Below are positions 1 to 64,000 of a stretch of DNA of 64,000 bases, one piece after another. The stretch comes from an uncultured Clostridia bacterium. GTDB taxonomy: Bacteria > Bacillota > Clostridia > Christensenellales > UBA1242. The first letter of the stretch is position 1; the number at the start of each line of letters is the position of its first letter. The DNA is taken from positions 16,145 through 80,144 of the forward strand of contig CALVTR010000002.1 of assembly GCA_944362965.1 (NCBI GenBank). Reading direction: 5' to 3'. The notes under the pieces were generated by a model that saw only the letters and a program-made list of their open reading frames with translations, did not search any database and was not told the DNA's origin. Made by a program: the position numbers and the translations under genes.

Positions 1-742
1 CAGTGATACAGTTGACTTGCCCGCCGCCAATATTGAAACATCTCTTCCAGAAAACTTTTGATAAGTCTTTTTCTCTATCTTCCTTTAAAATACTCGCAAT
101 AAGCACTCCGCTGTCATGTGCCGTTGCCCATTCTAGTGGTGCGTTGAAGCATGTATGGAACATAAGCCCATCGCTCATATTATCAGAAAGCATATTTTTG
201 TGAAGCATGGCTGTTTGTCTTAAAACGACCCATGTTTTAATCTTAGACTCAAGAACTCTAAATTCTCCCCTAAGTTTAGTAGCGGAATAAATATCATAAG
301 GGCTTACAAGAAGAGGATCTCCTATTTGACCCCATGCATGTTTATAATTGCGATTACCATAGAGTGCCACTGTTGAAATATGTATGTATTTAGGTTGACT
401 TTCAAGCTCTTCTATAGAAGAGACTAGTGCATTGGCTCCCACTTCATTACACTCTATAGCTTTTTCTGGATGTTGGTCTGAATGTGGTGGAATCACTGCA
501 GCCAAGTTGATGACATAATCACACCCTGCCACCAATTTTTGACACTTAACTTTTTCAGCGATATTGCCATATATTATTTCAAATTTATTTTTAAACTTCT
601 TGTATTTTTTCAAAAGTTTTTTTATACGTTTATCATCTGGTAAAACCAAAAATTTAAATTTGTCTATAAAATCAAGTTTAACAAGCTCTTCAAGAGTAGC
701 CTGCCCCATATTGCCTGTTATACCTGTTACTACAATTTGCAT
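1..742 (-). CDS. NAD-dependent epimerase/dehydratase family protein (extended SDR); 3' end lies beyond the window
   Basis: Absent from the ORF track because there is no stop in the window. My translation from ATG 742 (MQIVVTGITGNMGQATLEEL...) stays open to nt 2. GxxGxxG Rossmann motif, YSATK (YxxxK) motif, AAGGGGA SD upstream. Confidence 0.75.
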   Translation of the reverse strand, partial: MQIVVTGITGNMGQATLEELVKLDFIDKFKFLVLPDDKRIKKLLKKYKKFKNKFEIIYGNIAEKVKCQKLVAGCDYVINLAAVIPPHSDQHPEKAIECNEVGANALVSSIEELESQPKYIHISTVALYGNRNYKHAWGQIGDPLLVSPYDIYSATKLRGEFRVLESKIKTWVVLRQTAMLHKNMLSDNMSDGLMFHTCFNAPLEWATAHDSGVLIASILKEDREKDLSKVFWKRCFNIGGGQVNCIT

Positions 743-842
743 TTTCTTCCCCTTGTTTATAAATCTAATCTATTTTAGCATATAACCAACTCAAATCAAA
801 GTATTTTTTAATAAAAAAAATATATGTTACGAATTTAGGAAT

Positions 843-851
843 TTTATAACA
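843..851 (-). promoter_or_regulatory. extended -10 promoter (TGTTATAAA) for the epimerase gene
   Basis: Minus-strand TGTTATAAAAT about 95 nt upstream of ATG 742. It sits in a 40-nt module that recurs at 2113-2153. Confidence 0.45.
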
Positions 852-882
852 TGTATCAAGTTCAAACAAATAAATCAAGAAA

Positions 883-896
883 GTCCTAATTAGGTC
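883..896. promoter_or_regulatory. palindromic operator candidate O1 (GTCCTAATTAGGTC)
   Basis: One mismatch from the perfect 14-bp palindrome GTCCTAATTAGGAC. Lies between divergent genes upstream of the XRE regulators. Confidence 0.5.
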
Positions 897-931
897 ACAT
901 TTTAAAACTTCTATATTGTTAAAATAAAGTT

Positions 932-945
932 GTCTTAATTAGGAC
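932..945. promoter_or_regulatory. palindromic operator candidate O2 (GTCTTAATTAGGAC)
   Basis: Second near-perfect copy of the same palindrome, 49 bp centre-to-centre from O1 and 20 nt upstream of ATG 966. Confidence 0.5.
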
Positions 946-965
946 ATGATAAATTGGAGTGAGTT

Positions 966-1208
966 ATGACTTTAGGTGAAGCTTTTACAATTCGGCTTAC
1001 AACTTTATTAAAAGAAAAAAATATATCCTTATATAAATTTTTAAAAGATAGTTGTATTGCTAGGTCAACAATCGTTAATATCGCGAAAGGCAATACAAAG
1101 TGCCCTACACTTGCAATTATATACCAAGTGGCTGATGGGCTTGGAATGACGCCCATTGAATTTTTGGATGACCCAGTATTCAAAAGAAAAGATTTAGATT
1201 ATATGTAA
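966..1208 (+). CDS. XRE-family helix-turn-helix transcriptional regulator
   Basis: 80 aa. HTH-like segment ISLYKFLKDSCIARSTIVNIAKG. GGAG SD upstream. Confidence 0.75.
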   Translation: MTLGEAFTIRLTTLLKEKNISLYKFLKDSCIARSTIVNIAKGNTKCPTLAIIYQVADGLGMTPIEFLDDPVFKRKDLDYM

Positions 1209-1216
1209 AACGAAGA

Positions 1217-1540
1217 ATGACTTTGAACAAGAAAATTAATTATGATGAAATTATAAATAGATTGGGCTACTTCCGCACTAAAGCTAATTTGTCTATGCGA
1301 GAATTAAGTTTTAGATTAGGTTATACTGAACAATTTATTAAAAGAATTGAAAACAAAAGTGTTGAACTTAAAGTAAAGACTCTTTTAGATTTTTGTGATG
1401 TTGTAGGTATCACTATCCAGGACTTCTTTTATCTTGGAGATCAATATAATAAAAATGATAAAGATATTTTAGAGCTTATAAGTGACCTTTCTGAAGATGA
1501 CACACAAATGGTGATAGATTTAATTAAAAGACTAAAATAA
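1217..1540 (+). CDS. XRE-family helix-turn-helix transcriptional regulator (second, tandem)
   Basis: 107 aa. LSMRELSFRLGYTEQFIKRIENK HTH. Starts 8 nt after the previous gene. Confidence 0.7.
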   Translation: MTLNKKINYDEIINRLGYFRTKANLSMRELSFRLGYTEQFIKRIENKSVELKVKTLLDFCDVVGITIQDFFYLGDQYNKNDKDILELISDLSEDDTQMVIDLIKRLK

Positions 1541-1568
1541 AACCCTATGGAATTTCCGTAGGGTTTTT
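1539..1568. terminator. bidirectional intrinsic terminator
   Basis: AACCCTATGG/CCGTAGGGTT 10-bp stem (one G-T), A-run before and T-run after. Lies between convergent genes. Confidence 0.7.
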
Positions 1569-1580
1569 CTCTATTTTGAT

Positions 1581-2066
1581 TTAGGCTGCTATCGCTAGAA
1601 TTGCTAGAGCTATAAGATAACATACTAAAAAGGTTAAACCTAATGTTATGATTGAAATTATAAGTTTGAGCCACCATTGTTTAAACCTTTTTATTATAAC
1701 TAAATTGACACAGCTGAAGATTGCACTGATAAGTCCACCAACAGCACCGCCAACGACAGGAACAATCTCACATAGTGCAGCAATGTTTCCCCATATCATA
1801 ATAAAAATGAATGGCAGAATTGAAAGCAGATATTCATACCACTTAACACTTGGAGTAAGTTCTATAGTTTCGCCTTCAAAGGTCATCTTGCAACCCTGAA
1901 TAAAATTGCCTGATAAAGTTGCCGTCTTTTCGTCTTCAGTTTTATAAGTCGTTTTATCAACTTTTGTAAGTGGCTTGCCAGCAATAGATATCTTTTTCTT
2001 TCCCGTCCAAGCACTCTCTTCAAAAACTATTTCACCAAGTTTTTCATTATTTATAACACTTTTCAT
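1581..2066 (-). CDS. membrane protein, unknown function (soluble N-terminal domain plus 3 C-terminal TM helices)
   Basis: 161 aa. AAAGGGG SD. Hydrophobic C-terminal half (LLSILPFIFIMIW..., LIISIITLGLTFLVCYLIALAILAIAA). Confidence 0.65.
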   Translation of the reverse strand: MKSVINNEKLGEIVFEESAWTGKKKISIAGKPLTKVDKTTYKTEDEKTATLSGNFIQGCKMTFEGETIELTPSVKWYEYLLSILPFIFIMIWGNIAALCEIVPVVGGAVGGLISAIFSCVNLVIIKRFKQWWLKLIISIITLGLTFLVCYLIALAILAIAA

Positions 2067-2114
2067 AGATACCCCTTTAACAAATATTTATTATTTAATA
2101 ACAAGATACAACAT

Positions 2115-2123
2115 TTTATAACA
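2115..2123 (-). promoter_or_regulatory. extended -10 promoter (TGTTATAAA) for the 1581-2066 gene
   Basis: Same TGTTATAAAAT motif and flanking module as at 843-851. About 45 nt upstream of ATG 2066. Confidence 0.45.
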
Positions 2124-2226
2124 TATGTCAAGTAAATAATTAAATCAAATAAAAATTATAAGAATTTACTTAGTCATCTTATAAAAAATAAAAATAAAGA
2201 AAAATATTTTTTACTTTGTCTTTGTC

Positions 2227-2264
2227 TATTTTCTGGAGCTAACGGCGGGGATCGAACCCGCGAC
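2227..2264 (-). pseudogene. tRNA-Thr 3'-half fragment (direct repeat of tRNA nt 46-76 plus 7 nt downstream)
   Basis: 38-nt exact copy of 2419-2456 (TATTTTCTGGAGCTAACGGCGGGGATCGAACCCGCGAC). No matching 5' acceptor strand (CGTTAGC on the + strand) nearby. Confidence 0.8.
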
Positions 2265-2425
2265 AGCGTCACATACTTTCTTCGATTGCAACTTGCTCTT
2301 CGCAAGTCTTTACGAGGCGAAAGCATGTTCCTTCTCCCACAAATATTCCTATTTGCGGGGACCCTATCGACAGGTCGCGAACTTGCTTTACCTTATTTTT
2401 AATATTTTTTATTTATCATATTTTC

Positions 2426-2501
2426 TGGAGCTAACGGCGGGGATCGAACCCGCGACCTGTCGATTACGAATCAACTGCTCTACCGACTGAGCCACGTTAG
2501 C
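2426..2501 (-). tRNA. tRNA-Thr (anticodon CGU), CCA encoded
   Basis: Manual cloverleaf: acceptor GCTAACG/CGTTAGC, D arm GCTC/GAGC, anticodon arm GTTGA/TCGAC with loop TTCGTAA, T arm GCGGG-TTCGATC-CCCGC, 76 nt. Confidence 0.9.
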
Positions 2502-2660
2502 ATATGGTGCAAATGCACCTTTGTGTTTACCATAAGTCAAGTTTAAATAAAAATCAATTATAACGCTTTTATACGCTTCTATCTTTTGGCAGATGTCATT
2601 ATATAATTTTATACTATATATAGTATTATGTCTCTCAGATTAGACACCTTATATTGTATT

Positions 2661-3728
2661 TTAGTGGGTTGAGACTAATTTGAATGATACTCGCTCTTCC
2701 TCTTCGTCCTTTGAGAGAACTTCAACTTCTACCTGCTGGTCAAGTTTGACAATCTCATAAATTTGTTTATTGTTTGCTTCGGTTGCATTCTTGATATGAA
2801 GAAGTCCTGTTGCACCATTTTCAAGTTTTATAATTGCTCCAAACTGCAGTATTTTTACAACCACGCCCTTATAGATTGCACCAACATGGAGTTCTTTTAT
2901 TGCAAGAAGGCGCGGGCTTTCTTGAAGTGCTTTAAGGCTTAGAGCAACCTTTTTATTTTCTCTATCAACTTCAATAACTTTGAAATTATACTCCTGCCCT
3001 TCTTTTATAACTTCGTCGGGTTTGCCAATCCTTGAATAGGACATATTTGAAATATGAATAAAGCAGTCAACACCGCCAACGTCTACAAAAGCACCAAAGG
3101 GAAGTATCTTCTTTACTTTTCCGCGAACGACCTTATTGATAAAAATTGAATTCCAAAAAAGTGTTTCATTTGTTTCTTTGATTTTATCTTCAAGAAGTTT
3201 GATGCTTGCTATGATTGATTTTTTGTCTTTATCAATCTCTGTTGCAACCGCTTCAAATTGTTTGCCAACTGTTCTTCTAACATCTTTTGTTGTGTGAGAT
3301 ATTTCAGCGATTGGGACAAACACTGAGTATTCACCAAGCTTTGAATAAAGCCCTTGTCTATCTGCGTTTGTTACAACAAAGGTGAATTTGCTGCCAAGTT
3401 TCAACCTGTTTGCATTTTGAGTAGCGATTGCTATGCCGTCTGCCATAGATTTCGACACGATAAGCATGCCATCATCTGTTTTGTTGTTTGTTATAAGCAC
3501 CTTAAATCTATCGCCTATTTTTAAATTGTCATAGTCATCGACTTCTTCTTTAGGCAGGTATGCGTCATTTTTGCCGCCTATATTAAAGATACAGCCATCG
3601 TCATGTTTTATTACCACAACGCCATCAAAGATTTGTCCACGTTTGTAGTTTGTAAACGTTCTATCAATCGCGGACATATCAAATTTTTCATCGGCAATTT
3701 GTGGTTTTGATTTGTTATTTTCTTCCAT
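2661..3728 (-). CDS. rpsA: S1 RNA-binding domain protein (ribosomal protein S1 homologue, 4 S1 repeats)
   Basis: Four repeats of the S1 pattern (G.I..G.V..I...G.F...G....G..H.S). Next to plsC, as in Firmicutes. Confidence 0.65.
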   Translation of the reverse strand: MEENNKSKPQIADEKFDMSAIDRTFTNYKRGQIFDGVVVIKHDDGCIFNIGGKNDAYLPKEEVDDYDNLKIGDRFKVLITNNKTDDGMLIVSKSMADGIAIATQNANRLKLGSKFTFVVTNADRQGLYSKLGEYSVFVPIAEISHTTKDVRRTVGKQFEAVATEIDKDKKSIIASIKLLEDKIKETNETLFWNSIFINKVVRGKVKKILPFGAFVDVGGVDCFIHISNMSYSRIGKPDEVIKEGQEYNFKVIEVDRENKKVALSLKALQESPRLLAIKELHVGAIYKGVVVKILQFGAIIKLENGATGLLHIKNATEANNKQIYEIVKLDQQVEVEVLSKDEEEERVSFKLVSTH

Positions 3729-3761
3729 GCTTTAAACCTCTATACTTGAAAGTTTATCATT

Positions 3762-4370
3762 TTATTTTTTCTTTGTCAAAGGATTCATTGCAAATTCTCG
3801 TAGTTCGTTCATTTTTGCAGTCACTATGTCCCCTGCTTTATTCATCTCTTCTTCAGTGAGTTTTTTGCCATAGAACTCTTCTAGCGTAAATGGAGTGCCG
3901 ACATATATTCTGTTACGTCTAAACATTTTAGGTTTCTTTGTTATAAAAATTGGAACGATTGGAACTTTTGCCTTGATTGCAAACATGGCTACGCCGTGCT
4001 TAACTTCACCAAGCTCCATATTCTCATTATGAACGCGTGTGCCTTCTGGGAAGATGACAAGCTTTTTATTGTTCTTTAGCACCTTAAGGCAATTTTTTAT
4101 TGCTGTGATATCATTTGCCTGTCTGTCAATCTGTATAGCACCAAACTTTCTTAAGAAAAAGCCCATAAATTTGTTTTTAAAAAGCTCTTTCTTTGCAAGA
4201 TAGTATTTTTTCTCCCAAGTTTTCACGGCAAGCATAACAGCGTCCATATTTGACGTATGATTGCTTGATAAGATACATGCACCTTTAGGTATATTTTTCT
4301 TCCCTATGATTTTAGTTGGAAATAACATCCTTATGAACAGTGCTAAAATTATTTGAACAAAATGAAACAT
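3762..4370 (-). CDS. plsC: 1-acyl-sn-glycerol-3-phosphate acyltransferase
   Basis: NHTSNMD (HxxxxD) and FPEGTR motifs. Start moved to the second Met (MFHFVQ), which has AAGGGGA SD. The track start at 4397 lacks an SD. Confidence 0.8.
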   Translation of the reverse strand: MFHFVQIILALFIRMLFPTKIIGKKNIPKGACILSSNHTSNMDAVMLAVKTWEKKYYLAKKELFKNKFMGFFLRKFGAIQIDRQANDITAIKNCLKVLKNNKKLVIFPEGTRVHNENMELGEVKHGVAMFAIKAKVPIVPIFITKKPKMFRRNRIYVGTPFTLEEFYGKKLTEEEMNKAGDIVTAKMNELREFAMNPLTKKK

Positions 4371-4536
4371 AAATTTCCCCTTTATATTATGATACAACTA
4401 ATTTTTGTTTTAGGCAAAGATTTTAAACAACTTTTTCTATGTAAATTTTGCGGTTTAAGGTTTTATAAAAATCTAAAAATATATTATTATAATTTTGCTT
4501 ACAATTCTATTTTTGTTTAAACAAATTAAACATTTT

Positions 4537-5760
4537 TTAAACCTTGCTATTCTTTAAAATTATCGCATTTGCGGCGGCGTATGCGGTTGAAAAAGCGGTT
4601 TGAAGATTGTAGCCACCTGTTAAGCAGTCAACGTCAAGCACTTCACCAATAAAGTAAAGGTCTGGCACTTTTTTGCTTTCCATAGTTTTAGGGTTTATCT
4701 CTTTTAAGTCTACACCGCCTGCTGTGACAATGCCGCTTTCAATAGGATAAAGTCCGCTAAATGAAAGTGCAAAATTTTTTAGATTGTAAATTATTTTATT
4801 TCGCTCTGCGACTGTGATTGAGTTGACCTTTTTATGCTTATCAATACCGCAGCAGTTTAAAAATATTTCGGTAAGTCTATGCGGCAAAAGACCTTTTATA
4901 ATATATGAGATATCTTTGTTTAAATTGTCTTTGAAATCGCGTAGGATACGCTCTTCTAACTTTTCGTTTGTAAGAGCTGGTTTAAAATCAAGTGAAAGCT
5001 CTATATCTTTATTATTTCCTATAAAGCTTGAAAGAGATAAGGCTATTGGTCCTGTGATTGCATCATGTGTGAACATCATCTCACCAAAAAGGCTTTTTGT
5101 TTTGCCATTGACTACAGCATTTAGCTGAACATTTTTTAGTGACAAGCCTTCAAGGTTACTGCAAAAACTATCTTTTATCTTGATAGGAACAAGAGCTGCT
5201 GACGGCGTAACCACATTTAAATCAAACATTTTTGCAAATTTATATCCATCGCCGCTGCTGCCTGTTGCACTATAACTTTTTCCACCTGTTGCGACTATAA
5301 CTGCGTCAAATTCATATTTTGACTTTTCTGTTTTTATAGCAAAGTTTGACTTTTTATCTATTGTCACAACCTTTTCATTTAGATGCAAATCTAAAAAATT
5401 GTTATCAATATTTTTTACTAAAGTTTTAGTGACATCGCTCGCCTTATCAGAGCACGGAAAGACCCTGCCGCCACGTTCGGTTTTGAGCGGACAACCTAAA
5501 CTTTCAAAAAATTCAATAGTATCTTGGCTGTCAAATTGGTTTATTGCTGAATACATAAACTTCTGTCCATGCACAACGTTTTTTAAGTATCCATCTTTGT
5601 CGCAGTTGTTTGTTACATTGCACCTGCCCTTGCCTGTGATATATATCTTTTTGCCAAGTTTTTCGTTGCCGTCAAAGATAAAGGTTTCTATTCCTGCCTT
5701 TGTGAGAAGTCCTGCTGCAAAAAGTCCGCTTGCTCCGCCACCTATAACTGCAACTTTCAT
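4537..5760 (-). CDS. NAD(P)/FAD-dependent oxidoreductase, HI0933/YhiN (BaiN-like) family
   Basis: N-terminal MKVAVIGGGASGLFAAG dinucleotide fold. Length 407 aa and the C-terminal GG.NLQ.A motif are typical of the family. Confidence 0.7.
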   Translation of the reverse strand: MKVAVIGGGASGLFAAGLLTKAGIETFIFDGNEKLGKKIYITGKGRCNVTNNCDKDGYLKNVVHGQKFMYSAINQFDSQDTIEFFESLGCPLKTERGGRVFPCSDKASDVTKTLVKNIDNNFLDLHLNEKVVTIDKKSNFAIKTEKSKYEFDAVIVATGGKSYSATGSSGDGYKFAKMFDLNVVTPSAALVPIKIKDSFCSNLEGLSLKNVQLNAVVNGKTKSLFGEMMFTHDAITGPIALSLSSFIGNNKDIELSLDFKPALTNEKLEERILRDFKDNLNKDISYIIKGLLPHRLTEIFLNCCGIDKHKKVNSITVAERNKIIYNLKNFALSFSGLYPIESGIVTAGGVDLKEINPKTMESKKVPDLYFIGEVLDVDCLTGGYNLQTAFSTAYAAANAIILKNSKV

Positions 5761-6341
5761 AAATCACCTTTTTCAGTTGAAGATGAACAAGTTTCTAGTT
5801 CAGGATAAAATGAAATGAATATTTTATAGTCTTCTGGGAACTTTTCTTTACTTTCCTGCAATATTGGTTTGACTAGCTTTAAAAATTTTTCCTTTACCTG
5901 TTTTTTCTCTTCTTCTGTGTAGTTTTCCCATCTATTTAGTATTATCTTGCCATCTTTTTCAAGTTGCAAAAGTTTCTCATAGCAATCTTTAATATATTCA
6001 CAATCGTCTTTATTTAGCGTTATATTTTTATCATATGAAAATACATGGCTACCTAACGGATGATTTTCAACTTGTCTCGGAATTTCTATATTGATTTTAA
6101 ATATATAGCAGCCATGTCCTTGATATAATTTTTTAAAGCCTTCAGGTGCTTTTTCATTTAGGACTAAAATATCCTTATCTTTGTTTAAACTATAAGATCT
6201 AAAAGTGCTTGCGCCATACATAAAAGCACATTCATAACTATCAGTAAGATATATTGGCACATTATCTCCATCTCTATTAGATTTATAGTTGGTTATAAGT
6301 TCCTTTAGTTGTCCATTTTGCGTTCCGTGATATAAAATCAT
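5757..6341 (-). CDS. hypothetical protein with N-terminal LYHGT...YLTDSYE..A signature
   Basis: 194 aa, good SD. The stop overlaps the next start (ATGA). See findings. Confidence 0.6.
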   Translation of the reverse strand: MILYHGTQNGQLKELITNYKSNRDGDNVPIYLTDSYECAFMYGASTFRSYSLNKDKDILVLNEKAPEGFKKLYQGHGCYIFKINIEIPRQVENHPLGSHVFSYDKNITLNKDDCEYIKDCYEKLLQLEKDGKIILNRWENYTEEEKKQVKEKFLKLVKPILQESKEKFPEDYKIFISFYPELETCSSSTEKGDL

Positions 6342-6374
6342 TCTTCCTTTCCTTTTACTTATAATTAGTTAGTT

Positions 6375-7073
6375 TTATCTTACAAGACTGTTGAGTTCGG
6401 TTTCTGTTAGGTCTTTATATTCGCCGCGACTTAAGCCACCAAGTTTAACTTCGCCTATGCGGACACGTTTTAGAAGCTTTATATCTCTTCCTATTGCTTC
6501 AAACATGCGTCTTATCTGTCTGTTTTGTCCTTCATCTATAACAACTGAAAGTTTGGTGTTTTTGCCGTCAAAAGACAATCGTTCTACTCTGGCACTTGGC
6601 ATTCTTTCCCCATCAACTACCACGCCTTTACGCATAACCGCAAGTTCGCTTTCCTTTATTTCTCCTTCCACTGTGACGCGATACTCTTTCTCCATATGGT
6701 ATCTAGGATGAGCCACCTTATTAGCAAAGTCGCCATCATTTGTGAGAATTATAAGTCCTTCGGTATCGTAGTCAAGGCGTCCTATTGAGAAAAGTCGTTC
6801 ATCACACTTGACTAGGTCATAGATAGTCTTTCTGCCCTTTTCGTCATGTGCTGTGCATGCATAACCCTTAGGTTTATTGAGCTTTATATACACAAAAGAA
6901 GAAGGAAGGGTTATAACCTTACCTTCTATCGTCACCTTATCTTTCTTTTCGTCAATCACCATACCTTGCGGTGCAACCTTTCCATTGACAAAGACTTTGC
7001 CTTCTTCTATAAGCTTGTCACATTTTCTTCTTGAAGCAACTCCGCTATTGCTTAAAAACTTATTTAATCGCAT
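6375..7073 (-). CDS. rluB: 23S rRNA pseudouridine synthase, RsuA/RluB family
   Basis: N-terminal S4 domain (MRLNKFLSNSGVASRRKCDKLIEEGKV) and catalytic GRLDYDTEGLIILTNDG motif. Confidence 0.85.
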   Translation of the reverse strand: MRLNKFLSNSGVASRRKCDKLIEEGKVFVNGKVAPQGMVIDEKKDKVTIEGKVITLPSSFVYIKLNKPKGYACTAHDEKGRKTIYDLVKCDERLFSIGRLDYDTEGLIILTNDGDFANKVAHPRYHMEKEYRVTVEGEIKESELAVMRKGVVVDGERMPSARVERLSFDGKNTKLSVVIDEGQNRQIRRMFEAIGRDIKLLKRVRIGEVKLGGLSRGEYKDLTETELNSLVR

Positions 7074-7074
7074 T

Positions 7075-8232
7075 TTACCACTGTTCTATTAGGTCTTTTA
7101 ATTTCTCCCAAATAGAATTTCTCCTTACATTTTCCATTGTATATATTTTTTCGCTAAAATGCAAGTCATTATCAATAAAAATTTCAACTTGTCCTATTGC
7201 TCGTCCGCTTTCAACAGGTGCTTCAACACTTTCGTCTATAGTATACTTATATTTGACCTTTTTAAGTTCATCGGTTCTTAGTGGGTAATAATAGCTGCCA
7301 TAAGTGCCAATTTTGACATAATCTTGCTGTCCGCTTTCAACCTTTAGCTTTGTTTTGAAGGCATAGCCGCTTGTAAGGTCAACTAAATGGTATTCTTTAA
7401 ACGCTTTGTCAAGAAGTGCCGCACTTTCTTCAAACATTGGTCCGCAATTTAGCACAACGCACACAACGTCCATGCCGTCACGCTCGCAGCTTGTGACTAG
7501 GCATCTGCCTGCATCGTCTGTGAAGCCTGTTTTAACGCCGTTGCAACCTTCTAGGCTTGAGAGAAGTTTATTCTTATTCTTTAGATATCTATTTTTACCA
7601 TCGCTGTTTGTTATCTTGATATTTTTCGTTGATACTATCTCTTTGAAAGTTGGGTTTTGCATGGCATAGCTTGTGATTAAGGCAAGGTCATAGGCTGTGG
7701 TATAGTGGTTTTTTGAGTCTAGACCATGAGTGTTGTCAAAATGAGAATTTGTGGCACCTATCGCTTGAGCCTTTTTGTTCATCATTTCTATAAATTTTTC
7801 TACGCTGCCGCCGACATACTCGCCTATGGCAACACTTGCGTCATTGCCTGAGATGAGCATAAGACCATATAATAAATCACGCAAGGTGAATTTTTCGCCC
7901 GCTCTTAGATATAAACTTGTGCCACTGACACCAACGGCTCTTGGAGAAATCTCGAACACCTTATTTAAATCTACACCGCTTTCAATCGCCGTTATTGCAG
8001 TCATAATCTTGGTGGTGCTTGCCATAGGAAGTTGGGCGCTCGAATTCTTTTGGGCAAGCACGCGTTGAGAACTTGCTTCCATAACGCACATTGCCTTTGC
8101 TGACGTGTTATAGCTTTCCGCAAAAGTGTTGTTGCTATCAGAAAATAATAAACTCAGTCCGCCTGCGGTTGCTGCGAACAAAAATATCAATACAAACAAA
8201 AGGCAGAGGGCTGACCTAAGTTTATTCTTCAT
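7075..8232 (-). CDS. dacB: D-alanyl-D-alanine carboxypeptidase (serine-type, PBP5 family)
   Basis: SxxK (ASTTK), SxN (SGND) and KTG (KTGFT) motifs. Start set at MKNKLRS (signal peptide, GAAGGTG SD). The longer track ORF would overlap ytfJ by 119 nt. Confidence 0.8.
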   Translation of the reverse strand: MKNKLRSALCLLFVLIFLFAATAGGLSLLFSDSNNTFAESYNTSAKAMCVMEASSQRVLAQKNSSAQLPMASTTKIMTAITAIESGVDLNKVFEISPRAVGVSGTSLYLRAGEKFTLRDLLYGLMLISGNDASVAIGEYVGGSVEKFIEMMNKKAQAIGATNSHFDNTHGLDSKNHYTTAYDLALITSYAMQNPTFKEIVSTKNIKITNSDGKNRYLKNKNKLLSSLEGCNGVKTGFTDDAGRCLVTSCERDGMDVVCVVLNCGPMFEESAALLDKAFKEYHLVDLTSGYAFKTKLKVESGQQDYVKIGTYGSYYYPLRTDELKKVKYKYTIDESVEAPVESGRAIGQVEIFIDNDLHFSEKIYTMENVRRNSIWEKLKDLIEQW

Positions 8233-8641
8233 TATTTTCACCTTCTTGTTCAGCCTTCTTCTCTTCCTGCTCATTGACCTTGGCAAGAAGTGCATTGAAC
8301 ATATTAAGCACGGTTTGATAGAGTGATTTATTTTCAACATTTATAAATCTCACTTCGCCGTTTGACACAATCAAAAAGCCGACCGGAGTTACCGACATAC
8401 CACCGCTTGAACCACCCGCCATTGGGAAGTGGTTTGCAACCCTTCTTGCTGAAAGGTCGGCATACTCACCGCCGCCTACAACATAGCCAACTGCCACCTT
8501 TGAAATAGGTATTATCGTTGTTCCGTCGTCAGTTTCCACCTTTTCGCCTATGATTGTGCTTGAGTCGACTATGGTTTTTATCTTCTCCATTGCACTATCA
8601 ATAAGTCCGTTGATATTTTCATTGCCTGTGTAAAATTTCAT
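8222..8641 (-). CDS. ytfJ: sporulation protein YtfJ (GerW family)
   Basis: 139 aa. IIPISKVAVGYVVGGGEY...GGSSGGMSVTPVGFL pattern typical of YtfJ. AAGGAGAG SD. Confidence 0.75.
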   Translation of the reverse strand: MKFYTGNENINGLIDSAMEKIKTIVDSSTIIGEKVETDDGTTIIPISKVAVGYVVGGGEYADLSARRVANHFPMAGGSSGGMSVTPVGFLIVSNGEVRFINVENKSLYQTVLNMFNALLAKVNEQEEKKAEQEGENNEE

Positions 8642-8724
8642 AACTCTCTCCTTTTTCTTTGACAGAAAAATCTGCCTCTTTTATTTCTTATCTTTTGCAT
8701 AAGTTTGATTCTTATGCAAGAAAA

Positions 8725-9309
8725 TTAGGTTTTATTTGTCTTAAGCTCTCCCGTTTTTGCAAGCTCTGCATGTTTCTTTTTGCTTAAAATGATTGCATTA
8801 AGTAAAGAATACACAACATCAAAAAGCGAAATTGACATTATAAGTTTCACTGCAAATTGACAAACTTCGCGGTTATAGGACACGGTGTCATTAAGTGATA
8901 ATGACGCGGTGGGTTTTTGATTTTTGACATTGGTCAAAAATATTGTTATTGCGAAGTTGACAAGCCCCGCAAGCATGGCGGATAGAAAGGCATCTTTGAC
9001 GCCGATATTATAAAACACTGAAATCTCTTTCAACCTTGTTTTATCTTTTATCTCCTGCAAGAGTGTTTCCATGAAAATAACTTCACTGCTTTGAAAGTCC
9101 ATTTCTTTTGTCTCTATTGCATCGTCACTTTTTGTTATAATCTTCTTTCCCTTAATCCAAAACTGCTCGTGCAGAAGCTTCTTTTTATACAAAAATACGC
9201 CCAGTGCACCAGAAAAATCAAGGACGTTAAAAGATACCCTTGCTTCAAGTTTTATTGGCAGGAAAAACAAAATTATTAGAAAAAATGGAATTAAAAGATA
9301 GTAGTTCAC
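8725..9309 (-). CDS. DUF2953/YtfI-like sporulation membrane protein
   Basis: N-terminal TM helix and position directly upstream of ytfJ, as in Bacillus ytfI-ytfJ. GTG start overlaps the gpr stop. Confidence 0.5.
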   Translation of the reverse strand: MNYYLLIPFFLIILFFLPIKLEARVSFNVLDFSGALGVFLYKKKLLHEQFWIKGKKIITKSDDAIETKEMDFQSSEVIFMETLLQEIKDKTRLKEISVFYNIGVKDAFLSAMLAGLVNFAITIFLTNVKNQKPTASLSLNDTVSYNREVCQFAVKLIMSISLFDVVYSLLNAIILSKKKHAELAKTGELKTNKT

Positions 9310-10055
9310 TTTAGCACCTCGTAGATTGCGTTTGCTATTATTTCGCCTGCTATAGCCACGTTTTCTCGTATGTCCTTTGGTGCTAGGACTAAATCCTGCG
9401 GGCTGTTTTCATTAAGATCGCTTGCAAAAATCATAAATGGCACACCTATTGAAAGGCATGGCACGCCCATAGTGTCTTGGTCAATACGTCTTGAAAATCT
9501 GGCAACACCGCTGCCCGGCGTCATGCCGCTGGTGGTTATTTGAAAAGAGCATCCAAGTCTTTTGGGATTATTTGTTGTTAGGCTATCAATTATTATACAG
9601 TAGTCTATATACATACACTTAACAAGCATTTCAACCATATCAACCGTTTCAATCCCTGTTGAGAAAAAGATATTTGGACAGAATTTATAGATATTATTTG
9701 CCTTATTTAATACGTCTATTGTGATGTTATCAAAAACTTCCTTACCAAGTCTATCTGCCGCAATATCAGGGTTTCCAAGACATACGATAAGAACCTTATC
9801 TTTATGGCGAAGGCGAAGATTTTTCATAAATTTCTTTAGGTGCTCAGATAAATTTTCAGAAATAAAGGCATGACAATCTATGCCATAATCATAAAGTCTT
9901 GGGCAATTCAAAATAAAATATTCCCCTTCACGCATATCGCTTTTTTCATCTTCAACATTCAAAATGCCCGTGCTTATACCAAATTTCTCAAGCTTTTTGA
10001 CAGTATAGCCAACGCTTTCTAGGTCTTTTCCGCACTCATCAATCAAATCATACAT
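9306..10055 (-). CDS. gpr: germination protease GPR (peptidase A25), short form
   Basis: LIVCLGNPDIAADRLG and IIIDSL...FQITTSGMTPGSGV match the GPR GLGN..TPDALGP / IQISDTGI.PGSGV signatures. Divergent from rpsT, as in Bacillus. Confidence 0.7.
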   Translation of the reverse strand: MYDLIDECGKDLESVGYTVKKLEKFGISTGILNVEDEKSDMREGEYFILNCPRLYDYGIDCHAFISENLSEHLKKFMKNLRLRHKDKVLIVCLGNPDIAADRLGKEVFDNITIDVLNKANNIYKFCPNIFFSTGIETVDMVEMLVKCMYIDYCIIIDSLTTNNPKRLGCSFQITTSGMTPGSGVARFSRRIDQDTMGVPCLSIGVPFMIFASDLNENSPQDLVLAPKDIRENVAIAGEIIANAIYEVLK

Positions 10056-10096
10056 AACTATATTTTGATTATTTTTTAAAAAATTATTTATTTTAC

Positions 10097-10125
10097 TTGA
10101 TTTTATTATTTTATTGTGTTATACT
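10097..10125 (+). promoter_or_regulatory. sigma-A-type promoter of rpsT (TTGATT-17-TATACT)
   Basis: -35 at 10097-10102, -10 at 10120-10125, 27 nt before the ATG. Confidence 0.6.
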
Positions 10126-10152
10126 CTTAGAGAAATTTTAAAGGAGAATACT

Positions 10153-10428
10153 ATGCCTAATATTAAATCAGCAGAAAAAAGAGTTAAAATAATTGAAAAG
10201 AAAACTGCTCAAAACAAATCTGTAAAGAGCAAAATTTCAACTTATATTAAAAAATTTAAGGCTGCAATCGAAAATAAAGATATAGAAGTCGCTGAAGTTG
10301 CTTTGGGCGATGTTGTTTCTTTGCTTGACAAAGCAGCTAGTGATAACGTTATACATAAGAATAACGCTGATAGAAGAAAAGCTCACTATGCTAAACTTTT
10401 AGACGACCTTAAAAAAGAAGCTAAATAA
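10153..10428 (+). CDS. rpsT: 30S ribosomal protein S20
   Basis: MPNIKSAEKRVKIIEKK... Start set at the Met with AAAGGAG SD (the track ORF starts 39 nt earlier). Confidence 0.9.
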   Translation: MPNIKSAEKRVKIIEKKTAQNKSVKSKISTYIKKFKAAIENKDIEVAEVALGDVVSLLDKAASDNVIHKNNADRRKAHYAKLLDDLKKEAK

Positions 10429-10523
10429 GTTGAACTTAAAGAAATACAAAATAGAAGGATTAAAAAGTCCTTTTATTTTTTTCAATATTATAAACGTTTT
10501 TTAAAAATCATTTTTTGTTAAAT

Positions 10524-10556
10524 AAAAATCCACCATTTAAGCTAGTGGATTTTTTT
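10524..10556 (+). terminator. intrinsic terminator after rpsT
   Basis: AAAAATCCAC...GTGGATTTTTT stem followed by a T-run. Confidence 0.6.
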
Positions 10557-10640
10557 AAACAATTATACAATTTTTTTAAGAAATATAAAAAAATAGCTTA
10601 AAATTAGTCAAAATACGACAAAAATTATCATAATTATATC

Positions 10641-10669
10641 TTGATTTTTGTGTTTTTGTATGTTACAAT
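10641..10669 (+). promoter_or_regulatory. sigma-A-type promoter (TTGATT-17-TACAAT)
   Basis: -35 at 10641-10646, -10 at 10664-10669, upstream of the 10698 gene. Confidence 0.55.
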
Positions 10670-10697
10670 TATTGCCTATCGCGTAAAGGAAAAGAAT

Positions 10698-11120
10698 ATG
10701 GAAAGTGTATTACAAGAAAAATATAGTGTAACTCGAGAAAAACTAAACTTTAAGAAAATAGATATAAGAAAAACCCAAAATCAAGATTATGGATATCTTA
10801 AAACTAAGAAAATTTTAAAAGAATTTAGTGCGTTAAAAGGAAACTACATTTCAGCTGAAGAGATGTATGCTTTTTCGTTGTCACATAATTCTAGAGAAGA
10901 TATTGAGCTTGTGTATGAAAATATTGCTTGCTCATACTCTGCTGAGTATATCTATAAATTTGCAAACTTCTTTGCAAGCGAACTATCATTAAGGCAGATG
11001 CGTGAACTCTATAGCAGATTTGTTGACACAGGCAATGAAATCTATATAAGCAAATTTATTAAAGATGTTTTGCCTAAAATCAACGCTAAAGATTATTCTG
11101 ATGAAGAAAGATATTGCTAA
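10698..11120 (+). CDS. hypothetical protein
   Basis: 140 aa from MESVLQEK with AAAGGAAAAG SD. No motif recognised. Confidence 0.6.
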   Translation: MESVLQEKYSVTREKLNFKKIDIRKTQNQDYGYLKTKKILKEFSALKGNYISAEEMYAFSLSHNSREDIELVYENIACSYSAEYIYKFANFFASELSLRQMRELYSRFVDTGNEIYISKFIKDVLPKINAKDYSDEERYC

Positions 11121-11155
11121 AAAAATCACGGAAGCAAAATTTCCGTGATTTTTTG
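11121..11155. terminator. bidirectional intrinsic terminator
   Basis: ATCACGGAA/TTCCGTGAT stem flanked by an A-run and a T-run, between convergent genes. Confidence 0.75.
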
Positions 11156-11203
11156 TTGTCTTTAAATATTTTAAGTTATAAGTTGTGATAATTTCAAATT
11201 ATC

Positions 11204-11740
11204 TTAGTAATTTAAGTCAATAAGACCAAATTTGCCATCTTTTCTTCTGTAAAGAACATTGATTTTGCCTGTTTCTGCGTTTAAGAACACATAGAAATCA
11301 TGTCCAAGACGCTCTATAGCAAATCTTGCATCGTCAACAAGCATTGGGTCAAGGTCAAAGGTCTTTTTCTTGTAAATTGTTGGGAGCTCTTCTGGCTCTT
11401 CTTCAATAAACTCGAATGGCAAGAAGTTTTCTTGTTTTGAACCTTTTGCCTTCTTTTCCTTTCTCTTCTCATTATTTCGAACGATTTGTTTTTCAAGTTT
11501 TGGAAGTGCATAGTCTATATTATCATACATATTATCGCTTGATACTTCACTTCTATATAATAAACCTTTGCTTGTGATTGTTATTTCAAGCTTTTCTTGT
11601 TTTGCTTCCTTTTGACATACTACCTTAGCGTTTACGTCATCGTCAAAATACTTTGAAAGTCTTTCTAGTTTTTCATTTAAAATTCTTTCAAGTCTTTGAG
11701 AAACTTTGTAGCCACCTCTTGCTAGAATATCTATTTTCAT
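11204..11740 (-). CDS. hpf: ribosome hibernation promoting factor (long HPF)
   Basis: N-terminal S30AE/YfiA domain (MKIDILARGGYKVSQRLE...) plus C-terminal dimerisation domain (DFYVFLNAETGKINVLYRRKDGKFGLI). TAGGAGG SD. Confidence 0.85.
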   Translation of the reverse strand: MKIDILARGGYKVSQRLERILNEKLERLSKYFDDDVNAKVVCQKEAKQEKLEITITSKGLLYRSEVSSDNMYDNIDYALPKLEKQIVRNNEKRKEKKAKGSKQENFLPFEFIEEEPEELPTIYKKKTFDLDPMLVDDARFAIERLGHDFYVFLNAETGKINVLYRRKDGKFGLIDLNY

Positions 11741-11883
11741 AATATTTCCTCCTATATTTTTATATTAGCAAATTTATAGAAAAAAACAAAATAAATTTAA
11801 GAAATGTTGATTTATTTATTAAAAATATTTAATTAAAACCACTTTCTAACTTGAATTTTTAAATATGCTCGAGCGAAGAAAAA

Positions 11884-11974
11884 GGCGGCGGAAGGAACGC
11901 AAGTTTTTGCGTTCCCATAATAAAACCGCATGGTTTTATTATGAAATTTTGTTTTCAAAATTTGTTCCGCCGCC
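11884..11974. other. closed four-way-junction structured element, copy A
   Basis: 10-bp closing stem GGCGGCGGAA/TTCCGCCGCC around three abutting perfect hairpins (9, 12 and 8 bp; loops GTTT, GCAT, TTTT). Confidence 0.7.
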
Positions 11975-12070
11975 CCTAGTTTCAATCAAGCACAAATACT
12001 TGTAAATTACCATATTTCTTAATTTTAATCAAATTAAGTTTTTATCACAAAACAACTAAAGCTAGACCTA

Positions 12071-14527
12071 TTAGTCATTTGTGAAAGTAAGTTTTCCGTC
12101 TTGCTCGTCAATAATGATTTCCCCTTCATTCTTAAGCTCGCCAAGCAAGATTTTTTCTGCAATTTGGTCTTCAACTTCTTGTTGAATATATCTTTTAAGT
12201 GGTCTTGCACCATACTCTGAATTTGAACCCTTCTCTACGATAAAGGTAAGAGCATCTTCTGTTATCTTAAGTGAAAGGTTCTTCTCTTTAAGTCGTTTAT
12301 TTATATTAGAGATTAGTATCTTGGCAATCTTGACAAGGTCATCATGTGAAAGTGGGTCAAAGATGCAAATAACGTCTATACGATTGATAAATTCTGGTTT
12401 AAACTTGCTTTTTAAGGCGTCCATATAGATAGCTTTTGAGTCAATAACTTCATCATCTTCTTGTCCGCCAAAGCCAAGTTGTTTGCGATGCTCTTTAACT
12501 TCCTTTGCACCTAAGTTGCTTGTCATGATGATGATAGTGTTCTTAAAAGATACCGTTCTGCCCTGACCATCGGTCAAACGCCCATCATCAAGGATTTGAA
12601 GCAGAGCATTTAGAACGTCTGGGTGTGCCTTTTCAATTTCATCAAAGAGCACTACTGAATATGGGTGACGACGAATCTGCTCGGTGAGCTGTCCGCCTTC
12701 GTCATAGCCAACATATCCTGGAGGTGAACCTATGAGTTTTGAAACTGAATGAGGCTCCATATACTCACTCATATCAATACGAACAATGTTGTTTTCGTCA
12801 TCAAACATAGCTTCTGCAATAGCCTTGCAAAGTTCTGTTTTACCAACGCCTGTTTGTCCCATAAATAAGAATGAGCCTATTGGACGCTTGCTATCTTGAA
12901 GTCCTACTCTTGAACGTCTGATTGCCTTAGCAACGGCGTCAACTGCAGCATTTTGACCAACTACACGTTTATGCAAGATATCTTCAAGGTGAAGTAGTCT
13001 GTCTTTTTCGCTTTCTGTTATCTTTGTTACAGGTATACCCGTCCACTTAGATACAACCGCTGCAATTTCATTTGCTCCGATTGAGTTTTTATTTGACTTT
13101 TCCTTTTTAACATCAAACTTCTCTTCTTTCTTCTTTAAGTCATTTTCAAGATTGATTATCTCTGATTGAAGACGAGCAGCCTTTTCGTAGTTACGCTGCA
13201 AACTTGCCTCGTCGCGGCTTGCTGATAGTGATTTGATTTTATCTTCAAGCGACCTTATCTCCTGTGGCTTTAGTGTGTAGTTCACTTTTGCCTTTGAGCT
13301 TGCCTCGTCTATAAGGTCAATAGCCTTATCTGGCAAGCTTCTATCTGAGATATATCTATCAGAAAGAACGGCTGCAGCTTCTATTGCTTCGTCTGTGATT
13401 GTGATTTTATGGAAGGCTTCATAGCTATCTCGGAGCCCTTTTAAAATTTGTATGGTTTGCTCAACCGATGGTGGATTTACCATAATTGGTTGAAAACGTC
13501 GCTCAAGAGCCTTGTCCTTTTCAATGAATTTACGATATTCGTCGGTTGTTGTAGCCCCGATAGTTTGAAGCTCTCCCCTTGCAAGATATGGCTTTAACAT
13601 ATCAGCAGGAGATGTTTCACCTTTCTCTGAGCCTGCTTGGGCAAGAGTGTGAATTTCATCTATAAAGACAATGATATTTTTGCTTGCAATGATGGTTTCA
13701 ATGGCATCTTTGAGTTTTTCTTCCATTGAACCACGATATTTTGTGCCTGCCATAAGTCCGCCTATCTCTAGTGCATAGACAACCTTATCTTTTAAAACTT
13801 CTGGCACGTCACCTGACACGATTGCCTGTGCAAGACCTTCAACGACCGCTGTTTTACCAACGCCCGCCTCACCTATAAGCACAGGGTTATTCTTGGTTTT
13901 ACGGCAAAGAATTTCAACCACACGTTGTATCTCTTCTTCACGACCTATAACTGGGTCGAGTTTATGTTCCTTTGCCTTCAAGGTGATATCTGTGCCCATT
14001 TCAAGCAGTTTGTCAGGCAATGTGCTACCTGCTTGCTTATTTGCCGATTGCTCGCCTTTTTCTTCGCTAGTGTTTGGGCTTGCCGACATAAGTGCTTTTG
14101 TGACCTTATCACGAAGACGCTCTATATCAACGCCATACTGTCCAACAAGTATTCTATAGGCAACGCTGCCTGTGCTTGACAAAAGTGCAAGAAGAAGGTG
14201 CTCTGTGCCAAGAAATGAATGGTTCATTTGAAGAGCTATTTGCTGAGCTATTCTGAATAAATCCTTTGTTCTTGGTGTCATTTCAACTTCGTCTGAAAAA
14301 AGAATATTGTCTTCGCTGACATTGTCTTCAAAGAACTCAAACAAGCTTGGTTCTGTGACGCCAACTTCGGCTAAATACTGGCTGGCAAGGCAATCTTTAA
14401 CGCTTGTTAGCCCATATAAAATATGTTCACTTCCGATTAGGTTTGAGCCAAAACGGAGTGCAAATTTGCTGGCATTTTTTATAACCTTTTGTATGTTATC
14501 TGAAAATGCTGATGATTGATAATTCAT
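12071..14527 (-). CDS. clpC: ATP-dependent Clp protease ATP-binding subunit ClpC
   Basis: 818 aa. Two Clp_N repeats, two AAA+ modules ([16 protein letters not shown]), UVR-like middle region. Follows mcsB. Confidence 0.9.
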
Positions 14528-14531
14528 AATT

Positions 14532-15539
14532 TTAAACCCCCTTTGTTAATTCTCTGACCTTGTTAGATATATACTCCGCTCTTATGATATTTTCCTTTTT
14601 TTTATCATAAAATTCAAAAATTTCTTTTAAATTCGCGCTCATGCCTTCATAATACAATTTTTGATATTTTTCGTCGGAAAATATATCTATAAAGCCTAGC
14701 ACTTGACCAAGCTTTACAAGGGATAAAAGCTCTATCATTTCGTCTTCTTTTAGTATATGGCAGTTTGTAAGCGTTCCATAGGCGCGGCAAATTTTATCTT
14801 TGTATAGGTCATAATCGTTTTCTAGTAGAAGCTCTCTTAGCTCACGTTCCTTACTGCAAACTGAATATATGAACTCGCTGACCTTATCTATGATTTCATC
14901 TTCACTTAGTCCTAGTGAGCCTTGATTTGAAATTTGATAAAAGTAGCCTAGTGCCTTGCTGCCTTCGCCATATATACCGCGAACGGTCAGCCCATCTTCT
15001 TTTGCAAGTGTGATTATTTCGTCTATCTTTCCTGTAAGCTCGCACGCCGGCAAAAAACACATGACAGATGCTCTCATGCCTGTGCCAAGATTTGACGGGC
15101 TTGCTGTGATAAAGCCAAGCTCACTATCAAAGGCGATTGGCATGCTTTTTAGAATTTCGTCATCAATCTTGCTTATACGTCTGTATGGCTTATACAAATT
15201 AAAACCTTTTTCAAGGCATTGCTCACGTATATGGTCTTCTTCATTTATCATGACGATTATCTTTTCATCTTCGCTGATTGCGACTGATGAGATATCTTTA
15301 TTTTCTATAAGCTCCTTACTTATAAGGTGTTTTTCAAAGAGTGCATTACATTCATTGAGTGATAAGTCTTTTAGTGACATACAGTTGAAAACGTCAAACT
15401 CTTCAAGTGTTTTCATGACAGAGTTTGTGATATACTTTGCGTCTATATCACTTTGGAGCTTTGTGTAGAATTTCAATCCTTCTATATTGCGTGCAAGGCG
15501 AATACGCGAAGTGATGGCGATATTATCAAATATTTCCAT
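14532..15539 (-). CDS. mcsB: protein arginine kinase McsB (ATP:guanido phosphotransferase)
   Basis: NEEDHIREQ and GTGMRAS motifs. Start set at MEIFDNIAITSRIRLARN (AAGGTGG SD). Confidence 0.85.
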   Translation of the reverse strand: MEIFDNIAITSRIRLARNIEGLKFYTKLQSDIDAKYITNSVMKTLEEFDVFNCMSLKDLSLNECNALFEKHLISKELIENKDISSVAISEDEKIIVMINEEDHIREQCLEKGFNLYKPYRRISKIDDEILKSMPIAFDSELGFITASPSNLGTGMRASVMCFLPACELTGKIDEIITLAKEDGLTVRGIYGEGSKALGYFYQISNQGSLGLSEDEIIDKVSEFIYSVCSKERELRELLLENDYDLYKDKICRAYGTLTNCHILKEDEMIELLSLVKLGQVLGFIDIFSDEKYQKLYYEGMSANLKEIFEFYDKKKENIIRAEYISNKVRELTKGV

Positions 15540-15696
15540 TGCCACCCACCTTTTTGCCCTTGTGTTTCTTATCGCCATACATCTTTTTTACTGCTAGTTT
15601 TAGCTCGGGTATTTCTTGATAACAATGACTGCAACCAACAAACCCTGTTTGCAGAATTTCATTGTAAGTTGTGTTACAATATGGACATTTGCTCAT
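15526..15696 (-). CDS. mcsA: McsA-like zinc-ribbon protein (short; single CxxC...CxxC unit)
   Basis: MSKCPYCNTTYNEILQTGFVGCSHCY... directly upstream of and overlapping mcsB. Start set at the Met preceded by TGGTATAAT-N6. Confidence 0.6.
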   Translation of the reverse strand: MSKCPYCNTTYNEILQTGFVGCSHCYQEIPELKLAVKKMYGDKKHKGKKVGGNGNI

Positions 15697-15702
15697 GGCT
15701 AT

Positions 15703-15711
15703 ATTATACCA
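15703..15711 (-). promoter_or_regulatory. extended -10 promoter (TGGTATAAT) placed 6 nt before the mcsA ATG (leaderless layout)
   Basis: Minus strand reads TGGTATAAT-ATAGCC-ATG. No SD. Confidence 0.5.
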
Positions 15712-15884
15712 TATTTTTATAATATTTCTAGCAAAATACATATAATTATTTCAATTTTTATTAAGAAGAGCCAAAAGAGACCCAAAGGCAGAAGAAAAAA
15801 GGCTAGAAAAAGAAAGACAAGATAGAATTGACGATTTACAACAATTTTAAAAGACTTGTGGTTCTATAAGATACGAATATATAC

Positions 15885-15930
15885 AAAAAACATATCATTT
15901 GAAGTTTCACTTCACTTTGATATGTTTTTT
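15885..15930. terminator. bidirectional intrinsic terminator
   Basis: AAAAAACATATCA...TGATATGTTTTTT long interrupted hairpin downstream of the 16000-16641 gene. Confidence 0.65.
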
Positions 15931-15999
15931 GTTTGTCTTATATTAAGTTTTATAGGTTTATTTATTAAAGAAATTCGTTATTTGAACTCCACCTTGCTT

Positions 16000-16641
16000 T
16001 TAAATAGGTCCCATAGGAGCAGTGCAAAACATTGCTACTATCGGAGCTACCATCTCTAGCCCAAAAAATATCCAGCCGACCATTTCAACTACCTTGTAAT
16101 TTTCTACTCTGTTATATACTTCGTCAAAGTTCTTTAACACTCCACTTCCGTCATTTATCGTTACAAATTGTTCTACTGTTACAGCTCGCCTAAATTCAAT
16201 TAAATATTGTTCTTCTATCCATTCATACTGTGCTATGTTTATCTCACCATTTTCATACTGATTTCTTGCAGTTACAACAGTGTTTTGATAGAGATTTTTT
16301 AATCTATTCCACTCGTTTTGACTGAGAACAATCTCTTCTGAATTATCCTTGTCGGTCAATACCACTTTGTCTGAATTGTCTTCAACATAATCACATATGG
16401 CATTATTATCACTATATATCTTATGCCCTTCAAAAGCATTTAATTTGTCATCTTCTATATTTCGCAAAACACTTCCTGTTATACCTGCGGTTAGTGGTCC
16501 TAAAGCCAACGCAGCACCAAGTGAACATAACGATACAAAGCCTATTTTGTCTAAAACTGTGCCTATTTTGTTTAAAACTGCTTTTGCTCTCTTTTTTGCC
16601 CGTTCCCTACAAAATTGTTTAAAATATTCGTCTTCTGTCAT
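16000..16641 (-). CDS. hypothetical membrane protein (2 predicted TM segments)
   Basis: 213 aa. AAAGGAG SD 7 nt upstream. TM-like FVSLCSLGAALALGPLTAGITG and GWIFFGLEMVAPIVAMF. Confidence 0.65.
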   Translation of the reverse strand: MTEDEYFKQFCRERAKKRAKAVLNKIGTVLDKIGFVSLCSLGAALALGPLTAGITGSVLRNIEDDKLNAFEGHKIYSDNNAICDYVEDNSDKVVLTDKDNSEEIVLSQNEWNRLKNLYQNTVVTARNQYENGEINIAQYEWIEEQYLIEFRRAVTVEQFVTINDGSGVLKNFDEVYNRVENYKVVEMVGWIFFGLEMVAPIVAMFCTAPMGPI

Positions 16642-16699
16642 TTTCTTTCTCCTTTTAATTTTTTAAATTTAAAAGTCGAAATCTTTTTTATTCTCTAGA

Positions 16700-16748
16700 A
16701 AAACAAAAAAGACAAGACTTTTTTAGCAAAGTCTTGTCTTTGATTTTT
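16700..16748 (-). terminator. strong intrinsic terminator (13-bp stem, T6GT5) inside the leader of the 16000-16641 gene
   Basis: AAGACAAGACTTT/AAAGTCTTGTCTT stem (16709-16740) followed on the minus strand by TTTTTTGTTTTT. Confidence 0.75.
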
Positions 16749-16820
16749 AAGCGGGCTTTTTGCCGTGATGTCGCCTAAAAAACGTTGTGTTTGCAACGCG
16801 ACTACTCCCTTTATGTTTTT

Positions 16821-16848
16821 AGTATAGCACAAAATTTTTATTTGTCAA
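16821..16848 (-). promoter_or_regulatory. sigma-A-type promoter (TTGACA-16-TATACT, TG-extended)
   Basis: -35 at 16843-16848, -10 at 16821-16826. Lies upstream of the terminator above. Confidence 0.55.
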
Positions 16849-16915
16849 CAACTTTTTTAAAATTTTTTTAATTTTTTTGATTTATGCAGTTACAAAGTGA
16901 GCCTATTTTTTATTT

Positions 16916-17266
16916 TTATGACCTTGCTCCGCTTTCAAGCTCTGTTATCAAAAGTTTTATTGAAGCGTCAACTTCACTTTTTATAATTTCCAAATCCTTC
17001 ATAAGTTCACCGCTGTTTAACTTTTTTATGGTATATATCTTGGAGTCAAGAGTGACATCATTTATAGCACGGAAAACATTATCTTGTGCAATATCAAACT
17101 TTTGGATGGTTGCTATTCTGTTTCTAAAGCATGGCAAATCTGTCTTTTCTAGTTTATAAAGTTGTGTAAGCTCTTGCCAAAGTTGGTTTTCTTCTAGTGC
17201 CATCAATATAAGAGTGCACTCATAGTTTAGTCTTATGGCATCATCTCTTGTCACTTTAACTTTCAT
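16916..17266 (-). CDS. hypothetical protein
   Basis: 116 aa from MKVKVTRDD with AGGAG SD. The track ORF starts 45 nt earlier without an SD. Confidence 0.6.
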   Translation of the reverse strand: MKVKVTRDDAIRLNYECTLILMALEENQLWQELTQLYKLEKTDLPCFRNRIATIQKFDIAQDNVFRAINDVTLDSKIYTIKKLNSGELMKDLEIIKSEVDASIKLLITELESGARS

Positions 17267-17352
17267 GTTTTTCTCCTGTCTTATGCAAATAATATACCAT
17301 AAAAATATCATTGTGTCAATAGCAAAAAGATGCTATTAAAGATAGCACCTTT

Positions 17353-19503
17353 CTATTCTTTTTCAATACCTTTCATTGTGAGAGATATTCTCTTCTTAGG
17401 AATGTCAACAGATAGAACTTTGACGTCTACCCTGTCGCCTACTTTCAACACTTCGCTTGGATGTTTGATATATGAATCTGAAATTTGGCTTATGTGAACA
17501 AGTCCATCTTGATGAACGCCAATGTCCACGAATGCACCGAAGTCGACTACGTTACGCACAACACCTGAGAACACCATGCCTTCTTTAAGGTCTTCAAGTG
17601 TGATTACGTCACTTCTTAAAACCGGTTTTGGCATGCTTTCACGAATGTCACGACCCGGTTTAAGTAGCTCGTTTGTGATATCATTGAGAGTTGGAACGCC
17701 TATTTCACATTCTTTTGCAACCTTATCTTCACCCTTCAATTTGATAAGATTTGGTAGGTTTGAAATGTTGCCATTTTTAACATCTTCCTCGCTCATATCA
17801 AAGAGTTTTAGAAGCTTTCTTGTGGCTTCGTAGCTTTCTGGGTGAACAGCGGTGTTATCAAGTATCTCTTCGCCGCCTACAACACGCAAGAAACCTGCAC
17901 ACTGCTCATAGGCTTTTGGACCTAGTTTTGACACCTTCAAAAGTTCTTCCCTATTCTTGAAGCCCTTTGCTTTTGCTCTATAATCAACTATATTCTTAGC
18001 TATAGACATATTAAGCCCTGAAACATAGCTTAAAAGTGATGGGCTTGCTGTGTTTAAGTCAACACCTACACTGTTAACGCAGTCTTCAACAACCCCTGTT
18101 AGCACTTCGGTTAGGCGGTTTTGTGGCATATCATGTTGATATTGACCTACACCTATTGATTTAACGTCAATTTTTATAAGCTCGGCAAGCGGGTCTTGAA
18201 GGCGTCTTGCAATAGAGACTGCTGACCTGAGCGAAACGTCATAGTCTGGGAACTCTTCAGCGCCGAGTTTTGATGCTGAGTAAACTGACGCACCTGCTTC
18301 GCTTACAACCGCATAGCTAACCGGACGTGATACGTGTTTGATAAGCTCGGCAACAAAAATTTCAGCTTCCTTAGAGGCTGTGCCATTGCCGATTGAAATG
18401 ATGTCAACTCTGTCTTTTTCTATAAGTTTTTTGAGCTTTTCAATAGACTCTTCGGTCTTTGATTGTGGTGGTGTTGGATAGACAACTGCTGTGTCTAGCA
18501 CATTGCCATTTGCATCAATAACTGCAATCTTGCAGCCTGTTCTATAAGCTGGGTCAAGCCCCATGATTACATTATTTTTAAGTGGTGCTTCCATAAGAAG
18601 TGGTTTAAGGTTGACTTCAAACATCTTGATTGCCTGCTCGTCTGCCCTATCGGTTAGATTGCTTCGACATTCACGCTCTAGGGCTGGGAACAAAAGTCTA
18701 TCATAGCTGTCTTGCAAGGTCTCTTCCATAAGTTTATCGGTGTCTGAGTTGTTCTTCTTGAAATACTTATAAATAACCTTCATAGTAAGCTCTGGATTTA
18801 TCTCAATTTCAACCTTTAAGCACTTTTCTTTTTCACCACGATTGATTGCAAGTATACGGTGGCTTGGAATGGTTTTAACTTCTTGTTTGAAGCCGTTATA
18901 CATCTCGTATGTTGGGCTGTTCTCGTTCTCAACAAGTTCGCACTTTATAAATGCCTTGTTCTCAAGTAGCTCACGAAGCTCTTTGCGGAGCTCTGCATTG
19001 TCTGACACTCTTTCTGCGACAATATCTTTTGCACCTTGAATTGCATCTTCTACTGTTGGCACTTCTTCTGTGATATATTTTTCAGCTTCCTTTAAAATTT
19101 CGTATGACTTAGACTGAGCTTGCAAAATATCAGCAAGTCCTTCAAGACCTTTTGCAATAGCAACTGATGCCCTAGTTTTACGCTTTGGCTTATATGGTCT
19201 ATAAATATCTTCAACTTCTGTTAAGGTTTTAGCATTCTCGAGAGCTGTTTTTATCTCGTCAGTCCACTTGCCTTGCTCGGTTATAGCCTTCTCAACCTTT
19301 GCTTTTTCATCGTTTAAGTTTCTTAAATATTTAAGTCTATCGGCAAAAGCTCTTAGGGTTTGATCGTCGCAAGTGCCGTGCATTTCCTTTCTATAACGTG
19401 CTATGAATGGTATTGTGCAACCTTCATCAAGAAGGTTTATGATGTTTTGTGAATACTCCTGTTTTAAGCCAAATTCTTGGGCAAGAGTGGTTGTGATGTC
19501 CAT
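17353..19503 (-). CDS. tex: transcription accessory protein Tex (YqgF/HHH/S1 domains)
   Basis: 716 aa. N-terminal TIPFIARYRKE motif and C-terminal S1 domain (GMVFSGVVRNVVDFGAFVDIG..DGLVHISQ). Confidence 0.9.
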   Translation of the reverse strand: MDITTTLAQEFGLKQEYSQNIINLLDEGCTIPFIARYRKEMHGTCDDQTLRAFADRLKYLRNLNDEKAKVEKAITEQGKWTDEIKTALENAKTLTEVEDIYRPYKPKRKTRASVAIAKGLEGLADILQAQSKSYEILKEAEKYITEEVPTVEDAIQGAKDIVAERVSDNAELRKELRELLENKAFIKCELVENENSPTYEMYNGFKQEVKTIPSHRILAINRGEKEKCLKVEIEINPELTMKVIYKYFKKNNSDTDKLMEETLQDSYDRLLFPALERECRSNLTDRADEQAIKMFEVNLKPLLMEAPLKNNVIMGLDPAYRTGCKIAVIDANGNVLDTAVVYPTPPQSKTEESIEKLKKLIEKDRVDIISIGNGTASKEAEIFVAELIKHVSRPVSYAVVSEAGASVYSASKLGAEEFPDYDVSLRSAVSIARRLQDPLAELIKIDVKSIGVGQYQHDMPQNRLTEVLTGVVEDCVNSVGVDLNTASPSLLSYVSGLNMSIAKNIVDYRAKAKGFKNREELLKVSKLGPKAYEQCAGFLRVVGGEEILDNTAVHPESYEATRKLLKLFDMSEEDVKNGNISNLPNLIKLKGEDKVAKECEIGVPTLNDITNELLKPGRDIRESMPKPVLRSDVITLEDLKEGMVFSGVVRNVVDFGAFVDIGVHQDGLVHISQISDSYIKHPSEVLKVGDRVDVKVLSVDIPKKRISLTMKGIEKE

Positions 19504-20462
19504 TAAATTTTCTCCTTTATCTTCTTTATTATTTCTATTACTTTTTCTCGCAGTGGCGAAAAGCCATCGTCTGCAATAAACACCTTCTTATCAAATATGT
19601 TGGAAAGTGGCTCTAAAGAGCTTATTTCGACTTCAATATTGTTCTCTCCTTGCAAGCAACATATTGCGTCTAATAGCAACTTATCATCTATCAAAGAGTC
19701 GTCATGCATAAGATTTGAAGTGTTCAATTTTGCAAGTTTGCCTTCTGCAAGCATATCAATATTATAGCATTTTCCGCTTGAAAAACAAAATTTTAAATCG
19801 TTATAAATGAAATTATATAAATTTATTGCTCCTTTTCCTTCTTCGCCATCGCTGATAGGCGAAAAAATGCAGGTCTCTTCATATTGCTTGATAAGTTTTT
19901 GGTCGTCTTTATCAATAAAGTTTAGTCCATAGAGATAGCACTTTCTATCAAGAAAGCCATAGCTTTCAAGTAGTTCCATAGGTGAGCATTTGTTCATATT
20001 TGCAACCCTGCCAAGCTCTTCTAGTGTCTGCCCTACTTTAAATAAAAGCGGAGTATCAGTCCTTGCTGAGAAGTCTGCAATATCGTTTAAAAAACTTTGA
20101 TTTACGTCTGCTAGGCTTTCTATCTCTAAGATAACGCGGTCGCCGACTAATGCAGATGTTGGCATTGAACCATAAAGGCTAGCATCAACTATCTCTTTGC
20201 CAAGCAGTCCATATTTTTCTAGTGAATTTGTGCCATAAGAAAAGGAAGGAACTTTGATGAAAAGCTCTTTTACCCCCGCCATTTTATTTTTTAAAACCGC
20301 ATAATCTATAAGAGTGGCTAGGTCTTCGTTTGAGAGCTCTTTCAAAATTTTTTGATATAAATCTTGGTCTAAAGTGAAAAACTCGCCAAGAGCTGAATAG
20401 AGCCCATCACAATAAAAGTTTGAAAAGCCGCTTAGCAATACCTTATTTTCCTGTCTTTGCAT
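19503..20462 (-). CDS. amidohydrolase-fold-like protein lacking metal ligands (tentative)
   Basis: 319 aa. The stop shares a base with the tex start (TAATG). Weak resemblance to MtaD-type amidohydrolases. See findings. Confidence 0.4.
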   Translation of the reverse strand: MQRQENKVLLSGFSNFYCDGLYSALGEFFTLDQDLYQKILKELSNEDLATLIDYAVLKNKMAGVKELFIKVPSFSYGTNSLEKYGLLGKEIVDASLYGSMPTSALVGDRVILEIESLADVNQSFLNDIADFSARTDTPLLFKVGQTLEELGRVANMNKCSPMELLESYGFLDRKCYLYGLNFIDKDDQKLIKQYEETCIFSPISDGEEGKGAINLYNFIYNDLKFCFSSGKCYNIDMLAEGKLAKLNTSNLMHDDSLIDDKLLLDAICCLQGENNIEVEISSLEPLSNIFDKKVFIADDGFSPLREKVIEIIKKIKEKI

Positions 20463-20511
20463 AAAACCTCTAATTTTTACCTATTATACAATAAATGGAG
20501 ATTTTTAGCAA

Positions 20512-21702
20512 ATGAAAGAAAGAGTTATTTTGCATTCTGACGTAAATAATTTCTTTGCTTCGGTGGAGTGTGTGACGCGGCCTGAGCTTAAAGATAAGCC
20601 TGTTGCTGTGACCGGAAATCCTGAGAAGCGAAACGGCATTATTCTTGCTAAAAATGAAATTGCAAAAAGCTATGGCGTTAAAACCGCACAAACCATTGGT
20701 GAAGCAAAGGCGATATGCCCTGAGCTTGTCTGTTTACCGCCGCATTATGACGTTTATGAAGAGATAAGTATGCAGCTGCATAGCATATACCTTGATTACA
20801 CAAATTTTGTTGAGCCACTTGGGCTTGATGAGTGCTGGCTGGACGTGACTGATAGCCTTAAATACCTTAAAATGACCGGAAAGCAGATTGCTGACGAGCT
20901 AAGGAAAAAGGTTAAAGACAAGTTTGGCTTTACTGTGTCGGTTGGTGTGTCATTTTCAAAAATATTTGCAAAACTTGGCTCAGATATGCGTAAACCTGAC
21001 TTTACAACCGAGATACCTAAAAGTAAATTTAAAGAGATAACCTACCCACTGCCACTTAACTCTATCGTTGGAATTGGAAGGCGGCTTGAAAAGAAATTTG
21101 CGTCCATTGACGTTAGCACCATTGGCGATTTTGTTAAGCTTGATGATGAATATCTTGACGGGCTTATGGGAATTACTGGGCTTAGGCTTAAACAAGACCT
21201 TTTGGGAGAGCGGCAAGAGCCTGTGGCTGACTATTACACCCTCCCGCCGCCTAAAAGTATAGGAAACGGAACAACAACGCTGAAAGATATTGTGACGAGA
21301 GAGGACGTCAAAAAAGTTGTCTATTTTCTTGCTGAAAAGGTGTCTTATAGGCTTATAAAGCACAAAGTTAAGGCTGGAGTTTTATCTATAACTTTAAAAG
21401 ACAAAGACCTTAAAACCTATCACAAAAGTCAAAAAATTGTGCCAACAAATAAAATTGACAACATTGCAAAGGGCTGCATGGCACTTACTGATAAGATATG
21501 GAAGTATAATTACCCGCTGCGTGCTGTTCGCATAAAAGGCTCAATGCTGACAAGTGCAAATGTGTGGCAGATAAGCATGTTTGACGATGTTAAACCTGAT
21601 ATTTCGGAGACTTTGAAGTTTATCAATGACAAATATGGAAAGATTGAGCTTGCATCAAGCATGGCTGACTTTATAAATAAAAATTCTCATCCGCAAGAGT
21701 GA
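20512..21702 (+). CDS. dinB: DNA polymerase IV (Y-family)
   Basis: ILHSDVNNFFASVE N-terminal motif. LGLDECWLDVT. Confidence 0.85.
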   Translation: MKERVILHSDVNNFFASVECVTRPELKDKPVAVTGNPEKRNGIILAKNEIAKSYGVKTAQTIGEAKAICPELVCLPPHYDVYEEISMQLHSIYLDYTNFVEPLGLDECWLDVTDSLKYLKMTGKQIADELRKKVKDKFGFTVSVGVSFSKIFAKLGSDMRKPDFTTEIPKSKFKEITYPLPLNSIVGIGRRLEKKFASIDVSTIGDFVKLDDEYLDGLMGITGLRLKQDLLGERQEPVADYYTLPPPKSIGNGTTTLKDIVTREDVKKVVYFLAEKVSYRLIKHKVKAGVLSITLKDKDLKTYHKSQKIVPTNKIDNIAKGCMALTDKIWKYNYPLRAVRIKGSMLTSANVWQISMFDDVKPDISETLKFINDKYGKIELASSMADFINKNSHPQE

Positions 21703-21957
21703 AAAACAAAAAAAATGTGGATTTATGTTAAAATATATGAAAAAACATTGAAAACTTCGCAAAATTACAAAATTTGGCAAAGATTTTTATTATTATTTCA
21801 TTTTTATTTTGAATTTGCGTCAATTTGTAATATACTTAGAATAGTTAAAGAATTTTAACTGAAAACAAATTGTATTATAAAAATATCTAAAAATTGTAAA
21901 TTAATTCTATTGAATTGAAATATATATAAATAATAGTAAAAATTATAGGAGAATATT

Positions 21958-22785
21958 ATGAAATATCAAATTTTGGTTGATAGCGCTTCTGACCTTTTGA
22001 GCGACTATGTTAAGGATGAAAATATTGGATTTAAAGTTATACCACTCACAATCAACGTAAACGACAAGGAATATGTTGACAACGACAAGCTTAATGTTGC
22101 TGCAATGCTTGAAGATATGCATCAGTCAAAGAAAAACTCTTCAGCTTGCCCTGCCCCAGAATCTTTTTTGCAGGAGTTTGACAATGCTGAATATACTTTT
22201 ATCGTGACTATCACTTCTAAACTTTCTGGCTGCTATAATGCTGCTTGTGTGGCTAAGCAATCTTATTCTAAACCTGAAAATATTCATGTTATAGATTCAA
22301 AACAAGTTAGCGGAACAGAAATACTTCTTGTTGACAAACTTGTTGAGCTTATTAAGCAAGACCTTTCTTTTGAAGAGATCAAAAAAGCTATTGACGAATA
22401 TAGAGATAAGAAAAGCCTTTACTTTATCTTACAAAAGTTTGATAACCTTGTGAACAATGGAAGAATGAGTAAAATTGCAGGGCTTATTGCAAGCAAACTT
22501 GTAATCCGCCCTATTTGCGTAGCTCATGAAGGTGAAATCAAAATGGCTAAAAAGATTATTGGAATCAAAAATGCCTTTGCAAAACTTGTGCAAATGATCT
22601 CGGAAAAAGCAAAAGACTTCTCTAAAGAAACAATTATCATCACACACTGCTTTGCTGAAGACGAGGCAAACATTATCAAATCTGACCTTGAAAAGAAATG
22701 CAATTTTAAAGAGATAAGAATCCTTCCAATGCGTGGGCTATGCTCTTACTACGCCCTTGAGAAAGGTGTGATTATCTGCCATTAA
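21958..22785 (+). CDS. DegV family fatty-acid-binding protein
   Basis: MKYQILVDSASDL start. 275 aa, typical DegV layout. Confidence 0.8.
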   Translation: MKYQILVDSASDLLSDYVKDENIGFKVIPLTINVNDKEYVDNDKLNVAAMLEDMHQSKKNSSACPAPESFLQEFDNAEYTFIVTITSKLSGCYNAACVAKQSYSKPENIHVIDSKQVSGTEILLVDKLVELIKQDLSFEEIKKAIDEYRDKKSLYFILQKFDNLVNNGRMSKIAGLIASKLVIRPICVAHEGEIKMAKKIIGIKNAFAKLVQMISEKAKDFSKETIIITHCFAEDEANIIKSDLEKKCNFKEIRILPMRGLCSYYALEKGVIICH

Positions 22786-22792
22786 AATAAAA

Positions 22793-22841
22793 GTAGGAAT
22801 TATTGAAAAGTTTTTATTTTTCATGTATTCCTACCTTTTTT
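22793..22841. terminator. bidirectional terminator (long interrupted hairpin)
   Basis: GTAGGAAT...ATTCCTAC with inner TGAAAA/TTTTCA pairing. T-runs on both strands, between convergent genes. Confidence 0.6.
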
Positions 22842-22849
22842 ATAAAGTT

Positions 22850-23725
22850 TTATGATCTGAGACTTATATCTATCGTGCAATTTTCAGTGATATTTATGAT
22901 AGCATAATAGTAAACATATGTAGTGTGTGCATCAGCACTATCTATAATTTCATTATCTATATATAAAATCACTCTTCCTGTATGAATATCTATCACAGAC
23001 TCAAAGCCATAAAAGGTATTTTCAGATGACCAATCAATTTCGTTAACATAAGATTCAAAGTTAGTAGGACCATTATTATATACTATAACACAAATCTTAG
23101 TATTTATTGGAACTGAAATCGTCGTATCTATAGGATTGCTAGAACTAGCACCTGTTTCTATTATTTCAGTATTTCCTTCACCAATTATATAAGCATCAAG
23201 CATATCACCTTGCAAGGTCACTTGAATGCCGGGATCTACATATTCTATAAAGCTTAGTGCTATGTCATCTAAAGTGACACTTGTTGTGCCTGTGTAGGTT
23301 ATAGTTAAGGTTATTGTGCCGGAGATTGTCGGCGTTGTGGCTACGTCTTCTACTGGGGTCGAATTGCCTGTGATTATGCCTGAAATTTCTAGACTTGCGT
23401 TTTGCAAAACTCTATCACAGGTTGCGGTGTAATCCGTTTCTGTGGTGTTTATCATATCTATTTCTATTGCGACAACACCTGAAGTGCTTTCTATGTTGCC
23501 TAAGTTTAAATCTAAGGTTGAATTTATATATCCTGGCATAAAGTTTTCTATTGTCTCTGATTGCAAGCGTATATCTTTAACATAGAGCGTGGTGTCTTCT
23601 ATATTAAAGTTTACTACCCCTTTTAGATTTATCGTTTGGCTTGCTGCATACACTCCAACTAGCAACATAGATAGCATCAACACAAAAGCTGATATTGCTG
23701 AAAATAATTTTACTTTTAGTGACAT
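22850..23725 (-). CDS. secreted/surface protein, unknown function
   Basis: 291 aa from MSLKVKLFSAISAFVLMLSMLLVGVYA (signal peptide; AAAGGAG SD). Thr/Ile-rich beta-like sequence. Shares a TLTIT...L.DI...I.EY..P segment with the 62557-64000 protein. Confidence 0.7.
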   Translation of the reverse strand: MSLKVKLFSAISAFVLMLSMLLVGVYAASQTINLKGVVNFNIEDTTLYVKDIRLQSETIENFMPGYINSTLDLNLGNIESTSGVVAIEIDMINTTETDYTATCDRVLQNASLEISGIITGNSTPVEDVATTPTISGTITLTITYTGTTSVTLDDIALSFIEYVDPGIQVTLQGDMLDAYIIGEGNTEIIETGASSSNPIDTTISVPINTKICVIVYNNGPTNFESYVNEIDWSSENTFYGFESVIDIHTGRVILYIDNEIIDSADAHTTYVYYYAIINITENCTIDISLRS

Positions 23726-23754
23726 ATTATAAACTCCTTTTTCTTGATTTTTAC

Positions 23755-23871
23755 GAGTGGCTTTGCCGCGAGAAGGCACAAAAGGCTGACGAGCCTTTTA
23801 GAAGGCAAAGACTTTTGCCTTCTTGTGCATTTTTCCCAAAATGCACATGCCTTCTCGCGGTAAAGCCGCTC
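23755..23871. other. closed four-way-junction structured element, copy B
   Basis: 24-bp closing stem (23755-23778 / 23848-23871, two G-T pairs) around hairpins 23780-23799, 23800-23823 and 23824-23847 (8, 10 and 10 bp; loops GACG, GACT, TCCC). An extra hairpin lies at 23874-23895. Confidence 0.7.
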
Positions 23872-23906
23872 GCGATAGACGCTGACGCGTCTATCTTTAT
23901 GCTATT

Positions 23907-23934
23907 AGTATACCCCCCCCGCAAACCACGTCAA
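23907..23934 (-). promoter_or_regulatory. sigma-A-type promoter (TTGACG-16-TATACT) whose spacer contains a G8/C8 homopolymer
   Basis: -35 at 23929-23934, -10 at 23907-23912, C8 tract at 23913-23920 abutting the -10. Confidence 0.55.
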
Positions 23935-24061
23935 GCAAATTTAACAAATTTTTTAAATTTTTTTAAAATTTTTTTGTTTTTGGAGATTTTTATACAATAA
24001 TGCCCAGTTTACTTGACCTAAGTTGGTCACATTTTTCGTATTTTGAGATTTTTTATGCATC

Positions 24062-24093
24062 AAAAAAGCGTTAGCGGATGCTAACGTTTTTTT
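24062..24093. terminator. bidirectional intrinsic terminator
   Basis: AAGCGTTAGC-GGAT-GCTAACGTTT stem flanked by A6 and T7. Downstream of the M55 peptidase gene. Confidence 0.75.
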
Positions 24094-24209
24094 GAATTTA
24101 AGAAAGATAAGTGATGAGTGTTTCTATAGAACACAAGAATAATTATCTATACATTATTCTTTTGGTTTTTCTTCTGTTGTAGCTACATTGATTTGGTCTT
24201 GTAGAGAAA

Positions 24210-25001
24210 TTATATACATAAATTGATTATATGTAGGAACTCATCAAGGTCTTTTGCTTTAAATTTAACTGTTTTTCCTTCTAAAATGGAGTTCGGATAA
24301 TTTGCTGCCTTTTTTGCATAAAAATATTTGGCATATTCTATTTCTAAGTCAAATTTACTTGGGCGATAAATCAATTTTTCTTTTATCTCTTCAAAATTAG
24401 ATAAAGCTTGGGTGAGTGCCTTTTTTATTTCTCCATTTACTTTTTGTGGCGATTTGCAGATATAAGATGTGTTTGACAGTTTTTTAGTTATAACACCTAC
24501 TAAATCTGGCAGGCAAGATAAAGCCTCTTCTACTGCTTTTTCGTCACCTGAAATAAAAATAATCGGAATATTATATTTCGCTGCGTTTAATAATGCTAAA
24601 GTTTTTTCACCTATTCTTTTGCCATTTAGTCTTATTTCAAATACTATATCATCACTTATTGTGTGTGAAAGCGGATAAGTTATCTCTCCGCCAGCCGCAT
24701 GATATCCTTCTAAAATTAAGGCATCAAAAGATGAATCTAAACCTGTTAAATTCCTTCCGTCGTCTCCCCTTATAATGTTGCAATAATCTGGTAAATTTTC
24801 AAGCAATATGTTTGTTTCAGTCCAGTGACCATCCTTAATACAAATGTCGTCGAATTTTGTTTTTGCTATTTCGCAAATACCTATAACTTCTTTCGTCATT
24901 ATCTCTCTAAACTGAGCATATTCACTTTTTTCCTGGTTCACTTCGTCCCAAGTCACATTGCCTGCGGTCCCTTCCATATCACATGCTATATACAATTTCA
25001 T
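24210..25001 (-). CDS. M55 family metallopeptidase (DppA-like D-aminopeptidase)
   Basis: MKLYIACDMEGTAGNV N-terminus typical of peptidase M55. Overlaps the trxB stop by 4 nt. Confidence 0.7.
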   Translation of the reverse strand: MKLYIACDMEGTAGNVTWDEVNQEKSEYAQFREIMTKEVIGICEIAKTKFDDICIKDGHWTETNILLENLPDYCNIIRGDDGRNLTGLDSSFDALILEGYHAAGGEITYPLSHTISDDIVFEIRLNGKRIGEKTLALLNAAKYNIPIIFISGDEKAVEEALSCLPDLVGVITKKLSNTSYICKSPQKVNGEIKKALTQALSNFEEIKEKLIYRPSKFDLEIEYAKYFYAKKAANYPNSILEGKTVKFKAKDLDEFLHIINLCI

Positions 25002-25948
25002 GTTTTCTCTCCCTTTAATTTCAAAATATACTTATTGGCTTCGGTGCCGGCGATTGCACCTTCGCCTACCGCAGTGGCAATCTGTTTTATCATATTTTCT
25101 CGCACATCTCCGCAAGCAAAGACGCCTTCCACGCTTGTTTGCATTCTATCATTTGTGATGATATAGCCATTTGGATTGAGCGAGAGTTTATCTTTTAAAA
25201 TTTCGGTGTCTGGTTTTCTGCCGATAGCCACAAAAACGGCATCAACATTAAGAGATTTTTCTTGCCCGTTGAGCGTATAGGTAAGCTTTTCGAGCTTATC
25301 ATTTCCTTCAATATTCTTTGATAGAGCGTTCTTTAAAATCTCAACATTCTTCTTTTCTTGTAGGTCATTTTCTGTATAATTATGCAATTTTAAATAGCTT
25401 TTGGTGAGCACATAGACCTTATTACAAATGTTTGAAAGATACATTGCGTCTGAAAAAGCTGAGTCCCCAGAGCCGACAACTGCAACGTCTTTGTCCTTAA
25501 AAAAGTTGCCGTCACAAAGAGCACAATAACTTACGCCCCTGCCTAAAAATTGTTTTTCGCCGTCAATTTGAAGTTCTCTTGGGTGACTGCCAAGAGCCAA
25601 GATTACCGCCCTTGTTTTGTAGGTATGATTTTTGCAAACAACTTCCTTGACAGTGCCATCTAGTTTATAATCAACCACTTCTTCAAGTTTAACTAGAATA
25701 TCTAGGCTTTTTGCATGGGTTTTAAACTTATCAGCAAGCTCGTTTCCGCTGATTTTAGGAAAGCCAGCATAGTTTTCAATCTCGCCAATAAGGTTAAGTT
25801 GACCGCCTACAAAGACTTTTTCAAGCACCAAGACATCTCGCCCTGCACGTTTTGCATAGATAGCTGCAGAGATGCCTGCAGCCCCACCGCCAACTATGAT
25901 AATATCATAAATTTTATCATCATTTTTTATGATTTCGTCATTATTCAT
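24998..25948 (-). CDS. trxB: thioredoxin-disulfide reductase
   Basis: DIIIVGGGAAGISAAIYA FAD fold, redox CALC (CxxC) motif, second GSGDSA NADPH fold. Confidence 0.85.
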   Translation of the reverse strand: MNNDEIIKNDDKIYDIIIVGGGAAGISAAIYAKRAGRDVLVLEKVFVGGQLNLIGEIENYAGFPKISGNELADKFKTHAKSLDILVKLEEVVDYKLDGTVKEVVCKNHTYKTRAVILALGSHPRELQIDGEKQFLGRGVSYCALCDGNFFKDKDVAVVGSGDSAFSDAMYLSNICNKVYVLTKSYLKLHNYTENDLQEKKNVEILKNALSKNIEGNDKLEKLTYTLNGQEKSLNVDAVFVAIGRKPDTEILKDKLSLNPNGYIITNDRMQTSVEGVFACGDVRENMIKQIATAVGEGAIAGTEANKYILKLKGEKT

Positions 25949-25968
25949 TTTAATCTCCTACCATATAT

Positions 25969-25997
25969 CATACTAAAAAAGAGAACTTATTGTAAAG
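25969..25997 (-). promoter_or_regulatory. sigma-A-type promoter of trxB (TTACAA-17-TATGAT)
   Basis: -35 at 25992-25997, -10 at 25969-25974. Confidence 0.5.
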
Positions 25998-26093
25998 CGA
26001 TTTATTAAGATTTAAACACAAAAATTTGACGAATTTTTAGTTATGTTTTTATACTTTTTTATCCTATATAAATAGTTTTTATCAATTTTATAA

Positions 26094-26127
26094 CATAAAA
26101 GAAGACAACTTGCATAGTTGTCTTCTT
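26094..26127 (-). terminator. intrinsic terminator after rpsI
   Basis: AAGAAGACAACT/AGTTGTCTTCTT 12-bp stem, then TTTTAT on the minus strand. Confidence 0.75.
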
Positions 26128-26133
26128 GAATAA

Positions 26134-26544
26134 TTATCTCTTTGAGAATTGAGAAGCTTTGCGGGCTTTCTTTAAGCCATACTTCTTTCTTTCCTTCATT
26201 CTTGGGTCACGAGTGAGAAGTCCTGCTTCTTTAAGTTCTTTCTTATACATTTCGTCAGCTTTTACAAGAGCTCTTGCAATGCCGTGACTGATTGCACCAG
26301 CTTGACCTGCAACCCCACCGCCAACTACTTTTACGATAACGTCGTATTTATCACCTGAATTTGTGATATCAAATGGACGACGAGCAACTAAGAGAAGAGT
26401 GTCTCTTTGAAGATACTCACCCATGTCTCTTCCATTAACAGTCCATTTGCCATTTCCTGGGAATAATCTTACTCTTGCGATTGATTTTTTTCTTCTTCCA
26501 GTTGAGATAACTTGACTTGTCTTATTAACTTTCTTCTCTGCCAT
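26134..26544 (-). CDS. rpsI: 30S ribosomal protein S9
   Basis: C-terminal ...[25 protein letters not shown] signature. Confidence 0.95.
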
Positions 26545-26987
26545 TAGTCTCTAACTCCTTTTATTTCAACTTTCTCAGGTTTTTGAGCTTGCTCTCTATA
26601 TTCAGCATCCTTATAAACATGAAGTCTTGTGAATTGTTTTCTTCCAAGGCTTGTTTTTGGAAGCATGCCTTTTACAGCAAGTTCTATTGCCTTTCTTGAA
26701 TCTCTTTGCATAAGGGTGCCATAGTTCTCTTCCTTAAGACCACCGATATAGCCTGTGTGCCATCTGTGTTTCTTGTCTGTAAGTTTGTTGCCTGTGAGAA
26801 CAACCTTATCTGAGTTGATAACTACTACAAAGTCTCCGCAATCTACATGAGGAGTATAAATTGTTTTGTTCTTTCCTGTTAAGATATCTGCAACTTGGCT
26901 TGCAACACGACCGAGTGAAACGTTTGCAGCATCTACTAAAAGCCATTTTCTTTCAACTTCTGCTGGCTTTGCCATATATGTTTTCAT
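26544..26987 (-). CDS. rplM: 50S ribosomal protein L13
   Basis: [15 protein letters not shown]... Start at the ATG 6 nt after GGAGG (the track adds a GTG codon). Confidence 0.95.
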
Positions 26988-27111
26988 CACTTTCCTCCGA
27001 AATAAAATTTATCTTTTTATAATCTTTAAAATAGCTTAAACCTTCGGGATTTTACGCTACTTTATCCGCCCTAAAAGGCAAATTTTATTCGCGGGGCTAG
27101 TGCAAACAAAA

Positions 27112-27133
27112 AACGCCTTAAATTTAAGACGTT
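27112..27133 (-). terminator. intrinsic terminator of the 27279-27947 gene
   Basis: AACGTCTT/AAGGCGTT stem (one G-U) followed by TTTTTTG on the minus strand. Confidence 0.55.
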
Positions 27134-27136
27134 TAT

Positions 27137-27165
27137 ATTTTATAAAATAACAGAGCGTTTGTCAA
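27137..27165 (-). promoter_or_regulatory. sigma-A-type promoter of rplM-rpsI (TTGACA-17-TAAAAT)
   Basis: -35 at 27160-27165, -10 at 27137-27142. The predicted start falls inside the 5' arm of the upstream terminator. Confidence 0.55.
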
Positions 27166-27278
27166 GTGTTTTTGCTAGATTTATATAATTTATTTTACAA
27201 AAATTCTAAAAGTAAATTGTTATAGGCTGACCTTATAAGTCGTCAATGAAACAAAACCTTTGAAAAATATGGAGATTA

Positions 27279-27947
27279 TTATGCTTGAGCTTCGACAAGT
27301 TCTTCTTCACTGCGGCGAGCAATCTCATTGTCAGCATAAAAGCCAACAAGATAATCTGTAAGTCTTGTGTAGTATTCAATCTTATCTGAGATTGCCTCTT
27401 GCGCCATTTTTGCACAAACTTCTCTTGCCTTCTCTTTATAAGCATCAATCGCCGCCCTATTGTTACCACATAATTTTGACGCTGTCATCTCAATAAACTC
27501 GGGCGTAAACTTTTCTTGAGCCATTTCAAAGTCAACCACGCTGTTGGTGTAGTTTGTTTTATCGTTGTCTATATTGACGCCACTGTTACGGCTATACTCA
27601 CCTACTTGTGCCTGCAACAAAACCGCCATATCCATAAGTGTTGTTAGCCCTTGTTTGTAGTCTGTTTCATTAAGTTTAATCTCGCTTGGAAGGCTGCCTA
27701 AATATTCTTTCATACAATCTTCATATGAACCTACATCAAAGTATTTTGCATACTTTGGTAATGATTTCATAACATTCTCGAAGAGTTCATTTCCCTGCTC
27801 TTCTGCTGCTCTCTTCCCTGCAAGCTTATTGGTGTTTTTTATGTAACTTTTTATTATTCCATTTGCTAGAGCAAGATACTCTTCTTTATCAATCTCTTCT
27901 TGGCATAAAAGTTTTTTAGTGATGTCGTCTATGTAGTTTATCTGCAT
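27279..27947 (-). CDS. hypothetical protein
   Basis: 222 aa, AAAGGAG SD, helical/acidic composition, no motif recognised. Confidence 0.6.
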   Translation of the reverse strand: MQINYIDDITKKLLCQEEIDKEEYLALANGIIKSYIKNTNKLAGKRAAEEQGNELFENVMKSLPKYAKYFDVGSYEDCMKEYLGSLPSEIKLNETDYKQGLTTLMDMAVLLQAQVGEYSRNSGVNIDNDKTNYTNSVVDFEMAQEKFTPEFIEMTASKLCGNNRAAIDAYKEKAREVCAKMAQEAISDKIEYYTRLTDYLVGFYADNEIARRSEEELVEAQA

Positions 27948-28086
27948 AATTTTCTCCTTTGATTATGATTTTATTATAGCAAGGAAATTTATAATATGCA
28001 AGCATTTTTGCATAATTATGCATAAAAATTTATGATTATGATATTTCCGTGTTTGAAAAATTTTTATAGTTTTTTCTAAAAAACCG

Positions 28087-28115
28087 TTGACTTTCTCTTT
28101 ATTATTATATATAAT
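28087..28115 (+). promoter_or_regulatory. sigma-A-type promoter (TTGACT-17-TATAAT) of the giant-protein operon
   Basis: -35 at 28087-28092, -10 at 28110-28115. Confidence 0.6.
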
Positions 28116-28199
28116 AAGTTTAGTTGATAAATAAACATTATAATATGCAAGTTTTAAGAAGCTAAAGTTATTTATCATTTATACAATTTAGGGGGTATT

Positions 28200-28409
28200 A
28201 TGGTAAACAGTTATGCTGTTGTTGCCATGCAGGACCTTTTAGTCAAAGGTCTGTCAGCCTTTACATTTGTCAATTTTGACCACTCCTTAAACCTACATGA
28301 AAATATTTCACACGGACAAGCCGTGAATACATATATAAAACTGAATATGTCAAAAGTAGACGAGTGTGCTGAGCCCTTAAGTAAGGGGTGCAGAGCATGG
28401 CTAAACTAA
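28200..28409 (+). CDS. small ORF (69 aa) at the head of the operon; coding status uncertain
   Basis: Strong AGGGGG SD 4 nt upstream. Overlaps the next start by 13 nt. No recognisable motif. Confidence 0.35.
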   Translation: MVNSYAVVAMQDLLVKGLSAFTFVNFDHSLNLHENISHGQAVNTYIKLNMSKVDECAEPLSKGCRAWLN

Positions 28410-29893
28410 GAGATAAAAAGATTAATTCTGCCACAGGCAGTGATGATAGAAAACTTAATAATGCAAACAATAATGGTGCGAGCGAGCATCAATCTTTTGT
28501 TGTAGATAACGTAGAGACAAAGTTAGAGCCTAGCAAAGAAGGGCTTTCTTTTTCTGTGTCTGAGACTAGTGAAAGTGATAGCAAAAACGTTTTAGATAAA
28601 AAATCGCAGGATATGGACGCTGCTACCCTTTCAAACAAAGGTGAAGAGCAAAAAAATAGCATTGAAAATGACGATGGGAGTGATGGCGGTGAAAAAGCTG
28701 CCAAAACTGATAGTCAAGAAGATAAAGACACATCGCTCGATGAAGATTATAAGAAGATTGCCGAGCTTATGGAAAATCATAGTCTTAGCACGCAGGCAAC
28801 AAGTTCTAACGTTTCATCTTATGAATATGACGATGAAGGCGTTGATATAAATACAGGTTTTGAGCAAACTGAAATCAAGAAGAGCAAAAAGGTTAAGGTC
28901 TCTAAAAAATCCTTAAAGACTGATGACGAAAAGAAGGCTAAGACAAAGAAAAATGTTAAGCCTAAGAAAGTTGTTAAGAAAAGTTTTAAGCAAAGGATGA
29001 GAACGCTTGGCATATTGCTGGTGCTTGGCGTGTTTACAGGAAGCGGACTTGGCGTGTGGTATTTCAACAGCGTGTTAAGGTCTAACGTAGACTACGGAAA
29101 ATATGATGTTTCCGATTATATTGTTTCCGCTGACGAAGTGCTTGAAGGTGTGTTTGGTATAAGCTCTGACCAAAGTAATTGGCTTGAAAGCATAAGAGCT
29201 TCAGAGCAATATAGAGATTATTCGCCGCTTGACCTTTCCCCTGCTCAGAACTTTATCTTAGCTGAGTTCAATGCTACTCTTGCCAACAACTTCCACGCTG
29301 AAGGCAATGGCGTTGTTTCAACTATTGCAACGCAGTCGGTTTACAGTGAAAAGAACTATGACGGAAATAGATACACCTTTGAAAGTATCAGTAAAGGGCT
29401 TATGAGCATTGCTATCTGCTCCGCTATGGATAAGGGAGCAAATTCGGTTGAGCTTTACTCGGGTTCTGACATTGAGCCTAATGATGCCGTTTGGGGCGAG
29501 CCTGAAATTTACTCTAGTGATGACTACATTGAGCTTGCCGGCTCTACGCCTGATGCAATTCAACCTTATATTATATCTGACAAGACTATTTTAAGTCAGA
29601 CCGAAGTTGTCTATGACGAAGCAACAGGCTACTACTCATTTACTATGGAACTTGACCCTGTGACTAGCGTGCTTAGATATGCAAGACAAGTTAGACAGAC
29701 AAGTGGACTTAGCTCTTACCCTGAATTTGACACGGTTACTCAAACCATCACCATTGATGGAGATTGGAACTTAGTTTCTATTGACGTTCATGAAACTTAT
29801 AGCGTGGTTGCCTTTGGTATACCCGCAAGCTGCACCGGCACTCTTCTGACTTACTACTACTTTAATGTAGACGACGTTGTTCTGCCTGTCTAA
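28397..29893 (+). CDS. bitopic membrane protein: low-complexity cytoplasmic N-terminus, one TM helix, about 270-aa extracytoplasmic domain
   Basis: Start at ATG with AAGGGG SD (the track starts at a GTG 9 nt earlier). S/D/E/K-rich first 200 aa, Lys-rich stretch, then TM helix LGILLVLGVFTGSGLGVWYF. Confidence 0.7.
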   Translation: MAKLRDKKINSATGSDDRKLNNANNNGASEHQSFVVDNVETKLEPSKEGLSFSVSETSESDSKNVLDKKSQDMDAATLSNKGEEQKNSIENDDGSDGGEKAAKTDSQEDKDTSLDEDYKKIAELMENHSLSTQATSSNVSSYEYDDEGVDINTGFEQTEIKKSKKVKVSKKSLKTDDEKKAKTKKNVKPKKVVKKSFKQRMRTLGILLVLGVFTGSGLGVWYFNSVLRSNVDYGKYDVSDYIVSADEVLEGVFGISSDQSNWLESIRASEQYRDYSPLDLSPAQNFILAEFNATLANNFHAEGNGVVSTIATQSVYSEKNYDGNRYTFESISKGLMSIAICSAMDKGANSVELYSGSDIEPNDAVWGEPEIYSSDDYIELAGSTPDAIQPYIISDKTILSQTEVVYDEATGYYSFTMELDPVTSVLRYARQVRQTSGLSSYPEFDTVTQTITIDGDWNLVSIDVHETYSVVAFGIPASCTGTLLTYYYFNVDDVVLPV

Positions 29894-29905
29894 AAGGAGC
29901 TTATT

Positions 29906-32900
29906 ATGAGAAAGATTTTTAAAATTCTGTCTTATTCACTTTTATATTTGATTATTTCAGTGGCATCAGCTTATGGTGTCATAACTATTTCAATGAATAA
30001 TTACACGAACGAGCAAAATTCAACTAGCTCTGGCGGCTCCACTGAAGAGACTGTTATAGCAGAAGAAATTTCCACAATGATAAGCAATATCACAAACTCT
30101 AGTGCTTTGGGGCTTGAACTTGAGATTGAAATAGGTGCTGATGGGCAAAACTTTGAGATTGGCGTCGACGGCGAAATCGACCTTTCTAATGGTTTTGAGA
30201 ACTTGGCAGTAAATGCTGATATAAATATTGCATTTAGTGAGAATAGCTCTTTTGATATCGGCGTTATATATAAGGATGGCAACCTATATTTTGAACTTTT
30301 GAACAATAAATTCTTTATAGCAACCGACAATTTGATGACTTCACTTAGTCAAGTGTTTGGACTTCTTGGTGTTGAGATGCCTGAGCTTGGCATTGATTTG
30401 GACTCGCTTAGCCTTGACAGCATTCTTGGTATGCTTTCTAACTTTGAAAAAGTGAATGGTGAAGACGGCTTGCTTGTGCTTCAAGTGGCTATTCCTGTTG
30501 TAAATCAAATTGACCTTATCTGCACAACCGACTATACACTAACCGGGCTTAGCCTTCCTAAGACTTCTATTGAAGGTATTGAACTTGCTGTAAACGGCAA
30601 TGTAAGTTACCCTGAGGAAGTTGTAATTGATAGTGTTGACAGTAGTGATTATATTGACCTTACTAATGTTATTGACCTTGCGTGCGGGCTTATTGACTTT
30701 ATCTCTCAAGACCAAATTGGGCTTGAATATAATGTAAGTTATAATGATTTGACGATTGCTGGCCGCATCGACGTTGATTTAAATAATATCTCAGCTAAAA
30801 TTACTCTTGCTCTTGGTGATTTAAATGCAAATATAATATATCAAAATGGCATGCTCTACCTTGAAGCTTACAATATCTATGCTAAGTTTGATATTGGGCA
30901 GATTGGAGATGTTTTGACATTGGCTCAAAAATACTTTGACGTTGAGTTGCCTAATGAGCTGATTGCTAGCATTGTGTCTGCTATTGAAAGTGGTGATTTT
31001 AGCGGAATACTTGACAGTGTTGAGCTGCCTGAAATTGACCTTTCTTCTATCGACCTTTCAATACTTGAAAGCATTGTGAAGAATGGTGACACAACTTCTA
31101 TTACAATCACTGATATTGGCAAAATTGACGTGACTTTAAGTGAAGGCAAAATAGCGTCTATTGGATTTGATGGTTTTGGCGCTATGGTTGATGTTAATGT
31201 TTCTAACTATAGCGGATTTACTCTAACTGCCCCTGCTGAAAGCTATATTGATATTGGATTGCTGCTTCCAACGCTTGATAACGTGCTTGCAATTCTTCAA
31301 AACAACACATTCTCTGGACAGATAAATATTGTCTATGGGGAATATCAATTTGACATTGATTACACTATTCACACGCGTGAAGAAAACAGCTTTATCACTC
31401 TTTCAACTAGTGTGTTTGGGCAAGATATTAAGGTAAATATATTAAATAATAAAGTTTACATTGAAATAAGTGAGACTAAGCTTATTTGTGACCTTAATAA
31501 CCTTGAAAATGTTATTGGTAAAGTGCTTGATGCATTTGGAATTGAATTTGATAGTTCTTCTATAACTAGTGGACTTAAGGACTTAATCAATAGCGAAATC
31601 AATCCACTTTTAATTACAGGTCTTGTTGAAAATGAAAATGGTGTAACTATTGTTTTACTTGATAAACTGGCAATAACTTTAACAAATGGCTCTAGCGAGC
31701 TTAAGATTGATGTAAACTATCAAGACTTGAAGGTTAGCGGCAATGTTATAGGAAGCATACAAGAACTTACAGCCCCAACCATTGATGAAAGTGAGTACTC
31801 ACCTATTGAAGATATCGTTGACAGTGTGATAAATGTATATAACTACGTTTTAGCTAAGACTTTCTATCTAAGTTTTGATGCAAGTTATCAAGATATTGCT
31901 ATAGTTGGTGCGTTAAACTATGATGAAAGCGGGCTTTCTCTTACTGCAACACTGAGCTATCAAAACTTAACTGCAAATGTTATGCTTTCTGAAAACAAAG
32001 TTTACATCACTGCAGAAAACATCAAGCTTGTGTTTGACTTAAATGACATTGATTATGTTAAATCCTTCTTAAATGACTACTTCGGTGTTGATGTTGAAGG
32101 CATGCTTGATGAAATTTTAGGCAAAGTTGGAATTAGTCTTGATAGTAGCAATGATTCTAGCAACTTAATTTCGGACATCTTAAGCGGAATTGACCTTGAG
32201 ACTATCATAAGCGGTGCAAGCTTTAATATCTCATCTGACACAATCACTCTTTCTGCTCTTGATGGACTTAATGTCAATATTGCTCTTGAAGAAAATATGA
32301 TTACAAGTATTTCTCTTAGCTACAATATTTCAAGTGAAGAACAAACTGCGATTTCAGCCAATGTTACAATTGAAAATTCAAAAAATGAATTTTCTATTGT
32401 AAATGAAAGTGAATATATTGATGTTATTGAACTTCTTGATATTGTAAAAGCTCTCATTGACTTTGCAAGTCAAGACCAAATGGCTGTAAATTATCAAGTT
32501 AACTACAATGATGTAGATGTAAATGGAAAAATTGACTTAAATGTTGCAGAGAAATCCGCAAAGATATCAATCAATATAAATGATTTAATGGCAAACATTA
32601 TCTATGAAAGCGGTTCGCTTTATCTTGAAGCTTACAACATCTATGCTAGGTTTGATATTGGGCAGATTGGAGACGTTTTGACCTTGGTTGAAAAATATTT
32701 TGATGTTACACTGCCTAATGAGTTGATTGCTAGCGTTGTATCTGCTATTGAAAGTGGCGATTTTAGTGGAATACTTGATAGCATTGAACTGCCTTCTATT
32801 GACCTTGGCTCTATTGACCTTTCAATACTTGAGAGCATTGTGAAGAATGGTGACACAACTTCTATTACAATCACTGATATTGGCAAGATTGACGTGACTT

Positions 32901-35900
32901 TAAATGAAGGCAAAATAGCGTCTATAGGTTTTGATGGTTTTGGCGCTGTGGTTGATGTTAATGTTTCTAACTATAGCGGATTTACTCTAACTGCCCCTGC
33001 TGAAAGCTATATTGATATTGGATTGCTGCTTCCAACGCTTGATAACGTGCTTGCAATTCTTCAAAACAACACATTCTCTGGACAGATAAATATTGTCTAT
33101 GGGGAATATCAATTTGACATTGATTACACTATTCACACGCGTGAAGAAAACAGCTTTATCACTCTTTCAACTAGTGTGTTTGGGCAAGATATTAAGGTAA
33201 ATATATTAAATAATAAAGTTTACATTGAAATAAGTGAGACTAAGCTTATTTGTGACCTTAATAACCTTGAAAATGTTATTGGTAAAGTGCTTGATGCATT
33301 TGGAATTGAATTTGATAGTTCTTCTATAACTAGTGGACTTAAGGACTTAATCAATAGCGAAATCAACCCACTTTTAATCACAAGCTTTGTTGAAAATGAA
33401 AATGGTTTGACTATAGTTTTACTTGATAAACTTACAATAACTCTCACAAATGGCTCTAGCGAGCTTAAGGTTGATGCAAGTTATCAAGACTTAAAGCTGA
33501 GTGCAAACGTTATTGGAAGTGAGCAAGAGCTTTCTGCTCCAGCCATTGTTGAAAGTGAATACACACCTATTGAAGATATTGTTGACAGTGTGATAAATGT
33601 TTATAACTACGTTTTAGCCAAGACTTTCTATCTAAGTTTTGATGCAAGCTATCAAGATATTGCTATAGTTGGTGCGTTAAATTATGATGAAAGTGGGCTC
33701 TCTCTTACTGCAACACTGAGCTATCAAAGCCTATCTGCAAATGTTATGCTTTATGAAAACAAAGTATATATCACAGCAGAAAATATCAAACTTGTGTTTG
33801 ACTTAAATGACCTTGAATATGTTAAGACATTCTTAAATGACTATTTCGGTGTTGATATTGAAGGCAAGCTTGATGAAATATTAGGCAAAGTTGGAATTAG
33901 TCTTGATAGTAGTGATAGTGGCAATATGATATCTGACATTTTAAGCGGACTTGACCTTGAGGCTATCATAAGTGGTGCAAGTTTCAATATCTCATCTGAT
34001 GCAATCACCCTTTCTGCTCTTGATGGACTTAACGTGAATATTTCCCTTACAGAAAACATGATTGACACAATTAGTGTTGAGTATATGCTTGTAAATGGAG
34101 AAAATAGCTCGCCTATCAGTGCAAATATTAAAGTTGAACAAATCGCAAGTATCTTTAACCCTGTTGGAGATTATACTGATATTACGACTATATTAGACTA
34201 CGTTGGACTGCTTTTAGATTATGTTAGCACAAAACAGATGCAATTTGGCATTGCGGCAAGTTATGGTGATATAAATGTTGAAGGTAAAATTCAACTTGAT
34301 TTAACTTCTCAACTTCTTATGAGTGCTAGTCTAAACTCAAATGACATCGACAACTTTGATATTTCTGCAAATATTGAAGACGGAATGCTCTACTTTGATT
34401 ATAGTGGGCTCTGCTTAAAGATTGATAACAACAACTTTAAAGAGCTTCTCGTTATTGTGCTTGAAGTTCTTGGAATTGATGCAAATAGCATACCTTTCCT
34501 TGAAGATATCGACCTTGACCTTGATTTCTCTCAAATTGAAACTGACATTGCTTCGCTTGAAATAAGCATTGACGACATAGTAAATATCTTGAAAATGGTG
34601 AAGAAAATTGACGTGACAGGAGACAGTCTTGATATTATTCTTGACGGAAAGGCAATCTATAACAATGAAAACGCAAGTGACCTTACAATCTCTCTTATTA
34701 AAGAAAATGGTGCTATTAAGTCTTTGACGCTTTCTAATATATATCTTGATGAAACGCTTGAAACAAAGATTGACGCTACCCTTACTTTTGAAACGCTAAG
34801 TGATTTTGCTTATGTTGATCAAACCAAAAATTATATTGATATTTCAGGCTCTAACGAGCTTATCAAGGCTCTTATCAATATGACAACTGATACTGACTTC
34901 CATGTTCAAGGTTCATTTGATATCTTGGGTTCGCTTGCTGGTATTGATATCTCTTGGAACGTTCCATTTGATATCAAAATCAACGTTGTGGGCAAAGGTG
35001 ACATTGAACTTTATGGCGTGGTTGGAGAAATCCCGACTATGATTGGCGTTAATAACGACGTGCCTTATGAGTTTGGTGATACTGAAAGTGGCTCTGACAG
35101 ATACCTATATATCTACTATAAGGATGGCTATATCTATCTTTATAGAAGTGAAAAAGTTGATATCATGTTTGGCGCTAGCTATAGAACTTATGAAAAGAGC
35201 ACAAAAATTTCAATAGACACCTTCCTTGCTGACCCTATGTATTATATTCAATACTGCTTTGGTTTTACTGACACTATTATGAATGCAATTATTGAGTCTA
35301 TGAACAATCCACGCACGGAGCCGATGGACTTTGGCAACATTATTAAGTCTTTCACTGTTCAAGATAATAAGAACTTCACGATTGACCTTAATATGCATGA
35401 GCTTACAAACAACCCTGACCTTGACAGTCTTATTGTTTCACTTGGAATTGAACAGACTGCTGAGGGAAAGAACTATGTTGGCAAACTGCAACTTAGTCTT
35501 TACATGCCACTTGCTGATATATTCACACTTACCCTATCAACGAGCGATGCTCAAATTGTTGACTATGGAACAGAAGTTGATATGAGCCCACTTTATGACT
35601 TTATTAATAACTATCAATACGCAAGCGAGACAGAGTGGGAAGCAAGCAATGGCAACTGGCAGATGTCTGGGGAAATACTCTATCAAATAAATTTTGAAAC
35701 AAATTGCGACGAGACGCTTGAGTCACAAAGTTATCATTATAAAGATAGTTTAGCTCTGCCAACACTTTCTGACTATGTTGTTGACGATGGGCTTACACAT
35801 AAGAGTTATCACTTTGCGGGTTGGTTTGAAGATGAAACTTTCTTGACACAATTTACAAGTGATACAATGCCTAGAAAAGATATGACCTTATATGCTAAGT

Positions 35901-36892
35901 GGGAAGTCGTAACACAAAACTACTATACAATAACCTTCGTTACTAATAGTGATGATAAAATTGATAGCATAACTAAACTTGAAGGCGAAAGTATAGATAT
36001 ACCTAGCCTTACAACTAAAGAAATTACTGAAAGTAACTTCACTTCTTACTATGAATTTGGTGGCTGGTTTACAACTGAAGATTTTGAAGAAGGGTCGCAA
36101 TTCAACTTAACCGCAATGCCTTCTCAAAATACCACCCTTTATGCTAAGTGGAACTTAATTAGAACTGAGTATACACGCTCAGTAAACGTCTATGATGGCG
36201 ATGAACTTTTGGCTACGCTGCGTGTTAAAGTTGGAGATACAATAGACTTCTCGTCTATAGAAAAGGTCAATGAGACAACTAAGTTCTATCTTGACAAGTC
36301 TTTCACAGCAGAGATGACCGACTTTACAATGCCTAACAATGACCTTGATATCTATATCAGAAATATGTATACACTGACCTTTACAAGTGATTATGGAAAC
36401 ACTGAAACTGTTATAGTGCATCTCTATCAAGGCGAGCAAATAGAAGTTCCTGTTCAAAGTAGTTATGTTTTTGATGACGGGCAAACCGCTAGAATAACAT
36501 ATACTTTCAATGGCTATAATAGCGATATAGTTATGCCAAATCATGATACAACCTATAGTGCAGATTGGACCGTTGATGAAAAACATTATTACACAGTTTC
36601 ATTTGACCTGAGATGGTATCTTGTTATGGGTTGCACAGCTGGTAGCAAGATGAAAAATTCGCCTTCTCCTATTGATTCATTCAAGGTTTTAGAGGGAACA
36701 ACTATTGACTTAACGCAGTATGCTCCAACCTGCACAGCATACTTGACTGCAATTCCAATAGACGCAAAGAACTTTAAAGCAACGTCTTGGGGAACAAGTG
36801 CATGGGGTGACTACACTTCTGGTGGAAGCGGTTTCACAACAATTACTATCACAGGTGACACAACCTTATATGCTTGCTGGGAAAGAGTTTAA
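29906..36892 (+). CDS. 2,328-aa N-terminally anchored surface protein: about nine ~190-aa modules plus five C-terminal Listeria-Bacteroides (Flg_new-type) repeats
   Basis: AAGGAG SD. Signal-anchor ILSYSLLYLIISVASAYGVITI. C-terminal repeats carry F.GWF...MP...LYAKW. Uninterrupted ORF. Confidence 0.85.
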   Translation: MRKIFKILSYSLLYLIISVASAYGVITISMNNYTNEQNSTSSGGSTEETVIAEEISTMISNITNSSALGLELEIEIGADGQNFEIGVDGEIDLSNGFENLAVNADINIAFSENSSFDIGVIYKDGNLYFELLNNKFFIATDNLMTSLSQVFGLLGVEMPELGIDLDSLSLDSILGMLSNFEKVNGEDGLLVLQVAIPVVNQIDLICTTDYTLTGLSLPKTSIEGIELAVNGNVSYPEEVVIDSVDSSDYIDLTNVIDLACGLIDFISQDQIGLEYNVSYNDLTIAGRIDVDLNNISAKITLALGDLNANIIYQNGMLYLEAYNIYAKFDIGQIGDVLTLAQKYFDVELPNELIASIVSAIESGDFSGILDSVELPEIDLSSIDLSILESIVKNGDTTSITITDIGKIDVTLSEGKIASIGFDGFGAMVDVNVSNYSGFTLTAPAESYIDIGLLLPTLDNVLAILQNNTFSGQINIVYGEYQFDIDYTIHTREENSFITLSTSVFGQDIKVNILNNKVYIEISETKLICDLNNLENVIGKVLDAFGIEFDSSSITSGLKDLINSEINPLLITGLVENENGVTIVLLDKLAITLTNGSSELKIDVNYQDLKVSGNVIGSIQELTAPTIDESEYSPIEDIVDSVINVYNYVLAKTFYLSFDASYQDIAIVGALNYDESGLSLTATLSYQNLTANVMLSENKVYITAENIKLVFDLNDIDYVKSFLNDYFGVDVEGMLDEILGKVGISLDSSNDSSNLISDILSGIDLETIISGASFNISSDTITLSALDGLNVNIALEENMITSISLSYNISSEEQTAISANVTIENSKNEFSIVNESEYIDVIELLDIVKALIDFASQDQMAVNYQVNYNDVDVNGKIDLNVAEKSAKISININDLMANIIYESGSLYLEAYNIYARFDIGQIGDVLTLVEKYFDVTLPNELIASVVSAIESGDFSGILDSIELPSIDLGSIDLSILESIVKNGDTTSITITDIGKIDVTLNEGKIASIGFDGFGAVVDVNVSNYSGFTLTAPAESYIDIGLLLPTLDNVLAILQNNTFSGQINIVYGEYQFDIDYTIHTREENSFITLSTSVFGQDIKVNILNNKVYIEISETKLICDLNNLENVIGKVLDAFGIEFDSSSITSGLKDLINSEINPLLITSFVENENGLTIVLLDKLTITLTNGSSELKVDASYQDLKLSANVIGSEQELSAPAIVESEYTPIEDIVDSVINVYNYVLAKTFYLSFDASYQDIAIVGALNYDESGLSLTATLSYQSLSANVMLYENKVYITAENIKLVFDLNDLEYVKTFLNDYFGVDIEGKLDEILGKVGISLDSSDSGNMISDILSGLDLEAIISGASFNISSDAITLSALDGLNVNISLTENMIDTISVEYMLVNGENSSPISANIKVEQIASIFNPVGDYTDITTILDYVGLLLDYVSTKQMQFGIAASYGDINVEGKIQLDLTSQLLMSASLNSNDIDNFDISANIEDGMLYFDYSGLCLKIDNNNFKELLVIVLEVLGIDANSIPFLEDIDLDLDFSQIETDIASLEISIDDIVNILKMVKKIDVTGDSLDIILDGKAIYNNENASDLTISLIKENGAIKSLTLSNIYLDETLETKIDATLTFETLSDFAYVDQTKNYIDISGSNELIKALINMTTDTDFHVQGSFDILGSLAGIDISWNVPFDIKINVVGKGDIELYGVVGEIPTMIGVNNDVPYEFGDTESGSDRYLYIYYKDGYIYLYRSEKVDIMFGASYRTYEKSTKISIDTFLADPMYYIQYCFGFTDTIMNAIIESMNNPRTEPMDFGNIIKSFTVQDNKNFTIDLNMHELTNNPDLDSLIVSLGIEQTAEGKNYVGKLQLSLYMPLADIFTLTLSTSDAQIVDYGTEVDMSPLYDFINNYQYASETEWEASNGNWQMSGEILYQINFETNCDETLESQSYHYKDSLALPTLSDYVVDDGLTHKSYHFAGWFEDETFLTQFTSDTMPRKDMTLYAKWEVVTQNYYTITFVTNSDDKIDSITKLEGESIDIPSLTTKEITESNFTSYYEFGGWFTTEDFEEGSQFNLTAMPSQNTTLYAKWNLIRTEYTRSVNVYDGDELLATLRVKVGDTIDFSSIEKVNETTKFYLDKSFTAEMTDFTMPNNDLDIYIRNMYTLTFTSDYGNTETVIVHLYQGEQIEVPVQSSYVFDDGQTARITYTFNGYNSDIVMPNHDTTYSADWTVDEKHYYTVSFDLRWYLVMGCTAGSKMKNSPSPIDSFKVLEGTTIDLTQYAPTCTAYLTAIPIDAKNFKATSWGTSAWGDYTSGGSGFTTITITGDTTLYACWERV
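30650..34171 (+). repeat. two tandem in-frame repeats of 1,764 and 1,758 bp inside the giant gene
   Basis: Units 30650-32413 and 32414-34171 (aa 249-836 and 837-1422). 31185-31602 is identical to 32949-33366 (418 bp) by direct comparison. Confidence 0.9.
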
Positions 36893-36906
36893 TTAATTTA
36901 AATAAC

Positions 36907-36942
36907 AAAAAAATAACAGAGAATTATCTCTGTTATTTTTTT
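36907..36942. terminator. bidirectional intrinsic terminator
   Basis: AAATAACAGAG/CTCTGTTATTT stem with A- and T-runs, between the giant gene and minE. Confidence 0.8.
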
Positions 36943-37171
36943 AAAATGGTATGTAGCCATAGGGTTTTATGCGTTCGGCAGAGAACTCTATGAAAAATAT
37001 GTTCTTGTTTTTGTCTTTCTTAAACCGCACTTTTAGGTCGCTATTTAATTCTATATAGCTTTCAATAAGCGGTTTAAGCTCATCTTGCAGCACTTCGCAT
37101 ATGTGCTGCGGGTCTGGCATTTTATCATTTTTTAAGATATTATCTATTCTTTTTGCTATTCTATATTCCAT
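36941..37171 (-). CDS. minE: cell division topological specificity factor MinE-like
   Basis: 76 aa. C-terminal pattern LKPLIESYIELNSDLKVRFKKDKNKNIFFIEFSAE parallels the MinE topological domain. Downstream of minD. AAAGGAG SD. Confidence 0.6.
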   Translation of the reverse strand: MEYRIAKRIDNILKNDKMPDPQHICEVLQDELKPLIESYIELNSDLKVRFKKDKNKNIFFIEFSAERIKPYGYIPF

Positions 37172-37241
37172 TGTTTTCTCCTTTTATATTTATTTTTTAA
37201 TAAATCCGCATGAAAAAACTTGAGCTTTAAATAAAACTTTG

Positions 37242-37424
37242 GGCGGAGCAGAAAAAGGCACAAAAGCGTGAGAGTAGCACTCACAAAAGAAAGCAAACTT
37301 AAGAATAAAAGCAAACTTATCAGCCCTTAAATGGTGAACATGCAAGGTTACAGGTCTACGCATGCTTTCTTTTAAAAAATTAAATGAAATTTAATTTTTG
37401 CTTTTGTGCCGATTGCTGTTTGCC
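37242..37424. other. closed four-way-junction structured element, copy E (expanded)
   Basis: Closing stem GGCACAAAAGC (37257-37267) / GCTTTTGTGCC (37400-37410). Hairpins 37268-37284, 37285-37373 (11-bp base with a 67-nt insert) and 37375-37399. An outer second stem pairs 37242-37251 with 37416-37424. Confidence 0.65.
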
Positions 37425-37562
37425 TATTCCATACCGATTGTTGTTTTCTTTATAAAGATAGTTTCAGCTTAATACAGTTTCAAATAATAAAAAATATACA
37501 AATTAAAGATGAAAGATTTTATAAAAACACGATATTTTTTTAATGTGAGCTAAAAAAACTTT

Positions 37563-38354
37563 TTATACATGCTTTTTTATGTTTCGCTTTATATAGCCCA
37601 TTAGTCCACGATACTTATATGTGCAATCAAAAATTTTCTTTGAGCCGTTGTGAATATTCTCACTTAGCAGTGTGAAAGCCCTTGCACTTTCTATTGATTG
37701 CACTCGTCCGCCAAGTGAGTTTGATGCCCCTATTGCGTCATCTTCTGGAATGACGCCAAGAAGTGGCAGGTTTAACGCCCTGACTATATTTTCAACGGTC
37801 ATCATTTCGCCATTTAAAAGTAGGTCTCCCCGCACTCTATTTATAACTAAGCCTTTATATTCAATATCATACTCATCTAAAAGCCCTATAACCTTATCGG
37901 CATCTCTGATTGATGAAAGGTGCGGAGTTACCACAATTATAGCTTCATTCGCTGGAAACACCGCCCTATGAAAGCCCGCTTCAACACCTGCTGGGCAATC
38001 TATCAAGATATAGTCAAAACTTGTGTCAAGCTGGTCAATCACATTTTTGATATGCTCGCCCATTATATTTGTTTTGTTATAGGCATGAGCTGAAGGCAAT
38101 ATATAAAGTGATGAGATATTCTTGTCTTGAACAAGAGCCTGGCGTGGTCTGCATCTGCCCATAATCACATCTGTGATATCAAAAACAACTTGGTCTTCAA
38201 CTCCCATGACAACGTCAAGATTATTAAGACCGATATCAACATCAAAAAGCACCACTCTGAAGCCAAGTTTTGCTAGATACATGCCTAGATTTGCACATAT
38301 TGTTGTTTTACCTACACCGCCTTTGCCGCTTGTCAAAACAATCTTTCTTGCCAT
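37563..38354 (-). CDS. minD: septum site-determining ATPase MinD
   Basis: MARKIVLTSGKGGVGKTT deviant Walker A. C-terminal amphipathic helix (LMGYIKRNIKK). AAGGAG SD. The track start 39 nt earlier is rejected. Confidence 0.85.
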   Translation of the reverse strand: MARKIVLTSGKGGVGKTTICANLGMYLAKLGFRVVLFDVDIGLNNLDVVMGVEDQVVFDITDVIMGRCRPRQALVQDKNISSLYILPSAHAYNKTNIMGEHIKNVIDQLDTSFDYILIDCPAGVEAGFHRAVFPANEAIIVVTPHLSSIRDADKVIGLLDEYDIEYKGLVINRVRGDLLLNGEMMTVENIVRALNLPLLGVIPEDDAIGASNSLGGRVQSIESARAFTLLSENIHNGSKKIFDCTYKYRGLMGYIKRNIKKHV

Positions 38355-38493
38355 TTTTATCTCCTTGACTTTAATTTTAGCAAAGCATGGCAAATAAATA
38401 AAGTGAAGAAATGTCGTTTTTGCCTTGTTTTTGTCTTATTTTAGGCATTTATAAACTCTATTTTGTTTCAATGATTTTGGCTATTGATAATAA

Positions 38494-38525
38494 CAAAAAA
38501 GATAGACTTATGTTGTCTATCTTTT
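38494..38525 (-). terminator. intrinsic terminator after the mreB-like gene
   Basis: AAAGATAGAC/GTCTATCTTT stem followed by TTTTTTG on the minus strand. Confidence 0.7.
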
Positions 38526-38527
38526 AA

Positions 38528-39529
38528 CTATGTGTTTTCATATATCTTTTGCAAAAGTTCTGGGTCGTCAAGCAGTTTGCCTGCACCTAAGATTGAAACA
38601 TTTTCGCCATCTTCAACTATTCTAAATGGATAGCGGAAGTTTTGTCTTAAATATTTATCAAGCCCTGCAATTTGACTCATTCCCCCAACAAATAAAACGC
38701 CATTGTTTATGATATCGGTTGTTATTTCTGGCGGCAGAGATGTGATTGTAACGTCAAGTGACCTTATAATTTCGTCAAAGAATGGTTCAAGCACCACAAG
38801 CAAATCATTGGATGAAATTATGTATGAGCGTGGAACTTTGCTTTCTATATCAACTCCTGTGACTTCCATATTTAAGGTGTCATTTGGATAAAGGCTGCCA
38901 ACTTCAATTTTTAGCCGCTCGCTTGTGCCTAAGCCGATGACTAGACCCTGATTATAGGCTATGGTGTCTGCAATAGCAACGTCTACAGCACGTCCACCCA
39001 GTCCTAGTGTTGCACCTTTTATTATAGAGTTCATATTTACAACGGCAATATCTGTGTTTGCTCCGCCAATATTTACTATCATATTTGTTTTTGTTGAGCT
39101 GATATTCTTGCCTGCTCCGATACATGAGCATATAACCGTTGGGATTAAGATGACTTCTTTAAAACCAAGTTCATAAAGGAGAGATAAGAAGGTGTCTTTA
39201 TCTTTTTGAGATAGCCCGCAATTTATAAGCACCATTATTGAATCACGTTTCTTTTTGAAGTCTAGTTTTGCAAAGAAATATTCAAGGAGTGCTTTCAAAT
39301 ATTCATAATTTTTTATCTGTCCGTTTGATATTGGGCTGAAAACTTCAACACTATCATTGGTCTTGCCCATCATCTTTTTAGCTTCGCTGCCAAGCCCTAT
39401 AATTTGATAGCCTTGTGGCGTTGGCTCTGCCGCCACCAAAGTAGGTTCACAAAGGACAAAGCCATAGTCTTTAACATAGATTTTTGTGTTTGAACCGCCT
39501 ATCTCAATCGCATACTTATATTTGTTCAT
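38528..39529 (-). CDS. MreB/Mbl-family actin-like protein
   Basis: Phosphate-1 IEIGGSNTKIY, phosphate-2 VNIGGANTDIAV, LGGRAVD, adenosine VGGMSQIAGLDKYL. Confidence 0.7.
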   Translation of the reverse strand: MNKYKYAIEIGGSNTKIYVKDYGFVLCEPTLVAAEPTPQGYQIIGLGSEAKKMMGKTNDSVEVFSPISNGQIKNYEYLKALLEYFFAKLDFKKKRDSIMVLINCGLSQKDKDTFLSLLYELGFKEVILIPTVICSCIGAGKNISSTKTNMIVNIGGANTDIAVVNMNSIIKGATLGLGGRAVDVAIADTIAYNQGLVIGLGTSERLKIEVGSLYPNDTLNMEVTGVDIESKVPRSYIISSNDLLVVLEPFFDEIIRSLDVTITSLPPEITTDIINNGVLFVGGMSQIAGLDKYLRQNFRYPFRIVEDGENVSILGAGKLLDDPELLQKIYENT

Positions 39530-39630
39530 ATCTGTCTCTCCATTAAAAATTTTCTGTCATTTAAAATTTTACTAAAAAACTGCATTAAAACTTACTTATA
39601 AAGATAAAAAGGCATTCTTTTATAAATGCC

Positions 39631-41112
39631 CTATATTATCTGTAAACTTTTCTTGTATACCTTTCTGTAATCTTGGGCAACCTTCATCCCCTCAAGTATC
39701 TCATAAGTTGCATCGCCTTCAACAACTGTTTTCATGATAATTGAATCACCTAAGATATCGCAAACTATATCTTGAATTATTGGTTTTTGTGATGCGTTGA
39801 GTGCAACCGCAAGCTTGACAATTATTCCAAGTTTTCTTACAGCGTCTAGGTCTTCTTCTGTTAAGATATCTTTGTATTTAATCCAATCATTGAGTGAAAA
39901 GTCATCTAAGTTCTGGCATACGCAGATAAAGCCTGCAATAAGAAGCTCTCTATGAGTAACACCCGCTAATTCTGAATAAACTATCTTTTCAAAACCATAT
40001 TTTGTGTAATTTTCGCTATTGATGCACTTGCCACAGTCATACATATATGATGCAATTCTAAGTGGTTTTACATAGAATCTTGGTAATTTGTGCATAACTT
40101 TGAGTTGTTTAAATAGTATTGTTGCCATGTTGTATACATGACTATTTATTGAAAACTCGTCATTGTTAAATTCATAGTAGCTTTCAAGTGAATTTGAAAG
40201 AAGGTCATTGAATTTTTCTTGACTTGCATTTAAAATATTGATTTGAAGTAGTCCTGCCCTTAAATTTGCAGTTGAAATTGTGACTTCTTTGATTGACAAA
40301 AGCTCAAATATAGCCTTTATTATTGCAAAGCCCACAACAATTCTATCTGCACTATCATAGTCTATACCCTTGATTTTTTTAATCTTATCAAGGTCAAGTC
40401 CTTTTACAAACTGATATGTTTTTTCCATATTAGATGATGTGAGTTGGAAATTGTTGTCTACGTCTAGTGGATAGCGTTGAATCTTCTTTGCTATTCTTCC
40501 CATTGAAATAAAGCTGTCGCCAAGCCCTACAAACTTGCTATCTTCTTCTAAATCTTGTAAAACGCCGTCAAGTGCTATCTTCTTCTTTATTTCGTCAACA
40601 GTTTTATCAGCGTTTCCTTCTATCTTTGTGTTGTATGTGCCGATTGGCAATATACTGCTGCCGAGTATTGCACGCCTATTATATTTTACAATATAAGAAA
40701 CATAAGCTCCAACATATACAAACACGCCTTTTGCACTATCTATGCTATTGACAACGGCATTGAATAGATTTTTGATATAATCTTCATCGCTGAGTATAAC
40801 AAAGTTAAGACCTGTGTTATTATAGATTTCATCTAAAAATCCCCTATAATTTCTTGCCTTCAAAATAACATTTGTTGTCACTGCTATTATTTTGCCCACG
40901 CTGTAGCTTTCTATCATCTTTCGATAAACCTTAAGCACTTCCAAAAGTTCATTCTTTGTGTTAGGGTTTATTAGCTCGTCTTTATCAAGCTCTTCACCTA
41001 GTGCGACATTTTGATTTTTGCAAAGCGACAGCATACTCTTGCCATTGCTAACTTTATATATAGATAACTTGAGTGCCTTTTCATTAAGCTCAATTATTGC
41101 TACTTTTTCCAT
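39631..41112 (-). CDS. Ppx/GppA-family-like protein with degenerate catalytic motifs
   Basis: 493 aa with ASKHA-fold N-terminal half plus an HD-like C-terminal half. It reads AIIELNEKALKLSIY where I recall DLGSNS, and MYDCGK where I recall HD. Confidence 0.5.
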   Translation of the reverse strand: MEKVAIIELNEKALKLSIYKVSNGKSMLSLCKNQNVALGEELDKDELINPNTKNELLEVLKVYRKMIESYSVGKIIAVTTNVILKARNYRGFLDEIYNNTGLNFVILSDEDYIKNLFNAVVNSIDSAKGVFVYVGAYVSYIVKYNRRAILGSSILPIGTYNTKIEGNADKTVDEIKKKIALDGVLQDLEEDSKFVGLGDSFISMGRIAKKIQRYPLDVDNNFQLTSSNMEKTYQFVKGLDLDKIKKIKGIDYDSADRIVVGFAIIKAIFELLSIKEVTISTANLRAGLLQINILNASQEKFNDLLSNSLESYYEFNNDEFSINSHVYNMATILFKQLKVMHKLPRFYVKPLRIASYMYDCGKCINSENYTKYGFEKIVYSELAGVTHRELLIAGFICVCQNLDDFSLNDWIKYKDILTEEDLDAVRKLGIIVKLAVALNASQKPIIQDIVCDILGDSIIMKTVVEGDATYEILEGMKVAQDYRKVYKKSLQII

Positions 41113-41287
41113 CTTTACCTCTACTTAAATCTATAGCTTCTACTGGGCAACTTGCCTGACATGCCCCGCATCTTATACACTTATTTGTGTCAATAACTGC
41201 TTTGCCATCGCTGTCAAAGCTTATTGCACCAACTGGGCAAATGGCAACGCAAGTTCCGCATCCGATACACTTTGTTTTGTCTACCAC
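41090..41287 (-). CDS. 2x[4Fe-4S] ferredoxin
   Basis: CIGCGTCVAICP and CIRCGACQASCP. Start set at a GTG 8 nt after GGAGG (the track ORF starts 42 nt earlier). The 3' end overlaps the next gene by 23 nt. Confidence 0.75.
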   Translation of the reverse strand: MVDKTKCIGCGTCVAICPVGAISFDSDGKAVIDTNKCIRCGACQASCPVEAIDLSRGKDGKSSNN

Positions 41288-41338
41288 GTTATATTCCTCC
41301 GTCTGAGACATTTTAGCATATTTTCGCAAGAATGTAAA

Positions 41339-41713
41339 CTAATTTTTAAACACTTTTATAACTTCAAATATAGATAATATACACAAAAAGACGCCAAAAG
41401 CAATTTTTAACACCTTGCTTGGCAAAAAACCAGCAAGAAGAGCTGATAAACATGAAAAAATAACGCCGCTTATGATGATATAAAATATACCTTTAGTCTG
41501 CAGGTAGCCATTTTTGTAGTGAATAATTAGTGCAAACACTGCCATAACTAAAAATGAGACCAAATTTATACCTTGACAGAGCTTCTGGTCAAGCCCTAAA
41601 AAAATTGTAAGCAAGGGTATCAAAATAGTTCCGCCACCCATGCCAAGACCGCCAAAGATGCCAGCTAAAAATCCAAAGAGAACATATAAAAAAATCGTTA
41701 AATAGATGCTCAT
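41339..41713 (-). CDS. half-size TSUP (TauE/SafE, DUF81) membrane protein, 4 TM
   Basis: 124 aa. G-rich first helix FGGLGMGGGTILIPLL. Confidence 0.7.
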   Translation of the reverse strand: MSIYLTIFLYVLFGFLAGIFGGLGMGGGTILIPLLTIFLGLDQKLCQGINLVSFLVMAVFALIIHYKNGYLQTKGIFYIIISGVIFSCLSALLAGFLPSKVLKIAFGVFLCILSIFEVIKVFKN

Positions 41714-42240
41714 AATATTAGTTTTATACCCCCTGCTAGCATAATTATTGCAAATATCAGTCTGATTGCTTTAGGCGGCAAAAACTTTAAAGCAAACGCA
41801 CCGAGTAGCCCGCCTGCTACCACGCCAAGCCCAATGGTCAAAAGTGGAAAGGACTGAATATAGCCATTGATTACATAAATAAACGCAGAGATTAGGCTGA
41901 GTGGAAAGATAACAGCAATAGCTGTTGCATGAGACTGCTTTGCATCAAGTGAAAGCACCTTCTGCAAGATGGGCACGCAAATCATGCCGCCACCGCCGCC
42001 AAAAAATCCATTTAAAAAACCTATCGCTGCACCGCTTAGGAAAAGCAAAAGTTTTTCTTTTTTAGAAAATTTTTTGCCGATTTTTCGCGAATTTGCTTTA
42101 TTTTCTTTTCTCTCCTTTTTATTCGGCAAATTTTGCACGACAAATCTATTTTTTCTAAAATTTTTTCTTATAATGTCTTTAGCTTTTGCACAATTTAAAT
42201 TACGGCATATTTTCTTTATGCACTCGTTATTATTTATCAT
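41710..42240 (-). CDS. half-size TSUP (TauE/SafE, DUF81) membrane protein, 4 TM, with basic N-terminal extension
   Basis: FFGGGGGMICVPIL motif. ATGA overlap with the downstream half. No SD; CATAAT lies 6 nt upstream of the ATG. Start uncertain. Confidence 0.6.
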   Translation of the reverse strand: MINNNECIKKICRNLNCAKAKDIIRKNFRKNRFVVQNLPNKKERKENKANSRKIGKKFSKKEKLLLFLSGAAIGFLNGFFGGGGGMICVPILQKVLSLDAKQSHATAIAVIFPLSLISAFIYVINGYIQSFPLLTIGLGVVAGGLLGAFALKFLPPKAIRLIFAIIMLAGGIKLIL

Positions 42241-42272
42241 ACAATTATTATGAATAAATATGTAAAAATTAT

Positions 42273-42301
42273 TTGATTATAAAGAAAAAATGTTGTATAC
42301 T
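42273..42301 (+). promoter_or_regulatory. sigma-A-type promoter (TTGATT-17-TATACT)
   Basis: -35 at 42273-42278, -10 at 42296-42301, upstream of the 1,142-aa gene. Confidence 0.6.
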
Positions 42302-42381
42302 ACTAAGGTAAATGTCTACGGCATGATATATTTTTTTGTTTTATGCCAAGATTGCTTAACTATTTTTAAAAAGGTGGATTT

Positions 42382-45300
42382 ATGATTAAAACTAGAAATA
42401 AACTTAAGTCAACTAAATCAAAACTTTTAAAGTTATGTGTCGCTTTTTTGTTTCCTTTTACACTCTTAGGCGGACTTGCTTCAATCTCTTCGGTAACTGA
42501 TGCGGCAACTGCTGATTATGTGACCTATTATCAAGAAAGTGTTAGTGTGACAAACCCTTCCTTTGAAGAAGGCTCAACCCCTTACGCAACAGGCAACTCA
42601 CTTTCTGGTTGGACGGCTATAGAATCATCTTCTACAGCTCAAGGTATGCTTATTGACGTTGGCTCTGGCACTTCAAGTGATGGTAGCACCAATACAACCT
42701 TTTCTAATTATCAAGACGTGTATATGCTTCAATCTAACCCTGGCTCTAGAGGTGACGACAACAGAATTTTGATGATCAACTCAAAGCATAACAGTTCTGA
42801 CTCTAATGTCTACGCTTCAAAAGGTTACAGGTCTAGTTCAATCACGCTTGATGCAAACTCATACTATAGATTTACTGTTTCTGCTAAGACAATGACCAAT
42901 GGTGATGACAGTGCTTATGCTTCAATCTATGTTTCAGGGCTTGTTGATAGTGACGGCAATTCTATTGAAGCTGGAGTTGAAAACATCACTTCTAATGTAT
43001 GGAGCGAATACTACATCTTTGTTGCTACAGGTGATGAAAGTCAAACAGTAACTATTGACCTTTATCTTGGTGGCAACGACTCTATGACAAGCACTGGCGT
43101 TGTTTTCTTTGATGAAGTCAACGTTAACAGATACTCTGAAAATGCTTTCTATGATTCTTGCTATGAGTTTAATTATGCAGGTGTTGATACCCTTGACGAT
43201 TTAAATAATAGATGCTGCTTTGTTATTGACACGTTGCAAGATAACTCTGCTGTGATTGACACAACTGGTTATAATTTTGACTTTGAAGATAAAATAGCAT
43301 CTGCAAACACACTTGGTGAGAGTTGGACAAGAGTTGGAAGCTCTAGTGGTCATGCAATTATCGCAGATGTCCGCAATATGCAACCTGCTGATTTTACAGC
43401 GTTGACTGGCGGCTATTCTTATGTTGGTGATGACCTAAGTTATGGAAACAGCCAAACTCTCATTCTTTACACTGGCGAAGATGGCGGTTATGTTGGCGTT
43501 GAATCAAAAGATTTTGACATAAAAGCACACGTAATTTATAAAATTTCAGTAAATATGAAAGTTTCTGACACTATGTCAAGCGGTGCTTTCTATGTTAAAG
43601 TTCAAGAAAATGACAGTATTTATAGTCTTTACCCTAACCTTTTGACTGACGATGAAGATGATAGCAACAGCTCACTTCAATATTACGCTCTTCAAAATGG
43701 GCAGACAAGTGGTTATTCTTCAAATGTTGATAATAATTTTGTCAACGACTATCAAACTATAGAAATTTACGTTAAAGGACATTCTCTATATGATAGTTCT
43801 ATCAATATTCAGCTTTGGCTTGGCGATTCAACAACTTCGGCAAATGGCTGTGTTGTTGTTGACAATATCACAATCGAATATGCCACAAATGAAGAATATG
43901 CTGCAGCATCAAATAGTGTTGAGCTTGCTTCATTCTCGTCTACTCCTTCTAGTATTACAAACTCATATTTCAACGTTACAAACAATGATGAGCACGCTTT
44001 AAACTACCCTATCGCTGCATCTGATTGGACAACTGCGGTTGAAGATGAAAGATATAACGAAAGTGGCATTATCTACCTTTATAATGCTGAGCACTACAAA
44101 GAAACTTACGCTGGCAAGTATAGTTGGGCTAGAATATATCCTGGACACCCTAATAACACAACAGGCGTTGACCTGCCAAATAACGTTTATATGATGTATA
44201 ACAATAGAAATAGCTATCAATCACTCACGTCGGCTAGCTACAACCTTGCAAGCAATTCATACTATAAACTTTCATTTGATTATTATAACCAAGACATATC
44301 AAATCTAAATCCTTCAGAGATAAAAGTTGAAGTGATTGACGGAAATGGCATCACGCTGTTCTCACAAGACGGTATTGCAAGCACTGGCAGATGGAACTCA
44401 ATGAATATCTACTTCCACACTGCTGAGACCGTTTCTCATGATATTCAAGTTGTTGTTTCACTTGGAAGTGAAGATAATAAGGTGGCTGGAATTGTTTATC
44501 TTGACAATTTCATTGTTGAAAGTTCTAGTGAAGATGAGTTTAATTCAACTGATGCATATTACAAAGCAGACTTAACCGATTATTACCTTAACTTAACAGT
44601 AAACGGCGAAGTTTCAAATGAAATTCAAACTTCACCTGCATATAACCTTAGCATTGACCAGATTTATGATAGTAACCTGACAGATGCTGACGAGGCAAAT
44701 TGTGCAGCAGCTGGTATTATAAGTGGAAGTGATAACCCATATGGTGAAGATTATAAACTTAACGATTCAAATTATCTTGCAATTCAAACAAAATATGCAA
44801 GTAGTGCAACTTTGACATCTGCCTATACACTTTCTTTGACTTCTGGTTCATACTACAAATTGACATTTGACCTTGCAACAATATTCAACGTGGGTGCTGA
44901 TAACGCAAGCACTGACGAACATGAATGTGCTTATGGTGTTACTGTTACTATTGACGGCTATGACGCAATCACAGAAATCGTCAATGATGGGCAACTTCAT
45001 GAGTATACAATTTATTTAAGTGCATCGGCTGACTCAACCCCTACTATCGCTTTTACTCTTGTTTCTGATTGCAATGAAACTCTTGGTCTTGCACTGATAA
45101 CTCACATTGATTTCACTTCTGTTGAAGAAACAGAATACACAAATGCAAGCATTTCACCTGTTTATAATCAGCGTGTATTTGTTGCAGAAGCTAGTGCGAC
45201 TGAAGATGACACAACTACTGACGACGATACTTCAGACGACACTACAACTGATGACACTACCCCAAGTAACACTGCTTGGTTTGCAATTCCTTCAATAATC

Positions 45301-45810
45301 TTTGCAGTGGCTATTCTTGTTGCGATTATTGGATTTGCATTAAGACATGTTAAACTTAAGAAGATTGAAAGAATTAGAAAGGAAAGCTATGATAGAAAAT
45401 TATCTGCTAACCACGACGTAATTCTCGTTGAAGCCCAAAAGAGAAGAGACAAAGAAGTAGCGGACCTTATGCAAGCTAAGAAAGTTCTTGAAGGTGACAG
45501 AGCTAAGCTTGAACAAGAACACAAGGATTTTGTTAAAGAAAATCAACTTGCAAGCAAAGGCAAGATCTCTAGAGAACTTGAAAAAGAACTTAAAACTTAT
45601 AACCTTAATATCATTAGAATTGACGAAAAAATCAATATAATTAAGGAAAAAATTGACACCGTTATGTCGGCTGACTACCTGCTCTCACTTGAGCGAAAGA
45701 TAGTTGCTGAAGAAGATGACGCTTATAGAAAAGAGAAAAAAGCTTACAAAGCAAGTCTTAAAAATAAAGGCGTAAATAATAAGCCTAGTGATAACGGCGA
45801 AAATAAATAG
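42382..45810 (+). CDS. 1,142-aa type-I membrane protein: signal peptide, four CBM-like jelly-roll modules, T/D-rich linker, TM helix, coiled-coil cytoplasmic tail
   Basis: AAGGTGG SD. Signal peptide ending SVTDA-A. Modules end in FFDEVNV, VVDNITI, YLDNFIV, ITHIDFT. TM helix AWFAIPSIIFAVAILVAIIGFAL. K/E-rich tail. Confidence 0.8.
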   Translation: MIKTRNKLKSTKSKLLKLCVAFLFPFTLLGGLASISSVTDAATADYVTYYQESVSVTNPSFEEGSTPYATGNSLSGWTAIESSSTAQGMLIDVGSGTSSDGSTNTTFSNYQDVYMLQSNPGSRGDDNRILMINSKHNSSDSNVYASKGYRSSSITLDANSYYRFTVSAKTMTNGDDSAYASIYVSGLVDSDGNSIEAGVENITSNVWSEYYIFVATGDESQTVTIDLYLGGNDSMTSTGVVFFDEVNVNRYSENAFYDSCYEFNYAGVDTLDDLNNRCCFVIDTLQDNSAVIDTTGYNFDFEDKIASANTLGESWTRVGSSSGHAIIADVRNMQPADFTALTGGYSYVGDDLSYGNSQTLILYTGEDGGYVGVESKDFDIKAHVIYKISVNMKVSDTMSSGAFYVKVQENDSIYSLYPNLLTDDEDDSNSSLQYYALQNGQTSGYSSNVDNNFVNDYQTIEIYVKGHSLYDSSINIQLWLGDSTTSANGCVVVDNITIEYATNEEYAAASNSVELASFSSTPSSITNSYFNVTNNDEHALNYPIAASDWTTAVEDERYNESGIIYLYNAEHYKETYAGKYSWARIYPGHPNNTTGVDLPNNVYMMYNNRNSYQSLTSASYNLASNSYYKLSFDYYNQDISNLNPSEIKVEVIDGNGITLFSQDGIASTGRWNSMNIYFHTAETVSHDIQVVVSLGSEDNKVAGIVYLDNFIVESSSEDEFNSTDAYYKADLTDYYLNLTVNGEVSNEIQTSPAYNLSIDQIYDSNLTDADEANCAAAGIISGSDNPYGEDYKLNDSNYLAIQTKYASSATLTSAYTLSLTSGSYYKLTFDLATIFNVGADNASTDEHECAYGVTVTIDGYDAITEIVNDGQLHEYTIYLSASADSTPTIAFTLVSDCNETLGLALITHIDFTSVEETEYTNASISPVYNQRVFVAEASATEDDTTTDDDTSDDTTTDDTTPSNTAWFAIPSIIFAVAILVAIIGFALRHVKLKKIERIRKESYDRKLSANHDVILVEAQKRRDKEVADLMQAKKVLEGDRAKLEQEHKDFVKENQLASKGKISRELEKELKTYNLNIIRIDEKINIIKEKIDTVMSADYLLSLERKIVAEEDDAYRKEKKAYKASLKNKGVNNKPSDNGENK

Positions 45811-45821
45811 GATTTAAGTTA

Positions 45822-45853
45822 AAAAAAGTGTGCCTTAAGTGCACACTTTTTTG
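45822..45853 (+). terminator. intrinsic terminator
   Basis: AAAGTGTGC/GCACACTTT stem followed by TTTTTG. Confidence 0.8.
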
Positions 45854-46081
45854 TTTAATAATAAAAATAATAAAATATTTTTGTTTTTTATTTAAAATAA
45901 TTAAATATTCATAATTAGACAAATTAAATAAAAAAATATTAAATAATTTAATAGGGAATTTAAAAACAAATATATTTAAAGTCAAAATAAGAATTTTTAA
46001 AATATTTTTTAATTTTTAATTAATTTATTTGAAAAAATAAGTATTTTTTATATAATAATTATATATTTATAAGGAGCTATT

Positions 46082-46711
46082 ATGGAAAAGATTACAAGTA
46101 TGGATGTTGTTAAGGGTGCGTTTAATTATTATGATTTATCTAAATATATTTCAGCTGAAGAGATAGAGCAGCTAGCAAGCGAAGTTGACCAAATGCTAGA
46201 GCAAAAAATGAATTTTTATAAAGTTTTAGATTTTGTATATGAAAAACTTACAAAGCTGAAAGGTGATATCGATAAAAAATATTGTAGAAAACTAGTATCT
46301 GATATTTTTATAAATATGGCGTCCATTGATGACCTAAACGAATTTATTGAAAACCCTATTTTGAAAGATAAAATAAATATGAATTTAGATTATAGAATGC
46401 TCACCCTTCATGTGCATGATGGATTTATTGTTGAAAGCAATTTAGTTGCAGGAATGACTTTTATAAACAATAAATTCTTTTATGGTATTGAAGAGCAAGA
46501 TTTGCTTGAAAGTTTCTGCGATTTTGTGACTGACAATAAGACGCTATATGTGCAATTTTCAAAGAAAAGAATTTTAGGTTTATTTTTCCTTGACCCTTAT
46601 ATGTCATATTTTAAAACTTACAAGAAAAAAGATGGCAGGCTTGAAAAACTGAAAAAGAAAAAAGATGTTGAAATGATATTTGACAACAAAGAAATTTTAT
46701 ATAAAAAATAA
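46082..46711 (+). CDS. hypothetical protein (orphan, flanked by extremely AT-rich spacers)
   Basis: 209 aa, AAGGAG SD, no motif recognised. Confidence 0.6.
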   Translation: MEKITSMDVVKGAFNYYDLSKYISAEEIEQLASEVDQMLEQKMNFYKVLDFVYEKLTKLKGDIDKKYCRKLVSDIFINMASIDDLNEFIENPILKDKINMNLDYRMLTLHVHDGFIVESNLVAGMTFINNKFFYGIEEQDLLESFCDFVTDNKTLYVQFSKKRILGLFFLDPYMSYFKTYKKKDGRLEKLKKKKDVEMIFDNKEILYKK

Positions 46712-46765
46712 ATTTTAATTTAAAAAATAATTTAATTTATAATTTTAATTTAACTTTATTATATT

Positions 46766-46795
46766 AAAAAAAGAGACTATAAAAGTCTCTTTTTA
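46766..46795. terminator. bidirectional intrinsic terminator
   Basis: AGAGACT/AGTCTCT stem flanked by A7 and T5. Confidence 0.7.
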
Positions 46796-46865
46796 TTATT
46801 ATAAAATAGTATTTTATTTTTAGATTTTACTTAAAAATTTTGAGTTTAGGTTTGATAGTTTAAGT

Positions 46866-47390
46866 TTAGTCTTCGTCGTCATCGTCGTAGTCATAATCGT
46901 CGTCATCATCGTCATCGCTGTCGTCAATATCGTCACTATCTTCGTCGTCATCGTCATCTTCGTCATCGTCTTCGTCGAAGTCTTCATCATCAAAGCTTAT
47001 ATCGTCTTCGTCGTCAGCAAAGTCAATATCAGGCGTGATATCGTCATCATCAAGCAAGCTTGATTTTGTGATGTCATTGACAGATGCCATGTCACCTGTT
47101 TCATCATCCATAGTCATAACATCGTCATTATCGTCGCGGACAATATAATCTTCCCAATCAGAGTTGAGTTCGCCGTCTTCATTTTGATGCTCCTTAAGGC
47201 AGCTTGCACACATGATTTCGTCTGGTTGAATATAGTTTGTTTTGCAAATTGGGCAAAGCTCTAGGTCTATATCGTCAACATAATCCTTCTTTGCTTCCAT
47301 TTCTGCTTTGCAAACAGAACAATATTTATCCTTTTTTTGTATATAGTTTAGTTCACATCTAGGACATCTAATATAAACTGGTTTTTTCAT
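46866..47390 (-). CDS. double zinc-ribbon protein with about 100-aa poly-Asp/Glu tail
   Basis: CPRCELNYIQ...CSVC and CPICKTNYIQ...CASC. The C-terminal third is almost entirely D/E. AAGGAGAG SD. Confidence 0.75.
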   Translation of the reverse strand: MKKPVYIRCPRCELNYIQKKDKYCSVCKAEMEAKKDYVDDIDLELCPICKTNYIQPDEIMCASCLKEHQNEDGELNSDWEDYIVRDDNDDVMTMDDETGDMASVNDITKSSLLDDDDITPDIDFADDEDDISFDDEDFDEDDDEDDDDDEDSDDIDDSDDDDDDDYDYDDDDED

Positions 47391-47550
47391 ATTCTCTCCT
47401 TAAAACTTTTTCAAGTTTGCAAATGAATGATTGTTTTTATCTATTCATTTTGCTTAACACATTATACATATATAATTTAAAAATGTCTATTATTTTTTAA
47501 TAATTTTTAAATTTTTTTTGAGATTTTTGTAGGACTAATTTTTCTTTATT

Positions 47551-48177
47551 TTAATCCTTTAAGTTCATTTCTGCTTGGCTTTTTCTAAGGTATAATGGCA
47601 GAAGCTCTGACTCTTTTATAAACTCACCTTTCTCTGCCTTCAGTTTGCTTAGAGACAAAAGTTCTTCGCAAGTCGGATGGACTGTGATTTCTGTGACATT
47701 CTCTTCAGAAAGGCTGACTTTAACCCCCTGCAAACTTGACAGTGTTTCGCCATCGATCACCCTTTCGTCTTCTAGCTTTTTGCCGTTCTTATCATATTTG
47801 CACACGTAAAATAGTCCGCTTAGTGCATTGATTACGCAGTAGAAATCTTCCGCTGCGTCGTTATTTGTTATATATGAATATGCCATAAGGTCAAAGGTTG
47901 TGAGACTTATTATCTTTTTCTCATCCTTGCTGCCTGCAAGCAAGCCTTTTACAAGAGCTATACCAATTCTAAGCCCTGTGAAAGAACCTGGTCCGACCAC
48001 GACTGAGTATGTATCGTTTTCTTGAATAGTTTTGCCTATTTCATCTAAGCTTTTATCAATATTTAAAAGTAAGTTTTCTGAATGCTTACAATTTGCGTCC
48101 ATTGATTTGAATGCCTTTTTCCCGTCTATCTCTATCCCTATTAGTGCTTCCTTATATGCTGATGACAATGCAATCAT
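47551..48177 (-). CDS. tsaB: tRNA t6A biosynthesis protein TsaB
   Basis: VVVGPGSFTGLRIGIALVKGL motif. Overlaps tsaE by 4 nt. Confidence 0.8.
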   Translation of the reverse strand: MIALSSAYKEALIGIEIDGKKAFKSMDANCKHSENLLLNIDKSLDEIGKTIQENDTYSVVVGPGSFTGLRIGIALVKGLLAGSKDEKKIISLTTFDLMAYSYITNNDAAEDFYCVINALSGLFYVCKYDKNGKKLEDERVIDGETLSSLQGVKVSLSEENVTEITVHPTCEELLSLSKLKAEKGEFIKESELLPLYLRKSQAEMNLKD

Positions 48178-48611
48178 TTGACCGCTCCTATACTTATCTT
48201 TCTTTTATCCCCGTCTAACTTTTCAATTTTGACTTCTATATGTTGGCAATTTATTAATCCTTCTACTTGATTTGGCCATTCAACAAACACGATGCCGTCT
48301 ATATTTTTAAGGTCAAAGTATTCGTCAAAGCCAAGTTCTTCGGCTTCTTCCTTAGATGAGAGTCTATACATATCAAAATGATAGACAGGAAATTTTCCGC
48401 CTTCATAGACGTTCAAAAGTGTGAAGGTTGGACTGGTGACAAGTGCGTTGCTGCCTAGTCCCTTGACAAAGCCTTTGACAAAATGGGTTTTGCCCGCTCC
48501 TAAGTCGCCTTCTAGTGTAAATACTACGCCCTTGCCTACAGTGCCTGCTAGTTTTTCTGCCACAAGCATTGTTTCTTCTTCATTATTTGTTATTACTGAA
48601 AATATATTCAT
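48174..48611 (-). CDS. tsaE: tRNA t6A biosynthesis ATPase TsaE
   Basis: GDLGAGKTHFVKG P-loop. Start at MNIFSV with AGGAG SD. Confidence 0.8.
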   Translation of the reverse strand: MNIFSVITNNEEETMLVAEKLAGTVGKGVVFTLEGDLGAGKTHFVKGFVKGLGSNALVTSPTFTLLNVYEGGKFPVYHFDMYRLSSKEEAEELGFDEYFDLKNIDGIVFVEWPNQVEGLINCQHIEVKIEKLDGDKRKISIGAVK

Positions 48612-48678
48612 GTTGCTCCTAATTGCCTTAATTAAATACATATATATTGTAGCACATTTGGGCTTTATATTAAAATTT

Positions 48679-49245
48679 TTATTGCAAGTTTTCCTGTGTT
48701 TTTGCTTTATTTCTCCGCTTCATATAGTATCTATAAAGGTAAATGCCTAGCACTGCAAAGATTACGCCAAGTGCTATGCCAACTAAAGTGTCAGAGAGAT
48801 AGTGGACACCTAGCACCATTCGAGAGTAGGCTATCAAAAATGGAAACAGCACGCAAAAAATACCGCCTAATATCTTTGTGGTTTTGTATTTAGACGTGGT
48901 TAAAATATTATAAAACAAAAAGGTTGCAAAAAGCCCGCCGCATAAACTATGCCCTGACGGCATACTATAGCCGCTTTCACCCCCATAATTTAATATTTGC
49001 GGGTTGTTCACGAATGGTCTATCTCGAGCTATTATTAGTTTTAAGAGCTGATTAAAAACTGATGCAACTACAAATGTCACTGCAAAGACGTAGCTAAGCT
49101 TTCGCTGTTTTATAAATAAAATGGCAAAGACTATTATAAACCCTAAGTAGCTGCCTAGCATTGTTATAAATTGAAATAGTGATATCCAGCCTATGCTTGC
49201 ATTTGTTTGCAAAAACTCTATTAAGTTCGTTTCAAATTCATTCAT
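48679..49245 (-). CDS. PAP2-family phosphatase (undecaprenyl-diphosphate / PG-phosphate phosphatase type)
   Basis: KLIIARDRP, PSGH and SRMVLGVHYLSD motifs. Start at MNEFETN, preceded by TATAAT-N6 (leaderless layout). Confidence 0.75.
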   Translation of the reverse strand: MNEFETNLIEFLQTNASIGWISLFQFITMLGSYLGFIIVFAILFIKQRKLSYVFAVTFVVASVFNQLLKLIIARDRPFVNNPQILNYGGESGYSMPSGHSLCGGLFATFLFYNILTTSKYKTTKILGGIFCVLFPFLIAYSRMVLGVHYLSDTLVGIALGVIFAVLGIYLYRYYMKRRNKAKTQENLQ

Positions 49246-49414
49246 ATATCTATTATAACAAATTTTCTTTAAAAACAAACTTTAATCATGAGTTTTATCT
49301 AAATTTTGTCATAAATAAATTTAAGTTGACATAAAAAAAGTGGCTAAGCCACATATTTTATATTTTAAAAAATTTATTTGTTTTTTTCGGTCGCGATGTT
49401 TTCCTGCAGCCTGA

Positions 49415-50002
49415 TTATTTTAATTTGCTTATGCTGTAGCCATCGTCTATATCATAAAAAGTGGTTTCAAGGTCGCTATCATGGCTGAGAGTGTCGATAA
49501 ATTTCCTTAAATTTACCACCATTGAGCGATGTTTATGTGGCACTTTGCCATCTGCTTGCACAAAGCCATGCAAATAGATATTATCGGTAAATAGGATGCC
49601 GCCACCATTAAGCAAGCATTTTAAATAGGGATAATACTTTATATACTGCCCTTTTGCTCCGTCAAGAAATATTAGATCAAATTTTTCATTTTTAGAACAA
49701 AGCTCTTCTATGACCTTTTGTGCGTCATCAAGATAGAATGTCACCCTATCACTAACTGCATACTTTTGAAAATTCTCTTCGGCTTTCTCTGCTCGCTCTT
49801 CATCTTTTTCAATGGTGTGAAGTTTAGCATTGCAGCTTTTTAGCATCAATATGCCAGAATAGCCTATTGCTGTGCCAATCTCAAGTATTTTGTTTGGGCT
49901 GAGTGAGTGACACAGCTCAGTCAGTTTTTTTGCCGTTTGGTCTCTGACTATTGGAATATAATTCACCTTAGCATAAGCCTTTATCTCGTCCATATTATCC
50001 AT
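49415..50002 (-). CDS. class I SAM-dependent O-methyltransferase (YrrM/TrmR-like)
   Basis: ILEIGTAIGYSGILM SAM motif, FDLIFLDGAK. About 195 aa, typical of the family. Confidence 0.7.
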   Translation of the reverse strand: MDNMDEIKAYAKVNYIPIVRDQTAKKLTELCHSLSPNKILEIGTAIGYSGILMLKSCNAKLHTIEKDEERAEKAEENFQKYAVSDRVTFYLDDAQKVIEELCSKNEKFDLIFLDGAKGQYIKYYPYLKCLLNGGGILFTDNIYLHGFVQADGKVPHKHRSMVVNLRKFIDTLSHDSDLETTFYDIDDGYSISKLK

Positions 50003-50011
50003 AAAAGCACC

Positions 50012-51670
50012 TTAGTCAAGAGTTACTATAGTGAGAATCATTGGACGACGTTTTGTGCGTCTATAGATAAAGTTTGAGATATTTCGCTTAAGTGATGCAC
50101 GTATTACCGCTGGTTCTACTCCGCGAAGGTCGGTCTCCTTGAGTGAGGCGATGATGCTTGCCTTAGCGTCTTGAACAAAGCTTTCTTGCTCATCAGCGTA
50201 TACCACACCCCTTGTGATTATAAATGGGTCGCCTGTAACTTCGCCTGCAACATTGTTGATAGTAACACATACAACGCATATACCATCTTCTGAAAGCTGT
50301 TTACGCTCTCTAAGAACATTGCTGTCCATATCGCCAATGCCCATACCATCAACAAGGCGTTGTCCTGCCTTGACGAAGCCAACTTCCTTAAGTGAATTTG
50401 GTCCAAGTTCCACTTGAAGTCCTAAGCTTGGAAGAAGGATATTCCTTTCGTCCATGCCAAGTGTCATTGCAAGCTCTTTATGAGTTTTTAAGTGTCTATA
50501 TTCACCATGTATTGGCATGAAGAACTTAGGTTTTACAAGGCTGTGCATGAGTTTTAACTCTTCTTGGCAAGCGTGCCCTGAGGTGTGAACTTCTGCAAGT
50601 TCGTCATAAATGACATCTGCGCCAAGTTTGTAAAGTGCATTGATAACGTTGTATACATTCTTCTCATTGCCCGGAATTGGTGATGCTGACAAGATTACCA
50701 GGTCATTTGGTCTTATCTTTACGCTCTTAAATTCGCCAGCCGCCATACGTGTTAGTGCACTCATTGGCTCGCCTTGACTGCCTGTGGTCATGATAAGAAC
50801 TTCCTTATCGTCAAGTTTGTCAACCTTTTCAAGCTCTACAATGTTCTCGCGATTGAAAGTAAGCTCGCCTATCTTCATGGCAACTTCGCTGACATTTATC
50901 ATACTTCTGCCAGTGAAGGCTATCTTTCTGTTATATTTCTCTGCAATATCCATGATTTGCTGCATTCTGTGAATGTTTGAAGCAAAGGTTGCAACGATAA
51001 TTCTGTTATTTGGATGATTTTTGATTATCTCGTCAAGAGTTCGCCCTACCGACTTCTCGCTCATAGAATAGCCTTTGCGGCATACGTTGGTGCTTTCACA
51101 TAAAAGTAAGTTTACACCTTTTCTTCCGATTTCACCAAGACGTGGAAGGTCGGTCATAACGCCGTCAATAGGCTCATAGTCAACCTTGAAGTCACCTGTG
51201 TGGACAACTGTTCCAACTGGGGTTGTGATTGAAAAGGCAAGAGAGCCTGCTATTGAATGGCTGACCTTGATAAACTCTATTGAAAAAGAACCTATCTTTA
51301 AAACATTCTTTGGCTTGACTGATATTGCCTTGTATTTTACCTTTGGATACTCTTTCATCTTGTTTTCAACGAGTGCTAAGGTAAGTCTTGTGCCATAGAT
51401 TGGAACGTTGATTTGTTGCAAGAAAAATGGCACTGCTCCGATATGGTCTTCATGACCATGTGTCAAAAGCAAAGCTTTGATTTTTGCCTTATTCTCAATT
51501 AGATATGACATATCTGGAATAACTATATCTACGCCAGGTAGGTCATCGTCTGGGAAAGTAAGTCCAGCGTCAACGACTATGATTTCGTCGTTATACTCAA
51601 AGGCTGTCATGTTTTTGCCTATTTCGCCTACTCCCCCTAAAAATGTTATTTTTAGTTTGTTATTATTCAC
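50012..51670 (-). CDS. rnj: ribonuclease J
   Basis: Metallo-beta-lactamase HGHEDHIGA motif, beta-CASP layout, 552 aa. GTG start after AAGGAG. Confidence 0.85.
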   Translation of the reverse strand: MNNNKLKITFLGGVGEIGKNMTAFEYNDEIIVVDAGLTFPDDDLPGVDIVIPDMSYLIENKAKIKALLLTHGHEDHIGAVPFFLQQINVPIYGTRLTLALVENKMKEYPKVKYKAISVKPKNVLKIGSFSIEFIKVSHSIAGSLAFSITTPVGTVVHTGDFKVDYEPIDGVMTDLPRLGEIGRKGVNLLLCESTNVCRKGYSMSEKSVGRTLDEIIKNHPNNRIIVATFASNIHRMQQIMDIAEKYNRKIAFTGRSMINVSEVAMKIGELTFNRENIVELEKVDKLDDKEVLIMTTGSQGEPMSALTRMAAGEFKSVKIRPNDLVILSASPIPGNEKNVYNVINALYKLGADVIYDELAEVHTSGHACQEELKLMHSLVKPKFFMPIHGEYRHLKTHKELAMTLGMDERNILLPSLGLQVELGPNSLKEVGFVKAGQRLVDGMGIGDMDSNVLRERKQLSEDGICVVCVTINNVAGEVTGDPFIITRGVVYADEQESFVQDAKASIIASLKETDLRGVEPAVIRASLKRNISNFIYRRTKRRPMILTIVTLD

Positions 51671-51831
51671 GTTTTGTCTCCTTTTATTGTTTATTTTTTA
51701 TATATATTCTTACAAATGAGTTTCAGCCTTCTAAAAGTTATGTCTGTCTTGTATTTAAACTAAAATACAAGACAAAATCATGAAAACATAAATTTTCATT
51801 TATATCGTTACATTAAAAAAGCAATCTTAGT

Positions 51832-52755
51832 TTATAAGATATACTTTGCGTCTTCAATTTTATCAACTTCCTCAAGACGTTTTGGTGAAAGAATTGTGTC
51901 GCTATCAACATAGAAACGCATCCCTTGACTTGAGAAGAACATCACCATTTCAAAGATATGAATTAGTGGTGAGATGAGCGGAAGTATTATGATTATTGAG
52001 TAAAGCCCTAGAACAACTGAAAGGACTATTGCAAGAAGGAAGATTATAAATGCTGTTGAAAATACCCTTGCACCCCTTCTTAGCACGGCACGCATGCCTA
52101 TCATAAACGATTTGAATACATTTTGATTATATACCACTTTAGCTGGTGCCCAGCCTGCATTGAAGGTCTCTTTGAACGCCATCAAAAGTGCTGGAACGAT
52201 GACAAAGGCAAATGGCATGATATAATCAAAGATTGCGTTATCTACGCGTGTAAGTCCCCACATACTTAGCACGATAAGTGCGTTGAATGGCATGCAATAA
52301 AAGACCTTTATTATTGAATAGGTCAAAGAATTTTTGAGTGTCTTTAGGTATGTGCCTGAGAAGCTTTGTTTTTGACATGATGACATATAGCCATACATCA
52401 TTTCACAAGTTACGTATTTGCCGATATTGAGCAAAAGTGGAAGCAAGATAAAAGATACTAGGCAAAAATAAATGCCTATACCTGCATTTGTGAAAATCTC
52501 TCTAAAGAATATGAGAACAAAGTCTATTGCGGCGGTCAGTCCGTTTGCTAGGCTGGAGCCGTAGAGTGTGCCGGTGTCAAATGTTCCGCTTAAGTTTGAC
52601 TCATTGTAAGCTATTATGCCTGCATCAAGGTAGCTGTTATAAAAAACACATAGAAGGGCTATGCATAAACCGATTGATAAAATATGGTATACAAGAAGCT
52701 TCCATACCTTATCAAAGTTTGCACATAATAATCTGACTGAATTTTTAAACATCAT
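51832..52755 (-). CDS. polytopic membrane protein, unknown function
   Basis: 307 aa with about 6 hydrophobic segments. Confidence 0.6.
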   Translation of the reverse strand: MMFKNSVRLLCANFDKVWKLLVYHILSIGLCIALLCVFYNSYLDAGIIAYNESNLSGTFDTGTLYGSSLANGLTAAIDFVLIFFREIFTNAGIGIYFCLVSFILLPLLLNIGKYVTCEMMYGYMSSCQKQSFSGTYLKTLKNSLTYSIIKVFYCMPFNALIVLSMWGLTRVDNAIFDYIMPFAFVIVPALLMAFKETFNAGWAPAKVVYNQNVFKSFMIGMRAVLRRGARVFSTAFIIFLLAIVLSVVLGLYSIIIILPLISPLIHIFEMVMFFSSQGMRFYVDSDTILSPKRLEEVDKIEDAKYIL

Positions 52756-52807
52756 AATCTTTGATTTCTCTCTTACAATATAAATAATTCTATAAGGTGT
52801 TTTAGTA

Positions 52808-52899
52808 GCTGCTCGGAAATGCCACTTTGAAAAAGTGGCAAAAGTTGCCTGAAGGGCAACTTTTTAAAATTTTAAATTAAAATTTTATTTCCGAGCAGC
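52808..52899. other. closed four-way-junction structured element, copy C
   Basis: 13-bp closing stem GCTGCTCGGAAAT/ATTTCCGAGCAGC around hairpins 52821-52839, 52840-52864 and 52866-52886 (8, 10 and 8-9 bp). Confidence 0.7.
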
Positions 52900-52983
52900 G
52901 TGCTTACCTAAGAAAAAGGTTGTGTCATGACTGCAAGCCCTGAACAACAAAAATATTATATTCTACCTTATAAACTTACTATT

Positions 52984-53012
52984 ATTATACAATAAAAATT
53001 TATATATTGCAA
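52984..53012 (-). promoter_or_regulatory. sigma-A-type promoter (TTGCAA-17-TATAAT)
   Basis: -35 at 53007-53012, -10 at 52984-52989. Gives a leader of about 220 nt that contains copy C. Confidence 0.55.
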
Positions 53013-53060
53013 GAAAATCTAAAATATAAACATGAAAAAATTGGCAAATTATGTGAAAAT

Positions 53061-53525
53061 TTAGTTTATAGAAAGGATTTTATAAGAAATTTCGCCACCT
53101 TCCATCTTTACTTTGATAGTGTCGCCTTTCTTATGACCAAGAAGAGCTGAACCAACAGGTGAAATATTGCTGATAATTCCATTTGCTGGGTCACTTTCAG
53201 TTGAACCTAAAATCTTATATTGAAGCTCTTCATCGAACTCTTCATCATAAAGCTTTACAGTTGAGCCAATGCTTACTGTATCACTTGCACCTTCTTGTTT
53301 ATCTATAATTTGACAAGTGAGAAGTATATCTTCCATTTCGCGGATTTCTGCTTCCACTTGAGCTTGTTCTTCTTTTGCTGCATCATATTCAGAGTTCTCT
53401 GAAAGGTCTCCAAATTCTCTTGCTGCACCTATTTTTTTGCTTACTTCCACCCTTCTTACAGTCTTATAGTAATTGAGCTTTTCTTCAAGTTGTTTCTTTC
53501 CTTCTCTTGTTAAAACATGAACCAT
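53061..53525 (-). CDS. greA: transcription elongation factor GreA
   Basis: LTREGKKQLEEKL...FGDLSENSEYDAAKEEQ coiled-coil N-terminus and C-terminal FKBP-like domain. Confidence 0.9.
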   Translation of the reverse strand: MVHVLTREGKKQLEEKLNYYKTVRRVEVSKKIGAAREFGDLSENSEYDAAKEEQAQVEAEIREMEDILLTCQIIDKQEGASDTVSIGSTVKLYDEEFDEELQYKILGSTESDPANGIISNISPVGSALLGHKKGDTIKVKMEGGEISYKILSIN

Positions 53526-53670
53526 AATTAGAACTCCTTTTAAAAGTTTTCGATAAATTATAATCTCTTTTTGTTTCTAAGTCAAGTTTTTTGTGACCAA
53601 TTTTTAAACTTTTTTGTCGCCTTAGTATTATTTTCTCATATTTGTTTACACTAAAAGCGGAGGTATTATT

Positions 53671-54093
53671 ATGCTTACTATTCTCTCTTTTATACTTACA
53701 ATCTTAGGCTGTATAAACTGGCTTTTAGTTGGTCTTTTGCAATATGACTTTGTGGCTGGAATTTTCGGCTATCAGTCTAGCATACTTTCAAGAATTGTCT
53801 ATATCATCATTGGAATTGCAAGTTTATTTTTAGTTTTTAAGCTTATCAAAGGCAAAGGAACGATTGCTGTTTTTTCTCGTAGAAATAAAAAGGACCTTGC
53901 AAAGAACATTCAAAAAATGGGCAAAAAAGATGATGAAGAAGAACATGAAAGTGCTTATGCAATGCAAAAACTTAATGTTGAAGCTGGACGCGAGCAATAT
54001 AATGACGAATATGATAGCGACAGTTTTGATGACAGGAACGAGCAAAGACCACGCGGACTTTTTAACGAACACTTTGACGACAGAGATTTTTGA
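53671..54093 (+). CDS. DUF378 membrane protein with acidic C-terminal extension
   Basis: LGCINWLLVGLLQYDFVAGIFG motif. GGAGG SD. Confidence 0.7.
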   Translation: MLTILSFILTILGCINWLLVGLLQYDFVAGIFGYQSSILSRIVYIIIGIASLFLVFKLIKGKGTIAVFSRRNKKDLAKNIQKMGKKDDEEEHESAYAMQKLNVEAGREQYNDEYDSDSFDDRNEQRPRGLFNEHFDDRDF

Positions 54094-54184
54094 TTGAACG
54101 CTTTTATTTTATGTTGCCTGTCTTAGTTTGATTACAAAAAACTTGACAAAGAGCTTAAATATTTATATGTAAAAGGAGATAAAA

Positions 54185-54268
54185 ATGCAACGCAATTTAT
54201 CAATTCTTGCCCTGCTTACTCTATTTGTGGGCTGTCTGTTTTCTATTCTATTTTTTAACCTATTATAA
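54185..54268 (+). CDS. 27-aa hydrophobic peptide (MQRNLSILALLTLFVGCLFSILFFNLL)
   Basis: Below the track cutoff. AAAGGAG SD 6 nt upstream, TTGACA-17-TATGTA promoter candidate about 35 nt upstream, terminator hairpin (54278-54310) downstream. Confidence 0.45.
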   Translation: MQRNLSILALLTLFVGCLFSILFFNLL

Positions 54269-54297
54269 TACACAATAAAAAGCCGTCATAATGATTT

Positions 54298-54345
54298 GAT
54301 GGCTTTTTTGTTATATCTAAAGATGGCTTTTTTGTTATATCTAAA
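54298..54345. repeat. perfect tandem duplication, 2 x 24 nt (GATGGCTTTTTTGTTATATCTAAA)
   Basis: 54298-54321 equals 54322-54345. It duplicates the 3' arm and T-run of the adjacent terminator. Confidence 0.85.
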
Positions 54346-54375
54346 TTTGTCCTTAAAATCTTGGATTAATTTATT

Positions 54376-54834
54376 TTATTTATGATATTTGCTGCCACTA
54401 TTTATCATAAAAGCACGGTATATTTGCTCTAGCAAGACCACTCTTGCAAGATTGTGTGGAAGTGTTATTTTCCCAAATGATATTCTCTCGTCCACACTTT
54501 TCTTGACTTCTTCGCTTACACCATATGAGCCGCCTATGATAAAGGTTAGCGTGCTTATTTGTTGACTTAAAAGTTCTATCTTTTTTGCAAGGTCTTCGCT
54601 TGACACTTCCCTGCCCTTCACGTCAAGCAAAATATTCTTGCCTGCAAGGTTTGATAAAATTTCTGTTCCTTCACTTTGCAAAATTTTTGCAGTGTCTTGA
54701 TATTTGTTTTGCTCGGCAAGTTCTATTACAGAAAGTTTGCAAAATTTTTGCAGTCTTTTTTTGTATTCATTGCAGGCGTCAGTCCAATACTTTTCTTTTA
54801 AATTGCCAACGCAGACAAGCCTTATATTTATCAT
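54376..54834 (-). CDS. rlmH: 23S rRNA (pseudouridine1915-N3)-methyltransferase RlmH
   Basis: MINIRLVCVGNLKEKYWTDACNEYKKRL, SPOUT C-terminus (LPHNLARVVLLEQIYRA). Confidence 0.85.
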   Translation of the reverse strand: MINIRLVCVGNLKEKYWTDACNEYKKRLQKFCKLSVIELAEQNKYQDTAKILQSEGTEILSNLAGKNILLDVKGREVSSEDLAKKIELLSQQISTLTFIIGGSYGVSEEVKKSVDERISFGKITLPHNLARVVLLEQIYRAFMINSGSKYHK

Positions 54835-55970
54835 AGCACACCTATTATAAACGTCATCAAGGTGACCGCACCTGTCAAGATAAAACAGGTCACAAGCAAA
54901 ACTAGCGACAAGGTGTCTAGTTTGAACGGCGTGTCTTCTTTGAGCATTTGATTGTCTATCTCGCTTGAATTGTCGGTTTCAATGGACGTTGACATGAAGA
55001 TTTTATCAAAATTTTCAAGGTCTTCTTCATGGGTTGTTTTTGTGCCTTCGGCTAGCTCTTTCACTTCACTTTGAAAAGCAGTTCTCATCATTTCCGTGAA
55101 CAATGCTTCTTGCAGGTTATGCATACGTTTGAGTGCGGTCTCCTTATAAAGAGCCTTTGAAAGCGCCTTTAGTGCCATGACGAGCAAAATAACTAAAATT
55201 ATCACAAAAAGTAGTGCCACGATAAAGTTGTTTTGGAAATTGTATTGAAGCCATGTAAACATATTGCCGAAGCCCAAGCCATTGGCGTTTGAAAAGCCCA
55301 TAAATAGACTTAGTGCGTTGTTTGTAAAGTGTATGATCATGGCTGGATAGATTGTGTCGCAAAGCGTGGTGAGATAGCCGAGATACAGCCCTATGCAAGT
55401 TGCGTAGAAGAACTGCTCTATATTCATGTGCATAAGACCAAATAAAAGTGATGAGATTATTATTGCCTTTTTGCTGCCTAAGTTTGATAGACCTTTGAGT
55501 AGCATTCCCCTATGTGCTGTCTCTTCGCAGATTCCCGGCAAGATTGCGGTTACCACCAAGTTGACTAGAAATAGCCAGAAAGGATATGAACCGCCACCTG
55601 AGCTTGTGGTAAAAGTATAACCAAGTGCCGACAAAATGGCATTAAAGAAAGTTGCAACAAAGACATTTAAAATATATACTATGATACCTATTAAGAAAGA
55701 ATATAAAACTGCTTTCCATGAAATCTTTTTATAGCCATAATATTTGAACACATCCTTGACTTTTGCTTTTTGAACACCCTTGAACATAAATATAGATATA
55801 GCAAAAAGCATGCCGATTTGAACAAAAGCATTGACTAGATAAGTTCCTATTGTTCCTAAAAAATTAAGAACACCAAATTGTGATAACATTCTTATAATCA
55901 CAAACAAGAATACGATGGCTGTGTAACAAATTATCGTGTTTCTTGTTGTTTTATTTCTAACATTCATCAT
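54831..55970 (-). CDS. CPBP family intramembrane glutamic endopeptidase (CAAX protease-like)
   Basis: EETAHRG, FGLMH and HFTNN motifs. Polytopic. Confidence 0.75.
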   Translation of the reverse strand: MMNVRNKTTRNTIICYTAIVFLFVIIRMLSQFGVLNFLGTIGTYLVNAFVQIGMLFAISIFMFKGVQKAKVKDVFKYYGYKKISWKAVLYSFLIGIIVYILNVFVATFFNAILSALGYTFTTSSGGGSYPFWLFLVNLVVTAILPGICEETAHRGMLLKGLSNLGSKKAIIISSLLFGLMHMNIEQFFYATCIGLYLGYLTTLCDTIYPAMIIHFTNNALSLFMGFSNANGLGFGNMFTWLQYNFQNNFIVALLFVIILVILLVMALKALSKALYKETALKRMHNLQEALFTEMMRTAFQSEVKELAEGTKTTHEEDLENFDKIFMSTSIETDNSSEIDNQMLKEDTPFKLDTLSLVLLVTCFILTGAVTLMTFIIGVL

Positions 55971-56212
55971 TTTTCTCCAATTTTTTATGTTACAATTTTA
56001 ATGACGTCATTTTCAGTTTGTTGTGGCGTTAATTCAAACCACACTTACATATTAGTACAAATTTCCCACGCTGTAAAGAGGGATTTTATTTTTTTGAGAA
56101 AAAATATTTTGTTTGAAAAAGTAGAATTTCTGCTGTTTTTAACAATCTTTGTCATATTTTGTCGATTTTGTTTTCTTATGACCACTTTTGCTTGATTATA
56201 CAACAAAATTTG

Positions 56213-57187
56213 TTAACCTAGAAAAGCAAACAATGTTATAAACAACATCATTGCAAGAGCAACACCTATTGATATATATATGAAAATTGATGTTTTTGTA
56301 GAAGTCTTTTCCACTTCTTCTTTGCTTTTATGTTTAAAATAAAATCTATCTATAATATAAACTATTGCAACAGTTATGCCAAGCAGCAAGATGGCAATAA
56401 GATAGAACCACCATGTGTCTGGCAAGGCAAGAGAGAAACTTGTGACATTTTGAAGATATGCAAACAAAATAACTAGGAAGTTGTTTATAAAATGCACGAG
56501 CATTGACGAGACAAGTGAGCCTGTTCTTAAAACTAGCCATGCCATAATTGAGCCTAGCAAGAATGGATATACAAGTTGTTGTAGATTTTGGTGCATAAGT
56601 GCAAACATAAAGGCAGACATAAAGATAGCTTGCACGTCGTTAAAACGCGTGCGAAGTCCGTTTAAAATTATTCCCCTAAATAATAACTCTTCTGTTATGG
56701 CTGGGATTATGCAGGTTACAACAACTGATAGTGCGAAAACACCAAAGCTCATAGGATTTGCAAGTGTTTCTGTTGTTCCATCTTTCATTGGAAAGCCTAT
56801 TGCTTCTAGGATATTGTTAACTACATCAATAAAATTATATAAGCCAAAAAGAGGAATTAAGCCAACTGCAATTATCAAAAGATATGTATGCCACTTCATC
56901 TTGAAATTAAGATTTATGGCTTTATATTCTATTCTTTGTGTTTTGTTGTAAATTAAATATAGAAATACATAGCAGATTGCGGTTACCACGCCGTAGACTG
57001 CGTTAAACCATATACTATTTGTTATATCCGCCGCTTCGTCGCCATTTACGCCAGCAATTAAATTTGCAATAAGTGAGAATATAAGTGACAAGAGAATTGG
57101 CAAAATAAGGGCAAATAAAAATACCTTTCCGCTGTCACCATCATTATAAAAGTTGCGTCTATCGTAGACTTTTGCGTTTTTATCCAT
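56213..57187 (-). CDS. CPBP family intramembrane glutamic endopeptidase (second paralogue)
   Basis: TEELLFRG, FALMHQN and HFINN motifs. Start at MDKNAKV, preceded by TGTATAAT-N6 (leaderless layout). Confidence 0.75.
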   Translation of the reverse strand: MDKNAKVYDRRNFYNDGDSGKVFLFALILPILLSLIFSLIANLIAGVNGDEAADITNSIWFNAVYGVVTAICYVFLYLIYNKTQRIEYKAINLNFKMKWHTYLLIIAVGLIPLFGLYNFIDVVNNILEAIGFPMKDGTTETLANPMSFGVFALSVVVTCIIPAITEELLFRGIILNGLRTRFNDVQAIFMSAFMFALMHQNLQQLVYPFLLGSIMAWLVLRTGSLVSSMLVHFINNFLVILFAYLQNVTSFSLALPDTWWFYLIAILLLGITVAIVYIIDRFYFKHKSKEEVEKTSTKTSIFIYISIGVALAMMLFITLFAFLG

Positions 57188-57266
57188 TGTTTTATTATAC
57201 AATAATATTTTGTAAAAGACAAACAAAGTGCTTTACTTTAAGACAAAATTTTATTAAAATCTTAGT

Positions 57267-57710
57267 ATGATAGATTTTATGGAAGAAGCAATTAAACAGG
57301 CAGAGATTGCCTTAAAGCACGATGAAGTGCCTATTGGTGCGGTGATTGTTAAAGACGGCAAAGTTATTGCAAAAGGATACAACAAAAGAGAAAAGACTCA
57401 AAATGCGCTGATGCATGCTGAGATTATCGCAATAAAAAAAGCCTGCCGAAAACTTAAATCCTGGCGACTTGATGGTTGCACTATTTTTGTGACGCTTGAG
57501 CCCTGCCCTATGTGCAGCGGAGCTATTGCAAATGCTAGAATTGCCCGTCTTGTTTATGCCTGCAAAGAAAAATCGTCTGGAGACAGCCTTTGTGAGAAGA
57601 TACTTTCAAGTACGCGGCTAAACCACAAAGTTGAAATTATTTATGATGAAAAGTATAGCGAAAAATGCAGCAGGATTTTAAGCGAATTTTTTAAAGGCAA
57701 GAGAAAATAA
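57267..57710 (+). CDS. tadA: tRNA-specific adenosine deaminase
   Basis: HAEIIAI and PCPMCSGA zinc motifs. The start could also be the Met at 57279. Confidence 0.85.
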   Translation: MIDFMEEAIKQAEIALKHDEVPIGAVIVKDGKVIAKGYNKREKTQNALMHAEIIAIKKACRKLKSWRLDGCTIFVTLEPCPMCSGAIANARIARLVYACKEKSSGDSLCEKILSSTRLNHKVEIIYDEKYSEKCSRILSEFFKGKRK

Positions 57711-57856
57711 ATTTTTAAATTTAATTATTTTTTAAATTTTTATTTTATTTTTACAATTTATTTTTATCTTTATTTATTTATATCCTTTATTTTTTATTTA
57801 GTTATATTTAATAATATTTTTTTATTTATATTTTTTAATAAAACCGCATGAAAAAA

Positions 57857-57941
57857 GCTCGGAAACGCATGCCATAGGCTTGCAAAAAGAAAGTTTCTAC
57901 TTTCTTTTTAAAAAATTGATTTATCAATTTTTGTTTCCGAG
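57857..57941. other. closed four-way-junction structured element, copy D
   Basis: 10-bp closing stem GCTCGGAAAC/GTTTCCGAGC around hairpins 57867-57883, 57884-57909 and 57910-57931 (7 bp with one T-T, 11 bp, 9 bp), with zero junction nucleotides. Confidence 0.7.
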
Positions 57942-57984
57942 CAATTTATAAAAAACAATATTTTTTAGCGACTATTTAAATTTA

Positions 57985-58470
57985 TTATAAGAGTTTCATA
58001 AGCTCTTCATTGTATTCTTCTTCGCTTATTTTGTCTTCCGCTCTCATCTTCTTAAGGCGAGCTATTTTTTCTGTTTTTGTTTCATTTATAATCTCAACAT
58101 TGTCGCCCACCTTGACAGATTTTTCCTTATCAGGCTTTATCCACACCCAATCTGAAATAAACATTGTAATTATTAGAAGAACACTTGAAACAGAAAGTAG
58201 GTTTACAATAATTGATATCACAAGAGCTGTCATATAATAGCCATGGCGTTGGCGAAAGAGTTTTCCGTTCTTCCATATAGCCATGATAAGAAGCACGGCA
58301 ACCGCTAAGCAACAAGCGATTGTTATAAAATCATAGACTACATAAAAAACTGGACTACGAACAGCTGAGTCTGTTCTAAACCAATCTACTAATGAATAAA
58401 TTTCCCATGCGACGTCTACAAAATTAAATATTATAGCCACAATTATAAGCCACTTTTTTGTTGTGTTCAT
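57985..58470 (-). CDS. membrane protein with C-terminal SHOCT domain
   Basis: Start at MNTTKKW (AAGGAG SD). 4 TM segments. C-terminal KISEEEYNEELMKLL SHOCT-like tail. Confidence 0.65.
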   Translation of the reverse strand: MNTTKKWLIIVAIIFNFVDVAWEIYSLVDWFRTDSAVRSPVFYVVYDFITIACCLAVAVLLIMAIWKNGKLFRQRHGYYMTALVISIIVNLLSVSSVLLIITMFISDWVWIKPDKEKSVKVGDNVEIINETKTEKIARLKKMRAEDKISEEEYNEELMKLL

Positions 58471-58589
58471 AATTCTCCTTTTTATAAAATCAAATATACT
58501 AAATATTCTAGCATTAGCATAAAAATAAGTCAAATCATTTTGATGTTTTATTATTTTATGCTAAAATCTTATCGTTAAGAAGGTGTGAA

Positions 58590-59390
58590 ATGAATAAAAT
58601 TGTTGTAATTACTGGCGGTTCAATGGGAATTGGCAAAGCAACTGCCACTCTATTTAGACAAAAAGGCGACATTGTGCTTAGCGTTGCAAGGCAAATTGAT
58701 GAAGAGTTTCCTGATTTTAGCTATGTTGCTGATATATCTAATGAAGAACAAGTTAAAAATATTATAACTCAAATTGGAGAAAAATATCACAAGATTGATG
58801 TTCTTGTCAATAACGCTGGTATTGGCGTCAACGGTGCACTTGAGCTTGTGCCTTCAAATGTATTCGAAAACACTATGCATGTGAATATTGAAGGTGCTTA
58901 TCTTGTGACTAAATTCGCCCTGCCATATATGCAAAAAGGAGCCAAAATTATCAATATCTCAAGCGTTTCTGGGCTGTTTGCCTCGCCGTTTAGAAGCCTT
59001 TACTGTTTTTCAAAGTCTGCCATCCAAATGATGACTATGTGTCAACGAATGGAGCTTTCAAAGGCAAAAATAGATGTTTGTGCTGTTTGCCCTGGTGAAG
59101 TTAAAACAGGATTTATGAAAAGACGTGTGAGAATTGAAGACACAAACGAGCGTTACGGCAAGCAAGTTGAACGTGCCTTTGCCTTTCTAGATAAACACGA
59201 TGAAGGCAAGCGTATGCCACCAGAAAAAGTTGCCAAAGCCATATACAAACAAGCAAAACGCAAAAAATCGAAGCCTTTTGTTATTGTTGGCGGAAGCTTT
59301 AAACTTATCTATCTTGGCGTTAAATTGTTGCCAACAAGCTGGGTGCTGGCTCTTACAAATAAGTTTATGGGCGGCGGCAATATAGATTAA
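58590..59390 (+). CDS. SDR family oxidoreductase
   Basis: TGGSMGIGKA cofactor motif, NNAG, YCFSK (YxxxK). Confidence 0.8.
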   Translation: MNKIVVITGGSMGIGKATATLFRQKGDIVLSVARQIDEEFPDFSYVADISNEEQVKNIITQIGEKYHKIDVLVNNAGIGVNGALELVPSNVFENTMHVNIEGAYLVTKFALPYMQKGAKIINISSVSGLFASPFRSLYCFSKSAIQMMTMCQRMELSKAKIDVCAVCPGEVKTGFMKRRVRIEDTNERYGKQVERAFAFLDKHDEGKRMPPEKVAKAIYKQAKRKKSKPFVIVGGSFKLIYLGVKLLPTSWVLALTNKFMGGGNID

Positions 59391-59545
59391 ATTTACTTAA
59401 ATATTCAATTATTTTATTTAAAAATAATTTTTATATTTAAAATATTTTTTCTATTTTAAAACATTTGTATCAAATTTTTCTCTATTTATATTTAAAATTT
59501 AATTTTTTTAAATATAAAAACTTATTAAATTTATTGTAAATTATT

Positions 59546-59580
59546 AAAAAATAACATAGCGTGCTGCTATGTTATTTTAT
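59546..59580. terminator. intrinsic terminator after groEL (bidirectional shape)
   Basis: AATAACATAGC/GCTATGTTATT stem flanked by A- and T-runs. Confidence 0.75.
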
Positions 59581-59581
59581 T

Positions 59582-61493
<1,912 letters not shown>

Positions 61494-61574
61494 ATTCATT
61501 CTCTCCTTTTTCATATTTTTATACGCAAATTTTGTGGCGTTTTCCTTTTGTAAAAACAAAAATTTTACATATAA

Positions 61575-61602
61575 ATTATACAATATTGCTGGCAAAAGAC
61601 AA
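61575..61602 (-). promoter_or_regulatory. sigma-A-type promoter of groES-groEL (TTGTCT-16-TATAAT)
   Basis: -35 at 61597-61602, -10 at 61575-61580. Inverted repeat TGTAAAA-N7-TTTTACA at 61549-61569 just downstream. Confidence 0.5.
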
Positions 61603-61683
61603 ACTAAATTACAAAATATTTCTTTCATAGAATGTTGTTTTTTGTCATACACTAAATTAGCATATAAAGGAGTAAAAACGCAA

Positions 61684-62457
61684 GTGCAGGTGCCAAAAAA
61701 GTTTAATTTTTCGTTTTTTAAGTCTAAAAAATTCTTTATTATATCACTTTGTGTGGTGTTTTTGATTGCTTGCACTATTGTCGCAAATTATCTATCGCTT
61801 GCTCTTGTTCGGACAAATAGCACAAATGAAAGTGTCAGCTCAAGCGCCTTTGATGTATATATGCTCACTCTTGCAAAGTCGCAAGTGAAAGCGGAAGCTC
61901 AAGTCTTGGCAGGCGACTATCAAAAAGTGGGAGCTGGCGGTTATATTTGGGAACAAGATGGCTATTTCTATGTTGTTTCAAGTGTGTATATAAATAAAAA
62001 TGATGCAACCCTTGTGCAAAATAGCGTGAAGGCAAATCAAGGTTTTGATAGCGAAATTATCACAGTGCATTTTGATGAGATTGTGGTGAATGGCAGCTTT
62101 ACAGCAGATGAAAAGAAAGTGATTGCTAAGGCAATTAGTGCGTGTTATGACTTCTATTACAATATTTATGATGTTGCTATCAGTCTTGACACAGCGGTTT
62201 ATAACGAAATCTCGGCAAGGCTTGCGGTCAATAATGCACACAATAGTTTGAGCAATGTCTATGACGATTTTAACACCCTTTTTGACGGCAAAAGCGGAAA
62301 CCTAGAAGAACTTGGCACGCTTCTTGAAAAAGCCCTTGCAATAAGTCAAGAGCTTTGTGGTGGCACGCCTGAAAACAATAACCAAACCTATTCCTCTGTG
62401 CTTAAATATAGATATACCGAGATTTTAGGCGTGCTTTATGAGTTTATAAATGGGTGA
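61684..62457 (+). CDS. membrane-anchored protein with SPOR-like domain (tentative)
   Basis: GTG start after AAAGGAG. TM helix FFIISLCVVFLIACTIVANYL. VYMLTLAKS...GAGGYIWEQDGYFYVVSSVY.NKNDA resembles a SPOR repeat. Confidence 0.5.
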   Translation: MQVPKKFNFSFFKSKKFFIISLCVVFLIACTIVANYLSLALVRTNSTNESVSSSAFDVYMLTLAKSQVKAEAQVLAGDYQKVGAGGYIWEQDGYFYVVSSVYINKNDATLVQNSVKANQGFDSEIITVHFDEIVVNGSFTADEKKVIAKAISACYDFYYNIYDVAISLDTAVYNEISARLAVNNAHNSLSNVYDDFNTLFDGKSGNLEELGTLLEKALAISQELCGGTPENNNQTYSSVLKYRYTEILGVLYEFING

Positions 62458-62464
62458 AGATATA

Positions 62465-62497
62465 AAAACTAGGGTTTTAAGTTTTTCCCTAGTTTTT
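62465..62497. terminator. bidirectional intrinsic terminator
   Basis: AAACTAGGG/CCCTAGTTT stem with a 12-nt loop. A- and T-runs. Confidence 0.65.
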
Positions 62498-62556
62498 ATG
62501 TTATAAATTTTATAATGATTTTGTGTTTTCAAATTTTCTTCAAGTTTTTTAAAATA

Positions 62557-64000
62557 TCAAAGCTCATCTACTGAAAATTTGAAAGCTGCTCGTGCCACAT
62601 TACCGTCGTTGTAGACACCACTACCGTTATCGATATTGCCCGACGTACTAACACCATAAGCAGCATAACTAATAGACAAATAAGGCGAACGGAGCCAATA
62701 AGAATATCCCCACTCTCTATCTGTATCACTACTTGTTGTGCCATTTCCACTCAATAAGGTGTAGGCTTCATAATATGATAAGAGCCAGAATTTGTCTGTA
62801 TCTTCTCTACTATAGGTTATTGTTGCTCCTGTCCAATCATCTGGTGAACCTTTAGGAAAATCTACATCCTGTGGATTTGTTGCTGAACTTGACATGTCTG
62901 TATATAGGTCTCCGAGTGTTCTGCCTATTATCTGTGTGTATACTATATCATTATCTGGATCTATATGTAGGTCGGTGAACATGTTTGACATATATGATGC
63001 GTTATTTGATGGCGAGTATACCGTTCCTGCGTATGTTGTATCGGTATCATAATACTTGCTTACAAGTTCTTCACTGTTCATATATTGTCTAATATTGCTT
63101 GTTGAATAGTCATTAGCGTCTATATTTTTCCAGCCATTTAATTGATGTTTGAATGGTGATGCATTTAAATAATCGTTATTCCATGAACAATATAAGCCAC
63201 CTTCGTTATTACTTTCAAAACTGCTAAAGTAACTTTCTAAGATAAAGTATCCTTCTCCTGTTGGTCGCGTGTTTCTGTCAAACTCATAGTGATAAGCAAC
63301 AGGGGCTGTTTCTGTATCTGCGTTATATGGGGTCTCTTCTTCCGCAAAGTATCTCCAACGTAAATACTCGCTTTCTCGTTTGCCTTCGGCGTTGTCTGAT
63401 GTGGTTGAGTATGTTCCCATCTCTACATACCAATAGCCTTCTCCGGTATATTCACTTACTTCACCTTCGGATGTTACTTGGAGTAAATATTCTCCCATAT
63501 CTGCAAACTCTACTTCTAAGCCTGAGATTGTTGTTGCTGAACCTGTGTTATTGTTGACTGTTATTGTTAAATCTTTGCTTTCTCCACTTGTCAATTCTTC
63601 ACTTGGGTTCTTTGGCAAGTATAGACTTGTTGAGCTTATGGTCACTCCACTTGTATTTACCCATGATACCTTGTTCTTGATATAGTTTGCACTAAGTGAT
63701 GTCATGGAAATTGTAAGGGTTGTTTCGCCTGTTGCAAACTCTATGCTTGATAGGTCTATCAATGCACTTGGTCCATTGAATTGCGTCAATGTGTTTTGTG
63801 TGGAGTTGTTTTCTGTTGTTACTGAAGTTACATAAACAACAGGTTCAATGTATTCGTCTATTGTGACTATTATTCCTTCAAGGTCTACTACACTTGAATT
63901 TGGTGCGGTTATGGTTAAGATAAGTGAGCCGTCTATTGGTGTTGACGCGTCAAAGTTTTTATAGCCGTCTGAATCTGTGTCAGTCAAATTATTTGTTGCT
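62557..64000 (-). CDS. large secreted/surface protein, C-terminal part (5' end beyond the window); C-terminal YWLRSP-type (DUF6273-like) domain
   Basis: The frame stays open upstream of the track's TTG to nt 64000. C-terminal FWLLS..EA...YWLRSP signature. The N-terminal part resembles the 22850-23725 protein. Confidence 0.7.
   Translation of the reverse strand, partial: ATNNLTDTDSDGYKNFDASTPIDGSLILTITAPNSSVVDLEGIIVTIDEYIEPVVYVTSVTTENNSTQNTLTQFNGPSALIDLSSIEFATGETTLTISMTSLSANYIKNKVSWVNTSGVTISSTSLYLPKNPSEELTSGESKDLTITVNNNTGSATTISGLEVEFADMGEYLLQVTSEGEVSEYTGEGYWYVEMGTYSTTSDNAEGKRESEYLRWRYFAEEETPYNADTETAPVAYHYEFDRNTRPTGEGYFILESYFSSFESNNEGGLYCSWNNDYLNASPFKHQLNGWKNIDANDYSTSNIRQYMNSEELVSKYYDTDTTYAGTVYSPSNNASYMSNMFTDLHIDPDNDIVYTQIIGRTLGDLYTDMSSSATNPQDVDFPKGSPDDWTGATITYSREDTDKFWLLSYYEAYTLLSGNGTTSSDTDREWGYSYWLRSPYLSISYAAYGVSTSGNIDNGSGVYNDGNVARAAFKFSVDEL

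Follow-up and report, generated by a model that had tools for sequence, protein, structure and literature searches.

A four-way-junction element between minD and a minE-like gene of uncultured gut Clostridia looks like a member of a dispersed family of small structured repeats

In model bacteria, small structured repeats (REP, BOX and ERIC, for example) influence how stable an mRNA is, in what ratio the genes of an operon are expressed and how the genome is rearranged. The BOX, RUP and SPRITE repeats of Streptococcus pneumoniae, like the MITE-like repeats of Firmicutes, are small, non-coding, modular and located in UTRs, and repeats of the BOX, RUP and SPRITE type form stable multi-helix RNA structures that can alter the expression of neighbouring genes. 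To our knowledge, almost nothing is known about repeats of this kind in the uncultured Clostridia that dominate the gut. The REP/BIME sequences of enterobacteria are dispersed, intergenic, palindromic and multi-copy; they are frequently located behind a gene or between two cistrons, in one orientation or the other, and differ from species to species. Each REP forms one imperfect hairpin, 20-40 nt long, whose head carries a conserved GTAG or CGTC; REPs are linked to RAYT (IS200/IS605-like Y1) transposases. They are known as weak terminators and as 3'-exonuclease barriers, by which the mRNA upstream is stabilised and the relative expression of genes within an operon is set (reviewed in PMC3184786, PMC3733652). 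In mitochondrial genomes of fungi and sponges, double-hairpin and repetitive hairpin-forming elements are likewise short, intergenic, recognised by their multi-hairpin shape and patchily distributed among relatives (e.g. PMC2800124).

The DNA analysed here, referred to as the window, is a stretch of 64,000 nt from an uncultured gut Clostridia bacterium, with a low G+C content of 35.5% and ordinary housekeeping genes around the repeat copies described below (clpC, hpf, greA, RNase J, groES/EL and rpsA). Its minD gene was called at the same 263 aa in ten other assemblies, and MinD relatives of 72-98% identity come from 80 species-level genomes, nearly all of which are labelled as uncultured Clostridia, Firmicutes or Christensenella-like (loci and contigs from relatives and strains are designated by L-numbers). 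The product of the 76-aa gene that follows minD is matched by Pfam MinE at E = 0.0076, under the curated cut-off, and all 14 orthologues tested have MinE matches at E <= 0.1 (best E = 7.6e-6), every one of them sub-threshold; a comparison of the family profile with solved structures did not find MinE. Calling the gene minE-like, given its position after minD and the sub-threshold Pfam matches, is a reasonable but weak assignment. A preliminary description of this DNA had placed the minD stop at 37563 and the minE-like ATG at 37171 and had considered the resulting 391-bp spacer unusual, and both points hold; the two genes are separated by only 3-30 nt in about 60 of the 80 relatives.

Table 1. 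Positions of the minD locus, of the parts of copy E and of the other family members in the window.
Feature	Position	Strand	Description
minD	37563-38354	-	263 aa from ATG; MinD/ParA-type ATPase; Pfam CbiA, ParA, AAA_31 and MipZ matches
minE-like gene	36941-37171	-	76 aa; directly after minD in 80/80 relatives
minD-minE spacer	37172-37562	-	391 nt; expanded relative to the 3-30 nt gap of most relatives
Copy E, four-way-junction element	37257-37410	-	154 nt; folds on both strands; covariance model R1, 80.7 bits on the minus strand
Closing stem P1, first arm	37257-37267		GGCACAAAAGC; 11 bp; pairs with 37400-37410 (RNAfold, both strands)
Closing stem P1, second arm	37400-37410		GCTTTTGTGCC (RNAfold, both strands)
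Hairpin 1, GC-richer arm	37268-37284		GTGAG / CTCAC; 7-nt loop
Hairpin 2 (middle)	37285-37373		11-bp base AAAAGAAAGCA / TGCTTTCTTTT (37285-37295 / 37363-37373)
Hairpin 3, AT-rich arm	37375-37399		AAAAATTAAAT GAA ATTTAATTTTT
T5 run	37252-37256	-	directly 3' of the closing stem, gene-sense
28-nt block	37191-37218	-	TTTTTTCATGCGGATTTATTAAAAAATA (sense strand); in common with the copy D flank
76-nt segment deleted in some strains	37232-37307		missing in L081 and L084 compared with eight other contigs with identical MinD
Copy A	11884-11974	-	in the clpC-hpf/raiA spacer; TTTTT comes next on the sense strand
Copy B	23766-23860		5'UTR of gene 22850-23727; extended outer stem 23759-23867
Copy C	52808-52899	-	follows greA and a near-consensus promoter (52984-53012); in the 5'UTR of gene 51832-52755 (307 aa)
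Copy D	57857-57942	-	between convergent genes (SHOCT-domain gene and tadA-like deaminase)

The spacer contains copy E, one of five four-way junctions (A-E) in the window, all of which are intergenic. Read on the gene-sense (minus) strand, copy E is composed of the closing stem, the AT-rich hairpin, the middle hairpin, the GC-richer hairpin and again the closing stem, and RNAfold on both strands returned the closing stem and hairpins 1-3 where the preliminary description had located them. The 67-nt insert (37296-37362) is enclosed by hairpin 2, and the 12-nt direct repeat, AAAGCAAACTTA, is confirmed at 37290-37301 and 37308-37319, its first copy overlapping the stem base of the same hairpin. 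On the minus strand, TTTTTCTGC comes directly after the closing stem, and the T-run reported at this place is present. The fold, an identical four-way junction on either strand, has a free energy of -58.2 kcal/mol, with z-scores against dinucleotide shuffles of -4.3 (+) and -5.0 (-) and none of 200 shuffles as stable; for the compact copy D the z-scores are -8.0 and -7.2. The earlier view of copy E as an expanded junction related to copy D stands, the two having two hairpins and a 28-nt flank block in common, and the closing stem and hairpin 1 of copy E are indeed unlike those of copy D yet paired.

The match of the 28-nt block to positions 57829-57856 with a single mismatch was confirmed, and its 20-nt core was repeated in none of 100 shuffles. 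Its part TTCATGCGG is kept beside copy D in three species, and in copy A this same 15-mer supplies the middle hairpin with its loop and 3' arm. As a minE promoter the block was rejected: inspection gave no acceptable -35/-10 pair, and beside copy D it faces the end of a convergent gene.

The preliminary description had further proposed an outer stem (37242-37251 / 37416-37424) whose G-U pairs exist only on the + strand. This stem is seen, with G-U pairs, in the + strand fold, but the restriction to one strand fails across the family, since the G-U pairs in the outer stem of copy A fall on the opposite strand to those of E; as inspection also revealed no evident counterpart in the two E orthologues, the outer stem provides no strand evidence. 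This bears on whether copy E could be an independent small RNA gene, tRNA-like or other, on the + strand and antisense to the flanking genes, which is very improbable. Such a gene would fit the outer stems of E and B, both of which need G-U pairs present only on the + strand, as well as one mismatch in L003 that is a wobble on this strand only, the GAA and GAAA loops on the + strand in several hairpins and a -10-like hexamer found by inspection 1-2 nt before a conserved CCGCATG beside D and E, again on that strand. However, the CCGCATG block lies inside a hairpin in copy A and is absent from B and C, the loops are unconserved between copies, and no terminator follows on the + strand. Moreover, a tRNA-like or known RNA family was ruled out by ARAGORN, which identified no tRNA or tmRNA at A-E, and by Rfam 15, in which no tRNA, Clostridiales motif or other model overlaps A-E at E <= 10 in a search of the whole window. 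The sole match in the window to reach a gathering score was a tRNA-Thr at 2429-2501, and a search of the spacer alone gave only weak matches, with E values of 0.33 or higher and 11-16 bits where the gathering scores are 50-80. The raiA RNA motif, considered for copy A on account of its position upstream of hpf/raiA, was excluded in the same way, having no Rfam match there.

Each of the five junctions consists of a closing stem and exactly three hairpins. A compact unit has about 85-95 nt and three abutting hairpins; its closing stem measures 10-15 bp and often continues outward, so that a single strand folds as an almost perfectly Watson-Crick four-way junction; altogether the junction units range from 84 to 118 nt. 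The architecture was sought in the window and 80 related loci (1.35 Mb) with a sequence-blind descriptor, in which k abutting hairpins, joined by linkers of <= 2 nt, had to lie within a Watson-Crick closing stem of >= 8 bp. With k set to 3 it returned 12 elements; settings of 2, 4 or 5 returned none, and shuffled sequence gave none either. The junction is thus a specific architecture and not a random cluster of hairpins. The copies are unevenly distributed, with five in the 64-kb window, three in 10 kb of L012, where a degenerate tandem copy lies at 9552-9650, and none in most 20-kb loci.

In sequence, similarity among the copies is patchy and mosaic. Copies C and D have the closing stem in common and copies A and E the flank TTTTTCTTCGYTYRAG, while the loops differ from copy to copy and the elements end in GGCGG, CCGCG, GCTGC, GCTCG or GGCAC. 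Alignment of 12 paralogous copies with MAFFT failed to align the helices, as the paralogues are too different, and orthologue sets and the descriptor scan were therefore used instead. A covariance model, R1, built from six sequences, all of them D and E orthologues, recovers A, C, B, L012a and L012c and adds new copies in L067, L069, L076 and L231; its match to copy B is weak (26.6 bits) and confined to the + strand. R1 can be used to annotate such elements in metagenome-assembled genomes. A scan of metagenome contigs for the closing stem of C and D (GCTCGGAAA N55-85 TTTCCGAGC) listed 80 loci, none of which folded as a family member; all were chance palindromes from unrelated environments.

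Taken as a class, the family of copy E looks like a small structured intergenic repeat, with the single-strand four-way junction as its distinguishing structure. It resembles REP/BIME in being dispersed, intergenic, palindromic and multi-copy, in its frequent position after genes or between cistrons in either orientation and in its variability between species. In contrast to the single imperfect REP hairpin, however, it has a closing stem, exactly three hairpins and nearly perfect stems, the element ends show neither the GTAG nor the CGTC head, and Pfam scans of about 29 ORFs of the window identified no RAYT, other transposase or insertion sequence. BOX, RUP and SPRITE are defined by conserved sequence modules or by terminal inverted repeats with target-site duplications, whereas here it is the shape that is kept, with little sequence conservation from copy to copy. 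The ends of A-E show no evident direct repeat, and the occupied and empty orthologous sites are too diverged to give exact boundaries of insertion. Of the traits of MITEs, the family has terminal inverted repeats (the closing stem and its outer extensions, 10-25 bp), but the window holds no near-identical recent copies and the ORFs scanned in it include no autonomous insertion sequence that could share these repeats. The mitochondrial elements mentioned above resemble the family in being defined by shape, differ in belonging to organelle genomes and in forming two or single hairpins without a closing stem, and are not known to have a common ancestry with it. No account of an element like this came up in literature searches for four-way-junction repeats, for branched terminators or for cloverleaf repeats, and no Rfam 15 model matches the family at the thresholds used. 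What sets the family apart is that a precise four-way-junction shape is conserved rather than a sequence, with compensatory changes across species.

The history of the minD-minE spacer can be followed by comparison. Among the window and the 80 relatives, a junction in this spacer occurs only in the window, L001 and L003, which are the three closest genomes by minD DNA identity (91% to the window for L001 and 83% for L003, compared with 81% for L002 and 78% for L004, which have no element there). Given the tight gap in most relatives and the restriction of the junction to the window species and two sisters, copy E was inserted, and these sequence comparisons show that it entered an ancestrally tight minD-minE junction in the common ancestor of the three sister species. 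The structure in the spacer is thus a repeat insertion and not a min-specific regulatory invention. The orthologues of copy E are located at 8427-8581 of L001 and 10836-10922 of L003. In L003 the middle hairpin is compact (AAAAGAAAG TCTTG CTTTCTTTT), and in L001 it holds a 68-nt insert unlike the 67-nt insert of the window, which copy E gained in its hairpin loop at a later stage; sequence similar to either insert was found neither in the window nor in about 1.6 Mb of relatives.

Within the species, ten contigs with identical MinD are listed, and at least two independent assemblies among them (L081 and L084) have lost the 76-nt segment given in Table 1. The deletion removes half of the junction: hairpin 1 and the T-run are gone, hairpin 2 has lost its 3' arm and the closing stem one of its two arms, while minE is intact. 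Both contigs also carry a shorter, 1741-aa form of the neighbouring surface protein, which points to a real lineage and makes an assembly error unlikely. The deletion allele provides good support for copy E being dispensable in some strains and is a natural knock-out for the effect of the element on the MinD:MinE balance. Likewise well supported is that copy E belongs, as a decaying and partly degraded member, to a dispersed repeat family defined by its shape.

Although loops and flanks have diverged, the pairing has been preserved. Between copy E and its L003 orthologue, 3 of 72 stem bases have changed, compared with about 41% of minD third codon positions, and two of these three form a compensatory pair in hairpin 1 (GTGAG/CTCAC to GTAAG/CTTAC); the closing stem has lost one junction-proximal pair in L003 and is identical to that of the window in L001. 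Hairpin 1 of L001 is a 7-bp version, and the stem of hairpin 3 is identical in both orthologues, with a different loop in L001, while the loops and flanks of copy E are largely unalignable with those of L003. For A, C and D, orthologues in sister species were fetched by way of Hpf and GreA homologues. In copy A, four of the 39 pairs have been replaced by compensatory double changes in the L222 orthologue, two of these being transversion pairs, and there is additionally one wobble and one lost apical pair, which brings the compensatory double changes in the A and E orthologues to five. The D orthologues in L228 and L230 show compensatory changes together with matched one-base-pair insertions in both arms of two hairpins, and RNAalifold on six D and E orthologues returned the four-way junction with both-side changes in 14 of 35 pairs. 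Compensatory changes and paired indels in the stems, next to diverging loops and flanks, show that the structure is maintained, and it is well supported that the pairing of copy E has been kept either by selection or by a palindrome-preserving process.

These two processes are not easily told apart by the substitutions, as DNA-level correction of palindromes could produce the same compensatory pattern, and the matched indels found in both arms fit such correction more readily than selection at the RNA level; the family thus offers a clean natural test of RNA-level versus DNA-level palindrome maintenance. A selfish or neutral family of DNA palindromes, derived from one ancestral repeat, with no RNA function of its own and only accidental effects on its neighbours, is accordingly conceivable, if on balance unlikely. 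Its arms would be kept complementary by intrastrand template switching, which corrects quasi-palindromes, and by inversion between inverted arms. The matched indels of the D orthologues agree with this, as does the inverted inner part of copy C in L228. Either strand folds equally well, and pairing is almost exclusively Watson-Crick with G.T not in excess over A.C: in 13 confident copies, estimated at about 500 pairs, the non-Watson-Crick positions include one G.T and three A.C. The scarcity of wobble pairs, uncommon in an RNA fold under selection, is not decisive, however, because ordinary terminators of the window genome are perfect palindromes too. Mosaic copies (the closing stem of C and D, the hairpins and block of D and E, the block inside a hairpin of A), decay products (the insert of E, the 76-nt deletion allele, the degenerate tandem copy in L012) and a copy number that varies by species would also be expected of such a family. 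Against it stands that orthologues persist at synonymous divergences of 0.2-0.4 and that third codon positions change about ten times faster than the stems, which is unexpected for junk in a compact genome. The window contains no near-identical pair of copies, the best pair being D and E, and hence no sign of recent transposition; no transposase is seen among the ORFs scanned, no target-site duplication is evident, and every match of the descriptor scan has exactly three hairpins, never two, four or five.

With respect to transcription, the copies fall into different settings. A, D and E lie 3' of a gene and resemble intrinsic terminators in that a GC-containing stem directly adjoins a run of T5-6 on the sense strand. 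They differ from them in that the 'loop' is made of three complete hairpins. A T-run is lacking in B and C and in the majority of copies from relatives, and for D and E it is not conserved: it is degraded in both E orthologues (TTTGTCT in L001, TTTATCA in L003) and absent from the D orthologues in L228 and L230 (CCTATT and ACTTTT). Copies in L066 and L002 begin 1 and 5 nt past a stop codon, respectively. Upstream of B and C are near-consensus promoters (TTGACG-16-TATACT for B; TTGCAA-17-TGnTATAAT for C, conserved in four species), which places both copies in 5'UTRs that must be read through. The AT-rich hairpin comes first in the direction of transcription in seven of eight or nine independent, non-convergent insertions, a sample in which orientation relative to transcription and relative to replication are confounded. 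Since copy C is inverted in L228 and copy B matches R1 in antisense, orientation is not strictly required.

The preliminary description had interpreted copy E as a site of partial termination or of processing through which the MinD:MinE ratio is set. As it was put, this is unsupported, in view of the dispersed family, the unconserved T-run and the deletion strains, and a dedicated device of this kind, selected for that purpose, is quite unlikely. Copy E does lie between the two genes, and on the sense strand its 11-bp stem is followed by T5, which would suit such a function; inspection revealed no convincing promoter between the junction and minE, so that minE probably depends on read-through. 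Furthermore, the mreB-minD-minE spacers hold 9 of the 12 copies found in 80 minD-centred loci, compared with 31% of the intergenic bases (binomial p = 0.002, a value that ignores orthology among the copies and refers to spacers partly enlarged by the elements themselves), and unrelated AT-rich sequence or tandem repeats also enlarge the spacer in L003, L010 and L016. On the other hand, elements of the same type adjoin unrelated genes (clpC, greA and a SHOCT-domain gene) and occur in 5'UTRs, and the strains with the 76-nt deletion keep an identical MinD and an intact minE. Adjacent minD and minE genes in relatives, with no element, had been named as an observation that would count against this function, and the comparative half of that check has been run: such relatives were found, about 60 of 80.

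With evenly balanced confidence, we lean towards copy E being a REP/BOX-like structured repeat, whose chief role would be to form a highly stable structure within the transcript of whichever gene it adjoins and which would not be a dedicated min regulator. By analogy with REP elements and BOX-type repeats, the junction could serve as an exonuclease barrier in the transcript and, where a U-run happens to follow, as for A, D and E in this genome, as a leaky terminator at which part of the transcripts might end. Between minD and minE, the level of minD could rise relative to that of minE as a side effect, and an incidental influence on the relative expression of the two genes is possible as a local consequence. 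A more far-reaching idea, which we regard as doubtful, is that the copies form an undescribed class of shape-defined elements in which a closing stem and three hairpins are selected and the sequence is free, with a structure-specific host factor recognising the RNA in UTRs or the extruded DNA; recurrent recruitment to mreB-minD-minE spacers would then uncouple the expression of cell-shape and division genes.

The family is shown to have spread through a clade of uncultured low-GC gut Clostridia, in which the occupied intergenic sites differ per species. The site of copy A is empty in L225 and L226, where the spacer has 74 nt, and variation in the presence of this copy within the species was rejected, as it is identical in 8 strains. 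For copy C, orthologues in L229 and L230 have the same orientation, while in L228 the order of the hairpins is inverted relative to the flanking genes and R1 matches the opposite strand. An active DNA inversion switch was dismissed, nine of nine strains with identical GreA having copy C in the same orientation, and the inversion in L228 is a fixed species difference. In L231 and L232 the greA spacer that holds copy C in the clade of the window is free of the element and carries a simple hairpin with a T-run instead, and two further copies in L231 occupy sites that are vacant in the window.

Nine of the 12 four-way junctions detected in L001-L080, the minD-centred loci of related genomes, lie in the gaps separating mreB, minD and minE or immediately downstream of these genes (L001, L002, L003, L005, L012 with two copies, L019, L067 and L076); these spacers hold only 31% of the intergenic bases of the loci, an excess of junctions with p = 0.002, uncorrected for shared ancestry. 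The minD-minE spacer seems to be an insertion hotspot for several kinds of sequence. The intact junction in L012 has more nested outer stems, with a total reach of about 40 bp, and is followed 70 nt further on by a degenerate copy with broken hairpins, the 3' flank ATCA.A.AGCAAGAAAACCT.ATCAGTCTCAC being common to both. Among other relatives, the minD-minE spacers of L003, L010 and L016 are enlarged by unrelated tandem repeats, with units of about 26, 34 and 66 nt, each present ~3 times.

The orientation of an element can differ at one and the same site. In the sister-species locus L228, copy C lies as in the window between greA and the 307-aa gene, yet the order of its three hairpins is reversed relative to the flanking genes, and the covariance model R1 matches the opposite strand. 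This reversal was found in one sister species, and no polymorphism in copy C orientation was present among nine strains of the window species. The copy D region occurs as two very different alleles, a window-type of 274 nt and a type of 329-342 nt represented by the sister-species locus L230, among contigs with identical GreA and identical copy C, which suggests that closely related lineages have recombined.

The motif CATGCGG(A/T)TTTATTA is found beside copies D and E, and in copy A it forms the loop plus the 3' arm of the middle hairpin; beside copy D, TTCATGCGG is kept in three species.

Features and their coordinates (window positions unless a locus is named)
Feature	Position	Strand
Copy C, window	52808-52899	
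Copy C, L228	7620-7712	
Copy D region alleles compared	57711-57984; L234 997-1326; L237 975-1317	
Intact four-way junction, L012	9391-9483	
Degenerate second junction copy, L012	9552-9650	
Tandem repeats enlarging the minD-minE spacer	L003 10634-10835; L010 10789-11024; L016 10789-11282	
CATGCGG(A/T)TTTATTA	37198-37212; 57836-57850; 11918-11932	minus
Exact 38-nt direct repeat	2227-2264; 2419-2456	
tRNA-Thr(CGU)	2426-2501	minus
2328-aa surface-type protein, Flg_new repeats	29906-36892	
In-frame repeats of 9-21 nt, GTC/ATC-rich on the + strand	46858-47048	
ORF containing the in-frame repeats	46866-47390	minus
Promoter-like site TTGACG-16 nt-TATACT, upstream of copy B	23907-23934	minus

Repeats of other kinds occur elsewhere in the window. 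One copy of the exact 38-nt direct repeat is the 3' part of tRNA-Thr(CGU), and no tRNA was found around the other copy, 192 nt away. The arrangement resembles a scar at an attachment site, or what remains of a second tRNA. Within the surface-type protein, internal direct repeats are spaced about 1.76 kb apart, and a 1741-aa form is encoded by other strains with the same MinD, namely those in which copy E has the 76-nt deletion. The short in-frame repeats probably encode an Asp/Glu-rich acidic tract.

The spacer of the promoter-like site upstream of copy B holds a run of eight Gs. A homopolymer within a promoter spacer is a classic arrangement for phase-variable expression, which here would be that of the downstream 309-aa gene.

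Follow-up and report, generated by a model that had tools for sequence, protein, structure and literature searches.

A four-way-junction palindrome in the probable leader of a clostridial membrane-protein gene: membership of a lineage-restricted family, probably evolving by template switching

What does a perfect four-way junction do between a promoter and a start codon? The question is raised by a nested palindrome, referred to as copy C, in the window, i.e., the whole stretch of 64,000 nucleotides analysed here, which comes from an uncultured Clostridia bacterium (contig CALVTR010000002.1, positions 16,145 to 80,144). An earlier note on this DNA had described the element as a 13-bp closing stem around three hairpins with one unpaired nucleotide, placed between the promoter and the ATG of a membrane-protein gene, and had implied a conserved structured leader RNA specific to that gene. 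The geometry agrees exactly with the sequence as read (Table 1). The remainder of this work concerns the surroundings of copy C, its relatives in the same genome, its state at orthologous sites in other species, and the readings that these allow.

Copy C and its surroundings

The three hairpins of copy C abut except for a single unpaired junction base, T52865. When the gene (minus) strand is folded as RNA, the minimum free energy structure is the four-way junction, at −48.6 kcal/mol, against a mean of −19.9 for dinucleotide shuffles (z = −7.99, 0 of 200 as good). The plus strand adopts the same fold (−50.8 kcal/mol, z = −9.83), because every helix of copy C is a perfect palindrome. Within the window, the closing-stem arm is matched exactly only by the two arms of copy C, and no sequence-similar copy of the element with its flanks was found elsewhere in the genome, the matches being chance AT-rich ones. 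Searches of Rfam, whether run with the gathering threshold or with E-values allowed up to 10, returned no family (best E = 0.47, far below gathering scores).

Several candidate identities were considered and rejected. No T-run follows copy C on either strand, by inspection of the sequence or in a terminator scan, which bears out the earlier statement that it is not a terminator; the lack of a U-run after the closing stem excludes an intrinsic terminator. A tRNA-like structure is rejected because helices of 8–13 bp and loops of 3–5 nt misfit tRNA geometry, and the tRNA covariance model has its only match in the window at 2429–2501, with none at copy C. A retron noncoding RNA is rejected on the grounds of some 75 copies (see following) and no adjacent reverse transcriptase. 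As for an assembly artefact, the arms of 8–13 bp are shorter than assembler k-mers and the observed states recur in independent samples; copy C itself is present in 14 independent assemblies of the same species. A weaker and imperfect structure with a CCGAAAT-like outer stem lies elsewhere in the window (26988–27102, −29.5 kcal/mol, z = −3.9), and may be a decayed member of the same family.

On the minus strand the gene order is greA, a spacer of 305 nt that contains copy C, the membrane-protein gene, a terminator-like hairpin, RNase J and an O-methyltransferase. The membrane protein has no family match in Pfam or NCBIfam. Its gene may be monocistronic, given the hairpin that follows it. The motif TTGC[AC]A-N17-TATAAT precedes the membrane-gene ortholog in 14 related species and the promoter is therefore real by comparative standards, so that the position assigned to copy C in the earlier note, between promoter and ATG, is upheld. 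Among near relatives this promoter is 97–100% identical (0–1 differences over 29 nt), and the flanking spacer differs by 15–30%. Most of these species have 31–57 nt between the −10 box and the ATG, two have 108 and 138 nt, and the window has 227 nt, its lineage having gained some 190 nt as an insert that separates promoter and ribosome-binding site. To judge by promoter conservation alone, copy C is most probably transcribed, within a 5′ leader of about 220 nt.

This insert contains more than copy C. A second hairpin, P1, has a T-run that ends 10 nt upstream of copy C and resembles a terminator, although it was missed by a simple terminator scan. Its folding energy is −8.8 kcal/mol here and about −16 kcal/mol, with compensated changes, in two relatives (L097 and L102). 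P1 may represent an attenuator, or else a greA terminator that has been displaced; from its place between the promoter and copy C, it might stop many transcripts short of copy C. No terminator was found between the greA stop codon and the promoter in this clade, unlike in L001, L002, and L009, where greA has its own. An outer inverted repeat, TATAAGG/CCTTATA, brackets this lineage-specific insert with P1 and copy C, and both arms of the repeat are kept in the window, L097, L098, L102, and L106.

Judged from the sequences compared, the leader of the membrane gene has been remodelled repeatedly across species. A different palindromic insert is found in L007 (CAKNRR010000001.1), where it brings the orthologous leader to some 138 nt; its closing stem measures about 20 bp (AAAATAAGAAAGA...TCTTTCTTTTATTTT), and it lacks the three-hairpin interior. 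The leader of L009 is 108 nt long.

Table 1. Features of the copy C locus (window coordinates)
Feature	Position	Strand	Description
RNase J	50012-51670	minus	3′ of the terminator-like hairpin
Terminator-like hairpin	51743-51776	minus	14 bp; between membrane-protein gene and RNase J
Membrane-protein gene	51832-52755	minus	Downstream gene; 307 aa, at least 5 hydrophobic segments
Outer inverted repeat, TATAAGG	52791-52797		7 bp with CCTTATA at 52966-52972
Copy C, nested palindrome	52808-52899		92 bp; four-way junction on either strand
Closing stem, 5′ arm GCTGCTCGGAAAT	52808-52820		13 bp with 52887-52899
GC-rich hairpin GCCACTTT-GAA-AAAGTGGC	52821-52839		8 bp, loop GAA
Middle hairpin AAAAGTTGCC-TGAAG-GGCAACTTTT	52840-52864		10 bp, loop TGAAG
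AT hairpin AAAATTTTA-AAT-TAAAATTTT	52866-52886		9 bp, loop AAT
Closing stem, 3′ arm ATTTCCGAGCAGC	52887-52899		Partner of 52808-52820
P1 hairpin with CTTTTTCTT	52910-52948 (hairpin 52919-52948; CTTTTTCTT 52910-52918)	minus	Terminator-like, inside the leader
Outer inverted repeat, CCTTATA	52966-52972		Pairs with 52791-52797
Promoter-like TTGCAA-17-TATAAT	52984-53012	minus	10/12 matches in scan
greA	53061-53525	minus	Upstream gene

A lineage-restricted family of closed junctions

The genome to which the window belongs (G000, a metagenome-assembled genome [MAG] of 1.37 Mb and 98% completeness) was searched with a structure finder of our own, which asks for a closing stem around abutting near-perfect hairpins and may miss imperfect copies. 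It returned 57 elements with perfect helices and 75 when one mismatch per helix was allowed, against 0–2 in composition-preserving shuffles. By number of inner hairpins, 75 elements have three, 7 have two, and none has four or five. The median element has 95 nt, a closing stem of 13 bp, hairpins of 8, 10, and 10 bp and loops of 3–4 nt; lengths range from 79 to 134 nt and closing stems from 9 to 32 bp, mostly with 0–3 unpaired junction bases. By crude gene calls, 63 of the 75 copies lie between open reading frames, the family thus being confined to extragenic DNA. By context, 43 are between tandem genes, 11 between divergent and 9 between convergent ones, 10 fall in doubtful open reading frame calls and 2 on the edge of a contig. 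Elements between tandem genes stand, in the median, 124 nt past the stop codon of the upstream gene and 271 nt before the start codon of the next, and a T-rich tail follows 4 of the 43 copies.

Family members share almost no sequence with each other, yet near-identical subfamilies exist. Copies A, C, and D belong to one diverged subfamily of about 23 copies, which have a CGGAA-type closing stem and GC-rich, AAAGAAAGC-type, and AAAATTTT-type hairpins; an alignment of 21 of its members with MAFFT gave no in-register solution. Measured against the G-rich strand, 19 of 22 copies of this subfamily have their hairpins in the same order, as do 14 of 18 when measured against neighbouring transcription; the two biases cannot be separated, as gene and replication direction are collinear. 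Such a bias hints at a strand-dependent role, which a purely shape-based module would not need.

Three of the near-identical subfamilies are found side by side within about 1 kb, and their flanks are likewise repeated. These subfamilies have the closing stems GAGAAGGCA, GCAAGCGAATG (reaching 32 bp), and AGAGCGAATGT, and they occur at C12:19034-20055, C2:80792-81183, and C4:99135-99847, and again at C9:9265-9877, C13:34966-35865, and C1:112316-112758. Rather than independent insertions, they seem to be components of one larger, composite repeat.

The phyletic distribution was assessed on samples of 60–200 kb from each of nine related genomes. The density is 5.5 elements per 100 kb in the window's genome and 1.5 in another genome of the same genus (G010), and no element was found in the samples of five other genomes of the genus, nor in those of three genomes of other families. 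Among the loci collected around RNase J orthologs (see following), only L002 and L022 have elements elsewhere. The family is lineage-restricted and patchy.

No enzyme that could mobilise it was recognised. Y1/RAYT transposases (Y1_Tnp, PF01797) have no match in the genome and do have matches in control genomes, and neither TnpB nor DDE_Tnp_1, rve, or IS110 transposases were found, negatives that are to be read with the fact that they concern a MAG, in which assembly frequently misses copies of insertion sequences. Seven tyrosine recombinases are encoded, not linked to elements. The only reverse-transcriptase signal in the genome is a partial RVT_1 domain at a contig edge (C11:755-1036, E = 2e-11, in an open frame of 183 aa), which is unlinked to elements as well. 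With boundaries as inferred, 70 of the 75 copies have no flanking direct repeat of at least 2 nt, the same as in a displaced control, and hence no target-site duplication was detected. Of the 75 copies, 3 have a GTAG motif close to an end, and none has CGTC there.

Among some 3150 stem pairs read on the plus strand, the mismatches are 12 G·T, 7 A·C, and 8 others. Relaxing the finder gives a similar picture, as allowing G·T adds 144 candidates, A·C adds 154, and the nonsense pair A·G adds 169; G·T adds no more than the other two, and there is therefore no population of strand-specific elements containing G·U pairs. Loop bases in transcript orientation show no strand asymmetry either (A 184/T 165, G 76/C 84). 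In neither the family nor the orthologs of copy C (see following) was a strand-specific RNA signature found, be it an excess of G·U, conserved loops and junction, or a fixed orientation. Pairing is maintained on both strands, as in DNA palindromes.

Orthologous sites and template switching

Eighty loci around RNase J orthologs were fetched, and about 34 of those numbered L001 to L042 keep the synteny of greA, membrane gene, and RNase J. In none of these approximately 34 species, whose membrane proteins are at most 84% identical to that of the window, does the spacer between greA and the membrane gene contain a four-way junction. Intermediate relatives were then found through the membrane protein. 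Copy C is at the same site in L097 (96% membrane-protein identity), L098 to L100 (94%), and L102 to L105 (91%). In L106 (90%) the outer leader is shared and an unrelated sequence replaces copy C. No clean empty site was observed, as the interior is replaced in L106 and the spacer is unalignable in more distant species. The structure is thus conserved at orthologous loci within the closest clade (at least 91% identity), a young one in which copy C is fixed, and not beyond it, and the conserved, gene-specific leader RNA implied by the earlier note does not agree with its absence from the syntenic species.

Where copy C is present, its interior differs among lineages. In gene orientation the hairpin order of the window is AT, middle, GC, and it is reversed to GC, middle, AT in L098 to L100 and in L137 to L139, which come from other samples. 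The closing stem has CTTGG/CCAAG in L098 vs CTCGG/CCGAG in the window, a compensated change. L102 and the nearly identical L103 to L105 have exact reverse complements as the loop of the middle hairpin, AGAAA in the former and TTTCT in the latter. The AT hairpin grows from 9 bp in the window to 12 bp in L097 and L102 to L105, with both arms longer. The stem of the GC-rich hairpin is identical in all four orthologous lineages. Copy D (57857-57942) offers a parallel: its ortholog in the lineage with 94% identity keeps the hairpin order and has several changes on both arms, including the T-A/C-G swap that is seen between copies C and D. Upstream of copy D, at 57704-57844, there is an AT-rich dispersed repeat of about 130 nt that has no relation to the four-way-junction family; by BLAST it is present many times in the same genome (e.g., C8:16244, C4:28228, C6:16923, and C16:22103) and also in most genomes of the genus.

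That swap had been presented in the earlier note as the cleanest covariation in the family. The difference between the closing stems of copy D (GCTCGGAAAC/GTTTCCGAGC) and copy C (GCTCGGAAAT/ATTTCCGAGC) is indeed one T-A pair replaced by C-G, but it is no evidence of an RNA function, since the two are paralogs with unrelated hairpins and template switching also produces paired changes. Better covariation is found between the true orthologs of copies C and D; it comes together with reversal of the hairpin order and inversion of loops, which argues against a strand-specific RNA.

Template switching between short inverted repeats is known to cause homogenisation of arms, expansion of arms, and inversion of the spacer, with spacers of 2–5 nt inverted preferentially when arms have at least 9–10 bp (PMC8604942, PMC13100816, PMC7202029). 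The changes between orthologs of copies C and D are exactly these published types of product, and the "compensatory" changes therefore need no selection at the level of RNA. Homogenisation alone would let paired changes accumulate at an approximately neutral rate.

The amount of change is another matter. Between the window and L097, L102, or L103, divergence is 1–3% in the stems of copy C and 0–3% in the promoter, against about 30% in the left part of the leader and 75–92% in loops and junction. Helices of copy C diverge about tenfold less than its flanks, which points to an additional constraint on the fold; conservation of this degree implies a constraint at the level of the host. Within the species (n = 14 contigs), the 213 flanking bases contain 8 SNP sites and the 92 bases of copy C contain 2. 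Of the latter, one is in a loop and the other in a junction-closing pair, with none inside helices.

Possible roles and comparison with known repeats

With the anatomy, family, phyletic pattern, flips, and helix constraint observed as described, copy C is a member of a lineage-restricted family of about 75 nested DNA palindromes and has constrained helices; it probably lies in a leader, evolves by template switching, and acts as an orientation-independent module. The unit is a segment of about 95 bp in which a closing inverted repeat surrounds exactly three abutting short palindromes. Through template switching, its arms would change in pairs and lengthen symmetrically, and single loops or the entire interior would be inverted, with selection keeping the helices intact in addition. 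At this locus, the insert of about 190 nt with copy C separates a conserved promoter of the σ70 type from the start codon of the membrane gene, and copy C would be a generic structural module that works in either orientation, not a riboregulator made for the membrane-protein gene. Its effect is most likely that of a passive, orientation-independent structural block at the membrane-gene leader. On the mRNA, a 5′-UTR junction of −48 kcal/mol could hinder exonucleases or processing; on the DNA, a junction-forming site could be bound by architectural proteins.

Other readings share part of this evidence. It is possible, if somewhat doubtful, that the three-hairpin closed junction is a functional module under host selection, a mimic of a Holliday junction read by a host protein on single-stranded DNA or on RNA. 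It might then serve the organisation of the chromosome or of replication, or insulate transcript boundaries, and would represent a previously unrecognised class of bacterial genome elements, beyond REP or MITE variants. A generic module at the level of RNA is rather unlikely. Like the enterobacterial REP stabilisers, the transcribed junction would protect transcript ends or mark processing sites, either orientation working because every helix is palindromic, and here the mRNA that it stabilises would be that of the membrane gene, at the 5′ end, or a read-through greA mRNA, at the 3′ end. This is consistent with the very stable fold, with helices far more conserved than flanks, with the intergenic position of elements soon after upstream stop codons in tandem pairs, with the lack of a terminator of greA's own in this clade, and with the bias of hairpin order relative to transcription, but it sits badly with the lack of G·U usage and of loop strand asymmetry, with the copies between divergent genes, which may be untranscribed, and with the rarity of T-rich tails. 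Improbable in our opinion is a site acting as DNA, which would adopt a Holliday-junction-like form on single-stranded or supercoiled DNA, be read by an HU-like protein, gyrase, or a recombinase, and owe its polarity to the direction of replication. Perfect Watson-Crick pairing on both strands would suit such a site, as would the 4H junction with 0–2 unpaired bases that exactly three hairpins give, and the genome has tyrosine recombinases. Hairpin order in subfamily 5 follows the G-rich (putative leading) strand, two copies opposing local transcription, but the collinearity of gene and replication directions deprives the polarity test of its power. In addition, the closing stem would matter only in the single-stranded state, and at the orthologous site the order of the hairpins is reversed while the element itself persists.

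It is very improbable that copy C is a cis-regulatory leader RNA dedicated to the membrane-protein gene, be it riboswitch-like or protein-binding. The element does lie between a conserved promoter and the ATG, it has a strong structure with helices conserved among near relatives, and the terminator-like P1 adjoins it. Against this, no relative below 91% identity has it in the orthologous leader, its hairpin order is reversed in L098, its loops flip and vary freely, and about 75 paralogs occupy every kind of intergenic context; moreover, perfect helices with loops of 3–5 nt and no internal loops leave no ligand pocket, and Rfam has no match. Least credible of all is a selfish mobile element of MITE or REP type, without host function, that inserted here by chance and is still decaying. 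The restricted and patchy distribution, the near-identical subfamilies, and a closing stem that resembles terminal inverted repeats (up to 32 bp) would fit, but constraint on helices at a fixed orthologous locus is unexpected of a decaying insertion, no Y1, DDE, rve, IS110, or TnpB transposase and no target-site duplications were found, and copy C is unique in sequence.

The preferred reading, that of a structural module shaped by template switching, makes copy C a cautionary case, as a striking fold and "covariation" in a leader do not make a riboswitch. In perfect DNA palindromes, template switching gives paired changes, arm growth, and loop flips for free, and these are therefore not evidence for RNA. 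New for the family is the direct view, given by the orthologs of copy C, of a loop and of a whole element inverted at one fixed site, along with helices whose conservation is about tenfold that of the adjoining sequence. A constrained four-helix architecture without a known mobilising enzyme could reveal a new structural signal on bacterial DNA or mRNA, and the insert with copy C illustrates how such elements lengthen and remodel 5′ leaders.

We found no description of four-way-junction or cloverleaf intergenic repeats in the papers searched, and comparison is with the closest known repeats. REPs are single imperfect hairpins of 20–40 nt, headed by GTAG or CGTC; they often form inverted pairs and are accompanied by a RAYT gene, and for REP/BIME/REPIN repeats protection of mRNA ends and binding of architectural proteins or gyrase have been proposed. 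The family described here resembles these proteobacterial repeats as short, abundant intergenic palindromes that give stable structures when transcribed; its unit differs in being a closed four-helix junction, without GTAG or CGTC heads and without a Y1 transposase. The likeness to MITEs (Correia, ERIC, Nezha) lies in terminal inverted repeats, here the closing stem of 9–32 bp, in the noncoding intergenic nature, in lineage-specific bursts, and in the capacity to land in leaders and alter expression. MITEs differ in that the present family lacks target-site duplications and, in this assembly, a parent insertion sequence or DDE transposase, and in that its internal architecture is conserved and not its end sequences.

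The pneumococcal BOX elements, which with RUP and SPRITE are likewise small interspersed repeats of a low-GC Firmicute, have the organisation boxA-boxB(n)-boxC, in which outer modules pair and inner ones fold alone; they have no clear mobilising enzyme or target duplication and are thought to affect co-transcribed genes (PMC3049150). They share with the present elements a highly base-paired structure if transcribed, with outer pairing and inner self-folding (PMC3049150). They differ in having conserved modules and a variable number of boxB, whereas here there are three inner hairpins, perfect helices, and almost unrelated sequences. The inverted repeats studied for template switching undergo the same arm and spacer changes as the orthologs of copies C and D (PMC8604942, PMC7202029, PMC13100816, PMC5941160), but those studies of quasipalindromes concern a mutational process on isolated repeats, and here one deals with a repeat family of fixed four-helix architecture. 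In conclusion, the element works like REP, BOX, and MITE repeats but departs from each kind in its testable defining features.

Follow-up and report, generated by a model that had tools for sequence, protein, structure and literature searches.

A dispersed family of intergenic four-way-junction palindromes in a small-genome Clostridia lineage, described from its copy between tadA and a SHOCT-domain gene

The element at the convergent tadA and SHOCT genes

The window analysed here is a stretch of 64,000 nucleotides from contig 2 of an uncultured gut Clostridia bacterium (contig positions 16,145 to 80,144; the source genome is called G000 below, and positions such as C2:28028 refer to its contigs). 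In this window, a tadA gene and a gene for a SHOCT-domain membrane protein converge on a 274-nt spacer that contains a single stable structure, which we call copy D; no other stable hairpin was found in the spacer. The gene context is the one originally predicted: tadA homologues at the locus carry PF00383/PF14437, and the SHOCT protein has homologues of 156-166 aa, many of them with PF09851. The features used in the text are the following.

57267-57710, plus strand: tadA, of the tRNA adenosine deaminase type (147 aa), with 146 nt between its stop codon and the junction
57711-57828, plus strand: T-rich, A+T-only spacer without stable structure
57829-57856, plus strand: 28-nt flank common to copy E, with the core box ATAAAACCGCATGAA at 57838-57852, followed by A6 (T6 on the minus strand)
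57857-57866: closing stem, 5' arm GCTCGGAAAC, in RNA and DNA folds
57867-57883: hairpin 1, G+C-rich, GCATGCC ATA GGCTTGC, 7 pairs with one T-T mismatch
57884-57909: hairpin 2, AAAAAGAAAGT TTCT ACTTTCTTTTT, 11 pairs, in the RNA fold
57910: junction base A, unpaired, between hairpins 2 and 3
57911-57932: hairpin 3, AAAAATTGA TTTA TCAATTTTT, 9 pairs, A+T-only, in RNA and DNA folds
57933-57942: closing stem, 3' arm GTTTCCGAGC, in RNA and DNA folds
57985-58470, minus strand: gene for a SHOCT-domain membrane protein (161 aa), with 42 nt between its stop and the junction
37191-37218, plus strand: flank of copy E in the minD-minE spacer, with the junction 50 nt further on and the minE start about 20 nt downstream on the minus strand

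Copy D (57857-57942, 86 bases) folds into an almost perfect cross of four helices. When 57829-57960 is folded as RNA with RNAfold, the minimum free energy structure and the centroid alike contain a 10-bp closing stem, five of whose pairs are G-C, around three abutting hairpins, at -39.8 kcal/mol compared with a shuffle mean of -17.0 (z = -7.4; none of 200 shuffles was as good). The minus strand has an identical topology (z = -6.4), and 57857-57942 folded with DNA parameters reaches z = -9.1. Because the closing stem surrounds exactly three abutting hairpins, either strand can fold into a four-way junction (4WJ). Hairpins 1 and 2 came out as they had been described from the sequence, and so did the length of the closing stem and its 5' arm; the 3' arm is 57933-57942, not 57932-57941, and hairpin 3, with the expected nine pairs and TTTA loop, spans 57911-57932, not 57910-57931. 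These two corrections leave A57910 unpaired, so that the junction, first described as lacking linkers, has one. Hairpin 2 consists of an A-run, a short stem and a T-run (A5-stem-T5), a layout that resembles a bidirectional terminator, agrees with the plain terminators of relatives and is the usual one for hairpin 2 in the subfamily of copy D; its core, with just two G-C pairs, is weak for an intrinsic terminator. The tract at 57711-57828 has weak BLAST matches to many other spacers, and similar low-complexity tracts occupy the tadA-SHOCT spacer in related lineages.

The neighbouring genes show a distinct pattern of polymorphism. Compared with L058, and also with L064, strains that are otherwise ~99% identical, the window has patches of 11-13% nucleotide divergence at 57241-57675 and 58063-58245; the patch in tadA ends 35 nt from the spacer and the one in the SHOCT gene 78 nt from it, and the 387 nt between them are identical. 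They resemble tracts of recombination that ended where the spacer of the donor was not homologous; patches that stop before the spacer would be expected from such donors. Elsewhere in the window, a 2328-aa open reading frame (29906-36892) has long internal repeats (300 nt, 86% identity, 1764 nt spacing), and a GTC/ATC-rich repeat of irregular period (46858-47048, successive copies 9-21 nt apart) would encode an Asp/Glu-rich tract on the minus strand, as inferred without translation. An exact 38-nt direct repeat is present at 2227-2264 and 2419-2456, with the copies 192 nt apart; one of them is the 3' end of tRNA-Thr(CGT) (2426-2501, minus strand), and the other is a lone fragment that resembles the scar of an integration at the tRNA.

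A family defined by its topology

Copy D belongs, with near certainty, to a dispersed family of 4WJ elements. We used a scanner based on structure only (minimum of 8 bp for the closing stem and 6 bp for the hairpins, which must abut within 2 nt), which found 83 closures with exactly three hairpins in the 1.37-Mb genome vs 1-3 in three local shuffles. Closures with two hairpins are not enriched (20 vs 13-18 in shuffles), and those with four are rare (2). According to crude gene calls, 72 of the 83 three-hairpin elements are intergenic, in a genome that is 85% coding, and copies are found in co-directional, convergent and divergent spacers and in mRNA leaders, roughly in proportion to spacer length. 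Closing stems measure 8-32 bp, which means that terminal inverted repeats are present, the units span 85-130 nt, and the family occupies about 0.6% of the genome.

Closing stems define subfamilies (GCGAAT-type, GAGAAGGCA-type and "CGGAAA" type) that share little sequence with each other, and near-identical copies occur inside them. Copy D is of the "CGGAAA" type, with its hairpins in the order G+C-rich, AAAGAAAG-type and AAAATTTT-type. This subfamily has a recognisable consensus, in which hairpin 2 reads AAAGAAAG(C)...(G)CTTTCTTT and AAAATTTT abounds in hairpin 3, and one member was found in genome G010. The density of elements is ~6 per 100 kb in G000, 1-1.5 per 100 kb in G010 and G075, and nil in 400 kb of G005, the values for these three relatives coming from the structure scanner applied to pieces of their genomes; the inner hairpins of the subfamily could not be aligned by MAFFT.

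No known family accounts for these elements. In Rfam, the only match in the whole window is the tRNA at 2429-2501, and in a permissive scan of 57700-58000 the best score was 16 bits, compared with gathering thresholds of 50-95. Phage and plasmid collections gave nothing meaningful, and a search of the full-text literature found no description of such elements. A family defined by this topology, a closing stem with exactly three hairpins, is absent from Rfam and from the literature searched.

Orthologous copies and the history of the spacer

Of two same-species strains that come from other samples, L058 has an identical 274-nt spacer, and that of L064 has one uncompensated change in hairpin 3. 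A sister species, with ~83% nucleotide identity over 20 kb and a SHOCT protein 87% identical, has a 4WJ at the tadA-SHOCT site. In this ortholog of copy D, both bases have been replaced in five pairs, no pair is disrupted, and the three loops all differ: the innermost closing pair went from C-G to T-A, the top pair of hairpin 2 from T-A to C-G, and one pair of hairpin 1 and two of hairpin 3 also changed on both sides. In addition, the T-T mismatch of hairpin 1 is a pair in the sister species, and its hairpin 3 has a longer stem. The comparison indicates that the element has resided in this spacer since before the two species split, with its pairing kept through both-sided changes.

Over all, the content of the spacer varies by lineage: it may be D-type, one of two other 4WJ types, or none. 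Among lineages whose SHOCT protein is 72-78% identical, one has an unrelated 4WJ, one has two tandem copies of another subfamily, and three have no element. More distant species of the genus with convergent tadA and SHOCT genes have a spacer of 15-93 nt with a plain A-run/hairpin/T-run terminator, e.g., AAAAACGGCTGAATCTCAGTCGTTTTT or AAAAAGAATTGTTCACAATTCTTTTT. Orthologs in one clade, together with varied content elsewhere, show an element long kept in a spacer where such elements come and go. In G010 (L003), the spacer has 525 nt, made of tandem TTTTCGTTGAT / TTTTGT units without a 4WJ, and a T-run comes after its small hairpin, ATGCGG-N9-CCGCAT.

Elsewhere in the 20-kb syntenic block, other copies show further kinds of change. 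Copy C (window 52808-52899) has its three hairpins in the opposite order to those of its sister-species counterpart (L119, reverse strand, 4775-4871), and the closing stem has diverged; its core has flipped between the closing arms across species. The element at C2:82935, also in this block, is ~90% identical between the two species, with compensated changes, and its immediate flanks align poorly. At C2:80790, both species have the outer closing stem CCCAAGAGC with different cores. To these cases, copy D adds an ortholog with five both-sided pair changes and a site where relatives hold an ordinary terminator.

A conserved box on one side of some elements

The 28-nt flank of copy D matches that of copy E at 27 of 28 positions, as had been noticed before; nothing else in the window matches it at three or fewer mismatches, and shuffles give an expectation of 0. 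Likewise, the 14-mer AATAAAACCGCATG does lie in hairpin 2 of copy A (C2:28028-28118, window 11884-11974). It had been suspected that the flank might prove to be a common A+T-rich, low-complexity string, and this is not the case: the whole genome contains 4 occurrences of the 28-mer at five or fewer mismatches. The conserved part is a 15-base box, ATAAAWCCGCATGAA, which is one-sided and accompanies a subset of the elements only. Among its about ten non-coding copies, variants lie 0-50 nt before six 4WJs, where they read toward the junction.

Box with 4WJ: copy D, copy E, C2:146845, C2:115328, C12:36258, C8:24505
Free box: C11:341, C11:430, C11:510, C6:40352

Variant forms are ATAAAWCCGCWTGARAA and, at C2:115328, TACCGCATGAGAAA. 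The association of 6 of 10 boxes with a 4WJ has a binomial P of about 2e-7 (hand calculation, taking ~83x75x2 qualifying among ~373,000 intergenic strand-positions, such that ~3% lie within 75 nt upstream of a junction), and a G+C-rich hairpin adjoins the box in five of the six composites. In the sister species, the core of the box is unchanged or almost so, reading ATAAATCCGCATGAA at copy D and TTAATAAATCCGCATGAAA at copy E, and the neighbouring spacer has diverged. A more distant lineage has kept the copy E junction, compact and canonical, and does not have the CCGCATG core. Of 166 flanks, 11 have the looser pattern GC[AGT][TG]GA[AG]A oriented toward the element and 1 has it in the opposite orientation, with a background of 0.4%; because the pattern was defined after seeing the data, only the asymmetry counts as evidence. 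Elsewhere in the genus, matches to the box pattern fall mostly in the coding sequence of recR, so we discarded genus-wide conservation and regard the intergenic box as confined to G000 and the sister species.

Several functions for the box were considered and rejected. A sigma-70 promoter on the minus strand (TTTCAT-17-TAnnnn) fits some copies, and its spacing breaks in the sister-species copy E, in C8 and in C11; on the plus strand, TTGAAA as a -35 has no -10. A leader peptide starting at the ATG or TTG of the box would have no ribosome-binding site, and the peptides are not conserved. An origin as the eroded outer arm of a longer closing stem, which is true at C2:105717 and C3:53612 and in none of the six composites, was rejected for copy D. 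That the box is the remnant half of an old terminator hairpin is unlikely: ATGCGG...CCGCAT hairpins do exist in G010, G049 and G060, but no partner arm was found beyond any junction. The box is most likely a protein recognition site that travels with the element.

Comparison with REP and MITE families, and the question of mobility

Dispersed palindromic repeats such as REP, BIME and MITEs are already known. The REP/BIME repeats (REPINs) of Enterobacteria and Pseudomonas resemble the 4WJ elements in being high-copy intergenic palindromes kept as structures (here 83 copies, 72 of them intergenic) with a short conserved sequence on one side; some REP/BIME copies act at transcript 3' ends, and BIMEs combine palindromes with a protein-binding box. 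They differ in several respects. First, a REP is a single imperfect hairpin of 20-40 nt with a shared sequence, whereas the 4WJ elements are nested palindromes of 85-130 nt with three inner hairpins. Second, the 5' GTAG-type tetranucleotide is family-wide in REP, whereas here the box is present in a subset only and subfamilies have little sequence in common. Third, we found no RAYT (Y1 transposase) gene of the REP-RAYT kind, and the host is a Clostridia lineage with a small genome. MITE-like repeats, such as Correia/NEMIS in Neisseria, bcr1 in B. cereus, and the pneumococcal BOX and RUP, also have terminal inverted repeats (here the closing stem), a stable fold, a presence that varies between lineages, and positions in leaders or after genes. 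For the elements described here, no consistent target-site duplication was seen in the flanks, nor any parent insertion sequence (profiles searched: PF01797 and PF00589); in contrast to such repeats, they diverge by compensated changes under one topology, and their cores flip or swap inside conserved closing stems. The family thus seems to be a new variant of dispersed intergenic palindromic repeat, a member of neither the REP nor the MITE class.

These likenesses raise the possibility, which we consider unlikely, that the elements are non-autonomous mobile elements of the MITE or REP kind, in which the closing stem is the terminal inverted repeat and any effect on transcription is incidental. 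Such mobility would fit the near-identical copies inside subfamilies, the uneven density among genomes, the flipping and swapping of cores inside conserved closing stems, and the three unrelated 4WJ subfamilies that occupy the tadA-SHOCT spacer in three lineages, when others have none. A 5' box on one side of a palindrome is reminiscent of the way REP combines GTAG with a hairpin, and the genome encodes seven tyrosine recombinases (PF00589 search) and one HUH Rep. If the elements were mobile, the box could be the recognition or guide site of an enzyme acting in trans (a HUH nuclease or a tyrosine recombinase); we hold this joint proposal to be just as unlikely. Several results argue against mobility. 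No RAYT (PF01797) matched in G000, which is 98% complete, when control genomes did match. No consistent direct repeat that would mark a target-site duplication is visible in the flanks of the copies (copy D lies between AAAAAA and AATTTA), among which no pair of filled and empty sites was close enough to align. The elements persist at orthologous sites over ~17% nucleotide divergence, with changes that preserve structure. The sole HUH Rep is part of a prophage-like ssDNA element that has an origin of its own, TAGTATTAC, and TAGTATAC, which occurs near other subfamilies, proved to be the -10 box of a promoter that is itself repeated.

A related proposal, rather improbable in our opinion, is that the box and the 4WJ together form the site of an unrecognised DNA transaction, in which the element, as a mimic of a Holliday junction, would be bound, flipped and exchanged by a structure-specific enzyme. 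With the same reserve, and only jointly with that proposal, one of the seven tyrosine recombinases or a HUH nuclease might be the enzyme, and the box its address. If this were true, the elements would be a new recombining or mobile module instead of a passive palindrome, and the presence of exactly three hairpins, the inversion and swapping of cores and the conservation of the box would be explained together.

The Rep region and two other features were recorded along the way. On contig 6 (39035-41738, L120), a CRESS-type Rep (Viral_Rep HUH domain and SF3 helicase) adjoins a Zot-like ATPase, and upstream of it are TTGACGC iterons and an origin hairpin with the loop TAGTATTAC (C6:40261); the region is an inovirus-like ssDNA element that has integrated. 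At ~100 nt from this origin there is one copy of the CCGCATGA box, which is the single exception to our rejection of a link between the 4WJs and the Rep: next to the GAAGGCA and GCGAAT subfamilies, the TAGTATAC strings represent the -10 of a repeated poly-C promoter and not nick sites. The repeated module, GCGAAGCCGCTCGCGATAGCCGCTTGACGCGTCTATCTTTATGCTATTAGTATACCCCCCCC, is present at about 20 sites in G000, ~50 nt from 4WJs of these two subfamilies, e.g., at C2:80887-80960 (just past the end of the window) and C2:40012-40080 (window 23868-23936). On the other strand, it reads as a TTGACG...TATACT promoter with a poly-G tract in its spacer, and the variable length of this tract makes it a candidate phase-variable promoter. 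Finally, contig 11 (1-1273, L121) starts in the end of a gene with an Asn/Gly-rich C-terminus, 88% identical to the end of contig 23 with the differences clustered in one stretch, and continues with an A+T-rich region containing three box copies and then a reverse-transcriptase fragment (RVT_1) with a GxxxSQ motif. This looks like a diversity-generating retroelement, decayed or still active, in whose variable region the assembly was interrupted.

Pairing at the level of DNA or of RNA

The 83 copies comprise 3558 stem pairs, with 103 mismatches that divide into 22 G-T, 21 A-C and 60 others. Where neighbours are co-directional, the mismatches counted on the sense strand are 8 G-U vs 14 A-C. By these counts, the stems have no RNA-type wobble signature, and the lack of a G·U bias, together with the flipped core of copy C, favours palindromes that are kept at the DNA level or that have a strand-indifferent role.

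Could the elements nevertheless act purely as RNA, through a 4WJ in the transcript that would stop exonucleases moving 3' to 5' or fix a processing site? In 6 of 6 box composites, transcription of a gene runs toward the junction side, which gives the transcript order junction, U-run, box; in co-directional spacers, the subfamily of copy D shows an orientation bias of 13:4-5 relative to transcription; and E. coli REP elements are known to stabilise upstream mRNA. Against such a role are the mismatches, since G-U does not exceed A-C on the sense strand, the core of copy C, which was reversed between species with nothing lost, and the copies in divergent spacers, which transcription from either flanking gene does not reach. 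We judge a role in RNA alone to be doubtful, and equally doubtful the accompanying suggestion that UUCAUGCGGAUUUAU, the box on the minus strand, would be an mRNA cleavage or protein-binding site.

Copy D as a possible stop between converging transcripts

It had been suggested that copy D might terminate the SHOCT gene, because the element is followed on the minus strand by TTTTTT. The T-run is there, 42 nt and not 44 nt from the stop of the gene at 57985-58470, and the stem with its T6, the lack of any other hairpin in the spacer and the plain bidirectional terminator of relatives agree with termination. The suggestion is only partly borne out, since the sister species has CCCTATTC in place of the T6 run beside a conserved closing stem, i.e., the U-run was not conserved with the stem. 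A simple terminator scan did not call copy D. Across the family, a T-run follows the closing stem in 11 of 72 intergenic copies and faces an incoming gene in 7 of 72, and copies are also found in divergent spacers and mRNA leaders; termination cannot therefore be the general function of the family. Compared with bidirectional intrinsic (Rho-independent) terminators, copy D is alike in its position between convergent genes, in the A5-stem-T5 layout of hairpin 2 and in the stem with T6 on the minus strand; it differs in being a branched structure of four helices, not one hairpin, in a T-run that the sister species has not conserved, and in belonging to a family most of whose members have no T-run. 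Given that relatives hold a plain bidirectional terminator at this very site, copy D is most likely a stop or insulator and a structure protecting 3' ends; that it works as local stop and insulator between the converging transcripts has, we estimate, roughly even odds.

The other function originally considered, a 3' UTR element of tadA, is not supported: copy D belongs to a dispersed family that occupies spacers of every type, which also means that no control element designed for tadA and the SHOCT gene is at hand. A regulator specific to these genes, be it a riboswitch, an sRNA gene or a 3' UTR control element, would account for a strong structure adjoining both of them and for the short reading frames opened by the ATG of the box. 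We think it very improbable, because 83 copies lie beside unrelated genes, the tadA-SHOCT spacer of other lineages has unrelated 4WJs or none, Rfam has no match, the short peptides lack both conservation and a ribosome-binding site, and no convincing sigma-70 promoter, the spacing of which differs in the sister species, is kept at the box. As for chance, hairpins 2 and 3 are A/T-run palindromes in a genome with 34% G+C, and the scanner does yield A+T-only false positives (e.g., in genome G005), but the z-scores of -7.4 to -9.1 with none of 200 shuffles equal, the flank matches for which 0 are expected, the 83 copies vs 1-3 in shuffles and the compensated sister-species ortholog make an origin from A+T-rich, low-complexity sequence a negligible prospect, ruled out by these controls.

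A proposed strand-neutral structural module and what it would mean

We consider it probable that copy D is a resident of a family of ~90-nt intergenic DNA palindromes, that it likely serves as a stop or insulator at this locus, and that its box is a putative recognition site. This account would involve 1) an element kept as a structural module at the DNA level or without regard to strand; 2) maintenance of the module through selection acting on its fold or through palindromes being corrected from arm to arm, two routes that compensatory change by itself does not separate; 3) at copy D, a hairpin 2 (A5-stem-T5) that would act in both directions and a closing stem with T6 that would act for the SHOCT gene; and 4) a box that would be a protein recognition site accompanying the element.

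Since the species split, the topology has been kept by compensated change, while the sequence, the order of hairpins and whole cores turned over. That such elements take up ~0.6% of a very small genome with little spare DNA suggests that they are either useful or very good at persisting. The conserved one-sided box gives experimenters a handle: it is likely a protein-binding site, with which one may find what acts on the elements.
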